Below are positions 1-64,000 of a stretch of DNA of 64,000 bases, one piece after another; within the stretch, counting starts at the first letter, position 1; the number at the start of each line of letters is the position of its first letter. The stretch is from the NCBI GenBank assembly GCA_038087875.1, contig CM075982.1:18228001-18292000 (forward strand), in the 5' to 3' direction. The translations under genes and the position numbers were made by a program. Source of the DNA: Malacoraja senta. Its lineage: Eukaryota. The notes beneath the pieces were generated by a model. That model worked only from the letters and a program-made list of their open reading frames with translations. It was not told where the DNA came from and made no database searches.

Positions 1-692
1 CTCACTTAAACCACGAGTTGATACTGCTGGGCTAAAGCTCGCTGTCTCAGAGGCGTCCAGCTGTGACTCAGCAACTGCTAATAACTCACAACCTCGCCAC
101 AGCATCAGTGGAGGAAATATACATTCATGTCCTTCAGAGATGCTGCCTGACCCAATGAGTTACTCCAGTAATTTGTGTTTTGCTTGTTACTTGTAAACTT
201 CAGTTTTGTCTCAGCATTGGGTCACATTCTGTTGGACATGGCCTTCTGGGTCAGCACTGCTGTTATTGCTGGCTTGAGTTTCGACTCGCAGTTGGGGCAA
301 TTTCTGGGGCCCGCAGGCTTCTGGGTAAGCACCACCACCATTGCTGGCTTGTATCCGCCCCCCTGTCTTGCAATAGTTTAATCGCAAGGAATTACAGATG
401 TAAACTTGTGTGATTTGTACAGTGATGTGGAAATTACAAACTGCCTTGATTGCACCAGGGACTGAGTACAGAATTGTTAACATAAGTATGTAAGTCGCCT
501 ATTGCGTAAGTTGAGGAGTATCGATAATTGGCCGACTATTAGTACATTGTTGAGCAAATATTTCAGAGATTAAACTTTTCACAGAATCCAGGTCAGGACG
601 CAAATTTACATTCAGATGATGATCTTTTCAGCAGTGCCATTATTCATCAAAAACACAATTTTGGAGTATATAGCAATTCTTTATCTTTGTGG

Positions 693-959
693 GCAGACAC
701 AAAATGCTGGAGTAATTCAGCGGGTCAGGCAGCATCTCTGGAGCGAAGGAATGGGTGATGTTTTGGGTCTCGACCCTTCTTCAGACTGATGTCAGGAATC
801 TGAAGAAGGGTCTCGACCCGAAACGTCACCCATTCCTTCGCTCGAGATGCTGCCTGACCCGCTGAATTACTCCAGCATTTTGTGTCTACCCGCTGAGTTG
901 GTCCAGCATTTTGTGTCTACCTTAGATTTAATCCAGCATCTGCAGTTCTTTCCTGCACA
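693..959. mobile_element. Palindromic non-autonomous Penelope-type element with hammerhead cores, 14-bp TSD
   Basis: Inverted arms 695-785 and 799-887. Direct repeat ctttatctttgtgg at 679-692 and 960-973. Confidence 0.8.
800..827 (+). ncRNA. Minimal hammerhead-ribozyme core
   Basis: CTGAAGA-A-GGGT(ctcg)ACCC-GAAACGTC: conserved boxes, 4-bp stem II and palindromic ACGT in place of stem III. Stem I is weak. Confidence 0.6.
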
Positions 960-2728
960 CTTTATCTTTGTGGATAGGTTTGTGTCAAAAGATACCTTTC
1001 CAGCTGTTGCATTGGATATATTGTTCTGACAGAAACATTAGTCTTCCTAACAGCCTTAAAAATGCTAAGCCAAATAATTGCTTATGTTAGCTAAGCCTCT
1101 CAGTGTGATAAATCTTTGCCCTTCATTTTAAACCATATGAATCAGTACCATGCTTTAAAACACTATTTACAGATTATTTATAAACTAATCTACTTTGCAT
1201 ACAAGATGCAATACTATAGTTTGTAGAGTTCAGAAAAAGTTCAAAGTTATCATAACGAAGAATTAAGGACCGTAACTTATTCAGCATAAGCAAACACATT
1301 TGCAGCCAACAAATTATGTTAAATAAATTGAGATTGCAATTTTTAAACAGAAATTACATAGGCCAAATAATCAATGAGAATTGGGGGACCTACCTGCTCT
1401 CCAAATAGTACATATAATTATTTATAACTGGGCAGCTGAGACTTGTCACTGAAGCACTTGGTGGGGTTGATCTCACAAATTTCTACCTCAGTACTCTCAA
1501 CTTTGCTATCATTTGGTGCTTGTCCTAAAACATTATTGCAGTCTACTCAAGTAGGAACTAAGCTTGGTTTTAAACATGGATTAATGGAAGGTTTGTTGTT
1601 AACTTTTTGGTGAAAATTGAATTAAAAGATATAAACAAAATGATGAACTGTTCCAGATCTAAAGTTCTCCTTGAGGCTGAAGCAGTGAATGAGAAGTCCA
1701 GGAACCTTACAAAACAGGTGCACAAATCACAGGGTCTCAAAATGTATATTACATTAAAAGTTAGGTTCATTTTATTCATTTCCTTGAAATTATCAGAACA
1801 AATACATTTTAATGATTCAACTCAAATAGTTTTGAAACTTCAAGTCCAATGGTAGAAACAGCACATGCCAGAATACATCAATGTGAGCAATTATATGAGT
1901 TATTGAACCATCCCAAATAAGACATGTGTTACAAGGTTATAGCTTTTTCAAAAGTAGCTGATTTTTGTTTTACATTCTCCACAAGGTCAATCAACTTCAA
2001 CAAATCTATTTGAAATGACATGCTTTTATAATAATGGATGCAAAAAATAGTACAAGAGCCTTGTTCCAATAAGCTTTGCAGAGAAACTCAGGATTGTGCA
2101 CTAGTTAAAGGAAAATCAATTAAGACCACTTATGCTTAAATGAAAAATGGAATAGATTCAAACCAGTTAAATAACAAGACCCTAGGTTTAAAAACATAAA
2201 TATTATCAATGCTAGAACTGATCCATTGCTGGATTCATAGACAGAAGCATCCGAGGCAAGACAACTAACCAAAGCTAAAGTTGTGATTTCTTCCTTTAAT
2301 TTCCCTCCTCAAGTCACTAACTCCACAGACATCAATCATCCTCTGGTATCCTGAGCAGATACACTCTCTCACAATGTATTTGGACTACCACAGTAAAACC
2401 TTAGACTGATTCCTACTATCCTGACTTTTTAAGGAGATGCTTATTTTGGTATGGATAACATACAAACTTCTTTCAAATCTTTCAAATAAACAGTCCAAGA
2501 AAGTGATTATGAATATTTTACTATTTTGATCAGTTTGCTCATATTCCTTTCAGGTGATGACTGATTTTTCCCATTAATTATTATCTAAAACAAATCTGCA
2601 AAATTTCTCATTATTTCCAATGCAAACCTTGATGATCTCAATGGGAGTGTAAATTATTCTATTGTCTTCTCCAAGCTTTTCATTTTAAATAGGTTAATGA
2701 CTCATTACAGAATACCGAGTAGGCATAA

Positions 2729-3106
2729 TTCATCATCATCGGCGGTCACTCGAAACGAGTATGACTGTCCTCTCATGGAGGGCGCCTGTGCGTAACTTTG
2801 TTTAACGTGGGGAGACTGGTGCACAGACAGCCACCACATGGTTCTTGACAGTTCTGGGTCAGAATCCAGTGGCATGGAATCCAAGACGACCGGGGACCCT
2901 TTTCTGCTGCAGCCTTCATCTGCCTTCCCAGCCATTGTGACGCTCCACTAAAGTCAGCCATCATCCTCCGCCTGTTCCACCATTGAGGTCTTGGTTGGAT
3001 TGCTCTTTGTCAGAGACTTCCCCTTCAACCTTACCACCACGGGTGACCCGACCAGGAGCATAGCTCCAGACGGCATCGCTCTCAGGATCTCAGGACGACA
3101 CAAGCT
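2729..3106 (-). mobile_element. Short non-autonomous RTE-derived element (5' UTR joined to 3' end)
   Basis: Minus strand begins with an Expander/Rex3-like 5' UTR (tctggagctatgctcctggtcgggtcaccc...gacaaagagca) and ends catactcgtttcgagtgaccgcc(gat)n; no RT. Confidence 0.6.
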
Positions 3107-4351
3107 GTCTATGATCTCACTGTATATGATCTCACTTGCTTATCGGTAATGGTGCACATAGCAGAAGAGTTCTCATTCAAAGATTTATACTGCCAGAGCA
3201 AAGAATATACATTTAAATATTTAAATAATGTAATAACTTTAGTTGGTGACAGTTAAAAATTGAACATTTGTTGACAGACTCTGCAACTATGAGACAATCA
3301 TATACAACAGGAGCAGGCCATTCAGCTCAGTGCTCATGCCTTCTCTGAAAGGACCATCCAATTGATCCCACTCCCCTTGCTTATGCACCATACCTCCAAA
3401 CATTTCTTCATTTCAAATGTACATCCAAAAATAAGTTTTATTTTATCTGTTTCCACCACTCTTTCAAGCAGTGAATTCCAGCTTGTAACAACTTATTGTG
3501 TGACATTTTTAGATCCCAGCTCAAGAATATTTCATGATCTTATCTCTGGAAGTTCTGACTACCAACTCTTCTGAATGTATTTATTTTATTTTTATTTACA
3601 GGGGAATGTGAAATTTAGTGTAAGAGCAAATGTGCATATGGTATGCTGGACAAACAGAAGCGGTGCTTGCATGCGTGTACATACCTTTGTGTACTGTACA
3701 TGTGTGTATGGTTATTTTTCTGTATTTGCTTTGAAAAGCTTGACATAACGTTGCATTTCCAAAGATTGGAGTCTGTGTAGCTAAATAGGAAAATATCCAG
3801 ATACAGCATTGGTAATTCCCCTTTCCATCCAACCAAAAATCCCAATCAACTGCAGTGATATTCTCCTGTTGCAGTGGCACTTCTGCCGATTTAAAAATTC
3901 AGGTGAATTTGAACATAAAAATCAGAAACAGGCACAGTTGTTTTCTCCAACTGAAACATTTAATGGCATAAAAATATGGCACAAATCCTCTGCCTGCTTT
4001 TCAAAAATTCAGTGGGATAGTCAATTATTAATTTACAAGCCAACAACTGCTGCCTGAAAAATTAAGACAGGGTGTCTTAATGGGAATTAAATTATCCTTT
4101 TTTTTTATCAATCCATTTGCATGAAACAAAATCCATTAATGGCTATTTTAATGCAATGTAAATTCATTAGTGCATGAAAGATCCTTTTTAATAAATACCC
4201 TCATTAACTTGTGACAACCAAAAAGATCAGTATTTCACCAACTACATAACTGCAGGTGAAAGACTACTGTATATTTCAATATGTTGAAGAGCTGTACATT
4301 GGGCTAGAAGAGACGTATAATATATTTGAAATAAAAATGGCTTTGCATGCA

Positions 4352-4541
4352 GTTACGCCCATTAAGAATGAATTGTAGCTCATGAATGATGTATTGATAT
4401 ACGATCAGAATTTGCAATGAGGCATCACACCCTTTCCCTTCATCCGGTTACACCCATTAAGAATGAGATGTAGCTCATGGATGATGTATTGATATAGGAT
4501 CAGGATTTGCAATGATGCATCACACCCTTTCCCTCCATCCC
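4352..4541. repeat. 95-bp tandem duplication (2 copies)
   Basis: gttacgcccattaagaatg... at 4352 is repeated as gttacacccattaagaatg... at 4447. Confidence 0.9.
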
Positions 4542-5084
4542 AGGCTGGTTGCAAAGGCTGTCAGTTTAATGAAATATTGGGGATACAGATGTGAACATTC
4601 ACTAAGAAACCAATATTCTCAAGCAAAATTTGAAACCCTTCTTGAATCACAGATTACATCGTTGACAAGAAAATGCACAGAATGAATGACAGGGCTACGT
4701 TTCACAATGATCTAGCTCTGAATTACCATCTACATATTTAATCCCTGTAATATAGCAGATTATATAAAATTGTTGATCATCTCGCAGCAACTAATGGACT
4801 ACCTGAACTAGATTAGTTGTGTGTATTACACAACATTGGCAAGTTTTATAGCTCTCTCACTTTTTAGACAGATTTTAAAGTTTAAATTGTTGGTTTTAAG
4901 CACACTCTGAATGCTGCTGCACAGAATTATTTGGGAAGCAGTATTTCCATGAAATCGACTCTTTGTTTGGAGCAGAGAATCTTTGTAAACTTAGACATTT
5001 ATTTGCTTGCTGTTGTATATCCCCTTCAGATGTATGAGATTGTGATGAGTTGCAATGCCCAATACTGATAGCTGAAAAGACATT

Positions 5085-5385
5085 GTCATACAGCATGGAA
5101 ACAGGCCCTTCGGCCCGCCATGTCTGTGCCGAGCAAGATGTCCTATTTGTCTGTGTTTGGCCCATATTCCTCTAAACCTTTTACTATCCATGTACCTGTG
5201 CATGTGTCTTTTAAATGTTGTTATCGCACCTGCCTCAACTACCTCCTCTAGCTGCTCATTCTATATACCCGTCACCCGCTGGGTGAAAAGGTTACCCGTC
5301 AGGTTCCTATCAATTAATTTCCCCTCTCACCTTAAATTATGTCCTCTGGTCCTTGATTTCCCTACCCGGGATAAAAGACATGCAT
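5085..5385 (-). mobile_element. CR1/HER1 LINE 3' fragment
   Basis: Reverse complement of the CR1 3' end seen at 27440-27755 (acagcatggaaacaggcccttcggccc...). Confidence 0.8.
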
Positions 5386-5499
5386 TCACAGGAGATAATG
5401 TCTTTGGAAACAGTAATTGATGATGTTAAACAGCAGTCCATCAGCCATAAAAATAATTAGAAGCGAATAACAGGTGGCAGAGTCGGGACCTTATGGAGA

Positions 5500-5940
5500 T
5501 ATTTACAATTTGAAAGGCAATGAGGGGAGATAGTTGGAAATTTTCCCCTGTAGCTGAGATATTTAAAACTAGAGGGTATAGACTTTTGTTGCTACTTTCA
5601 ATGAGCTCTTGACAATGGACCCAAGATCCCCCAATATGTCAATGTTGTTAAGAGTCCTACCATTAAATGTTTACGTTTAGGGTAAGGGGTAAAAGGGGTT
5701 ATGAGGAAGTAGCTTTTCACCCAGAAGCAACTGGAGTCTGGAACACACCACCAGAGGGATGATGGAGCCAAGAACACCCTCAACATTTTAGAAATATCTA
5801 AATGAACACTTGAATCACATAGGCAGGGATCACAACTTACCAAGTGCTGATAAATGGGAATTGTATAGATAGGTACCTAATTGTAATGGCCGTCATGGGC
5901 ATCATGGGCCAAAGGACCTGTTTCTCTGCTGCATGTTTAT
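5500..5940 (+). mobile_element. Degraded CR1 3' fragment
   Basis: aaaactagagggtatagact... through gggccaaaggacctgtttctctgctg CR1-type tail. Confidence 0.55.
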
Positions 5941-6144
5941 ATGGTATTAACATTAAACAAAGTTGTTATTTAAGTGTCTTATGTTTGAATTGCATTATTG
6001 TCAAACGTAGACTTAACAAATAAATAATAATTCATTTTACTTGCTAAATTAAACCAAAAATTAGAATGAAGCGATATGTAAATTGAATGACACCAATAAT
6101 AATGCAAAGAATGTAGATATAATCTATACCTACTTTGTGCCATG

Positions 6145-6351
6145 GTAGACACAAAAAGCTGGAGTAACGCAGCGGGTCAGACTGCATCTCAGCATCTCTG
6201 GAGATCCCCTGATTCTCAGTCTGAAGAAGGATCCGGACCCGAAACATCAGCTATTCCTTTTCTCCAGAGATGCTGCCTGACCTGCTGAGTTAATCCAGCT
6301 TTTTGTGTCTATCTTCGGTTTAAACCAGCATCTGCAGTTCCTTCCTACACA
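6145..6351. mobile_element. Palindromic Penelope-type element with degenerate hammerhead core (6221-6248, plus strand)
   Basis: Inverted arms (acacaaaaagctggagtaac... / ...ccagctttttgtgtct). TSD ttgtgccatg (6135-6144) / ttatgccatg (6352-6361). Confidence 0.75.
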
Positions 6352-8130
6352 TTATGCCATGATAATTTGTTGCCAATTGCTGATAAGCAATATTATTTAT
6401 TCAGGATTGCAATGAATATGTTGAAAATAGTCAATTGGTATTAATAGCAATAATAACATTAGTTACAGCACCACATCTGCAGAGTTATGCATTAGTCTGA
6501 AAAATCCATTCATTTTGCAATATGGAAACAGATTCACATTCACGATCATTGCTGTATACAGGAAATTACATATCACAGTGAACCTGATAGTTGTCATTTT
6601 CCTATCTTAGTTTTAAAATATTACATTGAGAAAAGATATTTTAGAAATTATGAATTACTGTGTTCGACCTGTGCTGTGGGTTTGTGGAGAAATTACTTCA
6701 TCCCCCCATTTTTCATCCTGGAATCAGTTTATAAGCATCTCATTCTAAAGAATTCAGAACTCCAAAAAGGATAGAATGGAAATGGAATTGAAGAGGACAT
6801 AAACGCATGGTTCAGAAGCCCTGATAGAAGAGAAATTAATGTATTGGAGTCTCATATCTAATTATATAATAAATCATAAAGTTGCCAGGGCATCAAGAGT
6901 TAATTAGCTTGATTCTTTAATTGCCACCGTTTTAATTGGCAATCTGTGGCACTCACTGTGGAACCATCACATGTTGTGAGAAAGCAGCAGGGGATTACAG
7001 GCGGTACAGTGTGGGCTCATTACCTAACACTTTCCTTCACTTTGTCCAAGATCACGTAATTTGTTAAAGAGACACAATAAGCGCAATTAATTAAACTAGG
7101 CTTTTTTTGTTGTTGCAATCTTCCCAGAGAGTGGATGCTGAAAAATGCCTGCCAGTTCAACTCATGTTTGGATGGTGCAATCGTCAAATAATGCAAAGCT
7201 GCTGCTATACATTGTACGCGGGATATTACAGCCTCAGCCTACTGCTGAGAGCATAAAGGGAGCAAAATTATCACATTAAACCTAAGGTAAAAGATCCTAA
7301 TAAAAACCAAGAAGAATGTAAACTTAGAATCACCATCGGCAGGAGTTCACTGAACAACTAACTCATTAGTTACCTCCAATTCATGTGATCTAAGAAACCG
7401 CTTAATTGAGCATATTTTAAGAACACAACCACTATATCCTTTCTTCTTATCACAAGCACCCTTCGTCAATGCGAGAGGATATCATAGGCTGGACTGTAAT
7501 CGGATAAGAATGTCGTGAGCTGTGTTATAGGTAAATTACAGTCCGCTAAATACCACGAGATGCCAGAAGTTGTCGAATGCCTCAAATAAAAACATTTTCT
7601 CATTTATAAATCCCACCTCGGAGGGGGTAGCTGTGGTGCTGGTGCTGTTGCGTTGCAAGTAACAACCTCGACATATTTTAAGAAGTTCAAGTTAACGATG
7701 CTACATTAAAAAAAACGATAGCAGATTAGTGCTTGAGCGTTGCGTGATCGACAAGGAGCCACCTTGTCGATCACCTGGCAGATTTCTTATGGGTTATGGA
7801 CAGCATTGATAAGATTGGGTTTATTTCACCAACTATTTCACATTGTGGAAAATGCTGGAACTACTCAGCAGGACAGGCCGCGTCTATCAGGAAGAGAAAC
7901 ATATTCAACGTTTCATCCGGAGTATTTCCGGCATTTTCTATTTTTGCTTTCGATTTCCAATAATTGTAGTCTTGTTTTTCATTTCACGTACGGAAATGAT
8001 GTCGCAAATTAGGGAAACGGCCAAGGAAATACCTTCTCTCAAATTATTTGAATACATTCCCAGTACTATGTTTAAGGGGATTCATTTCTTGGAAACTTTT
8101 ACGCAGCGCCAATACATGTAGTGCACTCAC

Positions 8131-8375
8131 CCCTGTTCCTCCATCATCTCCTGAAGCTCCATGCATTTGAGTTCGACCCTTCTTTTCCGTTCGTGATCTA
8201 GTATTTCCCGGTTGGCCTTTTTTACCACGAGTGGTTCCTTTTGCTTGGGGTCCCCTTCGGTGGTGTATTCCGCGCCACTTGCCTTCCTCTGCGGGGCTGC
8301 AGAGAGCATTTGCTGAGCGCAGCCATTTGTACAGCTCTCCCGAGCAGAGGGCAACCCGTCGCCGTTGTTGTGCAT
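8131..8375 (-). CDS. SRRM3: SRRM3 first coding exon (N-terminus plus start of the cwf21 domain); exon probably 8413-8131
   Basis: Translation ...PLVVKKANREILDHERKRRVELKCMELQEMMEEQG matches the SRRM3 cwf21 segment. ATG is in gccaacATG context. Donor GG|gtgagt at 8130 (phase 2). Acceptor tgtgttttctcttgcag| with AG at 8415-8414. The N-terminus is not the invariant MYNGIGL of SRRM2, and SRRM4 lacks cwf21. The next exon (YSEEEI...) was not found in the window. Confidence 0.9.
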
Positions 8376-9005
8376 GTTGGCGATCGAATTACCAATTCAG
8401 TTCTGCAAGGGAACTGCAAGAGAAAACACAGAACTTCAGTTCAACCCACAAGCAAAGTGGCAGATTAATGGAAGTAGAACTAGAGTACACAGAGGCCCGG
8501 TGGATAGACTATTTCGAGAACGTGGAGCCGATTTTATCATTACTTAAAACATTCCCCCATTTAAGTGCTATTTCGAACGTCTTGAATTTAGTTGCATCTT
8601 CACCATGTTACAAATTGCGATGCCACCCATAGTTAAAATGTAGTCAGCAACATCCGGTGGAAACGTTTTTTTACGGCCGGTCCCATGTTTAAAGATCTGC
8701 CACTCCACGGGACGCATGGTGTCAGCGATTACACTATTAACACACATTGCCCATTTCAGTGCTGAATTCAGTTACACATTATTCGAAAAAGTATTACCGT
8801 CTAAATCCCGAACTCTACTGGCCAAATACCCGGGTGTGCCAAATACAAGTGCATTCTTTACAGCCACATTAACAAATAACAACAAAATGTATTAATTTGC
8901 GTGTATTAGTATACACCGCCCCAACTTTAAGCAGTCCGGTGATATAAAATGATCCGGGCAAATGCCCACTAATCGCATTACCATCCGAGCAAATGCAGCT
9001 CGGTT

Positions 9006-9395
9006 GCCGCTATCCACGATGGTGAGAGCAGGATCCTACCTATTGTGTTGTCTACAAAGCCGGAAGCAGGATCGCTCGCCGCGGTGTTATTGTCCAAGGT
9101 GCTGAACAGTGAAACCGTCGCCTCGTTGCTGACAGCAGGAGCGAAGCCTGTTGTGTTGCTATCCGCGGTGCTGAAAGCAGGGGCGCTGCCGCGCTGCTGC
9201 TACCCACAGTGCGAAAGCAGCAGCTCGACTCTATGCTGCTAGCCGCGGTGCTGAAAATAGGAGTTCCAGTTGTTGTGTTGCTATCCGCGGTGCTGATAAG
9301 ACTTTAACTACATGCTGCAAGTTTCCCATAAACTGTAATATCCTGGCCTCACCATCCGTGGTGTAGCGGTGCGAGGCGCTGTGCAGGGTGCTGAG
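9006..9395 (-). promoter_or_regulatory. Tandem cluster of RE1/NRSE (REST-binding) motifs upstream of the SRRM3 coding exon
   Basis: Plus-strand 21-mers versus reverse RE1 consensus GGCGCTGTCCnnGGTGCTGAA: 9086 gttattgtccaaggtgctgaa; 9155 gttgctatccgcggtgctgaa; 9235 gctgctagccgcggtgctgaa; 9277 gttgctatccgcggtgctgat; 9375 ggcgctgtgcagggtgctgag. Degenerate copies start at 9006, 9046, 9113, 9196 and 9348. Confidence 0.85.
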
Positions 9396-10762
9396 ACTGT
9401 ACTTATATGTGCGAGGCGTTAGCAGCAGTCGACTCGTTGCTCGATATGATCAACGTCGAACGCCCCGGCGCTTCTGATGCTTCATTGTTCACTTCAGAAA
9501 TCGGTCGCGTCGATTGCCTGCGATAGTCAGATGATACAGGCATAACCAAATGCACTCCTGAAACGTTTCCCGTGTTCCTGTCCGCGGGACGATCAAATGT
9601 CTCCCTACCTATGGCTGCCTCACTGGAGAAAAGCTTGCAATGTGGCAATACGAAAGGGGGAGTTGCTTAGCCAGCTGTCCCGTGTAACACAATGCGCCGA
9701 CACTGCCAGCGCCTTGCATATATAAATACACCTCTCTACTCGTCAGCTCACCGAGAGGAAATAAGACCCAAATGCTCCCCACAGTTTAACGCTAGTTTCA
9801 GCCCGGCACTATAATTAGAAACGTGACATTAGCTCCATTCCCCAATCGCTCATCTTGAATGATAAAAAAAGACAATGACATTTGCAGCTCCCATATGGAT
9901 CTAAGATTAATTCCGTGCAAAAGTTGGCGAAACGACAATTGATAGCCTATATTTAGATTTAAGATTAAATACACCAGAGCTTGTATTTAATCTCCAATGT
10001 ACACGGGAATGAAATCGCTTGAGATTAATTTGCCGCCTCAAAAATACGGTCGTGGTTTATGAAAAAAAAGTATTTTTGACGACTTAAGTCACAAGTGAAA
10101 GTCTGTAAATTGATTAGATGTTGTTGTCACTACTTTAACAATTCACAAGAACAGAGACAACGCATCAAAATATAATTATTTCTGATTCTCAATTCTCCAG
10201 AATTTCAGGCGGGAATTAATAAACTGGCTTACTGCCTTTATAATCACCATAACTATGATTCTTATTATCTACAGAAAGTCTTCTAACTTTCTTCCATCCT
10301 TCCGGACTGATGTGATATTTTCCATTTCACCGAGGGAGTGAAAACTCTACGAGAAGGGCCAAGTAAACAGGTTTGATCTAATTAACGAGCACCGACCGTC
10401 TGCATTTAAGACCAATCGCTTTCGAATGCAATTTATCTGATTGGTTTGGGTGGAATAATCATTTGAACACGACGAGTTTCATAATGCTGCTCCAACGCAA
10501 GTCACACACGAGTGCATTAATAAACCGCTCGCTGAAAGCAAGACGCCAAAACAATTGAGCTCTGCTAACGTCATGGGGAGTGTTGGAGTGGGGGGAGAGA
10601 GATCTGATATTTTAATCTGAAGGGCTGCAACGACAGCATGACTTCAGGCGTCCATTTCTTTTTAACCCTTCGTGCTACAGGTTCCTTAAATTCGGATCCT
10701 GCTGAAGTGCGGACCTTCAACTTGGAACTTAATGCCGCTCAGAGTGAAAACATAACGCTTAC

Positions 10763-11050
10763 TTGTTCGGGAACAGGCCAATCGAAAATCTTCATTCGCG
10801 AACCAGTTTGTTGTGCAGACACTGGACTGCGCTCGTCGCCACAGTTCTTAAACCGCCGACACGAGGCATTGAAGGCGCAGTGTTACTTGCTCCTTTTACA
10901 CTTGGCTGCACTCGGTTTTCAACGAAGCATTTGCACACCATTTCACTTAAAAAAAAATCCCATAACTGTGAATTATTGATAGTAAAGATGGAGGGTGTGA
11001 CACCTTTCTTCAGAGGAAGGAGCCTAAGTACGCACACCAACGGCTCTCGT
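10763..11050 (-). other. Candidate non-coding first exon of SRRM3
   Basis: Minus-strand donor AA|gtaagc with GT at 10762-10761, at the edge of the CpG-rich block. An alternative donor (cg|gtgagc near 9750) also exists. The 5' end is a guess. Confidence 0.25.
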
Positions 11051-13364
11051 GCATATTAGATGTGTCACATCATTAAAAGTTGAAATCGATAGACTATAAC
11101 TGAGAATTACATTGCGCTTATCTTCCCTCATAGAACAGGCTGAACTTGAAAAAAAACATTGATGTAATCCTTTTTCAATCCCCATTCTTTTTCTGTCGAG
11201 TTCAGTTGAGAAGTATTATCACCTTATCTCCATTTCTGGCGATGTTCTGTTTCAGGATAACAGTGTAAAGTCACACTCTTCCCTTTCTGTAACTAAAACG
11301 GTAAGCAGCGAATATTATCCCACATCCACAAAAGTCGGTAATAATGCTTTAAAATAAAAAAGCTCCATTGGGGTACTTAACTGCTCACAAATAGTCGAAC
11401 CATGCAAGTCAATCCATTTTAAGCATGGTCGTGATTTATTTTAGGTATGTGTTGGGGAAACCAGTATCCATTGCCAGAATACTGGGATGGAGGTTCAGTC
11501 CATTACTCTGGTGCTGTAAAGCTCAGAGCAGAGGCCAGGTGTCTCTCCCCACAGGATGAAAGAACATTCACCAAGGCACCAAGGCTTGTGCACCTTTAGA
11601 TGGATGCTTTATGCCTATTGTCTTTGGAGCTACCCCCAATTATTCACGCAGGAGTGGAGCATCAGATAGCACAGTAAAACATGATGCAATTCTGATAGCA
11701 AGTCCCCCAGAACTGTACTTCATGGTAAATGATATCCTTGTAATTACACCCATTCATGGTCTCACCTCTCCCCTATAAATCTACTCCAATAGATTTTCAA
11801 CTGGTCTAAAAATTATATTCCTTTGTGTTATAGCTTTTGCAAAATGACTGGCAACCATGAGGTCCATTCTTCTGCAATTCATTCACCATTCTCTCCACCT
11901 GCTTTACACTCTATCTCTGCTTTTTTTTGAGGGGGAAGGGCATGTTATCTCGTCGATTGTCCCTGCACCTACTTTCATCCAATTATATCTGTTCTAAAGC
12001 TCTCTAAGAATGATCCTACACAGTAGATAATGTATATTTGTCATAAACAAATAACACAAACTTCAGAAAGGGGCAATTTTCTATTTCTGACCAATCCCAA
12101 ACCAGATATAACAAGGGCTACATCAGGGTCTATGTTCACTTCAGGCTATCTGATAAGGATGGCAAACAATTGACGATCTCACTTGAATTTCCTTTGAATG
12201 GTGATGAATCTCTGTTACCAATCATGGCTCAAGACGAGTCTGACAATTTAAACCTGAATTATTATGTGTATTGTACACTCATATCCGCTGTTCATTAGGA
12301 AAGGCAACTTATTTAGCCATAAGGTGGGGGAGCTAATTGTCCAAAAGATGCAAACCCATTTAAATTAAAAGAACAAGAAAATGAATCTTGGTAGAACATG
12401 TTCAGTTCTTTGTGCTAAAATCGTAAAGTGTCAATTTCAAGACACAATAATTTCAACACAATAATTTATAACACCAAGAGGGCAAACATTTCACAGCTCA
12501 ACTGTTTGAAAGCAAGGGATCAATCTATTTTTAGAACAATACACATGTTATCTTGGCCCTGGATGACTGGTTCTCAAGATTTTAAAACTCATGGTGTGTT
12601 TCAATATTACTCAAATTATGTTGAAACATGGCCATGGCATATAGTCCCAGTTTTGACATTGGCGAATAGCTTTATTAAAGCTGGTTGGTTGCAAAATGGT
12701 TGGAATCTAGTGGAGTTTGTGCTCTAACCAGCAGACATGGATGTGCTTTTGTCATCTGTCTTAAAATATGATTAATATAAGGAAAGTGACAAATCTTTGG
12801 GAATGAACACTCATTGATGACTTTATGACTTTACTATGTACATATTGTACTGTATGTACATACAATATGTACATATTGCACTGAAAGTTTCAATGACTTG
12901 CAGACAATTTTATTTGTAATTGTTTTGACAAGCATAATACAATGAGGAACCTGATGTTCTAACACTGTAGAATAATGTTGCTCTGGTGCTAAACTCCATG
13001 TCCATGGAGATCTCTGAGATATTTAACAAACTGTTTGGATATTGACTATCTATTCCTTTGAGCAAGAGTTCACATCACTAATCTGACAGTTTTGTTTACA
13101 CTATCTCTACAGTACAATTTTGTGGGTGTCAAATTACATTTTTGGCATGCTGATTCCAAAATCTGCATAAGTATTTCAGTGCAGGCTGTGACAAGTAAAA
13201 TAGGACGAGGTAGACTTTAGACTGTTTATGCTTCACACAACTGGACATCTTACTTTTTAATTCAATAAAATATTTGGAAATTCAGAATTGGTAACTTTTG
13301 ATTGGTATCAATAAAAACTAGATTAAAGCATTTGTAAGATAGGCTACTACCCAGGCAAACTTTT

Positions 13365-13632
13365 TTTTAGTTTAAAGATACAGCATGGAACAGGGCCTTT
13401 GGTCCACTGAGTCCATGCTGATCATCAATCACCCGCTCACACAAATTCTCTGTTACTACATTTTTGCATCCATTCCATACACTCTAATGAGGAAACTGGA
13501 GCACTTGGAGGAAACTCACGTGGTCACTAGAAGAACGTGCAAATTCCACACAGACAGCAGACGATGTCAGGATTGAATTTGAATCTCTAGCACTATGAGG
13601 CAGCAGCTCTTCCAGCTGTGCCATTGTGCCCA
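13365..13632 (-). mobile_element. HE1/V-SINE-type tRNA-derived SINE, diverged
   Basis: CR1-like tail, V-domain-like core (ggaaactggagcacttggaggaaactcacgtggtcac) and tRNA-like head. Confidence 0.75.
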
Positions 13633-14264
13633 TTGCTGTTTATGCTGCTGATGACGGATAGCTGGTCCATTAAATAAATTAAAATCTGCAGATATAGTTG
13701 TACAAGAAGAAAAGTTTCTAAACAAGTGTACAGGCACTCTATATCGACTTGTATCTGACTAATCTTTGAGTGATTAATATTGACATTTGGTTGGAAATAT
13801 ATTCATTCAAGCACTGAGAACTCCAAACTTGCTAAGCATTAAATAAAACATTATAAAATGTTTTAATTGCTAATTACTAATGTAAGATGTCTTATAAGTC
13901 GTTGTTCTCCTTAATTATTAGTGTGGTGTTTATAGGGTTAAAAATAACCATGCCAGTACAGCAAAAATAGAAAGCGTTTTCAATTTAAACAACTATAAAA
14001 TGAAGATTAATTTTAAAAACTCTATGGAAAAGCTGAAATAAAAACAAAATTTACAGAGGGGGAGATCTCCTAAACAAAAATTACTGGAAAACTGCAGCAT
14101 TTATGCAGAGAGAAATGGTTAACATTTCTTCATCAGACCCGTTATCAGAACTGATCGATGTAACATATTAAATGGAAGGGATTTCTACTTTCAATGCTTT
14201 AGCCATCTATAGATTATAATAGTAAACGCATCTATGGTGACCTTCCATCTTTTATATTTTGCAT

Positions 14265-14535
14265 ACTGGAGTGCATAGCTTTAAGGCGAGATGGGCTAAG
14301 TTTAAAGGAGATGTGCAGGGCAACTTTATCTACACAGATCGCCTGGAACACGCTGCCGATGGTTGTGGTAGAAGCAGATATGATAGTGGCATTTAAGGGA
14401 CTTTTGGATAGGCATAAGGACATGTAGGAACTGGAGGGATATGGAATATGTGCAGGTAGATAAGGGATGGTCTTGGCACAGACATTGTGAGTTGAGAGGC
14501 CTGTTCCTGTGCAGTACTGTTGTATATTCTATGTT
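14265..14535 (+). mobile_element. CR1 3' fragment
   Basis: catagctttaaggcgag... to gcctgttcctgtgcagtactgttg tail. Confidence 0.75.
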
Positions 14536-14670
14536 CAATGTTCTATCATCATTAGTACGATAACAATATTAATTGTAATATGACCATAGAGATGGGATAT
14601 TATCATTATCCAGGGTTGTGGTACCTCATTCCCCAAACCCATACACCATCCCACTAAGTAGTCATCTATA

Positions 14671-15918
14671 TGAATGAATGAATGAGTAAGTTTAGTGGCC
14701 AAGTATGTACACATACAAGGAATTTGCCTTGGTGCTCCATTTGCAAGCAGCAACACGACATACAGTAACAATTAAGAATGACATATAAAACATTAAACAT
14801 TAATAATAAAACATTACAGTTTAAACATGTGAATGAAATAAAATACCAGAGCAAAATGAGGCTACAGACTTTTGGTTATTGAGTAGAGCTACTACTCGTG
14901 GAAAAAAGCTGTTTTTTGTCTGGCTGTGACGGCTTTGAAGAGTTCAGAGGGAAGTGATTCAAAGAGTTTGTGGCCAGGGTGAGAGGGGTCAGAGATGATC
15001 TTACCCACTCTCTTCCTGGCCCTTGCAGTTACAGTTAATCAATGGGGGGAAGGTTGCAGCCAACAACCTTCTCAGCTGATCGGACGATTCGCTGCAGCCT
15101 CCGGATGTCGTGCTTGGTGGCTGAGCCAAAGCAGACTATGATGGAGAAGGTGAGGACAGACTCTACGAAGGCAGTATAGAATTGGACCATCATTGCCTGT
15201 GGCAGATTGTGTTTCCTCATCTGCTGCAGGAAGTACATCATCTGTTGGGCCTATTTGACCGTGGAGTCGATGGTGGCCACCAATTTAAGGTCCTTGGAGA
15301 TGATGGTTCCAAGGAACTTAAAAGACTGCACAGATGTGACTGTGGTGTTGTTGATGGTGAGAGGGGGGGGGAGGGGGAGCTCTCCTAAAGTCTACATTCA
15401 ATTCCACTGTCTTAAGAGCATTGAGCTCCAGGTTGTTACGAAGGCACCAGGATGCCAGCTGTGTCACTTCCTGTCTGTAGGCAGATTCCTCCCCATCCTG
15501 GATCAGTCCAATCAGGGTTTTGTCTTCCGCAAACTTGAGAAGCTTGACAGAGGTGTCTGTGGAGGTGCAGTCGTTGGTGTAGAGAGAGTAAAGGAGAGGA
15601 GACAGTACGCAGCCTTGTGGTGCTCCTATGCTGAGGGTCTGCGGGTCCGAGATGTGCTTTCCCAGCCTCACATGCTGCTTCCTGTCTGTCAGGAAGTTGG
15701 TGATCCACTGACAGAGGGGTTCAGGCACATTCAACTTGGAGAATTTGTAGTAGCTCTGGCACAATGGTGTTGAATGCAGAGCGAAAATCAACAAACAAAA
15801 TCCTTGCATAGGTTCCCGTGGCAGATGCTGGAGAATGAAGTGCAGGCCTAGGTTGACTGCGTCATCCACTGATCTATTGGCCCAGTAAGCAAACTGCAGA
15901 GTGTCCAGCAGGGGGTTA
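14671..15918 (-). mobile_element. Rex1/Babar-like LINE, 5'-truncated and frameshifted RT
   Basis: ORFs 15318-15869 (GAPQGCVLSPLLYSLYTNDC...LLKFAED) and 15035-15241; (ATTC)n tail near 14671-14685. Confidence 0.85.
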
Positions 15919-18900
15919 GTACAACATTGCTGTACTTTTCCACTTTTCTGCTACAAAAGAAAACAATGTCTCTCTAGGCAGTCATAACCCATATTAAACG
16001 TTCTGATACGTTTGCTGCAGAGTAGGAAATCAATTTACATATAACCCAAGTTCTTCAAATTTCTCCAGCAATAAAAATTATCTCCTTTCATCGTATTTTT
16101 GAGGGAAGTGATGGAGTAAAACATACACTATTATTGCTTAGGAAACACTATGTTCCTCCATGCCAGAATACATTTGGTTACATATTTTCAACATATGCTG
16201 ACCATGTTAATCTCATAACTCAGTACAGCTTCCTTAGCACAGTGAGTTGATTTGTTAAACCACACAATGCCACTTGTGTGACATCGACAAGGTGAGGACA
16301 TGCTATAGCTGTTTCTTCCCAAATTACAACCTGTCAGTGATGTTCACACCACTGTACCCTTAAACTGTCAAACATGACAGTCACCCAAATGTTCACCACC
16401 TGGTAGACATCTTTTAATGTAGAGTAATGATAGGTTTGAGCATTATTATCTCCAATGGTATTCCTTGTCTCACAAAGCATTAACGTTCATTTAATTTACG
16501 CGCACTAATCTACTCAAATGATATCTTCATATCCGATTAGGTTGGTTAAATAATTTTGCACACCGAATATATTTTATCAACATGCACCTGCAGTCACTGT
16601 AATCTTTAATGTTTAGAACATCTTGCACTCAGAGATACACGTGGTGTGTGGTCCTTTCAGGCATACCCCTCAAGATTAAAGTAGGGAGAGCGTAAAAGTG
16701 GGAAACCGTAAAAGTCAAAGGACTAAAAACAAAACTCCAAGCCGGAAGATAGGGCGGTGTTTTCAGTCTGAACCAACATTTGGAGGTTGCAATAGACAAG
16801 GATGGTTGATGATCTGTGAAGTTCTCAGGGAATGTCTGGAAAAATATAAGAAAGAAAAATATAAGAAACAAAATTGATGATGAAGGAGTGAATCTCCAGT
16901 ACCGTTTAACCACAGGATGAATTAGTCTGGCATGAGATAAGGGACAAAACCACAACGTTATATTCTCCCAGCTTCATCAGAGGCAGTGATTTATTGGTAA
17001 ATTAGCTCACTTTACTACGATTCAAAGTTTCAGAGGTCTAATCACTTGCAAGCAACATGACTGGCCATCTAGTTTTAGTGAAATCAGAAACAATGGATCC
17101 TCTCAAAGACAAGGAAAGAGCTGGCTGTTACTTCAGTACTGAGAGATAACTAGAGGTCAAGGTTAAGGCAATGAAAGTCTGTGTGTCTAGCCTTGGTCAT
17201 GGAATCCACGTGAAGTGTAAGGTCATTGTATGAATTGTCAGAACAACCAATTCCATATTCCTTTGTGCCTGCTTGGCTCAGTACCAACAACAAGCGGTGA
17301 AGTGGAAGGTAGTGGTGATAGTTTAGCAGTCGATAGTCCAGCTGAAGTGGGACACAGATAAACAAAATGGGTCAGAACTAAATTGGGGTATCAATGTGGC
17401 ACTGTCTCATTTGAGGGAACAAACGTAGCAGGAGGGAAATGGATACAGGGTGCAACTCCCAATGGAACTCTGGACCAATGTGAAACCTTACGAACCAATA
17501 CTCAGAAAGGAGAACCCCTCAGTTTCTTGTTTCATAGATAACTGGGTACTACCAATCACCTTCTGTCTTGACAGATATGTGCTTGTACTTTGTCTTGAAA
17601 ATTAACAGTTTGAGTAATGCTAAGTATACATTTCGCCATTTGTCACTGGCGAAAGTGTGAATTCAGCACAACACTAGTATTATTCATCAGAGCGATTTTT
17701 CTAATTAAAGCCAAAGTCAATCTTTAAGTCATACAGTTATCATTCCATTGTCAGTGAAAGCGATATTCTTGTAGAAAAATGAAGATCAAAGTAAAATTAA
17801 GTCTGAATGTTCCATGTGAAATGGAATATGTTAGCTTCCAAACTTGCTGAACTGATGATATATCAAAGGGAAAGAGAGTGATGGGACTCCATCAACACTG
17901 CAGGTGTATATTGTTCTGAAAGATTAAGATCTCAGCTTTAAGTCAATTTGAACATCTATAGAACATTCCACAGTACCAGAAACAAATATCTCAGAAAACT
18001 CACCTCACTGTTGCTTGATAGATGAGGACGAAATAAATCATTTAATCATCCATAAAAGAGAACTCAACTATGAACTGTGTCCATATATAAAGACTTCCTC
18101 AATTTAGTGTGAAAGCAGTGTATACTGCTGGTTGAGCCAAGAAGGTGGCATGACATTGCATTTCCTTCTGTGACTTCAAAGCATTCTATTACTAGGATGA
18201 TCCCGGTGTCAAAAAACCAACAGCAGCTAACACTACCAGCTTAACAAATAATCATGGGAAAATTATAATGTTGATAACAGTGACCAAACGGTGAAGCAAA
18301 GGTTATGTGAACAGTATTGTGGTCAAATAATTCACAAGGAGCTTCGTATCAATACTCAAACCAGCAAGTAAAGATTTATATCTGAAACAAAAATCATTAG
18401 ACTCCTGCAGAATCAATTTCTAAGATGTCAGATTCAAAATATATTGTCTCAATTGCTTCATGCATTGCAGTATAAACGATGACCCTGGATCCACTGGCTA
18501 TCTGGCTAATTCTGCATTATGTTTTAGCACGGCAATGCATTATTTTGCAAAGTAAGCATGCCTGTTACATTTAAAACGTAGAGCTTCGTAAAATGTTAAT
18601 AATGTTTCACTATTTTAATGCTGCAATTAAATTAAACCAGATTAACTGATGGTAATTTTTTCCTCATCAAAAAATCATCTTTAGCTGGTTTCATGTTTTG
18701 ATAGCAACAAACATTTGGCTCGCTGTGAGAGAAGTTTGCACAATGGCAAAGTGTATTGCAAAATAAACAGTATTACAGTTAATCCCCCTTTAATGCAATA
18801 TTGTGAAAAGATTTGACAGCTGATGGAAGCTATTGCACTGATGCAAATAGTCATTCCAGGTCACTATCTTTATAATCATATATTGATTTAATTTACAATT

Positions 18901-19290
18901 TAGATTACCATGAGGTGCTTGTTACTAGAATGCACCTTGATAATTGTGAACAAACTGACCAGGAATGGCTGAGTAAATCATCTAGTTATTTGTTGGTGTT
19001 TGCGGGCAATTTTAACCCTGCAAGTGGATGGATTTGAGAGCAAACAGAGGATTAATCTATCAAAATCCTCAGTTCATCAGAAAATTGCAGCCAAATCACA
19101 AACAATTTCATGTAACCCAGGCTATGATCAGGAGACTGTGGCCAGCAATTCCAGTTTGTTAATTCTTCATCAATGATCTATTGATATTGATGAACATTTA
19201 GGTGCATGAGTGTTTCATGTTTCTTGATTCCCGCCAGTGAAAGCAAGACAAGAACAAGGTGTCTTTGGAATGACGATGGGAGTGGTGGTA

Positions 19291-21240
19291 ATAATAAAAG
19301 CTTTATTTCAGACACAGGTCCATAGAACACATCAAACAGTATAAGGAGATACAAAAATACATATAAAATTGCATATTAGCCTATAAGATATACAAGCTAT
19401 TGCACCAATGCCGTCTTAGCCTAGAAGTGAATCTATAGCAGCTTTTCAGAGGGCTGACTAGGGCTTCAATTATGTGGTTCTCTGACTTATCCAGGCGACA
19501 CATGAAACTAAACATCAGCTGTCTTAAGAGTGCCTCACAGGTTGGCACTCTAGTGGACACAAACAATTGACTGGCACTATGCCATCTAGGGACACGAAGT
19601 AGCAACCTCATTGCATCATTGTATGCTACCTTGAGCCTCTGCATACTCTTTTTCTTATAATTAGACCAGAATTGAGCAGTATATAACGGTGTGATGTACG
19701 TTCTGAACAGTGAACACTTCACAGAGTCAGAGCACATAGAAAACTTCCTTATAAGCATGTTAGCTTGAAGATAAATGTGACAGCGCTGTCGGTAGAGGTC
19801 TTTGTCATCCGTCCAGTCATGGGATATGACATGAGCTAGGTATTTAATTTCCTCACACACAGCAAGAGGACTGTCTGACAAATAAAAAGTCGGAAAAGTT
19901 GATTTCCTGTCCTCAGCGCTTCTAACTATCATTATGCGGCTTTTCTTAGCGTTATACTTGATGTCATAATCAAGGCCATACTGAGAGCACACCTTCAGCA
20001 TCTGCTGCAGCCCAACACTATATGGACAGAGCAGGACCAGGTCGTCTGCATACATAAGATGATTAACAATAGTGTTGCCCACAAGACAGCCAGTTTTTAA
20101 CCTATTTAACTGATTTGACAATTCATCCATATAAACATGAAATAAAATAGGAGACAAAATTCCTCCTTGTCGCACTCCGTTACTAACACAGAATGGAGCA
20201 GATACAACATTGTCCCATTTAACCTGAAACGTTTGATGGGCATACCAAAACACTAAAATTCTCACTAAGAATTTAGGGGCACCTCTATCTAGCAATTTTA
20301 CAAACAATTGTTCATGATTAATTCTATCAAATGCCTTGGACGCATCAATAAAACATAAAAATACAGATGAATTCAGGCTTGTGCACCTGAAAGCAATCTC
20401 TTTAAGAGCATAGATACACAGGTCAGTTCCATGTTTTCTTTTGAACCCAAACTGATTGTCAGTAGTAAGGACATACATTTCTAGCTTTGTCAACAGTATT
20501 CTCTCCAGGACTTTAGATAAGATACTGGCTAATGCAATAGGTCGGTAATTATCAATACTGTTGAGCTTACCAGCCTTATCTTTAAGCACAGGCACTAACA
20601 TTACAGACATAATAGCATTTGGCAGGACACCATGAACCAGACAACCATTAAAGCACGTGGAAAGCAAAGGGCAGAGCTTATAGCTGGCATATTTTAGATG
20701 TTCTGCAGTAATGCAGTCCATACCGCAGCCTTTGTTGTTATCCAACATGTTAATGGCATCATAGACATCTGCTGCCCTAACTACCATATCTACAGAGAGA
20801 TCAATATGTTCATGATTGATTCTAACTGGGTTACTTTTAACACAGTTAAAAAGGTTACGGTAGTACTCAAGCCAACTCTCAGCTATTTTTTCTGGGCTAC
20901 TAACACCTTCAATGTCAGACGGTAGGGGTGTTTTACTGTTATTCATTACTTTGACCTCTTTCCAGAAGTTAGTAAGGTTGTTATTCTGTAGCTTCCTGGC
21001 AAGCGAGTCTGCTCTCATTGTGTTTTCATTTTTCTTAATAAAACGATGTGCATACTTAACTCTAGCATTTGTGTGTGTTTTCATATCTAGCAATACCCCC
21101 TGTCTAGGCCTACCTGCCTCTGACCAGAGTCTAAAGGCCTCTCTAGCCTCAGCATACTGCTCAGCCACAAACTCATTCCACCCAGGTCTGATGTTGGGTA
21201 CCTTACATTTATGTGACAGACAGATTTCACAATAACTACT
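19291..21240 (-). mobile_element. 5'-truncated non-LTR retrotransposon with open RT ORF 19381-21168 (clade uncertain, possibly Proto2/RTEX-like)
   Basis: 595-aa ORF with NYRPIAL, QFGF, DASKAFD, GVRQGGILSP and YADD; 3' end atggacctgtgtctgaaataaagc. Confidence 0.9.
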
Positions 21241-21319
21241 TCAACATCAGAGGTGCCTTCATGGGCGACCAAAAGAGAATGTTTTCTTCACTATCGTTAT
21301 GTTGGATTTCAATTGGGTA

Positions 21320-21495
21320 GAAAGGATATGTAGAACTCCAAAGATTGACAGGCTTGTAGGTTAATTGGCTTGGGAAAGCTGTAAAATTGTCCCTAGTGTA
21401 TGTAGGATAGTGTAAGTATGCGAGGATCGCTGGTCAGCGTGGACTCTGTGGGCCAAAGGACCTATATCCGCGCTGTACCTTTAAATTAAACTGAA
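21320..21495 (+). mobile_element. HE1-type SINE 3' part
   Basis: ctccaaag...caggcttgtaggttaattggcttgg...gggccaaaggacct...taaattaaact. Confidence 0.7.
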
Positions 21496-22894
21496 CGCAG
21501 TAACTTTGTGAAAGTTGCTGTTCACTTCCAACTGCTACCTGATCACTGCCCTTTGCAGGTCTCCATCGTAGGATTGTGATAGAAGCTGCCTTATTTGCAA
21601 TGCTGTAGGCCTATGAGAGGACTGCAATGGACAACAAACAAGAGCTTGAGGAACAGCAACAGGCTGCTCCCTGCCTCCTGCTAGCAGCTTATGGAAGAGG
21701 TGATCAGCTGATATCGCACAGCAATCCATGCGCCGCAGAACACTGAATGTACATGACTGCTGCAAGGAAACAGTCTTTGAATGTACTGGAATGTATTGAA
21801 TGGCTGGAGTTGGCCACCTAACCCCTCAAGCCTGCCCTGCCATTCGATATGTGCATTCAAAGACTGTTTCCCTGCAGCAGTCAGTTGGCGATTTGCTGTG
21901 CTTCATACAGTGTTGTCCAGCAACAGGGGTTGTAAATACAAGTCGGAGATGACACTATCTGTTGACAATGATATGGAGCAGGAATAGAAGTGGCACACAT
22001 AACACCTCGTCCTCAGCCCCACCTTTCTGATGTCCCCATTGCTGCAAGGATCTATTATCCTGCAGGGTATCAACGTGCAATTCCCCTTTATCTCTCTCCT
22101 CCCTCTCGACCATCAATGTCGACTATTCCCCACAACAGCCTTGCTTATTTTAACCACCCTCCATTGCTCAGTGGTGGCTCATAGTCTTATTGTTCTAAGC
22201 ATTACCTAGCTGCTTGCCAGCCACCAGTCACAAACATTTCACACCAGAAAGTGATATCAATAAATAATTTCCATGGGGTTCCAAAGAAATATAACATAAC
22301 ACCGATCGAAAATAAAAACAAAACGTAGATGCTAGAAATCTGAAATAATAATCTAGAAAAGTCGGAAACATCCACAACAGGTCAGACAGCATTTGTGAAA
22401 AAGAACAAAATGCTTTTTGTAAGAAAAAACAATGAGAGAAAAAGCAGTTCAAATTACAGAGAAGGTGGGAGGGGGGGATAAATAGGACACAGGGTATGTC
22501 TGATTGGTGGAGATCAGAATTGAAAAGGAAAAAATATGTTGTTGTAGCCATCTGATCAATCTATTAATGAGATTATTTGGAAAGTGAGAATACAAACAAG
22601 GTAGTGTCCATACTTACAAAATACAGAGCTCAGCAGGTAAGCTGTGCTCATGAAGAGAGAAGAATTAGCCAATATCATAGATAGACAAATTATTTACTCA
22701 GAAATGGTCAGCTCTGACACAGACAGAGAAAGTGAGTGACCTGAAGTTGTAGAATTTGGTATTGAGTGTGGAAGGCTTTATACTGACAAAAGATGAGATG
22801 TGTAGGAAGGAAGTGCAGATGCTGGTTTAAACTGAAGATAGACACAAAAAGCTGGAGTAACTCAGTGGGACGGGCAGCATCTCTGGAGAAAAGG

Positions 22895-23904
22895 TTCCCC
22901 CGCCCAGCGGCTAATGTCCCGCCAGACACGTCCACCACTGCCTGTCTCCCAGCAACAGCTGCAGCCGCACGTCCGTTCTCCCACCGCGATACAAAAGCGA
23001 GTGCAATTTAAACGCGACACGCAAAAGCGGTTTTATGACAAGACCAGCAAGCCGCTAAAACCACTAGTACAAGGACAAGTGGTACATCTACAAACTGACA
23101 AAGGACATACCAAACTAGGGCACATTCATGGCCCCTCAAAGGAACCACGCTCCTACCTGGTCGCAGTGGATGGTGTTCTCTACAGACGCAACCGTCAATT
23201 CCTTCCAGTGAAGGAACCGTGTCCGGCTTCTGATGCCCGGCCATTCGTGTTTACACCGACGCCTGTTGCAGCCATCCCATCACCTGTTGTGAATAATACT
23301 ACACACTCCCCGCGTGGGTCCGCCCCTACGTCTCCCGTTGTAACCAGTGCCCCGGGCTCTCCGCGTCGGTCTACCCCCGGTTCCCCCGTGGCTGGCTCTC
23401 CCTACAAGCCCATCGGGTCGCCAGCGGTATCACCAAACCCAGTCCCCATCTTTTCGGAAGAAAAAGGGGGTGAGGCGGCTTCCTACCGCACGAGGGCCGG
23501 GCGGGTTAGTAGGCCACCCACTAGATACGGCGATTTTGTTTAACTCCAGTATATTCTAGGGTTTCAGCCCGAAACGTTGCCTATTTCCTTCGCTCCATAG
23601 ATGCTGCTGCACCCGCTGAGTTTCTCCAGCATTTTTGTGTACCTATTCTATCAGCATATTGTTCAAGCTCCGTGGTTGCTTTTCACTTTCTACGAGAAGA
23701 GATGTAGATTGGCTATTGCATGTTAGCCAATCAGAATGCTTACTAGTAATAACTCCACCTAGTGCATGCTTTATAGTTTTAAGAACTCGTTTATTACATT
23801 TAGTAGATGCAGCAGACTGAACGTATAATGTACTGCATATCTGACACTGAGAAGTCTATTAAAGATGCTTATACCTTTACCTGTGTACGAGTCAGGTAAT
23901 TATA
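22895..23904 (+). mobile_element. Gypsy LTR-retrotransposon 3' fragment: integrase C-terminus (to 23543), PPT and ~200-bp 3' LTR
   Basis: PAQRLMSRQTR...QKRFYDK...PRSYLVAVDGVLYRRNRQFL...RTRAGRVSRPPTRY. Purine tract 23694-23702, then TG at 23703; ATTAAA at 23858. Confidence 0.8.
23559..23643 (+). mobile_element. Short Penelope-type terminal fragment inside the Gypsy 3' UTR
   Basis: gggtttcagcccgaaacgttg...tctccagcatttttgtgtacc flanked by TSD tattcta (23552-23558 and 23644-23650). Confidence 0.75.
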
Positions 23905-23989
23905 GGTGACGTTTCAGGTCAAGACCATTCTTCAGACGTTGTTCCTGTGCTTTAACAGTGTGGGGGCCACTGACAAGACAGGTCTGAGG

Positions 23990-24180
23990 GGAGAATTAAA
24001 GTTACAGGTAACAGGGAGTTCAGGGTTGTCCCAGTGGAATGAACGCAGGTACTCCACAACCAATCAGTGTTTCATTTCTCCAAATGCATTTGATGAGATT
24101 ACATGTAGAGCAAGTGAATCGCGGCATCACCGATTGGGACTGTTTGGGTCTCTGGGTGGATGGGAAGAGATAAGAGGTGT
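23990..24180 (-). mobile_element. Degraded Penelope GIY-YIG region remnant
   Basis: caagtgaatc...gggactgtttgggtc is the reverse of a GPKQS...FTC-type segment, as at 49580-49620. Confidence 0.4.
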
Positions 24181-24544
24181 TATATCTTCTGCAGTGACAC
24201 TACTACAGTGAAAATTGTGAATGGGATACACTTATGAAGCAACAGAAATGGACACTTCATCATTTTAGTTACTGCATTGTAATAGTAGCAAAGGGTAATG
24301 AGGTTACTCAGATCATTGCTGTGATGCCCAGGATGCTTCTGCAGGCCAGTGACTTTTGCTGAGGTTCTCCTTCCACAGATGAAGATATTACCTGTGATTT
24401 CATTAACTAATGCGCAATGTAGGCTCCCTCATCTTTTGGCAAGGATTAACCGCTGCCAGTAATTCACATATTTGTTGCTACTTGTCCAGATGTATACCAC
24501 TCATCACTGTCTGTTAAAAGAAAGTTTCCATGAGCAGTCAGGCA

Positions 24545-27500
24545 ATATTGGCGGTGGCGATGAAGCCTCGGCAGTGGCGGTGGGGCCTCGTGGCCGACGG
24601 AGCCTCGCAGCGGCGGCAGTGAAGCCTCACGGGTCAACTGCCTGGTCAGCAGATCACTGTGAGGGGGGTGAGGGGGAAGAACTATGGAGGACTCGGCGTT
24701 GAGGGGACTGCCTTGAGGGAGGGACTCAAATAGAGAAAGCTAGTGGAAAATGTGGGAGGCAGGAGGCAGAGAAGGGAAGCACTCGGACCCAAAATGTAGG
24801 GGAGAAAGAAGAAAAAGATAATAAACAGAGAATAAGTGGTGGTGGGTTTCTTAAATGTGTATATTTTAATGCTAGGAGCATTGTAAGAAAGGTGGATGAG
24901 CTTAGAGCCTGGATTGACACCTGGAAGTATGATGTTGTGGCGATCAGTGAAACATGGTTGCAGGAGGGCTGTGATTGGCAAATAAATATTCCAGGATTTC
25001 GTTGCTTCAGGGGTGATAGAATTGGAGGGGCAAGAGGTGGGGGTGTTGCATTGCTTGTCAAGGAAGATATTACAGCAGTGCTTTGGCAGGATAGATTAGA
25101 GGGCTCGTCTAGGGAGGCTATTTGGGTGGAACTGAGAAATGGGAAAGGTGTAGCAACACTTATAGGGGTGTATTATAGACCGCCAAATGGGGAGCGAGAA
25201 TTGGAAGAGCAAATATGTAAGGAGATAGCAGATATTAGTAGTAAGCACAAGGTAGTGATTGTGGGAGATTTCAATTTTCCACACATAGACTGGGAAACAC
25301 ATTCTGTAAAAGGGCTGGATGGTTTGGAGTTTGTAAAATGTGTGCAAGATAGTTTTTTGCAGCAATACATAGAGGTACCTACTAGAGATGGGGCAGTGCT
25401 GGACCTCCTGTTAGGAAATGAGACAGGGCAAGTGGCGGAGGTATGCGTCGGGGAGCACTTCGGGTCCAGTGATCACAATACCATTAGTTTCAATATAATT
25501 ATGGAGAGGGTCAGAACTGGACCTAGGGTTGAGATTTTTGTTTGGAGAAAGGCTAACTTTGAGGAGATGTGAAAGGATTTAAAAGGAGTGAATTGGGACA
25601 TGTTGTTTTATGGGAAGGATGTAGAAGAAAAATGGAGGACATTTAAGGGTGAAATTTTAAGAGTACAGAATCTTTATGTCCCTGTTCGGTTGAAAGGAAA
25701 TAGTAAAAAATGGAAAGAGCCATGGTTTTCAAGGGAAATTGGACACGGTTCGGAAAAAGAGAGAGATCTACAATAATTATAGGCAGCATGGAGTAAATGA
25801 GGTGCTTGAGGAGTATAAAGAATGTAAAAAGAATATTAAGAAAGAAATTAGAAAAGCTAAAAGAAGATATGAGGTTGCTTTGGCAAGTAAGGTGAAAGTA
25901 AATCCAAAGGGTTTCTACAGCTATATTAATAGCAAAAGGATAACAAGGAATAAAATCGGTCCATTAGAGAGTCAGAGTGGACAGCTATCTGCAGAGCCAA
26001 AAGAGATGGGGGAGATATTGAACAATTTCTTTTCTTCGGTATTCACGAAGGAGAAGGATATGGAATTATGTGAGGTAAGGGAAACGAGCAGAGTAGCAAT
26101 GGAAACTGTGAGATTCAAAGAAGAGGAGGTGCGGACACTTTTGAAAAATATGAAAACGGATAAGTCTCCAGGTCCTGACAGGATATTCCCTAGGACATTG
26201 AGGGAAGTTAGTGTAGAAATAGCAGGGGCTATGACAGAAATATTTCAAATGTCATTAGAAACGGGAATAGTGCCGGAGGATTGGCGTACTGCGCATGTTG
26301 TTCCGTTGTTTAAAAAGGGTTCGAAGAGTAAACCTAGCAATTATAGACCTGTTAGTTTGACGTCAGTGGTGGGCAAATTAATGGAAAGGATACTTAAAGA
26401 TAATATATATAAGCATCTGGATAAGCAGGGTCTGATTAGGAACAGTCAACATGGATTTGTGCCTGGAAGGTCATGCTTGACTAATCTTCTTGAATTTTTC
26501 GAAGAGGTTACTAGGGAAATTGATGAGGGTAAAGCAGTGGATGTTGTCTATATGGACTTCAGTAAGGCCTTTGACAAGGTTCCTCATGGAAGGTTGGTTA
26601 AGAAGATTCAATTGTTGGGTATTAATGGTGGAGTAGCAAGATGGATTCAACAGTGGCTGAATGGGAGATGCCAGAGAGTAATGGTGGATGGCTGTTTGTC
26701 AGGTTGGAGGCCGGTGACTAGTGGGGTGCCTCAGGGGTCTGTGTTGGGTCCACTGTTGTTTGTCATGTACATCAATGATCTGGATGAAGGTGTGGAAAAT
26801 TGGATTAGTAAGTATGCAGATGATACTAAGATAGGTGGTGTTGTGGATAATGAAGTAGATTTTCAAAGTCTACAGAGAGATTTAGGCCATTTGGAAGAGT
26901 GGGCTGAAAGATGGCAGATGGAGTTTAATGCTGACAAATGTGAGGTGCTACATCTCGGCAGGACAAATCAAAATAGGACGTACACAGTAAATGGTAGCGA
27001 ATTGAGGAATGCAGTTGAACAGAGGGATCTAGGAATAACTGTGCATAGTTCCCTGAAGGTGGAATCTCATGTAGATAGGGTGGTAAAGAAAGCTTTTGGT
27101 GTGCTGGCCTTTATAAATCAGAGCATTGAATATAGAAGTTGGGATGTAATGTTAAAATTGTACAAGGCATTGGTGAGGCCAATTCTGGAGTATGGAGTAC
27201 AATTTTGGTCACCTAATTATAGGAAGGATGTCAACAAAATAGAGAGAGTACAGAGGAGATTTACTAGAATGTTGCCTGGGTTTCAGCAACTAAGTTACAG
27301 AGAAAGGTTGAACAAGTTAGGTCTTTATTCTTTGGAGCGCAGAAGGTTAAGAGGGGACTTGATAGAGGTCTTTAAAATTATGAGCGGGTTAGACAGAGTG
27401 GACGTGGATAAGCTTTTCCCATTGAGAGTAGGGAAGATTCAAACAAGGGGACATGACTTGAGAATTAAGGGACAGAAGTTTAGGGGGAACATTAGGGGGA

Positions 27501-28130
27501 ACTTCTTTACTCAGAGAGTGGTAGCTGTGTGGAATGAGCTTCCAGTGGAAGTGGTGGAGGCAGGTTCGATGTTATCCTTTAAAAATAGATTGGATGGGTA
27601 TATGGACGGGAAAGGAATGGAGGGTTATGGTCTGAGTGCAGGTAGATGGGACTAGGGGGAAGTATTTTATTTTTAATTAAAAAAAAAAAAAAAAAAAAAA
27701 AATTTAAATGTTCGGCACGGACTTGAAGGGCCGAGATGGCCTGTTTCCGTGCTGTTATGGTTATATGGTTATATGGTTATATGGTTATATGAGGGGGAGA
27801 GGGAGAAGAACAAAGGGAGACCTGGCGTGGGGGGGACGACTGGCAGTGTGGGGGGGGGGAGAACAATGATCAATGGAGGACCTGGTGTAGGGGGACCACT
27901 GTGAGTGGGGGCGGGGTGAACAATGGAGGTCCCGGAGCGGGGGTGTGGAGGGGAGGAGAGGGGAGGGGAGGAGAGTGGAAGGGAAGGGAGAGAACAAAGG
28001 AGGTGCTGGTGAGGATACCTTATAACTTCGTCAGCGGCATATGTGGCGACTATTTGTATACTTTGGGTATGCAAGCAAAACATTTCATTGTGCCTTGTCA
28101 CATGTGACAATAAACTATTCCATTCCATTT
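24545..28130 (+). mobile_element. G-rich minisatellite-bearing non-autonomous element interrupted by the CR1 (24545-24721 plus 27792-28130)
   Basis: The same unit (gggggaagaacaatggaggacc-like) lies on both sides of the CR1; ends in gtcacatgtgacaataaa(ctatt/ccatt)n. Confidence 0.6.
24722..27791 (+). mobile_element. CR1/HER1-type LINE with near-complete ORF2 (APE endonuclease + RT)
   Basis: CVYFNARSI, ISETW, GDFN, SDH (24840-25572). TGA at 25570-25572 and a frameshift near 25745. RT ORF 25739-27655 (QGSVLGP, YADD). (TATGGTTA)n tail 27755-27791. Confidence 0.95.
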
Positions 28131-28875
28131 AGTGCAACTTTGGCAATTCAACTTGGACATTCAGCAGTCCTATCTTCATCATGTGAGTGATGGTTAGTAC
28201 TTCATCCATCTCCCTCACTGAACCCATCAAAGAGGTTATATTTGGCTGAAGCATATCACTCATTACTGATGAGCGGTATACTTCTGGACAAGTAACAAGG
28301 AATATGTGAATGATTGGCAGGGGTTAATCCTTGCCAAAAGATGTGGAAGTCTGCTTTGGGCATGGTTCCTGTGACTGCACCATTTGAAATGATCTCTTAC
28401 AAGGAGGAGTCTCCCTCTTTGTCCAAATTTGAAGTGACCACCAGTAAGAGGTTAGTCAATAGTTGGAATATTTTTAGCTTGGTTCTCATTACTGATTTTG
28501 AATATGGTGTACAGTGTAGCTGCATGAGGTAGAGGTCTGTCAACAAGTGACTGTGAGCCACAGGAGCCCATGCTTTGTCTGAGCAACTATCTCCAGGTAT
28601 CAGAGATGAGCTGAGATGCCATTCTTTTTCTGTTGAAGGTCTTGCTTCGTGACAAACTTGTTGGCAGTTGTGAGATGCTGTAAAAAGCAATCATCTTCAA
28701 AAGCAATCAAAAATTGATTGCAAGTTGACAAATTATTCTGCATGTTTTCTGTTGAATGAGCCTATTTTGATTCTTTATACTGAATATAATAACAAAAGCG
28801 ATCAGTAAGGAGAATGGTTTATGCAGGAAAATGTGTATGATATAGCACGGCTTAGTAAAGAGATATTAAAGATTA

Positions 28876-29298
28876 TAGAAACAAGGAACTGCAGGTGATG
28901 CCACCCTCCCCCTTCTTTCCCCAACTACCCTTTCCCACCCGCTCCCGTGTGCCCCACCTGCACTCAAACCTATTTCTCTGCTGAGCGTCCCCTTCCACCT
29001 ATATTCCTTTCTCTGGCTTCATAATTTGCAAATTTTCAATCCTTTTATCTCACACCTATTGTCCTTTCATCTCTGGCCTTTATCCGACCATCTACCTATT
29101 AAAATGTCCCTGTTGCCTGTAGCCACCTACCACCAGCCAGTCTTTGACGTACTCCTCCTCTCTTCTACACTTCCAGCTTCTCTCCTCCTCTGCACAATCA
29201 GTCTGAAGAAAGGTCCCGCCCAAAATGTCACTTATCCATGTTCTCCAGAGGTGCTGCCTGACCCACTGAATTACTCGAGCACTTTACGTCCTTTTTTG
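28876..29298 (+). mobile_element. Penelope-type 3' element with decayed hammerhead
   Basis: Pyrimidine-rich body, then tcagtctgaagaaaggtcccgcccaaaatgtcac...gctgcctgacccactgaattactc. Confidence 0.65.
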
Positions 29299-31684
29299 AT
29301 CTTCAAACATTTAGTTTCAGGCATTTCTGACAGCAAACCACCAGTACCTTCTGCTGTGATTCTAAGTAATTTTGTTAAAAGTTAACATTGGGAACTGCTC
29401 ATTGAAATTCAACATATTGAACAATTGACAAAACATTATTCGGTTTTAGCACATTTACATTAACAAATATTTATACATTGCTTAAAACTGGTCCAAAAAA
29501 CCCATCAAATCACAAAACTCCTTTTTAATCAGACACTTTATAAATTCAAATAAATTGAAGTTCCATAATCTCAGCTCCACAGTCTGTGGTGTAAGTCAAA
29601 GTTTAAGGGCTGAGGGAAACTGAGGGAGTAGGTTCACACCGAAGATAAGGGATACTCTTTAGATTTTCAAGGTTTTCACCCTGAAAAGTTTCTCTTTCCA
29701 CATTTCTGTTTTATTCTGTTTTATTTCGGAATTACAATATCTGCAGGGTTTTTTAATTTAAAATTGATTTTAAATTTCACCCATTAACTGTTGGTCTCCA
29801 GTAGCATTCTAACACTGAGAACACATGGTAAAAAAATTGGTGAGTACTAAAATATCAGATCATGGCAAAACATCAAATCCAAATTGAAACCAGTGATGTC
29901 AGCAACCAGAACAGTATTGGTGTTGTAATATCTACAACAGAACAATATTGTAAATGAGCACTAAATTGAAGTTTGAAGCTTTTGTAAGAAATATCCAATT
30001 CTATTATGTACTGTAGAAACTCACTATTGCAATTTACCCTTTCAAACATTTAATAATCCTGCATTTGATTTATCTTAATCTTCTCTGTTCAAGTTAAAAA
30101 ATAAACCACATAGGGGACTTCTTGTCATGACTATTGCCTCTTATTCATGATCTCCTCCTGGTAAATCTTTATTGTACATCCGATGATTGTAACATACTGT
30201 CCACGAAAATTCTTCCATAACACTACCGGAAACTAAATGGTCTGTTCAAATTTCAACATCAATTCCTTGGTTTTGAATTCAATACCAAAACTCCAGGGCT
30301 AAATTTGTCCTTGTATTTATTGTTCTTACATTCCCACCTTTATCCTTCAATACAAGCCAATGTAGGAATATTACATTAAGCCAATGTAAGAATATTACAA
30401 TTTAGGAGTTGCTGTTTCTTACTTTTATTTATTCCAATATGCGCTACTGCACATTTCTCCCTAGGCCACCTACTAGATCATTCTTCAAACCTGTCACAGC
30501 ATTCCTGCTCCCTCTCACTTTTTTTGTCTCACAGTTTGACACATCTCACGTCAGCTCACTTCACCTTAGGAATAGGCATAGACCATTCAACCCCTGGAGC
30601 CTTTCTGCCATTCAGATCATACTGATTCTGTATTCAAACTCCAATTACTTGTCCCATTTCCTAATTCCTAATTTCCTAATTCCTAATTCCTTTGTACACA
30701 CAGTTAGCAAAATGTATCTCAGTTTAAAACATATGTTGAATCGGAGATTTATAATTTTTGATATATAAAATACTAAGAAATCCAAAATCTCTTTAAGTAT
30801 CATCACAGAATCATTAGCTATTTATGGAAGGAAGCTCTTTATATTCCCCTAACGTTTGTTTAAAAAGATGCTTCTCAACATTTGCCATTTCTAAAACATC
30901 CCGGTTCCAATTTTGACCTTGTGGCCCTGTGTTTTGGAGTCTCCAAGCAGAGAAAATAAAGGTTTCTCTACACATATCCAATGTTATCAAACCATATAGT
31001 TATCAAACACCACAATTAGATAACACAACTCAAGAAAATGCACCCCAAGGCTCAACAGCCTATTGAGAATGGGTGATAGAGTTTGCCAAATCTCTTTTTA
31101 ATAGAAGAGCAATGAAGAACTCTGATGTCAGAATATAGATCGACCCTCACCTGTGGTGGTAATGGATAAATAACAAGGTTTGTAATTTGATCTATTGCAA
31201 AGTTCAGTGAAAAGCACAAGGTATTGGCAGGTGTTCTACTATTTGCGTGCTGGAAACTTAATTCTATAAACTCCCTAATTATCATTTAAACAATTCTGCT
31301 GCTCATGCAAACTAAAACTAGGAAATTATTGGAAAGTGAGAGAATACTCCAGCAAGTCCACAAAAAAACCAGAATGAATTGCACACCGAAATCTAGAAAA
31401 CAAGTCTTCAAAATTCCATGGGAAGATCTGCCTGTCCATGCCACAGCCGGCAAGCTGTGGTTTCCATGTACTAGCATTCAGTGTACAACGCATTGTTTAA
31501 GCTGTTACTGCACAGTATGTACTTATTAGTAATTAAACACTGTACATCTGCAGACTGAGTCCTTCACAAAATGATGTCAGGGTTCCAGTTCTCAAAGAGC
31601 ATGCGATCATGAAAACATTCCACTGCTGATTAAGTGACTACAGGGAACATTCAACTGGGCAGGGTGATCCCAACGTTTTGCATT

Positions 31685-31812
31685 GGAAGGAATTGCAGAT
31701 ACTGGTTTAAACCGAAGATACACACAAATAGCTATAGTTATTCAATGGGTCAGACAGCATCTCTGGAGAAAAGGAATAGGTGACGTTTCGGGTTGAGACC
31801 CTTCTTCAGACT
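31685..31812 (-). mobile_element. Penelope-type terminal repeat with intact hammerhead core (31782-31809)
   Basis: Minus strand CTGAAGA-A-GGGT(ctca)ACCC-GAAACGTC. Confidence 0.75.
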
Positions 31813-32679
31813 TGTTGTTGCGGAAGATGAAGGAAAGGATTCTGCACTGGAGCCAAGTTCAGATACCGTTACAGCAGCAGGACGTGGAGGTTAGTGCTAG
31901 GAGTAAATCTCCAAGGGCCTGGATGCAGTGTTGCAAAATGTTTCTATGGCCATAGTCAAGGTTGTTGTCCTGAGGGCTTAAAGATGAGCAGACAAGTGCC
32001 GTACATCACAGGGCATTGGCCTCCTTCAGGGTGAAACCATCTGTGATTCTGTCACTTCCATGTTGACACTGAGGCTGCCTTTGCTATTGCCAGACTTTCA
32101 TCTGGTCCAGACTCCTGCTGCTCCTGCTGAGGTGGTGCAGTTGGAACTGCACCTTTCAAGTCCAGATCTGGTACTCCTTTAGGGCCATCAGCAACCTCTG
32201 CCATTGCAGATGGGCAGCCTTCTTCTGGCGGGGTTGCAGTTATTGCAAGAGGTGCAGAGCAGATTTGGTGACACGGACAAGCAACCAGTTGCAAGGCACT
32301 AAAGGTATTCACATTGATAATGTTTGTACAGCTTTTGTTTTAATTGAAGACATAGATATTTGGTTTGTTATATTCATGAAATGTGGTCAAAAAGACACAA
32401 TCGGCAACCAAGAAAAACTAGTAGGTGCAAGGGGGAGGTTTTGTTATCCTTTATTGTTGTTTAACCATAGGATGTAGACAAAGCTGACAGGTCAGATATT
32501 TAGCAACTGTTCCTCAATGCGCATGAGAAAGTAGTGATTCTTGGGGTATAGATACTTCCTTGGGTCCTGTTGTGAGTGAATGTACAGGATCGTGACTCAG
32601 TAACAATAATTATGTATTACACTTCGAAGTCAGGATGGTGTTGGGTTCAGGCATTGCTTTCTGTATAGAACATTATACA

Positions 32680-32970
32680 GCCATAGAGTCATAGAGTGAT
32701 ACATTGTGGAAACAGGCCCTTCGGCCCAACACGTCCACACCGGCCAATATGTCCCACCTACAATAGTCCCACCTGCCTGTGTTTGGTCCATATCTTTCCA
32801 AACTTGTCCTGTCCATGTACCTGTCTAATTGTTTCTTTAGCATTGGGATAGTTCCAGCCTCAACTACCTCCTCTGACAGCTTGTTCCATACACTCACCAC
32901 CCTTTGTGTGAAAAAGTTACCCCTCAGATTCCTATTAAATCTTTCCCCCTTCACCTTGAACCTATGTCCA
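32680..32970 (-). mobile_element. CR1 3' fragment
   Basis: ORF 32673-32975 GHRFKVKGERFNRNLRGNFFTQRVVSVWNKL. Confidence 0.9.
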
Positions 32971-34829
32971 ATCACTCATTGCACCAGGAGAGAGCCCATT
33001 ACATCATCACAACTGTTGGCCCACATACCCACACCAGCAGTGGGCTTTTGTGGTCTTATCGACTTTAAGAGCTGCTCTTAAACCAAAGTGAAGGAGATGC
33101 ACTCCTCTGTGCTTTCATAGTGCAGACCCAGCTGAGTACACCACTCTTAAATGTATAGACACTGAGATTGAATAAAGAGTGTTTGCACAGTTTTTGTTTT
33201 ATATACATTTTTTATTCTGAATAAAGTTTAGTTTTGAAAAAAAACAACTATTTTTGCAGGAATGGACTGGAAACTGGTGAGAGGGCTGATGTTGGCTGCA
33301 ATTGCCTGGAATGAATCAGAGGCAGGTTAAAGCCCACAGTGACCTCAATTTATAGGGCCACATCTGAGCACTGCCCACAGGTAGATTTCAATGTCAAAAG
33401 TGGATGGCGCAAAGCATTTTTCTAAAGTGTTTGGATGCTAATTCATTTAGAATTTCAATTTAAAAATCATGGTATATATTGTCACCACTTCACACTATTG
33501 GCAAATTGAATATTACATGTGTCGTGTGGGCAGAGCAGAAGAGACTGAGGGGCCATTGGTGATGTCATCTCTTACATTATGCTGATATGATTCTATGTAG
33601 ACATTAGCCTCTTGAAAGACTACTGGTCAGTTAGGAACTCTGTAGGAACTCACATGAGAACTAAACTCACATCCCTAAGTGCAGGGGCCCCGAATTGACT
33701 TATGGAAATCCGACTTTACGCAAATGATCCCATACATTAAAAAACATTTTTCAAGCTAGTAATAATAATAAATGGTATCCTGATATTCAGTAATGATTAG
33801 ATTCAGTATATATTCTTTAGTTTAATTATCATAGTGTTAGAGTAAATACTCAATGAAATTAAATTTTAAAAAAGCAAATGTTTGTGGAGTGATACGATAT
33901 GGATTACTAGAGGGAAATGATTTTGGAAAGTTCTCGGGAACCCTTACAAAACCCAGGAACTGCGAGAATTCTTGGACAATAGACTTTCCTGGCCAGTCTT
34001 TCTACCCATCATACTAGAGCCTCAGCGGGGATTTCTTCCACAGGAAACTTTCTCTTCCACCTAAGGTTTGGACTGATGTGTCTTTTCTGCTCTGAGAAAA
34101 CACACTAGCATTGGTTATCAAACTTACCCTCTCATATGCAAACCCCAGCAAACCCGCAAGTCACTGAAGATCCCCTTAAATACTGCAGATTGATGAGTTC
34201 TTGAGGATTCATGATTTGGCAGTGCAAGAATCAAATCAACATAACTGGAAAAATAACAAACAGAAGACACTGTAAACACTCGCCAGGTCAGGCAGCACTT
34301 GTGGAAAGAGATGCAGAATTGTTGGTTCGGGTTAAAGACCCTTCCTCAGGGGCAAAGAGAGAAGAAATGTGTGTTTTCAGTTGCAGAGAAGGTGGAGGAG
34401 AGACGGATGGGACAAAGGGAATATCTCTGACAGATTGCCTATGTGTGACTCCAGGGCCACTGTTTTCCAAACTACCTTGTAAGTGTCCCCAACAAGCTGC
34501 ACAGTTCAAATCATACGCGGAGCTGGTGATGACAACTTACCATGAATGACAATGTATAAACAATGAACATAAATCATTGTCATTTCTGATATTCTCAGTC
34601 AGTGCAATGAGGTCGGCTGCAGAAAGCTTCCATTCTGTATGGTTTGGAAAAGGGAAATATTTGGAATAAAATAAATATCTACACAATGTCTAAAACAGGA
34701 AATCAGTTGGTAAGTTTTCCTTCAAATATAACTGTGGTTTTAGTTTCAAGTACTTATTTGCCACACTGATAATCTTTTTTTTAAATGTTACAATTCAGTA
34801 CTGGGTTTCCAATGCCACAACGGAAGTTG

Positions 34830-35195
34830 TAAATAGTGTATAAAATCATGAGAGGAATAGATTGGAGAGATGCACAGTCTCTTGCCTGGAGTGGGTGAAT
34901 CGAGGACCAGAGGACGTAAGTTTCAAGTGAAGGGGAAAATATTTAATAGGAATCTGAAGGGTAACTTTTTCACTCAAAGCGTGGTGGGTGTATGACATCA
35001 GCTGCCAGAGGAGGTAGTTGAGGCAGGGATTATCCTAACATTTAAGAATCAGTTAGACAGGTACATAGATAGGACAGATTTGGAGGTATATAGACCAAAC
35101 GTGGGCAGGTGGGACTAGTGTAGCTGGGACATGTTGGCTGATGTGGGCAAGTTGGGCCAAAGGGCCTGTCTCCACACTGTATTACTCTATGATTC
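34830..35195 (+). mobile_element. CR1 3' fragment
   Basis: Same family as 32680-32970, opposite strand. Confidence 0.85.
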
Positions 35196-36879
35196 TAATA
35201 GCTCCAATTTATTTTAATGCTATGCCTTTAACGGAAAAATGTCACAAGTTAACTCATCACAATCAAACATGGTTGAACATTATCATAAATACGATGTTCG
35301 GAGGTATGACAAAAGGCTTAGTTATAGCCACTGTGTTTTTTTATACACCCTTGAAAACGATAATATGCTTTACACACTCTTGTATTTGTGGTATTGTACG
35401 CATTATAACAGAGAGTGCTATTTTTGAAGATTTTCTTTACTCAGTAAAGAGTGTCAGTTCAGACTCCTGCATTTACCCATATAACAAATGAGCAAATAAA
35501 AATAAAATAAAAGATGAAAGATTGGACGCTTTCCAAGTTCCATTCTGTGCAGATGACCTTGACTCCAAAAAAAAATTGACAGCCTCAAAGTTAAAATGAT
35601 TTCAAACACACGACTAGTTAAAATAAAATTCTGGAAGCAAAGGGGATTGTTGAAAGACTTTTCATTGTACAGATTCACATATCTGTAGGGATTTTTTTTT
35701 TGACTGAGTAGGCAATGATAGCACTACATGGTAGCAGATGGTGTGTTATGCTGGTGCATCAGAAAAGACTGAACACCTAACAGCATATGATGCCTTTTAT
35801 GATAAATCTCCTTAATCTGTTTCTGTTGACTAACAAGAGACTGCAGTGAGAATGCATCTCGTTCCTGTAAAAGCAACATTCATTTACATATTGAGAAATG
35901 TCACTTTTCACTGTGGAGAAAAAGGTGTCAAGTTCTGATCCAAATTAAAAGTTTAATTCAAAAGTAAGCAAGAAAAGCTGTACAAAAAAAATAGACTTTT
36001 TAGATACTTACATGTATTTATCAATAGTCTATTATTGAATCAGGTTAACACACACTGATTTGATTGTGTCACATTGCACCATGCAGTACAAACAAGGTAG
36101 AAACACATACTTAACTGCCCAAAAGACTGCAGTTACGTCCAGATTTTAAGTGTTCCACCAGCAATAGGGGATCAAAGCAAGAAGATACAGTTTGTACACT
36201 GCAGGAAAGTTTGCCAGAACAATATCTTCAAAATAAACTTCAGACCTTTTTTGAGACAGATATACAGGAGATAAACTGAAGCATGCAGCACATTACCACG
36301 TGGATCGATAAGACTGAGAAATTGAACTTGAGATAACGTCTGCCAGGAAGCACAAGAGATTTGAGCACATAACATCCAGAGCAGCAAGATGAAGCAGCTT
36401 ATTTGATACTAGTATTGCCACTTCAACCTACACACATAAATCAGAGGGTTATAACATGGCTGCACATACCAATGTGATGCAAAGGGATTGCCAAATAATA
36501 ACTAGTTAATTGCCCAGTTATTTATTCTGCTTGGTGGTGCAGTTACATATGTCCTTGGATCCTTCCACATTTGGCTCATGTTTGAGTACTCTGCGGGGTG
36601 TTTTCTGGCTGGGGTTGAAGCAGTTTCTCACTCATTCAAAATCTTCTGTTGCCTTCAGGCATGGGTGGAATGCCAAACATAGAGGTGAAGAGCCTTTGTA
36701 GAGCAGGACGCGTGTTTAGAATGCAAATTGTAGGTGATGGAAGTTGGTAGCAGGAAGCACTATATAGCAAGAGAAGTTGCAGAACAAATTCATTTATCTT
36801 GAACTCATTCAACACCAATGGATGAAACATCTGTGTTTCATGAAGAAGCAGGTTATGGCATCAGGCACAATGATAATTT

Positions 36880-37155
36880 CAGACTTTAGACCTCAGACCA
36901 GAAATACAGCTCAGAAAGAGGCCCTTGGCCCACCAAGTCTGTGCCGAACAGCGATTACAATTTTACCAAAGCCAATTACCCTACAAACCTGTACATCTTT
37001 GGAGTTTGGGAGGAAACCGGAGCACCCGGAGAAAACCCACGTGGTCATAGGGAGAATGTACAAACTTTGTGCAGACCACACCAGTAGTCAGGATCAAAAA
37101 CGGGTCTCTGGCCTTCTAAGGCAGAAACTCTACCACTGCACCACTGTGCTGCCCC
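36880..37155 (-). mobile_element. HE1/V-SINE-type SINE
   Basis: gggaggaaaccggagcacccggagaaaacccacgtggtcatagggagaatgtacaaact core with tRNA-like head. Confidence 0.85.
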
Positions 37156-37430
37156 AAGACCAAAGCCTCAACAGCACTAGATATGGCCATCCAACACCTA
37201 GGTTTTATGTGATAGCATTCTTCCCATCCATGACTGGAGACAAATGCAACATCTTTACGTTTGCAGTTCTGCTGCTGTGTAATAGTCTTCTCTGCTAAGA
37301 CAAGCACAGTAAATGCATCAGCTCTTTCCAGAGCCAAGCAGCTGAAGTTAGTATGGAGTTGTCCACTGGCACAGGATACCATGAGCTCACTCACTGACGA
37401 GCATTTTTGTGAATCGAGGAACCCCATTAC

Positions 37431-37525
37431 CTGATGAAGGGCTTCGACCCAAAACGTCACCTATTCCTTTTCTCCAGAGATGCTGCCTGACCCGCTGAGT
37501 TACTCCAGCATCTGCAGTTGCTTCT
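37431..37525 (+). mobile_element. Penelope-type terminus, hammerhead core with GAAA>AAAA change
   Basis: ctgatgaagggcttcgacccaaaacgtcacc...gatgctgcctgacccgctgagttactccagca. Confidence 0.7.
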
Positions 37526-38989
37526 TATCCATTGCCTGAATGTTTAGCTGGTGAGTGCTCACATGCAGTGAATCATCCGGCTTCTCCTGGTAGCTATTTC
37601 CATTCGGCATTGGTTCTTTATGGTGCTTATATCAGCAAGTCAAAAACCAGTTGTTGAGCAACATGGTTTTACATTCTGACGTCACCAGGTTGGAACACAT
37701 GCCCAAACATCATCAAGCACGGTTCCACCATCCACGAGCAGCACTTTAGCTTCCTGCCACATACGGGGTCGTTCTCAGTGAGAATAAAGATGTGTGGAGA
37801 TATGCCACATGCTGTCCAAAGTTGCCATTATGAAGAAACTGATTTTCTAATTAACTATGAGGCAAGAAACTGAGGGGGGGATGAGGGGAATGAGAAATAA
37901 TAGTAAATAGAGGAATAACAGGAGGAGGAACAGCTACAACACTGAACACCAGCTCAGCTTTAAACAAATTATTCCTGAGAGACAGCAGTCGCCTCAACTA
38001 CACCTCCACCAGGAACTCCGCCATTCACTTCCCTCTCGCTTGTCAACCATTTTGTTTCTTGTTTCTAATTTTATCCATTCATTCATTACATTGTGCATGC
38101 GAATTTAATCTTATCACCTTACTGCCTACTTTTATTGCATGTCTTCCATATACCGTTGATGAACCCAGTATTCTACAGATTGTTTCCCTACTAGGTAGTG
38201 CTTGGTGGTAAAAGGCACAAATTAAAGAGTTTTCAGATGGCCTTGAAGAATAATCTCAACTTTAAATGCCTAATTTAACGACAAGGGCTGCAAATGTTGG
38301 AGCTAGTGGCTGACAGAAACAGAAGGAACGCTGGTACTATGGTGGAGCTGTGATCAGGAATGCTCCCATTCCCAGAAAGAATCACAAGTGTGTGTTCCAT
38401 ATATCTTCTGCCATTCCTGAAGAGCAGTGCCTTGGCATCCATTCTATCCTGTCAGAGACTGATTCAAAACAATACACATAACATGCAGCATAGGAACATA
38501 TGTTGCGATTGAAATCTGAGGCTACAGGTCTTGAAAAAAAAAGCTGGAGAAACTTAGCAGGTCAGACAGCATATATAGAGGGAATGGACAGATTTGGGTC
38601 AGGACCCCTCGTCAGACCGATGTGGTTGAACTAGTTTATAGATATATTTATGAACCTATGATAGTTCTTCCAATGTAAGTCTACCTTCATAACTGCCTGC
38701 TATGATAACATGAGTGAAGATTATAAAACCATAAAATATAAACACCAATTTAACTTCCTGTCTTCAGTGATCTGCCAGCATTCTGTTATAATAGGGAAAG
38801 CCAGGTTAACGTCACAAATGCTAGCTATTGTTTGCCAACTTCACAAACAAATACAAAATATTTTCTGACATTTTTAGAAAGTTATTTGCCCTGTGTTTAA
38901 GCTTTCCAAGTGTTTGATTATTAAGATCACATTTGTGACAAAGGATTTTCAAGGGGCAAAATTCTGCTTGTCTAATCAGAACATTATTG

Positions 38990-41752
38990 GGCAGGAGCCA
39001 GGGAGAATAAATTGGGAGCTGCTCATATTGGATAAGTTCATGTCTGAATGAGGGAGTTGTTTAAAGATGACAGATCAGAGTTCAGGATGGGCATGTTCCA
39101 GTCAGGATGAAGGACGATGATGGCAAGGTAACAGAACTTTGGATGACGAGATCGGCTGTAAATTTGGTCAACAAGAAAAATAAAGCATATTAAAGGTTTA
39201 GGAAGATAAGATCAGGCAGTGCCTTTGTGGAATATAAAGCAAGCAGGAAAGAACTCAAGCAAGCAATTCGAAGGGACAAAAGGGGCCATGAAATGTCATT
39301 GGCAAGTCGGATTATAGAAAAGCCCATAGCACTTTCTACATGCATTAAAATCAAGTGGGTAATTAGAAAGGGGGTAGGGCCACTCAAGGATAAAGGAGGG
39401 AATTTATGTTTAGAGTCAGAGAATGATAGACTGTAAACAAGTACGTTGCTTCTCTATTCACCAAGGAGAAGGATATAAAGGATCGTGAGGTTAGTGTGGT
39501 GTATATTAATATGTCAGGACGTACTGAGATCAAAAGGTGGTGATGTTCAGTCTCTTGAGCAGTAAGGTGAATAAATCTCCCGGGCCTGATGGTTATTCAG
39601 AGAGAAGAGAGGAGATGGTTATGGCCTTGAAGAAGATCTTTGCATCCTCTCCAGCCACAGGTGGGATGTTGGAGGACTAGAGAGGGGGCAATATTGCTTC
39701 TTTACAGGAAATAGGGACTAGTGAGCCTCGCAACAATGGTAGGGAAGCGATTGGAGAAGATTCTTAGCTTTAGGAATTACTTCAATTTGAAAGAGAATGG
39801 GCTAATCAGAGACATCAGCATGGCTTTTCTGTGGCAGTTCATGTCCTGTAAAATTGATTCCGTTTTTTCGAGGAGGTGACAAAGATGATTGAGTGGATAT
39901 TGTCTGTACATGGGCAGTGGATATTGTCTGTACATGGTCTTTAGAAAGGTATTTGACAAGGCCCCTCATTATAGATTGATCCAGAAAATTAAGATGCATG
40001 GAATCCATGGTAACTTGGTAGTTTGGATTCAGAGTTAATTTATCCACAGAAGACAGAGTGTAGTGGAAAGGTGATATACTGGCTGGAGGTCAGTGCCCTG
40101 TTGTGTTCAGCAGTGATCAGGGCTGGGAACTCTGGTGTTTGGGATATATAAATGATTTGGATGAAAATGCAAATGAGTTGGTTAGTAAGTTTGCACACAA
40201 CATAGTAAATGGTGATGTTGCAAACAGTGAGGAAGGCTGTCAAAGAATACAGAAATTGTATAAATCAATTACAGATATCGTTGAAGTAATGGTAGGTGGA
40301 CATGAAAATGGGCAAGTGTGAGGTGTGGTAATTTGAGAGATCCAATGTAAGGGGAAAATATACAGTCTATAGCTCCCAAAAAGCAACAACACAAGCAGAT
40401 TGAGTGTAAGGAAGGTATATAGTATACTTGCCTTCATCAGTCAGGGCATTGAACATAACATCAGGAGGACATGTTTCAACTTTATAAGACTTTGGTAAGG
40501 CCACATTTGGAATATTGTGTGTAGGTTTGGTTATCCCATTACAGGAATGATTTGGAGGCCTTGGAGAGGACGAAGAAGAGGTTTATCAAAGTGCTGCCCG
40601 AATTAGCGGGTAATAACTATAAGGAGAGGTTAGACAAACTTGGATTAGAACAGCACAGGAATGGGACCTTCTACCCATGACATCCGTGCCAAACATGTTG
40701 TCAAGTTAAACTAATCTTTTCTGCTCGCATGTGATCCAAATCCCACCATTCCCTGTGTTGCCATGTGCCTGTCAAAAAGCCGTTTAAATACCACTACCGC
40801 TCCTCCACCACCACCCTTGGCAGCATGTTCCTGATAACCATCATTCACTGTGTAAAAAAACTTGCCCCGCATATCTCCTTTAAACTTTGCCCCTCTCATC
40901 TTAAACCTGTGCCCCCTGTGTCTGCCATTTCCACCCTGGGGGAAAGGCTCCAACTGTCTACCCGAACCATGCCTCTCATAATTTGACATACTCTGCCAGG
41001 TTTTCCCTCAGCCTCCGATGATCGAGATAAAACAATCCAACCTCTCCCTATAACTAGTATCCTCTACTCCAGGCACCATCCAGGTAAACTTTCTTTTACC
41101 CTCCACTAAGTTTCCTCATCCTGCCTGCAATGAGACCAGAACTATACCACAATACTCAAAATGCACCCAACCGGTCCAATAAAGTAGCGAAATAACTTCC
41201 TAACTCTTATACTCAATGCCCTGAACAATGAAGGCAAGCAAAACATATGACTTTATTACCACTATCTGTGTTGACATTTTCAGTGAGATAAGAACTTGGA
41301 CCACCAGACATCAGTACATCAGTACTGTTAAGGGTCTTGCCATTAACAGTATACTTTCCCCTTGTTTTCTCTGGAGAATCAGAGGCTGAGAGGAGACTTG
41401 ATAAAAGTATTTAAAATTTCTGAGAGGCACAGATAAGATAGCTAATCCAGATCTAGATACAAGGGAGCATAGCTTTAAGGTGAAAAAGGAAAGTTTAAAG
41501 GAGATGTGCAGTGCAATATTTTTTTTTTACACAAAGGGTGATCGGAACCCAGAACCTGCTGCCAGGGTGGTGTTTGAAGCAGATACGATGGTAGCGTTTA
41601 AGAAGCTTTAGATAGCCCCATGAATATGTAGGAAATAGAAGGATATAGATCATGTGTCGGCAGAAGGGATTAGTTTAATTTGGCATCATGCTCGGCTCAG
41701 ACATCTGTGCCGAAGGACCCGTTCCTGTGCCGTACTCTCTCTGTTCTATATT
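38990..41752 (+). mobile_element. Old degraded CR1 LINE, interrupted at 40647-41361
   Basis: Decayed ORF2 (YKASRKELKQAIRRDKRGHEMSLA; tttgacaagg); ...agacaaacttggatt | gttttctctggag rejoins across the insertion. Confidence 0.85.
40647..41361 (-). mobile_element. Inverted CR1 3' fragment nested in the older CR1
   Basis: ORF 40711-40989 RGHRFKMRGAKFKGDMRGKFF on the minus strand. Confidence 0.8.
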
Positions 41753-44180
41753 AACCTCATGAATTCACATGAGAGAAATAAACTTTAGAAAACTCTATCT
41801 GGCAGCAGTGTTAACGCCTGAACATTTGTGACAATATTTCAAAACGTTTCCATATTTTTTTACCACTTAAAACATAAGAGAATGTGTTTATCCTGACACA
41901 TTTTCAACTGGCAAAAGAATTACCCTTGTACAGCATCTTCGTGTTTATTTAAAAATATCAGTGTAAATATTAATGTTTCAGACCAATTCACAGTAACATA
42001 ACGTCTTTGTCAGAAATAAGGAGAAATCTTTTTTCCACAGAACATTTAGGTTTCAGAACTCACTACCGCAAGTTATAGTGCGGTGAATGACATTGTGTTT
42101 GTGACTGGAGACTGGGTAAATATGTACGAGATAATAAAATAGAAAGTCATACTGATAATTATGGAATGAGCAGGGATGGGGTGAAAGGATAATACGAAGT
42201 GTAAACGCATTTAGACGTTAGCTGTGTAAATACAATAGAAGACACCATATGTGTTCAAGAAATAGCTTCTAAGATGGTGAGGAAGAATCATTTCAATCAT
42301 ATTCACTGAATTATTACCCAGAAGTGAAATCAGCTTAATGTGGAAGGTCATTTATCAAGACTGGCATTCTCTTCTCATAAATTAGCTGGAGCTCTGACTG
42401 CTGTGGGGAGATACTGACAAATGGTGCAATTTGGAAAAAAAAAGAGGGAAAGACTGTAGAATTCTATTGAGATATCCAGAGTAGACAAACTGTCATTTCT
42501 TAAACGTTAACAAACAAGCATTTGGCTATGAACGGCTGCATCTTTGCAGTCAAGCTCACACAAATCCCTGAGCCCAGAAATAAGCAAGTTGCATTTGCAT
42601 TTGATCATTCACCAATTCTTTATGGGTCATGGAGTGATATATGCAGCAAATCTGAATATTAGTTCTGGTGCTCAACCTTATTTGTGGCACTGACTCAAAG
42701 TAATTACATTTGAAGATACTGTCTTCTTTATGAGGCTGGCATAGAAACGCAGCCCATCAATAACATTAATTGCAGCTGAGCTATACTTCTCATTATCCTG
42801 GATAAAAACAGCAATATTTCAAAAGAAACACAATCAAAACATTGGTAAGCAGTGGTCACTACTTCAAATGTTCCCTTTCACTTTGCACCCTGCAACACAA
42901 AAATAACATGAAGCTTCCCTCAAATTGTGAACCTAGGACATTTCCTATCTATCGAAAAAAACTGTCAAAAAATATTCAGCAAATTCTCCAGATGCACCGC
43001 TTCTATGACAGATGTCCTACCTCCTGAAGTTTTATTTAGCCTGAAGAAAATCAAAATGGCAGCATGCCATCACAAACCACAGGAAATATGGCAGCAGTGA
43101 AATGTTTTAAGACTGCCCCACATATTTTCAACATCTATGACAAAATTGATTTTATGTTTGGTTTGTAAAAATAAGCAAAGGGCGCAACATCGCAAGGGGG
43201 CATAAACAAAATAGCTGTGGCGTTAATGGCCGTTTTGGTTAATTCTTGCAGTGCTAATTTTAATTAACAAGCAAACACATGAAAAATAACAGTTACTGTA
43301 TCTGCTGGAAGGAATGCAACTAAAATCACTTGTATTGAACCCAGTGAATTAATTAATTAATAACATTTTCGAAAATACTGCAACTATGGCTTTTACTTTG
43401 CCTTTAAAATTGAACTAGGTATATCCTTATTATTATTTTATGATTATTTAATTATCTCTCCTACTTAGTATTGTCCTACAGATTCAACAGTGGCTGTTCA
43501 ACCCAGCTTATGAATTTTAAAAAATCTCAGCAAATAAATTATATGAGCACAGACAATGCACTCTGGATCACCAATCCCAATGGAATACTTTCAGCAAGCA
43601 ATCAATAGAATAGAGACCTTTATATCTTTCAGCTTTGTTACTGAGGATAAATTACAGCATTATTCATAAAACAAGCAAGCATCAGAACTTAAAGATGTTT
43701 CATCAAGAGGGTTTCAATACAGCATACTCATTGTGGGATTTTTGTACACCAGCTTTCAGTGCACACCATGATTATTTTTTCCAAGCACTTTATCTTGCAC
43801 TAATCATTAATGAAATTCACGTGCGTCCAACATCAATTCTTTAATACCATGGAGATGAGTCACTCCCAGCTGCCACAGGCCCACAAGCTGTATTCCTGAA
43901 TGAATAATTACTAGGCCCGTGAATAAAAGAATATGGCAGAAGGATTTTTAAGGCAAATCAGTATTCAGGTTAAAGTTCTTTCCAACAGAAAGGATTTAGT
44001 TACTGAATGAGTTAAAATTTAAAATCCACCAATCAATCAGACAATGGAATAATCCAAATGAGATGGGCATGAAGTGCTCTGACTGATGGAGATTAATTAG
44101 GAAAGAAATGCTACAGCTGTAAACCAGCATCTGATATGTTTCCAAGTAAGCAAAAAGTGAAATGGTTTCACAAATGAAGT

Positions 44181-45323
44181 CTTCTTCTTTCGTTTGTGGC
44201 AGCAGAGGTTATGTAACGTCCTCCAGGCGCTGTAACCAGTTCAATGTGCTGTTGTCGAGGGCCATGAGGTCTACCCCTCCACCAGGGGGGCGGAGGACAG
44301 CACAGTCAACGCGCAAATGACGTGCTGCATTGTTTGCTGGTCTGCTCCACACACGCAGGCTGCTGATGAACGCAGCTCCCAGCGATGCATGTTGGCGTTG
44401 AACCGGCCAACCCCTGTACGGAGCCGGTTCAGGGCGATCCACTCTTTGCGGGGCAGGTCCGAGCCGGGTGGGGCTGTGGTGTTCGGTGCAACAGTGAATT
44501 GCGGAGGTCGCAAAGTCTGTTCCCAGCTGGTTCTCCATGCTCCTAGTGTGTTGAAACCGGAGCCACAGAGGGTGGCTGCGTGACGGGAGAAGGGGCGACG
44601 AGATGGCAGGCATTGAGGTCCCAGTTGCTGTGAGTCCTGGGCGAGGTGGTGCAAAGGATGTTTGGCATCCGAGGGGGCCTTGCACACCAGCCTATGATTG
44701 AAATACTCTCTGCGAAACTTGGCGGGTGCGATACCTGCGAACACCGGCAGAAGATCCGTCGGAGTAGAGCATAGGCAGCCAGTGATGATCCGCATGGTGT
44801 CATTGAGGAGGGCGTCTAGCTTGCTAGTATAAGCGCTGCGGCACCATGCTGGGGCGGCGTACTCGGCAGCGCTGTACACGAGTGCAAGAGCACTGGTTCG
44901 GAGAGTAGATGTCCTGGCGCCCCTTGATGATCCAGCCAAGCAACGCAGGAGGTTGTTCCGCGCCGCGACTTTAGCACGGAGAGCTTCAAGATGTTGCTTG
45001 TTGGTCAGCTGCCGATCTAGTTTCGCCCCGAGGTATGTAGGAAATGGACTATAGGGTAGGGGTGACCCATTGAGGGTGACACTTAGCTGGCGTTGAGCTT
45101 CCTTGTTGTTCAGGTGAAAGGCCGTTGTAGTGGTTTTTGCCACACTCAGTTTTAGTTTCCAGGTCTTAAGGTAGCCTGCGATAAGGTCCATATCCACCGA
45201 GCGCCCATCCTCCACGTTTGACTAACTCCTGGGCTCATGTTGTCGACCTTCCCGTGGTGAGCCCTGTCAACTGACCTCAGTCAGGCAAACGACAACAAAC
45301 AGAGACAAAGCAGCAGAAATAAT
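44181..45323 (-). mobile_element. Internally deleted Ingi/Vingi-like LINE with 11-bp TSD
   Basis: ORF 44271-45215 (PTYLGAKLDRQL...RNNLLRCLAGS...TLRTSALALVYSAAEYAAPAW...CVCGADQQTMQH); no RNase H; (AAG)n tail. TSD acaaatgaagt at 44170-44180 and 45324-45334. Confidence 0.85.
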
Positions 45324-45784
45324 ACAAATGAAGTAATTGTCACCAAGATATCAATACTTAATGAAAGACAATGTCCAGGTAAATAAACAAAGGAAATTAA
45401 TTTGATTTCACTAATTCCAGATTTATTCTTTTAAAAAATGTGAATGTTTCCTCTTATTACACTTCTGTGACAATCTCTCTTGGTCAGATCACCCCACCCC
45501 ACTCTCTCTCTCTCACTCTCTCTCTCTCCAGCCATCTACAATCAGACCTGTAGCCACTATCTTTCATGGATAGACTATCTGCACCCTGTCCCTGTAGCTG
45601 AGACACTTCCTGAATCAAAATCTACCCCTCTCCCCCACCCAACCCCCAACAACCCCTCCCCTCCACCTCTGGATGGGTACCTACTCCCTCACCAAGCAAA
45701 CCTCTCCCTGTAATTGAACTAATTTCCAAGACAGAATTCCCATGATCAGTCCCCTCCTTGGACGAGCTGACCTTCACCTTCATT

Positions 45785-46147
45785 AGATTATAAGATCATA
45801 AGTGATAGGAGTAGAATTAGGCCATTCGGTCCATCAAGTCTATTCCGCCAATCAATCGTGGCTGATTTATCTCTCCCTCCTCACCCCATTCTGCTCCCTT
45901 CCACCTATAACCTCTGACACCTGTACTAATCAAGAATCTATCTATCTCTGCCTTAAATATATCCACTGACCTGGCCTCCACAGCATTCTGTGGCAAATAA
46001 TTCCACCGATTCACCACCCTCTGACGAAAGAAATTCTTCCTCATCTCCTTCCTAAAAGAATGTCCTTTAATTCTGAGGCTATGACCTTTAGTCCTAGACT
46101 CTCCCACTGGTGGAAACATCCTCTCTACATCCACTCTACCCAAGCCT
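45785..46147 (-). mobile_element. CR1 3' fragment
   Basis: ORF 45817-46143 GESRTKGHSLRIKG...FFRQRVVNRWN. Confidence 0.9.
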
Positions 46148-46945
46148 TCCTACCTTCCTCTGGGAGTAGCCACCCACCCATGTATTGGGGGTCCCTACCT
46201 CTGCTACCAGTTTTGAGCTACAGCCTGCTTCTTCAATCAGACTGGCACCTAAAGTCTCATTACGGTTACATCTGTGACTGTCAGGGAGTTCTGTTGAACA
46301 TCCATTCAAGTTTGGCATAATTACCTTGACTCAGTTCAGTCAGTGCATGTTGACCTGATATCTCGGAAAAGTCCCTCAAATTTATATGTCAGGTACTCTT
46401 TCAGTCATCCGGTAATTTATGATAGATTAAGATCATAATTCAAGCCTCACCATCGACAAGGAAAGGGTCAACATTTTATATCAAGAAGCTTTCCTTTAGA
46501 TCTGAGAAATGTTAGAAAATAAGCCTGTTTGAACTGGCAGTGAAGGCAGTGGGGTGGAGGGAACAAAGGGAATTTTGTGACCACTGAGATTGAATGGCAT
46601 AATTAGACTTGAATAGGAGAGGGTGCTGAAGCCTTGTTAAAAGCCACAAACCAATTTTGAGGCGGTATCAACAGAGGAAACGGGGAAAAAAAGTCCTGCT
46701 GGAACTGGGACATATTAAAATTGCTAAAAAATTGGAAAATACACATGGCCCAGTCGTACAGGCAGCACGGGGGGGAAGAGCAAAACTGAGCTACATCAGA
46801 ACTGGCAAAGCAAAAAACTGCTGATACTTTTGGTCAAATTATCTGCTGCTGGCTCAGGCTGCTATGCATTCAAGAACTGTACAGACTTTAACACAATCCA
46901 GTGCAATTTTGCAGGAGTGTTGCATTGTCTGAGGTGCTGTATTTT

Positions 46946-48793
46946 CAGATTCAGATTCAGATTCAACTTTATTGTCATTGTGCAGTTTACAGTACAGAGA
47001 CAACGAAATGCAGTTAGCATCTCCCTAGAAGAGCGTCATAAATATGAGCAATAAATAAATCTAATAAATCCTGGTGGGAGGAGTGTCCGGGGGGGGGGGG
47101 GGGGTGATTGGCAGTCACCGAGGTACAGTGTTGAGTAGTGTAACAGCCGCAGGGAAGAAGCTGTTCCTGGACCTGCTGGTCCGACAACGGAGAGACCTGT
47201 AGCGCCTCCCGGATGGTAGGAGGGTAAACAGTCTGTGGTTGGGGTGAGAGCAGTCCTTGGCGATGCTGAGCGCCCTTCGCAGACAACGCTTGCTTTGGAC
47301 AGACTCAATGGAGGGGAGTGAGGAACCGGTGATGCATTGGGCAATTTTCACCACCCTCTGCAGTGCTTTCCGGTCGGAGACAGAGCAGTTGCCATACCAT
47401 ACTGTGATACAGTTGGTAAGGATGCTCTCGATGGTGCAGCGGTAGAAGTTCACCAGAATCTGAGGAGACAGATGGACCTTCTTTAGTCTCCTCAGGAAGA
47501 AGAGACGCTGGTGAGCCTTCTTGACCAGAGTTGAGGTATTGTGGGTCCAAGAGAGGTCATCGGAGATGTTGACCCCCAGGAACCTGAAGCTGGAAACACG
47601 TTCCACCTCCGTCCCGTTAATGTGGATGGGGGTGTGCGTGCCGCCCCTAGACTTCCTGAAGTCTACAATGAGCTCCTTGGTCTTCTTGGAGTTAAGGGCC
47701 AGGTTGTTGTCAGCGCACCATGCTGCCAGGAGCTGGACCTCCTCCCTATAGGCCGACTCATCGTTGTTGCTGATGAGGCCAATCACCGTTGTATCATCTG
47801 CATACTTGATGATGGTGTTAGTACCATGTACAGGTGTGCAGTCGTAGGTGAAGAGGGAGTAGAGGAGGGGGCTCAGCACACAGCCCTGTGGAACTGTGTT
47901 CAGGGTGAGGGTTGAAGAGGTGTGCTTGTCTAACCTAGCAGACTGGGGTCTGTTGGTTAGAAAGTCCAGTATCCAGATGCAGAGGGAGGGGTCAATGCCC
48001 AGGTCACCGAGTTTGGTAATCAGTTTAGAGGGTATGATGGTGTTGAATGCTGAGCTGTAATCGATGAACAGCATTCTTACGTAAGTGTCTCTGTTGTCGA
48101 GGTGGGAGAGGGTGGAGTGAAGTGCCGTTGAGATGGCATCCTCCGTACTCCTGTTCTTGCGGTAGGCAAACTGGAAGGGATCCAATGTGGGGTGTAGGCA
48201 GCCTTTGAGGTGTGCCAGGACCAGCCTCTCGAAGCGCTTGGCGATGATGGGAGTAAGTGCAACTGGGCGGAAGTTGTTGAGGCTTGCCGCAGTGGAGTGT
48301 TTTGGCACCGGCACGATGGAGGTGGATTTAAAGCACGTGGGCACAACTGCTTGGGCAAGTGACAGGTTGAAGATGTCAGTCCAGACTTCTGTCAGCTGCG
48401 CAGCACAGGCCCCGAGGACGCGCCCGGGGATGCCGTCAGGGCCAGCAGCCTTACGTGCATTAGTCCTACTCAGTGCCATGTACACGTCGTAGGGGGTGAG
48501 TGTGAGGGGCTGGTGATCGGCAGGGAGCACCGCCTTGATGGCCATCTCTAGATTGTCCCTATCGAAGCCGCCATAGAAGTGGTTAAGCTCCTCAAGGAAG
48601 GAGGCATTGCTGGATGTGGGGGTGGTGTTGGTGGGTCTAAAGTCCGTGATGGCCTGGATGCCTTGCCACATGCGTCGGGTGTCGGAGTTGTTGTTGAAGT
48701 GCTCCTCAATCCTGAGCTTATGGCAGTGCTTGGCCTTCTTTATGCCCCTCTTCAGGTTAGCCCTGGATGAACTGTAGGCTCGGGCATCGCCTG
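46946..48793 (-). mobile_element. Rex1/Babar-like LINE, 5'-truncated, with open RT ORF 47115-48671
   Basis: KAAGPDG, FRPVALT, QFAY, DYSSAFNTI, PQGCVLSPLLY, KYADD; (AATCTG)n tail near 46946-46965. Confidence 0.93.
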
Positions 48794-49554
48794 ATTTTAC
48801 ACCTGATGCTAAACCAAAGTTCTATGTCTACATACTCTGTTGAATACATTTTGAACCAATGGTACTATTTGAAAAGAATTCCAACAGGTTCCCCAATGCC
48901 AGAGCAAATATCCCTTCCTCAACTGTCTATACCAAAACTGATTATCTTGTGTTTCATTAATTTTCAGTTTTCAAAACTGTATTTTGCATAAAATAACTGC
49001 TACATTTTGGCAGCCTGACAACAACAAATGCACGAATCAAAACATATTTTCATAATAAATTTCCATCGGGCACCGTGAGAATGTAATAAGGCCGTCCTTA
49101 TGATTTGAACAACACCACTGCACGTTAGCTATTTCTAATTGAAAGCATATTTTCTTCACCTAAATCTTAGCTTTTGCAGTAAGGGGTAATTAATGAATTC
49201 ACTGGGTTCAATTTTTGGAGCATTACAAAGATTATTGATCGTATTCCAATGCTGATCTGCCAGCAGGTAAACCACAAGGGTTCATTGGTTGTGTACCAGA
49301 TATGTTATAATGATAGTAACTATCAAATGTATACAAGTTTCCTATTACTAAGATAACAATGTCCCCATTACAGAGCAGGAGATATTTTCATTCATTTGGC
49401 TGAGGAACAAATGAACTGCAATGCGGAATGTTTAAGTTACTCCATGAATAATTAAAGGGAATACGTGTCATGATTTCAGAGATGATGATGATTGTTATTG
49501 CTCCAAGCGACTTGTGCCATTAATTAACTATGCCTAGCTAGGGAGAAACAGACG

Positions 49555-50185
49555 CGGTACACTCGTTTGGAAGAAGCGCAAGTGAGTTTCTGCTTCCCCT
49601 GGAAGAACTGTTTGGGAGCCTAGATGGTAAAGGAAGGTGAGATGACAAGGCAGGCTTTGCATCACGTGCAGTTGTACGAGGAAATTTCCTGAAAGTGATG
49701 GTGGAGCTAGAAGAGTACACCAAAAGGGAAGAGGCACTTTGAAATGCTGAAAGAGGATGACGGTGCAATGTTTCCGCTGATGGAAATCGCAGACATTACA
49801 GATGATGATCTGTTGGATGGGGAAGCTGGTGTGGTGGTAGACAAGGGGAGGCCTATCCTTATTTTAATTGCGAGAAGAATGGAAGAGAGCAGAAGTGTGG
49901 CATTTCGGCATTCGGAAGAGACTGATTCACTCCTCCATCTCCAACACCAACTCCACTTCCCTCGGCATCTTCTCCCATGGGACATGCAAACCCTGTCTAT
50001 TTATCTCTTCCCTCCCTCCCATCCAGTTGGACCAGCAATTGACTTGCAAAGCTTACATGTGTTTTTCATGACATGGCTTGTTCTACAATCAAAAGCATGA
50101 CTGCTTTGAAGAGTTGCAAGGGTGATCTTGAGCTGTGAGGTGCTTGTCACTTTAATTCTCCTTCCCACTCCCACTACAGACTCTT
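49555..50185. mobile_element. Two diverging, degraded Penelope GIY-YIG remnants (minus ~49555-49830; plus ~49900-50185)
   Basis: Minus: ...PKQFFQGKQKLTCASSK-like segment. Plus: RLIHSSIS...GIFS...TCKPCLFISSL and HFNSPSHSH-like segments. Confidence 0.55.
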
Positions 50186-51377
50186 AGATTAGTTTAGAGA
50201 TACAGCATGGAAACAGGCCCTTCGGCCCACTGAGTCCGCACTGACCAGCGATCCTTGCACATTAAATCAAGTCTACGCACACTAGAGACAATTTGAAATT
50301 GAAATTGAAATTGAAATTATTTTATTTGTCACATGTCCCAGTTGGCACAGTGAAATGTGTGATTGCCATACAGCCATACAATCAAAAATAAGAACACAAC
50401 ACATGATAGAGTTCAACATAAAACATCCCCACACAGCAGAATCAAATTTTCCCACTGTGAGGGAAGGCACCAAAGTCAGTCGTCCTCCTCTAATGTTCCC
50501 CGCTGTTCACCCGTGGTCGGGGCCTCCCCGAGCCCACCGCAGTCGCCGCTACGGGCGGTCCGATGTTCAGGCCCGCTCGCCGGGGTGATGTAAGTCCGAT
50601 GTCGGGGCTGGGGGACCTTCTCAGCGGCTAGGACATCAGAGTCGGCCACCTCCTACCGGAGTCCACGGCTCCCAAAGTCCACAGGCCGCGCCGGGCAAAG
50701 ATGCAGAGATGCAGCGCTGGCGGCCCTCGGCAAATGGCCCCAGGACTCCGTGATGTTATTCAGCGCCGGCCGTGCTGGAAGCTCTCCCAAACCGCAGCTC
50801 CACGATGTTGGAGCTCTCCCAAATGCTGGAAGCTCTCCCAAACCGCAGCTCCACGAGCTCCAAACGGCGATCCAGGTCGGCATCGCCCGCTCCGCGGTGA
50901 ATTCAGCGCCGCGCCGCCGCTGTTGCAGCTCTGGTCCAGTTCCCGGTCCCCGGCAGGAAAGGCCGCTCCGATCCAGGTGGTAGGCCGCGAGGAGGGGGGC
51001 GAGGACGCGACTTGGAGAAATAGTCGCGTCCCCCTTACCCTACCCCCCTCCCCCACATAGAAAAGTTAAAGTTTCCCCCTAAACAAACATTAAACTAACT
51101 AAAAATTTAAAAAAGATGGAAAAAAACAAACAGGCTGCAGGCAGAGGCTGCCCTCAGTGTAGCGCCCCCAAGTATACAAACCCAAGCCAATTAACCTAGA
51201 AACCTGTACATCTTTGGAGTGTGGGAGGAAACCGAAGATCTCGAAGAAGACCCACGCGGTCACGGGCAGAACGTACAAACTCCGTACAGGCAGCACCCAT
51301 AGTCGGGATCGAACCCGGGTCACCGGCGCTGCAAGTGCTGTAAGGCAGCAACTCTACCGCTACACCGCCGTGCCACC
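50185..51377 (-). mobile_element. HE1/V-SINE (head 51377-51173, tail 50294-50185) split by an insertion
   Basis: tRNA-like head ggtggcacggcggtgtagcggtagag...ggttcgatccc, V-core ggtttcctcccacactccaaag and CR1-type tail. Confidence 0.9.
50295..51172 (-). mobile_element. GC-rich non-autonomous retroposon with LINE-type tail, nested in the SINE
   Basis: Minus-strand 3' end catgtgacaaataaaataa(tttcaa)n; internal ~52-bp tandem repeat gctggaagctctcccaaaccgcagctccacga near 50773-50856; no RT. Confidence 0.7.
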
Positions 51378-51994
51378 CTCTTTGTTCCAAAGTTGCACTA
51401 TGTAAGTTTAAGGAACTGCCCCCCATCTTCTATCTAGAGGCATTCCAGACCTCAGGAATCACGATTGAAAATATTAAATGAAAATGGAAGATGCTGGTAA
51501 AACTCAGCAGGTCAGGCAGCATCCAAGGAAGAAAAAACTGCCAATGTCTCAAGTCTGAGATCACTGATCAGACCTGAGAAAGAGTGAAACAAATTAATGT
51601 GGGTGGCAGAGGAGGTGAGGGCGGGTGATGGTTGGAACAATAGGCATTACACCTCTTACAGGGTGAAAAATATGGCCTTCATAGACCAGTTAAGCTCCTT
51701 AACTGAATTTAAGAATTTTAGGGAACCAGTCCTTTTTGGGCTGAACACTTTGTTAATACTGGCCAAATTAAAGACACCACAAAATGGAGGATACCTGCAC
51801 TACACAGAAGCTTAACCCTTGTCAGCTGAAATTCACAGGCTTTGGATGGCGCCAGCCAGTCTAGGCCCAGACTGGTATGCAGGATGGTGAGGGATCCAGG
51901 TTTTCTCCTTGTTTCTCCTAAATTGATAAAATGTATAGCAGTTTTGCAAACAAACCCTAAATGCATTATTTCGATTGGATCGCTGCAAGGACAT

Positions 51995-52542
51995 TGTAAA
52001 TAGTATAAATAATGTTGCGAGACGGTCATCCTGTTAATTGATGATTGGTCGAACTGTTGAGCCTTGGAGACACTGTTTGAATCCCAGGGCACATGTTTCA
52101 ATGTTTATTCTTGTTTGCTTCCTTCTAGAAGTTTCTTTCAAACACAATGTATTCAAGATTGTATTATTGGGTTAGGGAACTGTCAATTATATACTGTTAT
52201 TATTAATATGTTTAATTGGTTTATAAAGAGACCACCCCCATGTGGTTCGGCCCCTCAAGGTTCGGGGACCTATAAAAGGTAGCTCCCACGAGGTTCGATG
52301 TTGATCTTCTGGAAGAAAGCTTGGGACTGCGTGACCTTTTGGAGTGTCTCTGCTTGCACGAGGCTAGAAGGGCTTGGCCAAGCAGATACAAGGATCAAAC
52401 CCGTGGTGGTTAGGTAAAGTAGAGGGGAACTGTTGTTGTGTTTTCCAAAATAAAGTTTAGTTGCTCAAGTGCTTGACTCAGTATTTTATCGACTGAAACT
52501 AGACTGGGGGGGGGGGGGGGGGCTTAGAACGAGCTATTTACA
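51995..52542 (+). mobile_element. Solo LTR (548 bp)
   Basis: Terminal inverted repeat TGTAAATAG...CTATTTACA; flanks acat/actt (4-bp TSD, one mismatch); TATAAAA at 52271; AATAAA at 52449. Confidence 0.85.
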
Positions 52543-52969
52543 ACTTCAGCTTCATTTGATTCCTCTTTCTTTTTCATTTGTCTGTATCTGTCAGTTTTGT
52601 AAAATAATTGTTACAAATTTGGTCTGTACTCTATTACAGGCATTCCTTCTATTCTCTCCACTTCTCATCTTTCTGCTACCTGATTTTTAAAAACTTTTCC
52701 AGTTCTGATTAAGGGTCAACCACCCTAGACTTCACTACCACTGACTTGCTGAGGGTTTCTGGCATTTTATGTTCAGGCATTAAATACTATGGTGGCCATA
52801 GAGGAGAGCAGAGCAGCAGAGGGAAGGAATGTGTCCGATGGTTGTCAATACAAGACCTTAGAAAATGTGGTCAAGGAAACCCATGCCTGGAAGCAGCTAT
52901 TGTGTGTCATGTCTTGCAGATGGTGCTGGCAGCAAGGACAGGATTGTTTCAACTGTTTCAATACAGTTT

Positions 52970-53348
52970 TTCCCCACATCTACCATTCTACAACCCCTCA
53001 ATTTCTCCATCACCCAAACAGGATTCCCGCTGGGTCCAATCCCCCCACTGTTCCCAGCTCCCTTATGTGGTCCCATTCTTGACCTTCCTTTCCTGCATGA
53101 TTCAATCATCTGCAGCCCATTGCTGTCTCCATTGTGTCCCTCCTCACACGTAAGCTCCACCACACCCCTCACCCCATCTCCTTATACTGGTGGCTTCTTC
53201 ACTACTCTTTCTGACAAGATGAAGAATTCCAATGGAAACATTGACTGTCCATTCCCCTCCATAGATGCTGGCTGTCCTACTGTGTTATTCCAGTGCTTAG
53301 TTTGCTTGCTCCAGATTCCACCATCTGGTGGTCTCTTGTGTCTCCAAC
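52970..53348 (+). mobile_element. Old Penelope-type 3' element
   Basis: Pyrimidine-rich body; ctgacaagatgaagaattccaatggaaacattgactg...atagatgctg...ccagattccaccatctg terminus. Confidence 0.55.
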
Positions 53349-55557
53349 TGATAGTCACGAGGGGAAAACACTGAGGTCAAATACTGTAAAGATGTTTAAT
53401 TAAACTTTATCATCTTTGTTTCAGCAATAAAAGACGTGTTTATACCTGCCCGGTCCAGGCTAGAATTGCTTTGATATGAATGATGACAATTAGCTGGGGT
53501 ACATGTTGCAATTCACCAGCGGGACATGTTTTACAAATATTCAGATGACTCATTCAGGACAAAACAAGAATAATTTGGAGACATTACACCAGATGACTCT
53601 GAACTCAGCTCTTGTACAATCTTCAATTTTCAAAATTTCTGCCAATGAAAAATTGCTTTTGTCTTTCAAAGATAAAATGTAAAAAAAATAATTTGAGTCA
53701 CCATCACCTTCGTTGTGTAATCGACTCTAGGTAAAGTGCTTTTGTGATGATAGATTATGATCTCGCTGCCCCACAGAAGGCTGAGTTTTACTTGTTTTGA
53801 TAATTTGTGATAAGGACTCAATCCAAATTACGGAAGCATCGACAGTGCAGCAATGTAATCTGGTGGAAAGATCAAAGCACAGTGACTGGGTATTTTTGGT
53901 ACAGATATGCCAACATAATTTCATATTGCACATTATTGGTGTTACATATTTAGCAATTAAAGATAAATGACTGAATGCTACCATCCTCAAAGCATTGATA
54001 GGGCTCTGCATTGAGCCCTTGTCTGAGAGACTATGCAAAGTATAAGGATTTATTGGCATTACTGATGTTTCGTTTTGTATGGGCCCTGATGGAGCACTGC
54101 AGTTGCGAGTCCTGTTTGGTGCTAAATGCGATAATCTGAATGTAATGGTCCAGAGGGAATCAGTTTCCCTGGGATTGTTACTCAGCCTAGAAGATTGTTA
54201 CAGTTGCCAAGACTGTAGTTGAACATAGATCAATAGGTGCCCATTAAATGGTTAGCTGACATCATTGGGTGCAATTACTTTAAGGGGATTTTGTGATTTT
54301 CCCTAATGGGAAGTCCTATAATGAGTATACAGTCAGACTCTTGCAAGGGTGGTTTCACAGCTGATTGAGTAGGCATACTGATATAAGTGGTAGTACCTTA
54401 TCCTCTTGAGACTAAGTGCTTGCAGAGATTGAAGTGTGCATTATTTATAGGCATTGTGCATCTATTATAATGCACCCTTGATAAATTTGTACAGCACCTT
54501 CTTCATTCAAACATTTAACCACCCACTCTCCTTGCAGCATTTAAATCCTATGTGGAAGATTACAGAGCATATTTGAGAGGGTTTGTGGATACGAGTTAAC
54601 TAACTGCGTGTGGAATATTGGTGATGGTCATATGAGCTGTTTTATAAACATCACAGCCTCTGAGCTCACAGCAAGATTGCACCATATTATCTTCATCAAT
54701 TTGTGAGGAATATATATTTTTTAAGGAAACAAACTATGATTCCCACCCCCCCACTTTTGGCATTAGTCATCTATACATTGGCATATACATAACAGAATGG
54801 GCAGTGAGTAATGGTTGGGTGATGTGTTTAGGTATCCACGACCAGGTCACCGCGGTGATTATGGGCCACGGGTGTTTCTGTGTAATGCCTCTAGTAACTT
54901 GTTTTGACTGGAAGCTTCAGGAAAGATGTTGTTGTACCCAAGGTAAGCCAGAGCCCCAGCGGGGAATGTGCAGAAGTCCACACTTCCAAACACTCTTTCC
55001 TCAAGGAGTAAACAGGGACATATGCTCTGATTTTGACTGTTCGAAGACAAATTCCATGGAGCCTCAGATTTTCCAAGCTAGTTGTCACCCAGTTGACATG
55101 TTGCAGGTAGATCTTCAGCCGTGCAAAGGCACCTGGTAGCATTGACTGCAGAGGTCAGTCACTGGCTTCCTTAGAATGCAACTCTACTGCCTGAACTAGT
55201 CCCTGCAAGCGATCCACTCAAAATAGTCTGTCATCACACACTGCACGCTGCAGTGGCCGCGCCTAGATAACTTAGATGGCTAAGTTATAGATGTCTTAGG
55301 GCCGTGCAGAAAGGATGGGAGGCACCAGCCATCAGGAGGAGCAGGTGGAGGACGAGAGAGGAGCCTGAGGATGAAGCGTGTCAGCATGGGATCCTGGCAA
55401 CACAAGAGCGGGGTTGTGTGGCTCAACTGAGGTGGGAAGATGATCTGGGGACACTGGGTGTGCCAGCAGTGAAGATGATTCCATGTGTTCATAAAGGCAC
55501 GCCCTCCTCACTGCTGGAGATAGAGGAAATACCTGATCCTGCACAGAAGCACACTTA

Positions 55558-55700
55558 TGTCAGTGTCAGGGGTTATGGGGAGATGGCAGGAGAATGGGGT
55601 GGAGAGGGAAAGATAGATTAGCCATGATTAAATGGCGGAGTAGACTTGATGGGCCAAATGGCCACATTCTGCTCCTAGAATGAACATATGAACATGAACA
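55558..55700 (+). mobile_element. CR1 3' end
   Basis: ggttatggggagatggcaggagaatgggg...gggccaaatggcc...ctgctcct. Confidence 0.8.
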
Positions 55701-57270
55701 TAATGACCTGTGTTAGGTTGTGGTGTGGGCACCTGGAATAAGGACAGAAAGAGGAATAGAGAATGATGGCATTCCATGGTCAGAGCCACCAGGTGGCTGC
55801 GCATGGCTGAAGATCCATCTCATCCAGCTCATCCAGCTCAGTGACAACTGCCTTGGTAATGCCGACCCTGCAAGTAATTGGTCTTTGGAGAGGACAAGAG
55901 AGGAGCGCGTGGAAAGAGTTTTCAAACGTGTGGATTTCTGCATATCCTCCATGGGACTCCTGATTTTACACGAGGTCCAACCACAACTTTGCCATTCAAA
56001 ATTCAAAATATGTTGCTCAAGGAATCACTACAAAAGCTTGTGTAGTTAGTGATTACTAAGTGTTTGTGGTGACTATGAGCACTTTTAAAACTGTAGAAAC
56101 TGCCTCGAGAGAGGTCAGATGCTCTCTACTGAAGTTCGCTATTGCCATGTGAATGGCCCTTTAAATTGTCATCCATAATGGAGCATGCAGTGGAATCGTG
56201 ACCCTTTTTAAAATATTATTTGTGCAGTGGAGCCTCTAATTTACATTGACAGCACAGAAAATGGCATTACACAAGACTGACATGAATCTGACGAGGTGAT
56301 TTTACAGAGTGATAGTTTCCCACTCAGGACAATTTCTCCAATTCAGCACAGGAAACCAGAAATGTGGGCTCCAATTTCTTGGCAATTGTATCAAAACTTT
56401 TAGGCTTCGGAATTAAACATCAGAATTTGATTTAAATGATCAATGGTGTCAGATTAAATAAAGTGGAAGTAACACTGTAGAGTACAAATGTGAACCCTTG
56501 ACCCAATATTGCTTCAGTGGAATTTAGCTCTAAACCATAATTCTAACTAATCCTAATGCTAACCCTTCTTTAGGTAGCAAATAAACAGACACTATACTTT
56601 ATTTTCCACATTATCATGTGTTAAAAGGACAAAATACAGCTTTACAGAGATGCCATGGAACTGCTGTGTAACTATATATTCCACCTCTACACTACTGCAT
56701 TTTTATTTGTTATTATAAGTGCAATGCGATATATCGCAGATGCAGTATGGTTAGTAGAATGGCTAACCTCTTATCTCAGGCTTTCCTACACTGCATAATA
56801 ATAACATTGGATGAAGTGTTAGTATCATTGGTGTGAACATTGGAGTGAACAAATTAAAGCAATGCATTTTCAATTGTAGAATTATTCATCCTGACTTAAT
56901 GTTCTTGTAAAGTAAGTTGTGCACTTCTGTGTGTGTTCACCTCTTGCCCAGTTCTATTCCTACAGCAGCACTCACTTTCTGCGGCCTTGACCACTTGGTC
57001 CTTGAGCAAACCAGTTAATAGGCCTCGGCAAGTGGATCCTCAGGTCACATCCCCAGGCCTGCCCTATTGGCCTTTTGACAGGTTCCCTATAATCAGAGGC
57101 TCAAATGGGTATAATAATTAAAAAAACTTTTGAAGCAATTTATATTTAAGGACCTTAATTAAACGAGAAAACAAACTTTTTTTCTATATTGGGCTATACA
57201 ATAAAGGTCAATGACCCCATTCAATAAATGGGGCCACTATGTTTGGCAGCCATGTCTAGTATAAAGCTGA

Positions 57271-57590
57271 TGAAATGTTGTAGGAAGGAAGTGCAGATGC
57301 TGGTTTAAACCGAAGTTAGACACAAAATGCTAGAATAACTCAGCGAGACATATTATCTCTGTTTGCTTCGTTGTTTTGTTGCTTTGTCCTAGCTAACTGA
57401 TCTATTCTATATTTTCCTTGATTCTCATCCCCTTTGTCTCGTTTTCACACCTTACATTTCCTTATCTCTGTATCTCCCACTCCCCTGATTCAGTCTGAAG
57501 AAGGGTCTCGACCCAAAACGGGTCACCCATTCCTTCTATCCAGAGATGCTGCCTGTCCCCCTGAGTTACTCCAGCATTTGAGTCTATCTT
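57271..57590. mobile_element. Palindromic Penelope-type element with 14-bp TSD
   Basis: Inverted termini. TSD tagtataaagctga at 57257-57270 and 57591-57604. Mutated hammerhead ctgaagaagggtctcgacccaaaacgg near 57495. Confidence 0.8.
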
Positions 57591-57685
57591 TAGTATAAAG
57601 CTGAGGTGTCAAATGGAAAGTGCATCTCACCACTCAGTTCAGGAATCGGAGCTGAGCCCAGCAGTGGATCTGATGCATCGGCACT

Positions 57686-57820
57686 GACAATAAACAATAG
57701 ACAATAGGTGGAGGAGTAGGCCATTCGGCCCTTCGAGCCAGCACCGCCATTCAATGTGATCATGGCTGATCATCCCCAATCAGTACCTCGTTCCTGCCTT
57801 CTCTCCATTTCCCCTGCCTC
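57686..57820 (-). mobile_element. CR1 3' end
   Basis: aataggtggaggagtaggccattcggcccttcgagccagcaccgccattcaat. Confidence 0.8.
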
Positions 57821-58124
57821 CACTGGGCACAACTTCTCCCTTATGTCTGCAAAGCATAGGTGTGGAGAGACAGTTAGACCCACAAAGATCATTTCTCTGT
57901 CGACTCACTGGTTCCACCTGTGAAAGGCAAGCAGTTTCTGACCCATCCTGCAGCAAACTTGAGCAACACCTGAACAAATACTATTTCTACTTTAGTAAAG
58001 TTGCAATGTCCTCATCGAATGACTCAGAAAATAGTTCAGAAAGGCTGTAATAATTAATGTAATGACAGGTATAGACAAGAATAAGAGCAGGCCATTCAAC
58101 CTACTGTGAAAGGTTAGATTAATT

Positions 58125-58442
58125 CAGATATAATACGATAGAACTTTATTTATCCCAGGAGGGAAATTGGTCTGCCAACAGTCATAAAACACAAAAACAC
58201 AAAATACATGAATCATGAAATGAAAGTGATGAGTGGAAAGGATTGGAGATGTGGGGGGGGGGGGGGTGTGTGTGGGGGGTGTGGGGGGAGGGGATCAGTC
58301 TCAGTCTCAGTCTACCCCGCGACAAAAGGGGGAGGGATGTACAGTTTGATAGCCACAGAGAAGAAGCATCTGCTGTGGCGTTCTGTCCTGCATCTTGGTG
58401 GAACCAGTTTGCTGCTGAAGGTACTCCTCAGGTTGACCAGTG
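58125..58442 (-). mobile_element. Rex1/L2-type LINE 3' fragment
   Basis: gatagaactttatttatcccaggagggaaatt tail followed by a LINE C-terminal remnant. Confidence 0.65.
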
Positions 58443-59414
58443 CAGATTGCAGATTCTACTCACAGCTCCATTTACAGACCCTTTCACATCCCTTAGTATC
58501 AGAACAAAAAAAAGACTAACACATTATTTTTCAAAATGTCCTGTTGGCCTCCAGTTTTGAAGAGAGAGCTCCAGCTACTCACTATTTTGTTTGTGTGAAG
58601 AAGTGGTTTGCGACGTGCTCTGGGTCTAATGTTAAGGATATAGTTCCTGAAATCTGATGAAATACACAGGGTGGTAATGTATTCATGGATGGTATTAGGT
58701 TTCTCATATGGACTCAGTCTATAAAGTCTGATAACAAAGGAAGACACGTTGATTAGCAATATGAGCCTTACAGATGATAATTAAGTTCAGGTGGCTAAAG
58801 TCACGCTTGAATAAAATTCAATGGCAACGAAAAGGAATTAGATATACTTGAAAATGAGAAATTTGAAGGAATATAGAGAGAGCAAAGGAGTAGGTTTAAT
58901 CTGTTAACTCTGTAAAAAGCTGTGCATGATCACAATGTGTCGATTGGCTCATTCTGTACTATACGGCTCTTCACCTTCGATTTTTAAAAAACAGTATTTT
59001 GAAACAGAGTGATTTAGAAAATAATTAGCTCGGGCACTAAAAAGGTGAGTCATGTGTGTCAAGACAAAGTACAGAGTCACAGGCAGTCACTGTAGAACTG
59101 TGCATAAAGCAGTGGAAGGTATGTTTCAGTTACATTTCCAGCAAATTGCAATAGACAATAGGTGCAGGAGTAGGCCATTCGGCCCTTCGAGCCAGCACAG
59201 CCATTCCCCATGGCTATTTGACAAATTAATATTGGAGTCCCCTTTACTGAGAGCCGCCAGATTGCCGCCACCATTTTTTTCTGATTCCCTTTGTGCTATC
59301 ATCAAGTGAGATGTAAATGATGCCCAGTGCAGAAGATGTACTCTCTAATGGATGGTCAAGAGTTTGATCACAGTAATCAAATGATCAACCCAATCAATGG
59401 AACGGAAGAGAAAT

Positions 59415-59540
59415 GGAGACACAGTAGATTGCAGATGCTGGAAATTTGAGCTAAAAGCAAATTGCTGGAGCAACTCAGCAGGTCAGGCAGCATCTGATGG
59501 AAATGGACAGACGATATTTCGAGCTGGGTCTCTTCGTTAG
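59415..59540 (-). mobile_element. Penelope-type terminal repeat, decayed
   Basis: gcagatgctggaaatttgagc...gctggagcaactcagcaggtcaggcagcatct. Confidence 0.65.
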
Positions 59541-59629
59541 TAAGAGGAAGGCAGCTTTGCAATCACTGACTGTATATATGTTTGTCTGCAGCTGCTGGCT
59601 GGAATCGTGTTGTTTTATTATTTATTAAT

Positions 59630-60700
59630 TTTGTGCGATCTGGGTATTGCTCACCCTGAATTGCCCACAGGAAGGTGGTGGTGTGACACTTTCTTCAATC
59701 ACTGCTTCTGATGAAGGTACACCCACGGTGCTGTTTGATAGGTAGTTCCTGGAATAACCACATAGTGAAGATGAAGGAATTACAACATATTTCTAGATTG
59801 GTCTGCTGCCTTGTCCATATTTGTGACAAAGATATTGAGCTGGTGAGAAGCTGTTGGAGCACCTAGCTAAGTAACCATAGTGAATAATGTAGACTGAAAA
59901 CAATGCTGCCATGGTGCATTGGTAGTGAAGGGAATGAATGCTTTGGGTGGTGAATGGAATAGTATTCAAGTGGGCTGCCTCGTTCCAAATCTACTCACCA
60001 TGTAGATAGTGGAAAGACTTTAGAGTGTCAGATTTGGAGTCATTTGCCACAGGATACCCAGCTTCTGACCTATTCTTACATCCACAGTATTTACAGAGTG
60101 GGTCCATTTGAGTTTCTGGTCAATGGGGGCCCTCCGGTTGTTTGCGATGGAGGACCTGGTGATGATAATACCACTGAATGTCAAGGTTAGGTGGTTGGAC
60201 TCTCTCTTGTTAGAAATGCCATTGCCTGGTACTTTTGTGCTGCAAATGTTATTTGTTATTTAGCAACCCATGCCTGAATGTCGTCTGGCTCTTTCTGCAT
60301 GCCGGCACAGACTGACTGCTTCACCTGCTGAGGACTTTCCCCATGGGGTTTGACACCGTGCAACTGTCAGCAAACGTCTCCACTTCTGACCATGTGATGG
60401 AAGGAAAGTAATTGATACCTGGGGCTGAGATGACGGACACCCAACAACCACACCCATCTTCCTTTGTACAAGTCATAACTAATTTTTGGAGTGATATCCC
60501 TTCCATACCCACTGACTTCAGGTTTATCAGGAATCCTTGATGCCACACTTGGACAAATGCTCCCTTGATGCCAAGGGCACTCAATCTCTTCACACCTTTG
60601 GAAGTCAGCTCTTGGGTCCATGTTTGGACCGGTGATGTGATGAAGTTTGGTGCTGAGAGATCCTGGCCAAATCTAATTGTGGCATGGTAATGGGGAAAGT
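59630..60700 (-). mobile_element. Ancient degraded CR1/L2-group LINE RT
   Basis: ORF 60321-60770 remnant: QTWTQEL...ALGIKGAFVQVWHQG (decayed DIK.AFD.VWH motif). Confidence 0.7.
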
Positions 60701-60789
60701 AAGCACAACAATAACCTGATGCCAAATAATAGACCGAACTAAGCAGGAAGGCGATGCATAAATGTTTCATGGCGTCAAAGCATCCATGA

Positions 60790-61070
60790 ATGCATTACAA
60801 TCGATGTAATACTTACGAAGTATAATGCTGACAAATGACAGCCAGTAAAGGCACAGCACGCTCCTGCAATCTAAATAAAGATCAGGACATCTGCTGGTGG
60901 TTTTGACATGTTGGCTGAAAGTCAAATATTGGATGGAGCACTCTGCTTGAGAACTGTCTCCTGGGTTCTTTTATGTCCACAAAAGAGTGCAGATTAAAGC
61001 ACAGTATTGCTGCATGCTTTGTTATTCTCTGTCACTGCACTTGATTGGTGTGCTAAACTCGTATTGCGCA
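60790..61070 (-). mobile_element. Possible degraded DeuSINE (SacSINE1/AmnSINE1-like)
   Basis: Blocks gacagcc...gcacagca.gctcc, atgttggctga...aaatattgg, ttcttttatgtccac resemble the reverse Deu-domain as I remember it. Confidence 0.4.
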
Positions 61071-61571
61071 TATGGCTCACTAGATATATCACTGCAGAAG
61101 CTTGCAAGTGGCAAGCCCTACTTAAAATAAAAAGAGTCAATGCTGGAGATAATCAGTTCTTCAGCCAGAATCCGCAAAGAGTTAACATTTCAGGTTGACG
61201 ACCTTTTAGCAGACATAAGAAAATTTAGAAACTGGAAATTGTCAAGAGGGAAGGATAGCGAAAAAGAAGTGAAAGTCTGTGTTTTTGTTTTAGTATTATT
61301 CACAAGCCCTCTCTCTCCTCTTTCAGTCGTTTAATTGATGACTATCGATGCAGCTTCCCACTTTTATTCAAAACAGAAATTTCAAAATCATTGGTGCTAT
61401 TTTCCGCCTTCCCCTCACTATAACATTTATCAGCCCCTTACATTTCTCAACATCCCAAACTCCATCTCAGAGAAAGGCCTGTGACCAGCATCCATTACAA
61501 ATCACCAGACATCCACAGGTAAGTAGTAATGAATAGCGTGCCTGGACCAGCATCAGCAAAGGGATTTTTCA

Positions 61572-62202
61572 TAGCAAAAGGATTTGAGTATAGGAGCAGG
61601 GAGGTTCTACTGCAGTTGTACAGGGTCTTGGTGAGACCTGGAGTATTACGTACAGTTTTGGTCTCCTATTCTGAGGAAATACATTCTTGCCATAGAGGGA
61701 GTACAGAGAAGGTTCACCAGACTGATTCCTGGGATGTCAGGACTTTCATATGAAGAAAGACTGGATAGACTCGGCTTGTACTCGCTAGAATTTAGAAGAT
61801 TGAGGGGGGATCTTATAGAAACGTACAAAATTCTTAAGGGGTTGGACAGGCTAGATGCAGGAAGATTGTTCCCGATGTTGGGGAAGTCCAGAACAAGGGG
61901 TCACAGTTTAAGGATAAGGGGGAAGTCTTTTAGGACCGAGATGAGAAAAACATTTTTCACAGAGAGTGGTGAATCTGTGGAATTTTCTGCCACAGAAGGT
62001 AGTTGAGGCCAGTTCATTGGCTATATTTAAGAGGGAGTTAGATGTGGCCCTTGTGGCTAAAGGGATCAGGGAGTATGGAGAGAAGGCAGGTACAGGATAC
62101 TGAGTTGGATGATCAGCCATGATTATATTGAATGGCGGTGCAGGCTCGAAGGGCCGAATGACCTACTCCTGCACCTATTTTCTATGTTTCTATGTTTCTA
62201 TC
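61572..62202 (+). mobile_element. CR1 3' fragment
   Basis: GFEYRSREVLLQLYRVLVRP; LSYEERLDRLGLYSLEFRRLRGDLIE; (TTTCTATG)n tail. Confidence 0.92.
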
Positions 62203-62991
62203 AGGCTTACAAAAGAAATGAGATAATAACATGGTGAAGCTGCAACACAGGACAACATGCGTGTGACCAATTAAAAATAGCACGCATTAGTCAAAGTGAT
62301 CGCACAACCAATGATTCAGATCAAAACTACAGTTCTGTCACATCTTATTGTGAATAGTCGTGGACAATTAAAATACTCCAAGAACATCCACATTCTCAGT
62401 AAGGATGGGGTTGCACATATGAGTGGTGAAGAAAAGATTGAAGCATTCGCAGATCTGTTCAATGAGAAGTTCATCTGGATGATCCATCACAGCTTCTCAT
62501 TGACACACTCATTGTCACAGAAGCCAGTTTAATTCATTTTCTACATAATATCAAGAGATGACAGACTGCATTGAATACAAAGACCATGAGACCAGAGGAA
62601 ATGTTGGCTGCATTACTGGAGATTTGCAAGCCAGAAGAAACCTTGTCTCTGGTCAAGCTTTTTCAGTAAGTTACCACAATCTGGCAATGTAGAAAACTGC
62701 CCAGAGATGTCCAGTCCACAAAAGGCAAAAATTTAATCCAATTATGTATTCACAATCAGACTATTTTTGACCAACAGTGGAACGAATCAAACTGTTTCCC
62801 AATGCCATTAATTGGGGCTCTGCAATTCAAGATAGCGGCAGCGGTGGGCACAGTATGTCCATAGATACACCAAACTTTTATCTCCTGTTCTGTATTTTGT
62901 TTACATATTTTGTTGTGCTGCAGCAAGCAAGAATTTCATTGTCCTATCTGGGACACATGACAATAAAACTCTCTTGACTCTTGATCTGACT

Positions 62992-63082
62992 TGACAGCAT
63001 CCGTAGTCGGGATCGAACCCGGGTCTCCGGCGCTGCATTCGCTGTATGGAAACAACTCTACTGCTGTACGACTGTGACCACC
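62992..63082 (-). mobile_element. HE1-type SINE head, next to a LINE-type tail fragment (62905-62985, plus strand)
   Basis: gtagtcgggatcgaacccgggtctccggcgctg is the reverse of the B-box region also seen at 51300-51330. Confidence 0.75.
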
Positions 63083-63504
63083 CACACTTTAGGTTTGCAC
63101 CTGATTGTAGCTAGCCTGCAATTACATTTCATAATCTGACTATCATGACAATATATTTCCTGTTAATAAATCATTTCCACCTGCTCTGTGAAAAATCATC
63201 CAGATAAAAGGTGCTTATTGTCCTCTTGACGAGAAGTGCATATTTATTCAGTGATCATACAATTTTTTTTTGCCAGAAGGTATTCAAACTACAAAGTTCA
63301 TGCCAGTTGACAAACAATTGCCCAGCCTAACCAGACATCCTAGCTATCTACCGATCACCTTGAAGACTACAGGATATTTGTCTATGTACTTTTTCAATGC
63401 AATTAGAATTTCTGCCTCTAATATCTGTTCAGCATGAGGTCTGTATCTCCACAAATGTCTGGTTCCCCTTGTAATCCTAAATCTATACCTCTTGATATTG
63501 AGCT

Positions 63505-63890
63505 CCATTCAAAGGGTCTTGAGAATGGTCTTGACCCGAAATGTCACCCAGCTGGCAGAGAGGAGGGGCAGGATATAGCCTGGCAAGCGATAGGTAATAT
63601 AGCTGAGGAGGGTTTTGATGGGCAAATGGTTGGACAGTCAGGGATAAAAATGCAAAAGGTGTGAGATAAGGATAAACTAGTTGCAAATGTGAAGTTGCAG
63701 GAAGGAATGTAGGTGGGATGGGAAGGGGAGGGGAGAAATGCATGTAAGTCCAGGCAGGGCGCAGGGAAGAGGGGAATGGGATGGGGAAAATGGGGGGGGT
63801 GGGGGCTGGTGTAAGAAGAGGGGTGTTGGTTAATTACCTAAAATTGGAGACTTCACACCATAGCGTTTTAAGCTACCCAAACAGAATATG
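63505..63890. mobile_element. Penelope-type element remnant
   Basis: ggtcttgacccgaaatgtcacc, then a purine-rich inverted body ending aagctacccaaacagaatatga. Confidence 0.55.
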
Positions 63891-64000
63891 ATTTTTTTTC
63901 TGCATCCTATCCAACTTAATGACATCTTTCCATAGCTAGGCAACCAGAGCTGTGCACAATACTCCAAGTGTGGTGTCACCAATGACTTGCAAGTCACCAA

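What the first reader, a model, noticed from the sequence alone, without database searches (positions are those of the whole stretch)
9006..9395. Tandem ~40-bp array of REST/NRSF RE1 sites in front of the SRRM3 coding exon: a possible amplified neuronal silencer
Seen: about 10 co-oriented RE1-like 21-mers (starts 9006, 9046, 9086, 9113, 9155, 9196, 9235, 9277, 9348, 9375), mostly 39-42 bp apart. Six are followed by a shared agcagga-like linker, so the block arose by tandem duplication of an RE1-containing unit. In five copies the GGTGCTGA half-site is perfect while the linkers have diverged, which suggests selection on the motifs. Known: REST binds TTCAGCACCnnGGACAGCGCC and represses neuronal genes, and SRRM3/SRRM4 drive neural microexon splicing including the REST-inactivating splice, forming a mutual-antagonism loop. 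Inference: a graded strong/weak multi-site array could give a switch-like REST response, and the REST-SRRM3 circuit may already be wired in cartilaginous fish. I cannot say whether this array has been described.
Basis: partly seen in the sequence, partly recalled or inferred. Interest (0 to 1): 0.85.

Follow-up and report, generated by a model that had tools for sequence, protein, structure and literature searches.

The report
Ancient RE1 silencer array at srrm3
Just upstream of the start codon of the neural splicing-factor gene srrm3, this cartilaginous fish has a row of about nine 40-base repeat units built around the binding motif of the neuronal-gene repressor REST; two shark species have the same row at the same place, so REST control of srrm3, known from mouse, is probably very old.

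Summary
The stretch 9006-9395 is a degenerate, single-copy ~40-bp tandem array, and all its units lie on the minus strand.

- **Motif quality:** five units (starts 9086, 9155, 9235, 9277, 9375) are strong RE1/NRSE matches. They are the five best-scoring sites in the 64-kb window. Site 9006 is weak, 9113, 9196 and 9348 are remnants, and 9046 is not RE1-like in this species.
- **Gene context:** the array lies 630-1020 bp upstream of the ATG (8375) of a minus-strand srrm3 cwf21 exon, inside the window's strongest CpG island.
- **Transcript structure:** spliced RNA contigs from close relatives show the array is not simply intron 1. It lies between two alternative 5' splice sites (9353 and 9040), so it is 5'-UTR exon in one isoform and intron in another.
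- **Conservation:** the same array, unit for unit, lies before the orthologous exon in whale shark and bamboo shark, where two units are perfect RE1s. The consensus of 27 units is the canonical RE1, and the linkers carry little information. No such cluster was found in the frog, gecko, mammal or carp loci retrieved.

Best reading (about 0.7): an ancient multi-site REST-dependent silencer of srrm3. Binding and any switch-like behaviour are inferred, not shown. Tandem head-to-tail RE1s and REST control of Srrm3 are both published, so this is a new member of a known kind.

The parts
9375..9395 (-). Unit U1: strong RE1-like site (left half-site perfect; right half GCACAG), 22 nt upstream of the conserved 5' splice site at 9353
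   Evidence: 24.0 bits. Orthologous sites in whale shark (L001 8964, 22.3 bits) and bamboo shark (L006 8921, 25.1 bits). 13 of 14 informative positions are invariant in the three species.
9277..9297 (-). Unit U3: strong RE1-like site (right half GGATAG). Shares an identical 26-mer with U6; the orthologous unit is decayed in both sharks.
   Evidence: 23.4 bits. No change in 7 close relatives.
9235..9255 (-). Unit U4: strong RE1-like site (right half GGCTAG)
   Evidence: 22.0 bits. Orthologues L001 9104 (19.3 bits) and L006 9061 (21.6 bits). No change in 7 close relatives.
9155..9175 (-). Unit U6: best RE1-like site in the window (right half GGATAG)
   Evidence: 25.2 bits. Orthologues L001 9183 (19.1 bits) and L006 9124 (25.8 bits, a perfect consensus match). 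Relatives differ at 9157 (flank position 19, toward consensus) and, in one clade, at 9162 (position 14).
9086..9106 (-). Unit U8: strong RE1-like site (right half GGACAA)
   Evidence: 20.3 bits. Orthologue L001 9266 (16.0 bits). No change in 7 close relatives.
9006..9026 (-). Unit U10: weak RE1-like site, intronic in all observed spliced forms
   Evidence: 13.7 bits; 9 window positions score this high or higher.
9046..9066 (-). Unit U9: decayed unit, not RE1-like in this species. The orthologous shark units score 13.0 and 13.5 bits.
9113..9133 (-). Unit U7: decayed RE1 remnant (5.7 bits). The orthologous units are strong in whale shark (L001 9224, 21.7 bits) and bamboo shark (L006 9206, 27.6 bits).
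9196..9216 (-). Unit U5: decayed RE1 remnant (6.6 bits), evolving fast. Five of its 21 positions vary among close relatives.
9040..9682 (-). 5' non-coding exon (long form), seen in an RNA contig of a close relative. It contains units U1-U9.
   Evidence: a 2076-nt X21 contig lies on 9682-9040, is joined to 8413-8129, and then runs on into the next coding exon. The skipped stretch 8414-9039 has GT..AG ends on the minus strand.
9353..9516 (-). Short internal form of the same exon, with acceptor at 9516 and donor at 9353 (GTGAGG). Only U1 stays exonic.
   Evidence: X23 joints 10762>9516 and 9353>8413. The donor sequence ATG|GTGAG is conserved in both sharks.
8414..9039 (-). Intron between the long 5' exon and the first coding exon. 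Its donor (GTAGGA at 9039) is not conserved in the sharks.
8131..8413 (-). First coding exon of srrm3 (ATG at 8375; cwf21 domain; donor GTGAGT at 8130)
   Evidence: best named homologues are srrm3 of sharks, all carrying Pfam PF08312. One search gives the names.
10763..10890 (-). Upstream alternative 5' exon, spliced either to 9516 or directly to 8413
   Evidence: X23 joints 10763>8413 and 10762>9516
8414..11000 (.). CpG island around the srrm3 5' end
   Evidence: CpG observed/expected is 0.86-1.17 here, against 0.39 for the whole window.

Best explanation
The stretch is an old tandem amplification of a ~41-bp unit. Each unit is a 21-bp RE1/NRSE (the REST-binding site) plus a ~20-bp linker. 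The array lies in the CpG-island 5' region of srrm3 and straddles the first exon-intron boundary.

The most likely function is a homotypic cluster of REST-binding sites. In non-neural cells and neural progenitors, REST would occupy several units and recruit its co-repressors, keeping srrm3 off. When REST falls or is inactivated by splicing in neurons, srrm3 is released. This part is inferred from the mammalian REST-SRRM3/4 loop: SRRM3 then helps keep REST inactive.

Several neighbouring sites, each slightly sub-optimal in this species, would raise occupancy at low REST levels. They would also make the element robust to the loss of single units, which fits the unit-by-unit turnover seen between lineages.

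**Shown:** motif content, tandem structure, position relative to the exons, single-copy status, and conservation across elasmobranchs.

**Inferred:** REST binding, repression, and any dosage or threshold behaviour.
For: 1. **Motif.** Five sites within 310 bp match the published NRSE consensus with at most 1 mismatch, all in gene orientation. The expected count is 0.62 per 64 kb and 0.012 in local shuffles. They are the five top-scoring sites in the window.
2. **Gene.** The next exon downstream encodes the srrm3 cwf21 N-terminus. Srrm3 is a REST target in mouse and in human cells (PMC7652395; PMC4459148).
3. **Position.** The array lies in a CpG island, 630-1020 bp upstream of the ATG, and is transcribed as 5' exon or first intron.
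4. **Deep conservation.**
   - Whale shark and bamboo shark carry co-oriented RE1 clusters with 41-42-bp spacing at the same distance from the orthologous ATG. Two bamboo shark units fit the consensus perfectly.
   - The units align one to one.
   - Starting from the skate sites and mutating neutrally at 25-40% divergence, keeping at least 3 of 5 orthologous sites at 19 bits or more has P <= 0.0014.
5. **Motif versus linker.**
   - The consensus of 27 units from three species is TTCAGCACCGTGGACAGCAAC. Mean information is 0.98 bit at informative RE1 positions against 0.21 bit in the linkers.
   - Three-species invariance is 59% at those positions, 47% in linkers and 38% in flanks (Fisher P = 0.028 for informative positions versus linkers).
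   - Among 7 close relatives, 3 of 105 bases vary inside the strong sites. Outside them, 20 of 285 vary and there are 6 indels.
6. **Not a dispersed repeat.** Each of five related genomes lays exactly one contig on the array.
7. **Precedent.** Head-to-tail tandem RE1s in groups of up to five occur in the human genome. Paired sites at SNAP25 and L1CAM recruit REST better than single sites (PMC1557810).
Against: - There is no binding or expression-perturbation data for any cartilaginous fish.
- Each of the five strong sites in this species has one mismatch in the right half-site. In U1 it falls on a normally near-invariant G.
- My weight matrix is an approximation from memory.
- The five sites are not independent, because they descend from one duplicated unit. 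The enrichment statistics therefore overstate the case for five separately selected sites.
- The close-relative test is weak (Fisher P = 0.09 for substitutions alone, 0.024 with indels).
- The linkers and flanks are also fairly conserved between skate and sharks. Part of the motif conservation may reflect slow elasmobranch evolution or other constraints on a 5' UTR or promoter.
- No comparable cluster was found in the frog, gecko, mammal or carp loci retrieved. The array itself is therefore not the ancestral vertebrate arrangement.
- I did not check for a REST gene in this genome.
Confidence: 0.7

Rival explanations
1. Mostly relic array. One or two units (for example U1, next to the conserved splice donor) are the working RE1. 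The others are neutral by-products of replication slippage or unequal exchange that still look like RE1, and are occasionally refreshed by gene conversion.
For: - All units descend from one duplication.
- About half the units have decayed in each species, and a different set in each.
- U3 and U6 share an identical 26-mer in this species while U3 is decayed in the sharks, which looks like conversion.
- U1 is by far the best conserved unit (13 of 14 informative positions).
Against: - Each of the three lineages keeps 4-5 sites of about 19 bits or more, after a split old enough to leave only ~60% identity at aligned positions (gaps excluded) of the array, about the same as in the neighbouring intron.
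- Neutral retention of that many sites is improbable.
- Decayed units evolve fast among close relatives (5 of 21 positions in U5), while the strong ones barely change.
Confidence: 0.14
2. RNA-level element. The repeats act in the pre-mRNA or the 5' UTR, as splicing regulators for the choice between the donors at 9353 and 9040 or as translational control elements. The likeness to RE1 is secondary.
For: - The array is transcribed and lies exactly between two alternative 5' splice sites.
- A 22-nt, 82%-complementary inverted repeat (9018-9039 and 9335-9356) overlaps both donors.
- The long 5' UTR carries 5 upstream ATGs against 2 in the short form.
- All units share the orientation of the gene.
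Against: - The donor at 9040 and the inverted repeat are not conserved in the sharks, while the RE1 cores are.
- The conserved columns reproduce both half-sites and the canonical 2-nt spacer of a 21-bp DNA motif.
- Head-to-tail orientation is what tandem duplication produces anyway (PMC1557810).
Confidence: 0.07
3. Binding sites for a different DNA-binding factor, or no function at all (a chance resemblance within a slowly evolving CpG island).
For: There is no direct binding evidence, every site in this species is imperfect, and the surrounding non-coding sequence is also alignable with sharks.
Against: - A match of 16-17 out of 17 positions repeated in several units and three lineages is very specific.
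- The target gene is an established REST target in mammals.
Confidence: 0.05

Closest known systems
Tandem head-to-tail RE1 clusters of the human genome (Johnson et al. 2006, PMC1557810; pairs at SNAP25, L1CAM and KCNN4; groups of up to five motifs)
   Same: - Several RE1s lie within 100 bp of one another, all head to tail.
- Site strengths are mixed.
- The origin was attributed to local tandem duplication.
- The proposed benefit is better REST recruitment at low REST concentration.
   Different: - Here the array has about nine or ten recognisable ~41-bp units with a regular period.
- It is conserved unit for unit across elasmobranch lineages, with turnover in which units are strong.
- It overlaps an alternatively spliced 5' exon.
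- I could not check whether mammalian SRRM3 is on the published list of tandem RE1s, because the supplement is not held.
REST-SRRM4/SRRM3 mutual antagonism in mouse neurons and hair cells (Nakano et al. 2019, 2020, PMC7652395; Lee et al. 2015, PMC4459148)
   Same: The gene is the same (srrm3, cwf21-containing paralogue), and so is the predicted logic: REST represses srrm3, and SRRM3/4 inactivate REST by splicing.
   Different: - The mammalian work shows expression dependence on REST. The papers I could read do not describe an RE1 array.
- The mammalian contig I retrieved shows no strong RE1 within 0.8 kb upstream or 4.8 kb downstream of the first coding exon.
- Here the evidence is sequence only.
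Multiple scattered NRSEs of the protocadherin clusters (Tan et al. 2010, PMC2926608)
   Same: Many NRSEs serve one neural locus. They are present from elephant shark to human, and non-canonical variants still bind REST in EMSA.
   Different: Those sites are dispersed over a gene cluster, one per promoter region. They are not a short-period tandem array at a single promoter.

Membership tests
RE1/NRSE (REST-binding element) | Bipartite ~21-bp motif: left half TCAGCACC and right half GGACAG, separated by 2 nt | tested here: met
   Five sites match the 17-bp degenerate consensus with at most 1 mismatch. The consensus of 27 units is the canonical sequence. Two bamboo shark units match perfectly.
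RE1/NRSE (REST-binding element) | Located in or near a neuron-restricted gene (promoter, 5' UTR or first intron) | tested here: met
   The srrm3 5' exon/intron 1 inside a CpG island. The neural restriction of srrm3 is taken from mouse literature.
RE1/NRSE (REST-binding element) | Motif positions conserved beyond the surrounding sequence | tested here: met
   Searches are clear. The close-relative test points the same way but is weak.
RE1/NRSE (REST-binding element) | Bound by REST (EMSA, ChIP) | not testable with these tools
   No binding data are available for cartilaginous fish.
RE1/NRSE (REST-binding element) | Confers REST-dependent repression | not testable with these tools
   Needs reporter assays or REST perturbation.
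RE1/NRSE (REST-binding element) | A REST orthologue is encoded in the same genome | not tested
   Only this window is available. NRSEs have been predicted in elephant shark, and selected non-canonical NRSEs from several vertebrates bound REST in EMSA (PMC2926608).
Tandem head-to-tail RE1 cluster (Johnson et al. 2006) | Two or more RE1s within 100 bp, all in the same orientation | tested here: met
   Strong sites start at 9086, 9155, 9235, 9277 and 9375, all on the minus strand, at spacings of 69, 80, 42 and 98 bp.
Tandem head-to-tail RE1 cluster (Johnson et al. 2006) | Arose by local tandem duplication (the flanking linker is shared between units) | tested here: met
   Direct-repeat families extend beyond the motif, with identical 26-mers and an AGCAGGA-like linker.
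Hypervariable minisatellite | High unit identity and copy-number differences between close relatives | tested here: not met
   Tandem Repeats Finder reports no array. Seven related species keep the same unit number, with only 1-6-bp indels. Unit gain and loss is seen only between distant lineages.
Transposon-borne RE1 family | Many dispersed copies of the RE1 with its flanks | tested here: not met
   Exactly one contig per related genome lies on the array at 82-85% likeness or more. By contrast, a nearby 40-bp element (7920-7959) attracts many contigs.

The most novel reading that the evidence does not exclude
The array is a selection-maintained homotypic cluster of mostly sub-optimal REST sites. 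It has been kept for roughly the age of the elasmobranchs by a balance of unit decay, duplication and conversion. It sets an ultrasensitive REST threshold for the bistable REST-SRRM3 switch. In skates, its partial exonisation between two 5' splice sites additionally links REST occupancy to 5'-UTR isoform choice.
Probability: 0.2. Interest if true: 0.65.

Novelty: new member of a known kind. Interest (0 to 1): 0.5.

Why it matters
**Age of the circuit.** The REST-SRRM3/4 double-negative loop is a central switch of vertebrate neuronal identity and microexon splicing. So far it has been described functionally only in mammals. A conserved multi-RE1 element at srrm3 in skates and sharks suggests the transcriptional arm of that loop is at least as old as the elasmobranch ancestor. 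It also gives a compact, testable cis-element for experiments in skate or catshark embryos.

**A model for site clusters.** The array is a natural example of a homotypic binding-site cluster that survives over long times through turnover of its individual units. That is useful for studying how site number and affinity shape repressor thresholds.

Tried and rejected
- **Tandem Repeats Finder** at minimum score 30 finds no array in 8000-10500. The units are below its identity threshold, so I defined them with the repeat finder and motif scanning.
- **Dispersed repeat or transposon origin** is rejected, because there is a single contig per related genome.
- **Hypervariable minisatellite** is rejected, because copy number is stable among close relatives.
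- **DNA I could not obtain.**
  - The catshark Scyliorhinus torazame locus could not be fetched: the file was too large, and the RefSeq isoform is not on record.
  - The Callorhinchus and rat proteins are not on record. Chimaera and rodent could therefore not be examined.
  - The contig of the close relative behind P0003 had no DNA.
- **Other vertebrates.** The frog, gecko, unnamed mammal and carp loci show no RE1 cluster. However, the frog and mammal contigs hold only 2.1 kb and 0.8 kb upstream.
- **Literature.**
  - The list of human tandem RE1s in Johnson 2006 is not held.
  - No paper combining srrm3 with ChIP-seq and intron 1 was found.
  - The ten best-ranked papers of a search combining srrm3 with the cartilaginous-fish terms do not mention srrm3.
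- **Inverted repeat over the two splice donors**. I considered it as a splice-site-bridging stem, but it is not conserved in the sharks.
- **TATA-like sequence near 9719-9729.** I considered it as the proximal promoter, but it is not conserved in whale shark.
- **Weight matrix.** I used no real JASPAR matrix. The scoring matrix is my own approximation and is used only for ranking.

Full report
**What is in the sequence**

I read 8700-9900 directly. The published degenerate NRSE consensus is quoted as NTYAGMRCCNNRGMSAG in PMC4430910. With at most one mismatch it matches six places in the 64-kb window. Five of them lie at 9090-9394, all on the minus strand. The expected count is 0.62, and none of 100 shuffles reached six. 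In dinucleotide shuffles of 9006-9395 alone the mean is 0.012 matches, against five observed.

I also scored the window with an approximate REST weight matrix. I wrote it from memory of the published logo, so it serves only for ranking. The five sites starting at 9155, 9375, 9277, 9235 and 9086 score 20-25 of a possible 32.7 bits. They rank 1-5 among 127,960 positions, and the best site elsewhere scores 16.6.

- 9006 is weak (13.7 bits).
- 9196, 9113 and 9348 are remnants (4.5-6.6 bits).
- 9046 is not RE1-like in this species (-14.6 bits).

Each strong site has a perfect left half-site (GGTGCTGA on the plus strand) and one departure in the right half-site.

The tandem origin is real. Direct-repeat families extend beyond the motif, spacings are 40-42 bp or multiples, and an AGCAGGA-like linker recurs. 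The 26-mers at 9149-9174 and 9271-9296 are identical. Tandem Repeats Finder reports nothing there because the units are too diverged.

**Gene context**

A minus-strand ORF at 8127-8375 encodes the cwf21 N-terminus of srrm3. Its best named homologues are shark srrm3 proteins, and every hit carries Pfam PF08312.

CpG observed/expected is 0.86-1.17 over 8414-11000, against 0.39 for the whole window. The array therefore lies in a CpG island.

Assembled RNA contigs from two closely related species (about 97% identical) were laid on the window.
- One contig runs 9682-9040, is joined to 8413-8129, and then continues into the next coding exon. The loose end reads through to the conserved ...EEQGY.QEEIRQKV sequence.
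- The skipped stretch 8414-9039 has GT..AG ends on the minus strand.
- A second species also shows joints 9353>8413, 10763>8413 and 10762>9516.

Four of the five strong sites thus lie between two alternative 5' splice sites (9353, GTGAGG; and 9040, GTAGGA). They are 5'-UTR exon in one form and intron in the other. U1 (9375) is exonic in both of those forms; a third form that splices the distal exon directly from 10763 to 8413 skips it. The tool labelled one run 'probably DNA', but the contig carries splice joints, so it derives from RNA.

**Close relatives**

Contigs from seven coded species were laid on the array. Each DNA run gives exactly one contig across the array, so it is single-copy and not a dispersed repeat. 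A 40-bp element at 7920-7959, by contrast, attracts many contigs.

All seven species have the same number of units, and the only indels are 1-6 bp.

Variable positions are distributed as follows:

| Region | Size | Substitutions | Indels |
|---|---|---|---|
| Five strong 21-mers | 105 bp | 3 | 0 |
| Rest of 9006-9395 | 285 bp | 20 | 6 |

- Of the three changes inside strong sites, one lies in the spacer, one in the low-information flank, and one at position 14 in one clade.
- Fisher P is 0.09 for substitutions alone and 0.024 with indels.
- The informative core shows 1 variable position in 70 (P = 0.058).
- The decayed unit at 9196 alone holds five variable positions.

This is suggestive but weak at such shallow depth.

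**Deep conservation**

The exon protein found orthologous ORFs in sharks, and DNA was retrieved for two of them.

| Species (locus) | ATG of cwf21 exon | Co-oriented RE1-like sites upstream |
|---|---|---|
| Whale shark (L001) | 10001 | 8964, 9104, 9183, 9224, 9266, 9308 |
| Bamboo shark (L006) | 10001 | 8921, 9061, 9124, 9165, 9206, 9290 |

- In whale shark the spacings are 41-42 bp or multiples.
- Two bamboo shark sites fit the 17-bp consensus perfectly (25.8 and 27.6 bits).
- In both sharks the distance to the ATG is the same as in the window.
- Alignments show one-to-one orthology of units. The ATG|GTGAG donor next to U1 is conserved. The 9040 donor is not conserved. One unit has been gained or lost between the two sharks.
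- The set of strong units differs by lineage. U1, U4 and U6 are strong in all three, U3 only in the window's species, and U7 only in the sharks.

Three tests compare motif and linker.
- **Neutral simulation.** I mutated the skate sites at 25-40% divergence. Keeping at least three of five orthologous sites at 19 bits or more has P <= 0.0014.
- **Unit logo.** The consensus of all 27 units is TTCAGCACCGTGGACAGCAAC, the canonical RE1. Mean information is 0.98 bit at informative RE1 positions and 0.21 bit in the linkers. The units are anchored on the motif and orthologous rows are not independent, so this overstates the contrast somewhat.
- **Three-species invariance.** It is 59% at informative positions, 47% in linkers and 38% in flanks (Fisher P = 0.028 for informative positions versus linkers).

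**Outside elasmobranchs**

The loci retrieved for a frog, a gecko, an unnamed mammal and a carp show no cluster near the first coding exon. The frog and mammal contigs hold little upstream sequence. Chimaera, catshark and rat DNA could not be obtained.

**Comparison with what is known**

- Srrm3 is described as a REST target in mouse, and SRRM3/4 inactivate REST by splicing (PMC7652395). SRRM3 expression responds to REST in human cells (PMC4459148).
- Johnson et al. 2006 reported 27 human RE1 pairs within 100 bp, some in groups of up to five. All are head to tail, which the authors attributed to tandem duplication. They also noted that paired sites at SNAP25 and L1CAM recruit REST better than single sites (PMC1557810).
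- NRSEs have been predicted in the elephant shark protocadherin cluster, and selected non-canonical NRSEs from the vertebrates surveyed bound REST in EMSA (PMC2926608).
- None of the papers I could search and read describes an RE1 array at srrm3 or srrm3 regulation in cartilaginous fish. The list of human tandem RE1s was not available.

**Verdict**

The feature is real. It is an ancient, single-copy, degenerate ~41-bp RE1 array at the 5' end of srrm3, conserved across elasmobranchs with turnover of its units. The most likely function is a multi-site REST-dependent silencer (about 0.7).

The rivals are:
- an array with only one or two working sites;
- an RNA-level element tied to the alternative splice donors;
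- another binding factor, or no function.

REST binding, repression and any threshold behaviour remain to be tested. This is a new instance of a known kind of element at a gene already known as a REST target, so interest is moderate.

Noticed in passing
window 9018-9039 and 9335-9356: A 22-nt inverted repeat, 82% complementary, lies exactly over the two alternative 5' splice sites (9040 and 9353). In the pre-mRNA it could loop out the array. It is not conserved in whale shark or bamboo shark.
   Followed up: partly
window 9672-9677: A CAGCTG E-box lies within 10 bp of the 5' end (9682) of the long RNA contig. It is conserved in whale shark within an otherwise patchy alignment, and could be a proneural bHLH site of the proximal srrm3 promoter.
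   Followed up: no
window 10763-10890: An upstream alternative 5' exon of srrm3 is spliced either to 9516 or directly to the coding exon at 8413. The gene therefore has at least two 5' exon configurations. A further loose end at 10890 suggests yet another exon upstream.
   Followed up: partly
window 7920-7959: A ~40-bp segment attracts many separate contigs from related genomes at 85-90% likeness. It is a piece of a dispersed repeat in the intron downstream of the srrm3 coding exon.
   Followed up: no
window 44271-45215 and 47115-48671 (minus strand): Long ORFs with non-LTR retrotransposon reverse-transcriptase-like sequence lie in a GC-rich block. This accounts for the second CpG- and GC-rich region of the window and for several weak RE1-like scores there.
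   Followed up: no
window 24000-28000: A strong positive GC skew (0.26-0.54 over 4 kb) with no tandem repeat reported at score 80 or more. Unexplained.
   Followed up: no
window 9572-9587: An isolated right-half RE1 plus linker fragment (CCGCGGACAGGAACAC on the sense strand) lies upstream of the array. It is 88% like the corresponding part of the repeat unit and is not conserved in whale shark.
   Followed up: partly
L003 11055 and L004 2057: In the gecko and the mammal contig, single weak RE1-like sites (18.4 and 15.7 bits) lie in gene orientation about 850-900 bp downstream of the first coding exon. They could be the amniote counterpart of REST control of SRRM3, or chance.
   Followed up: no
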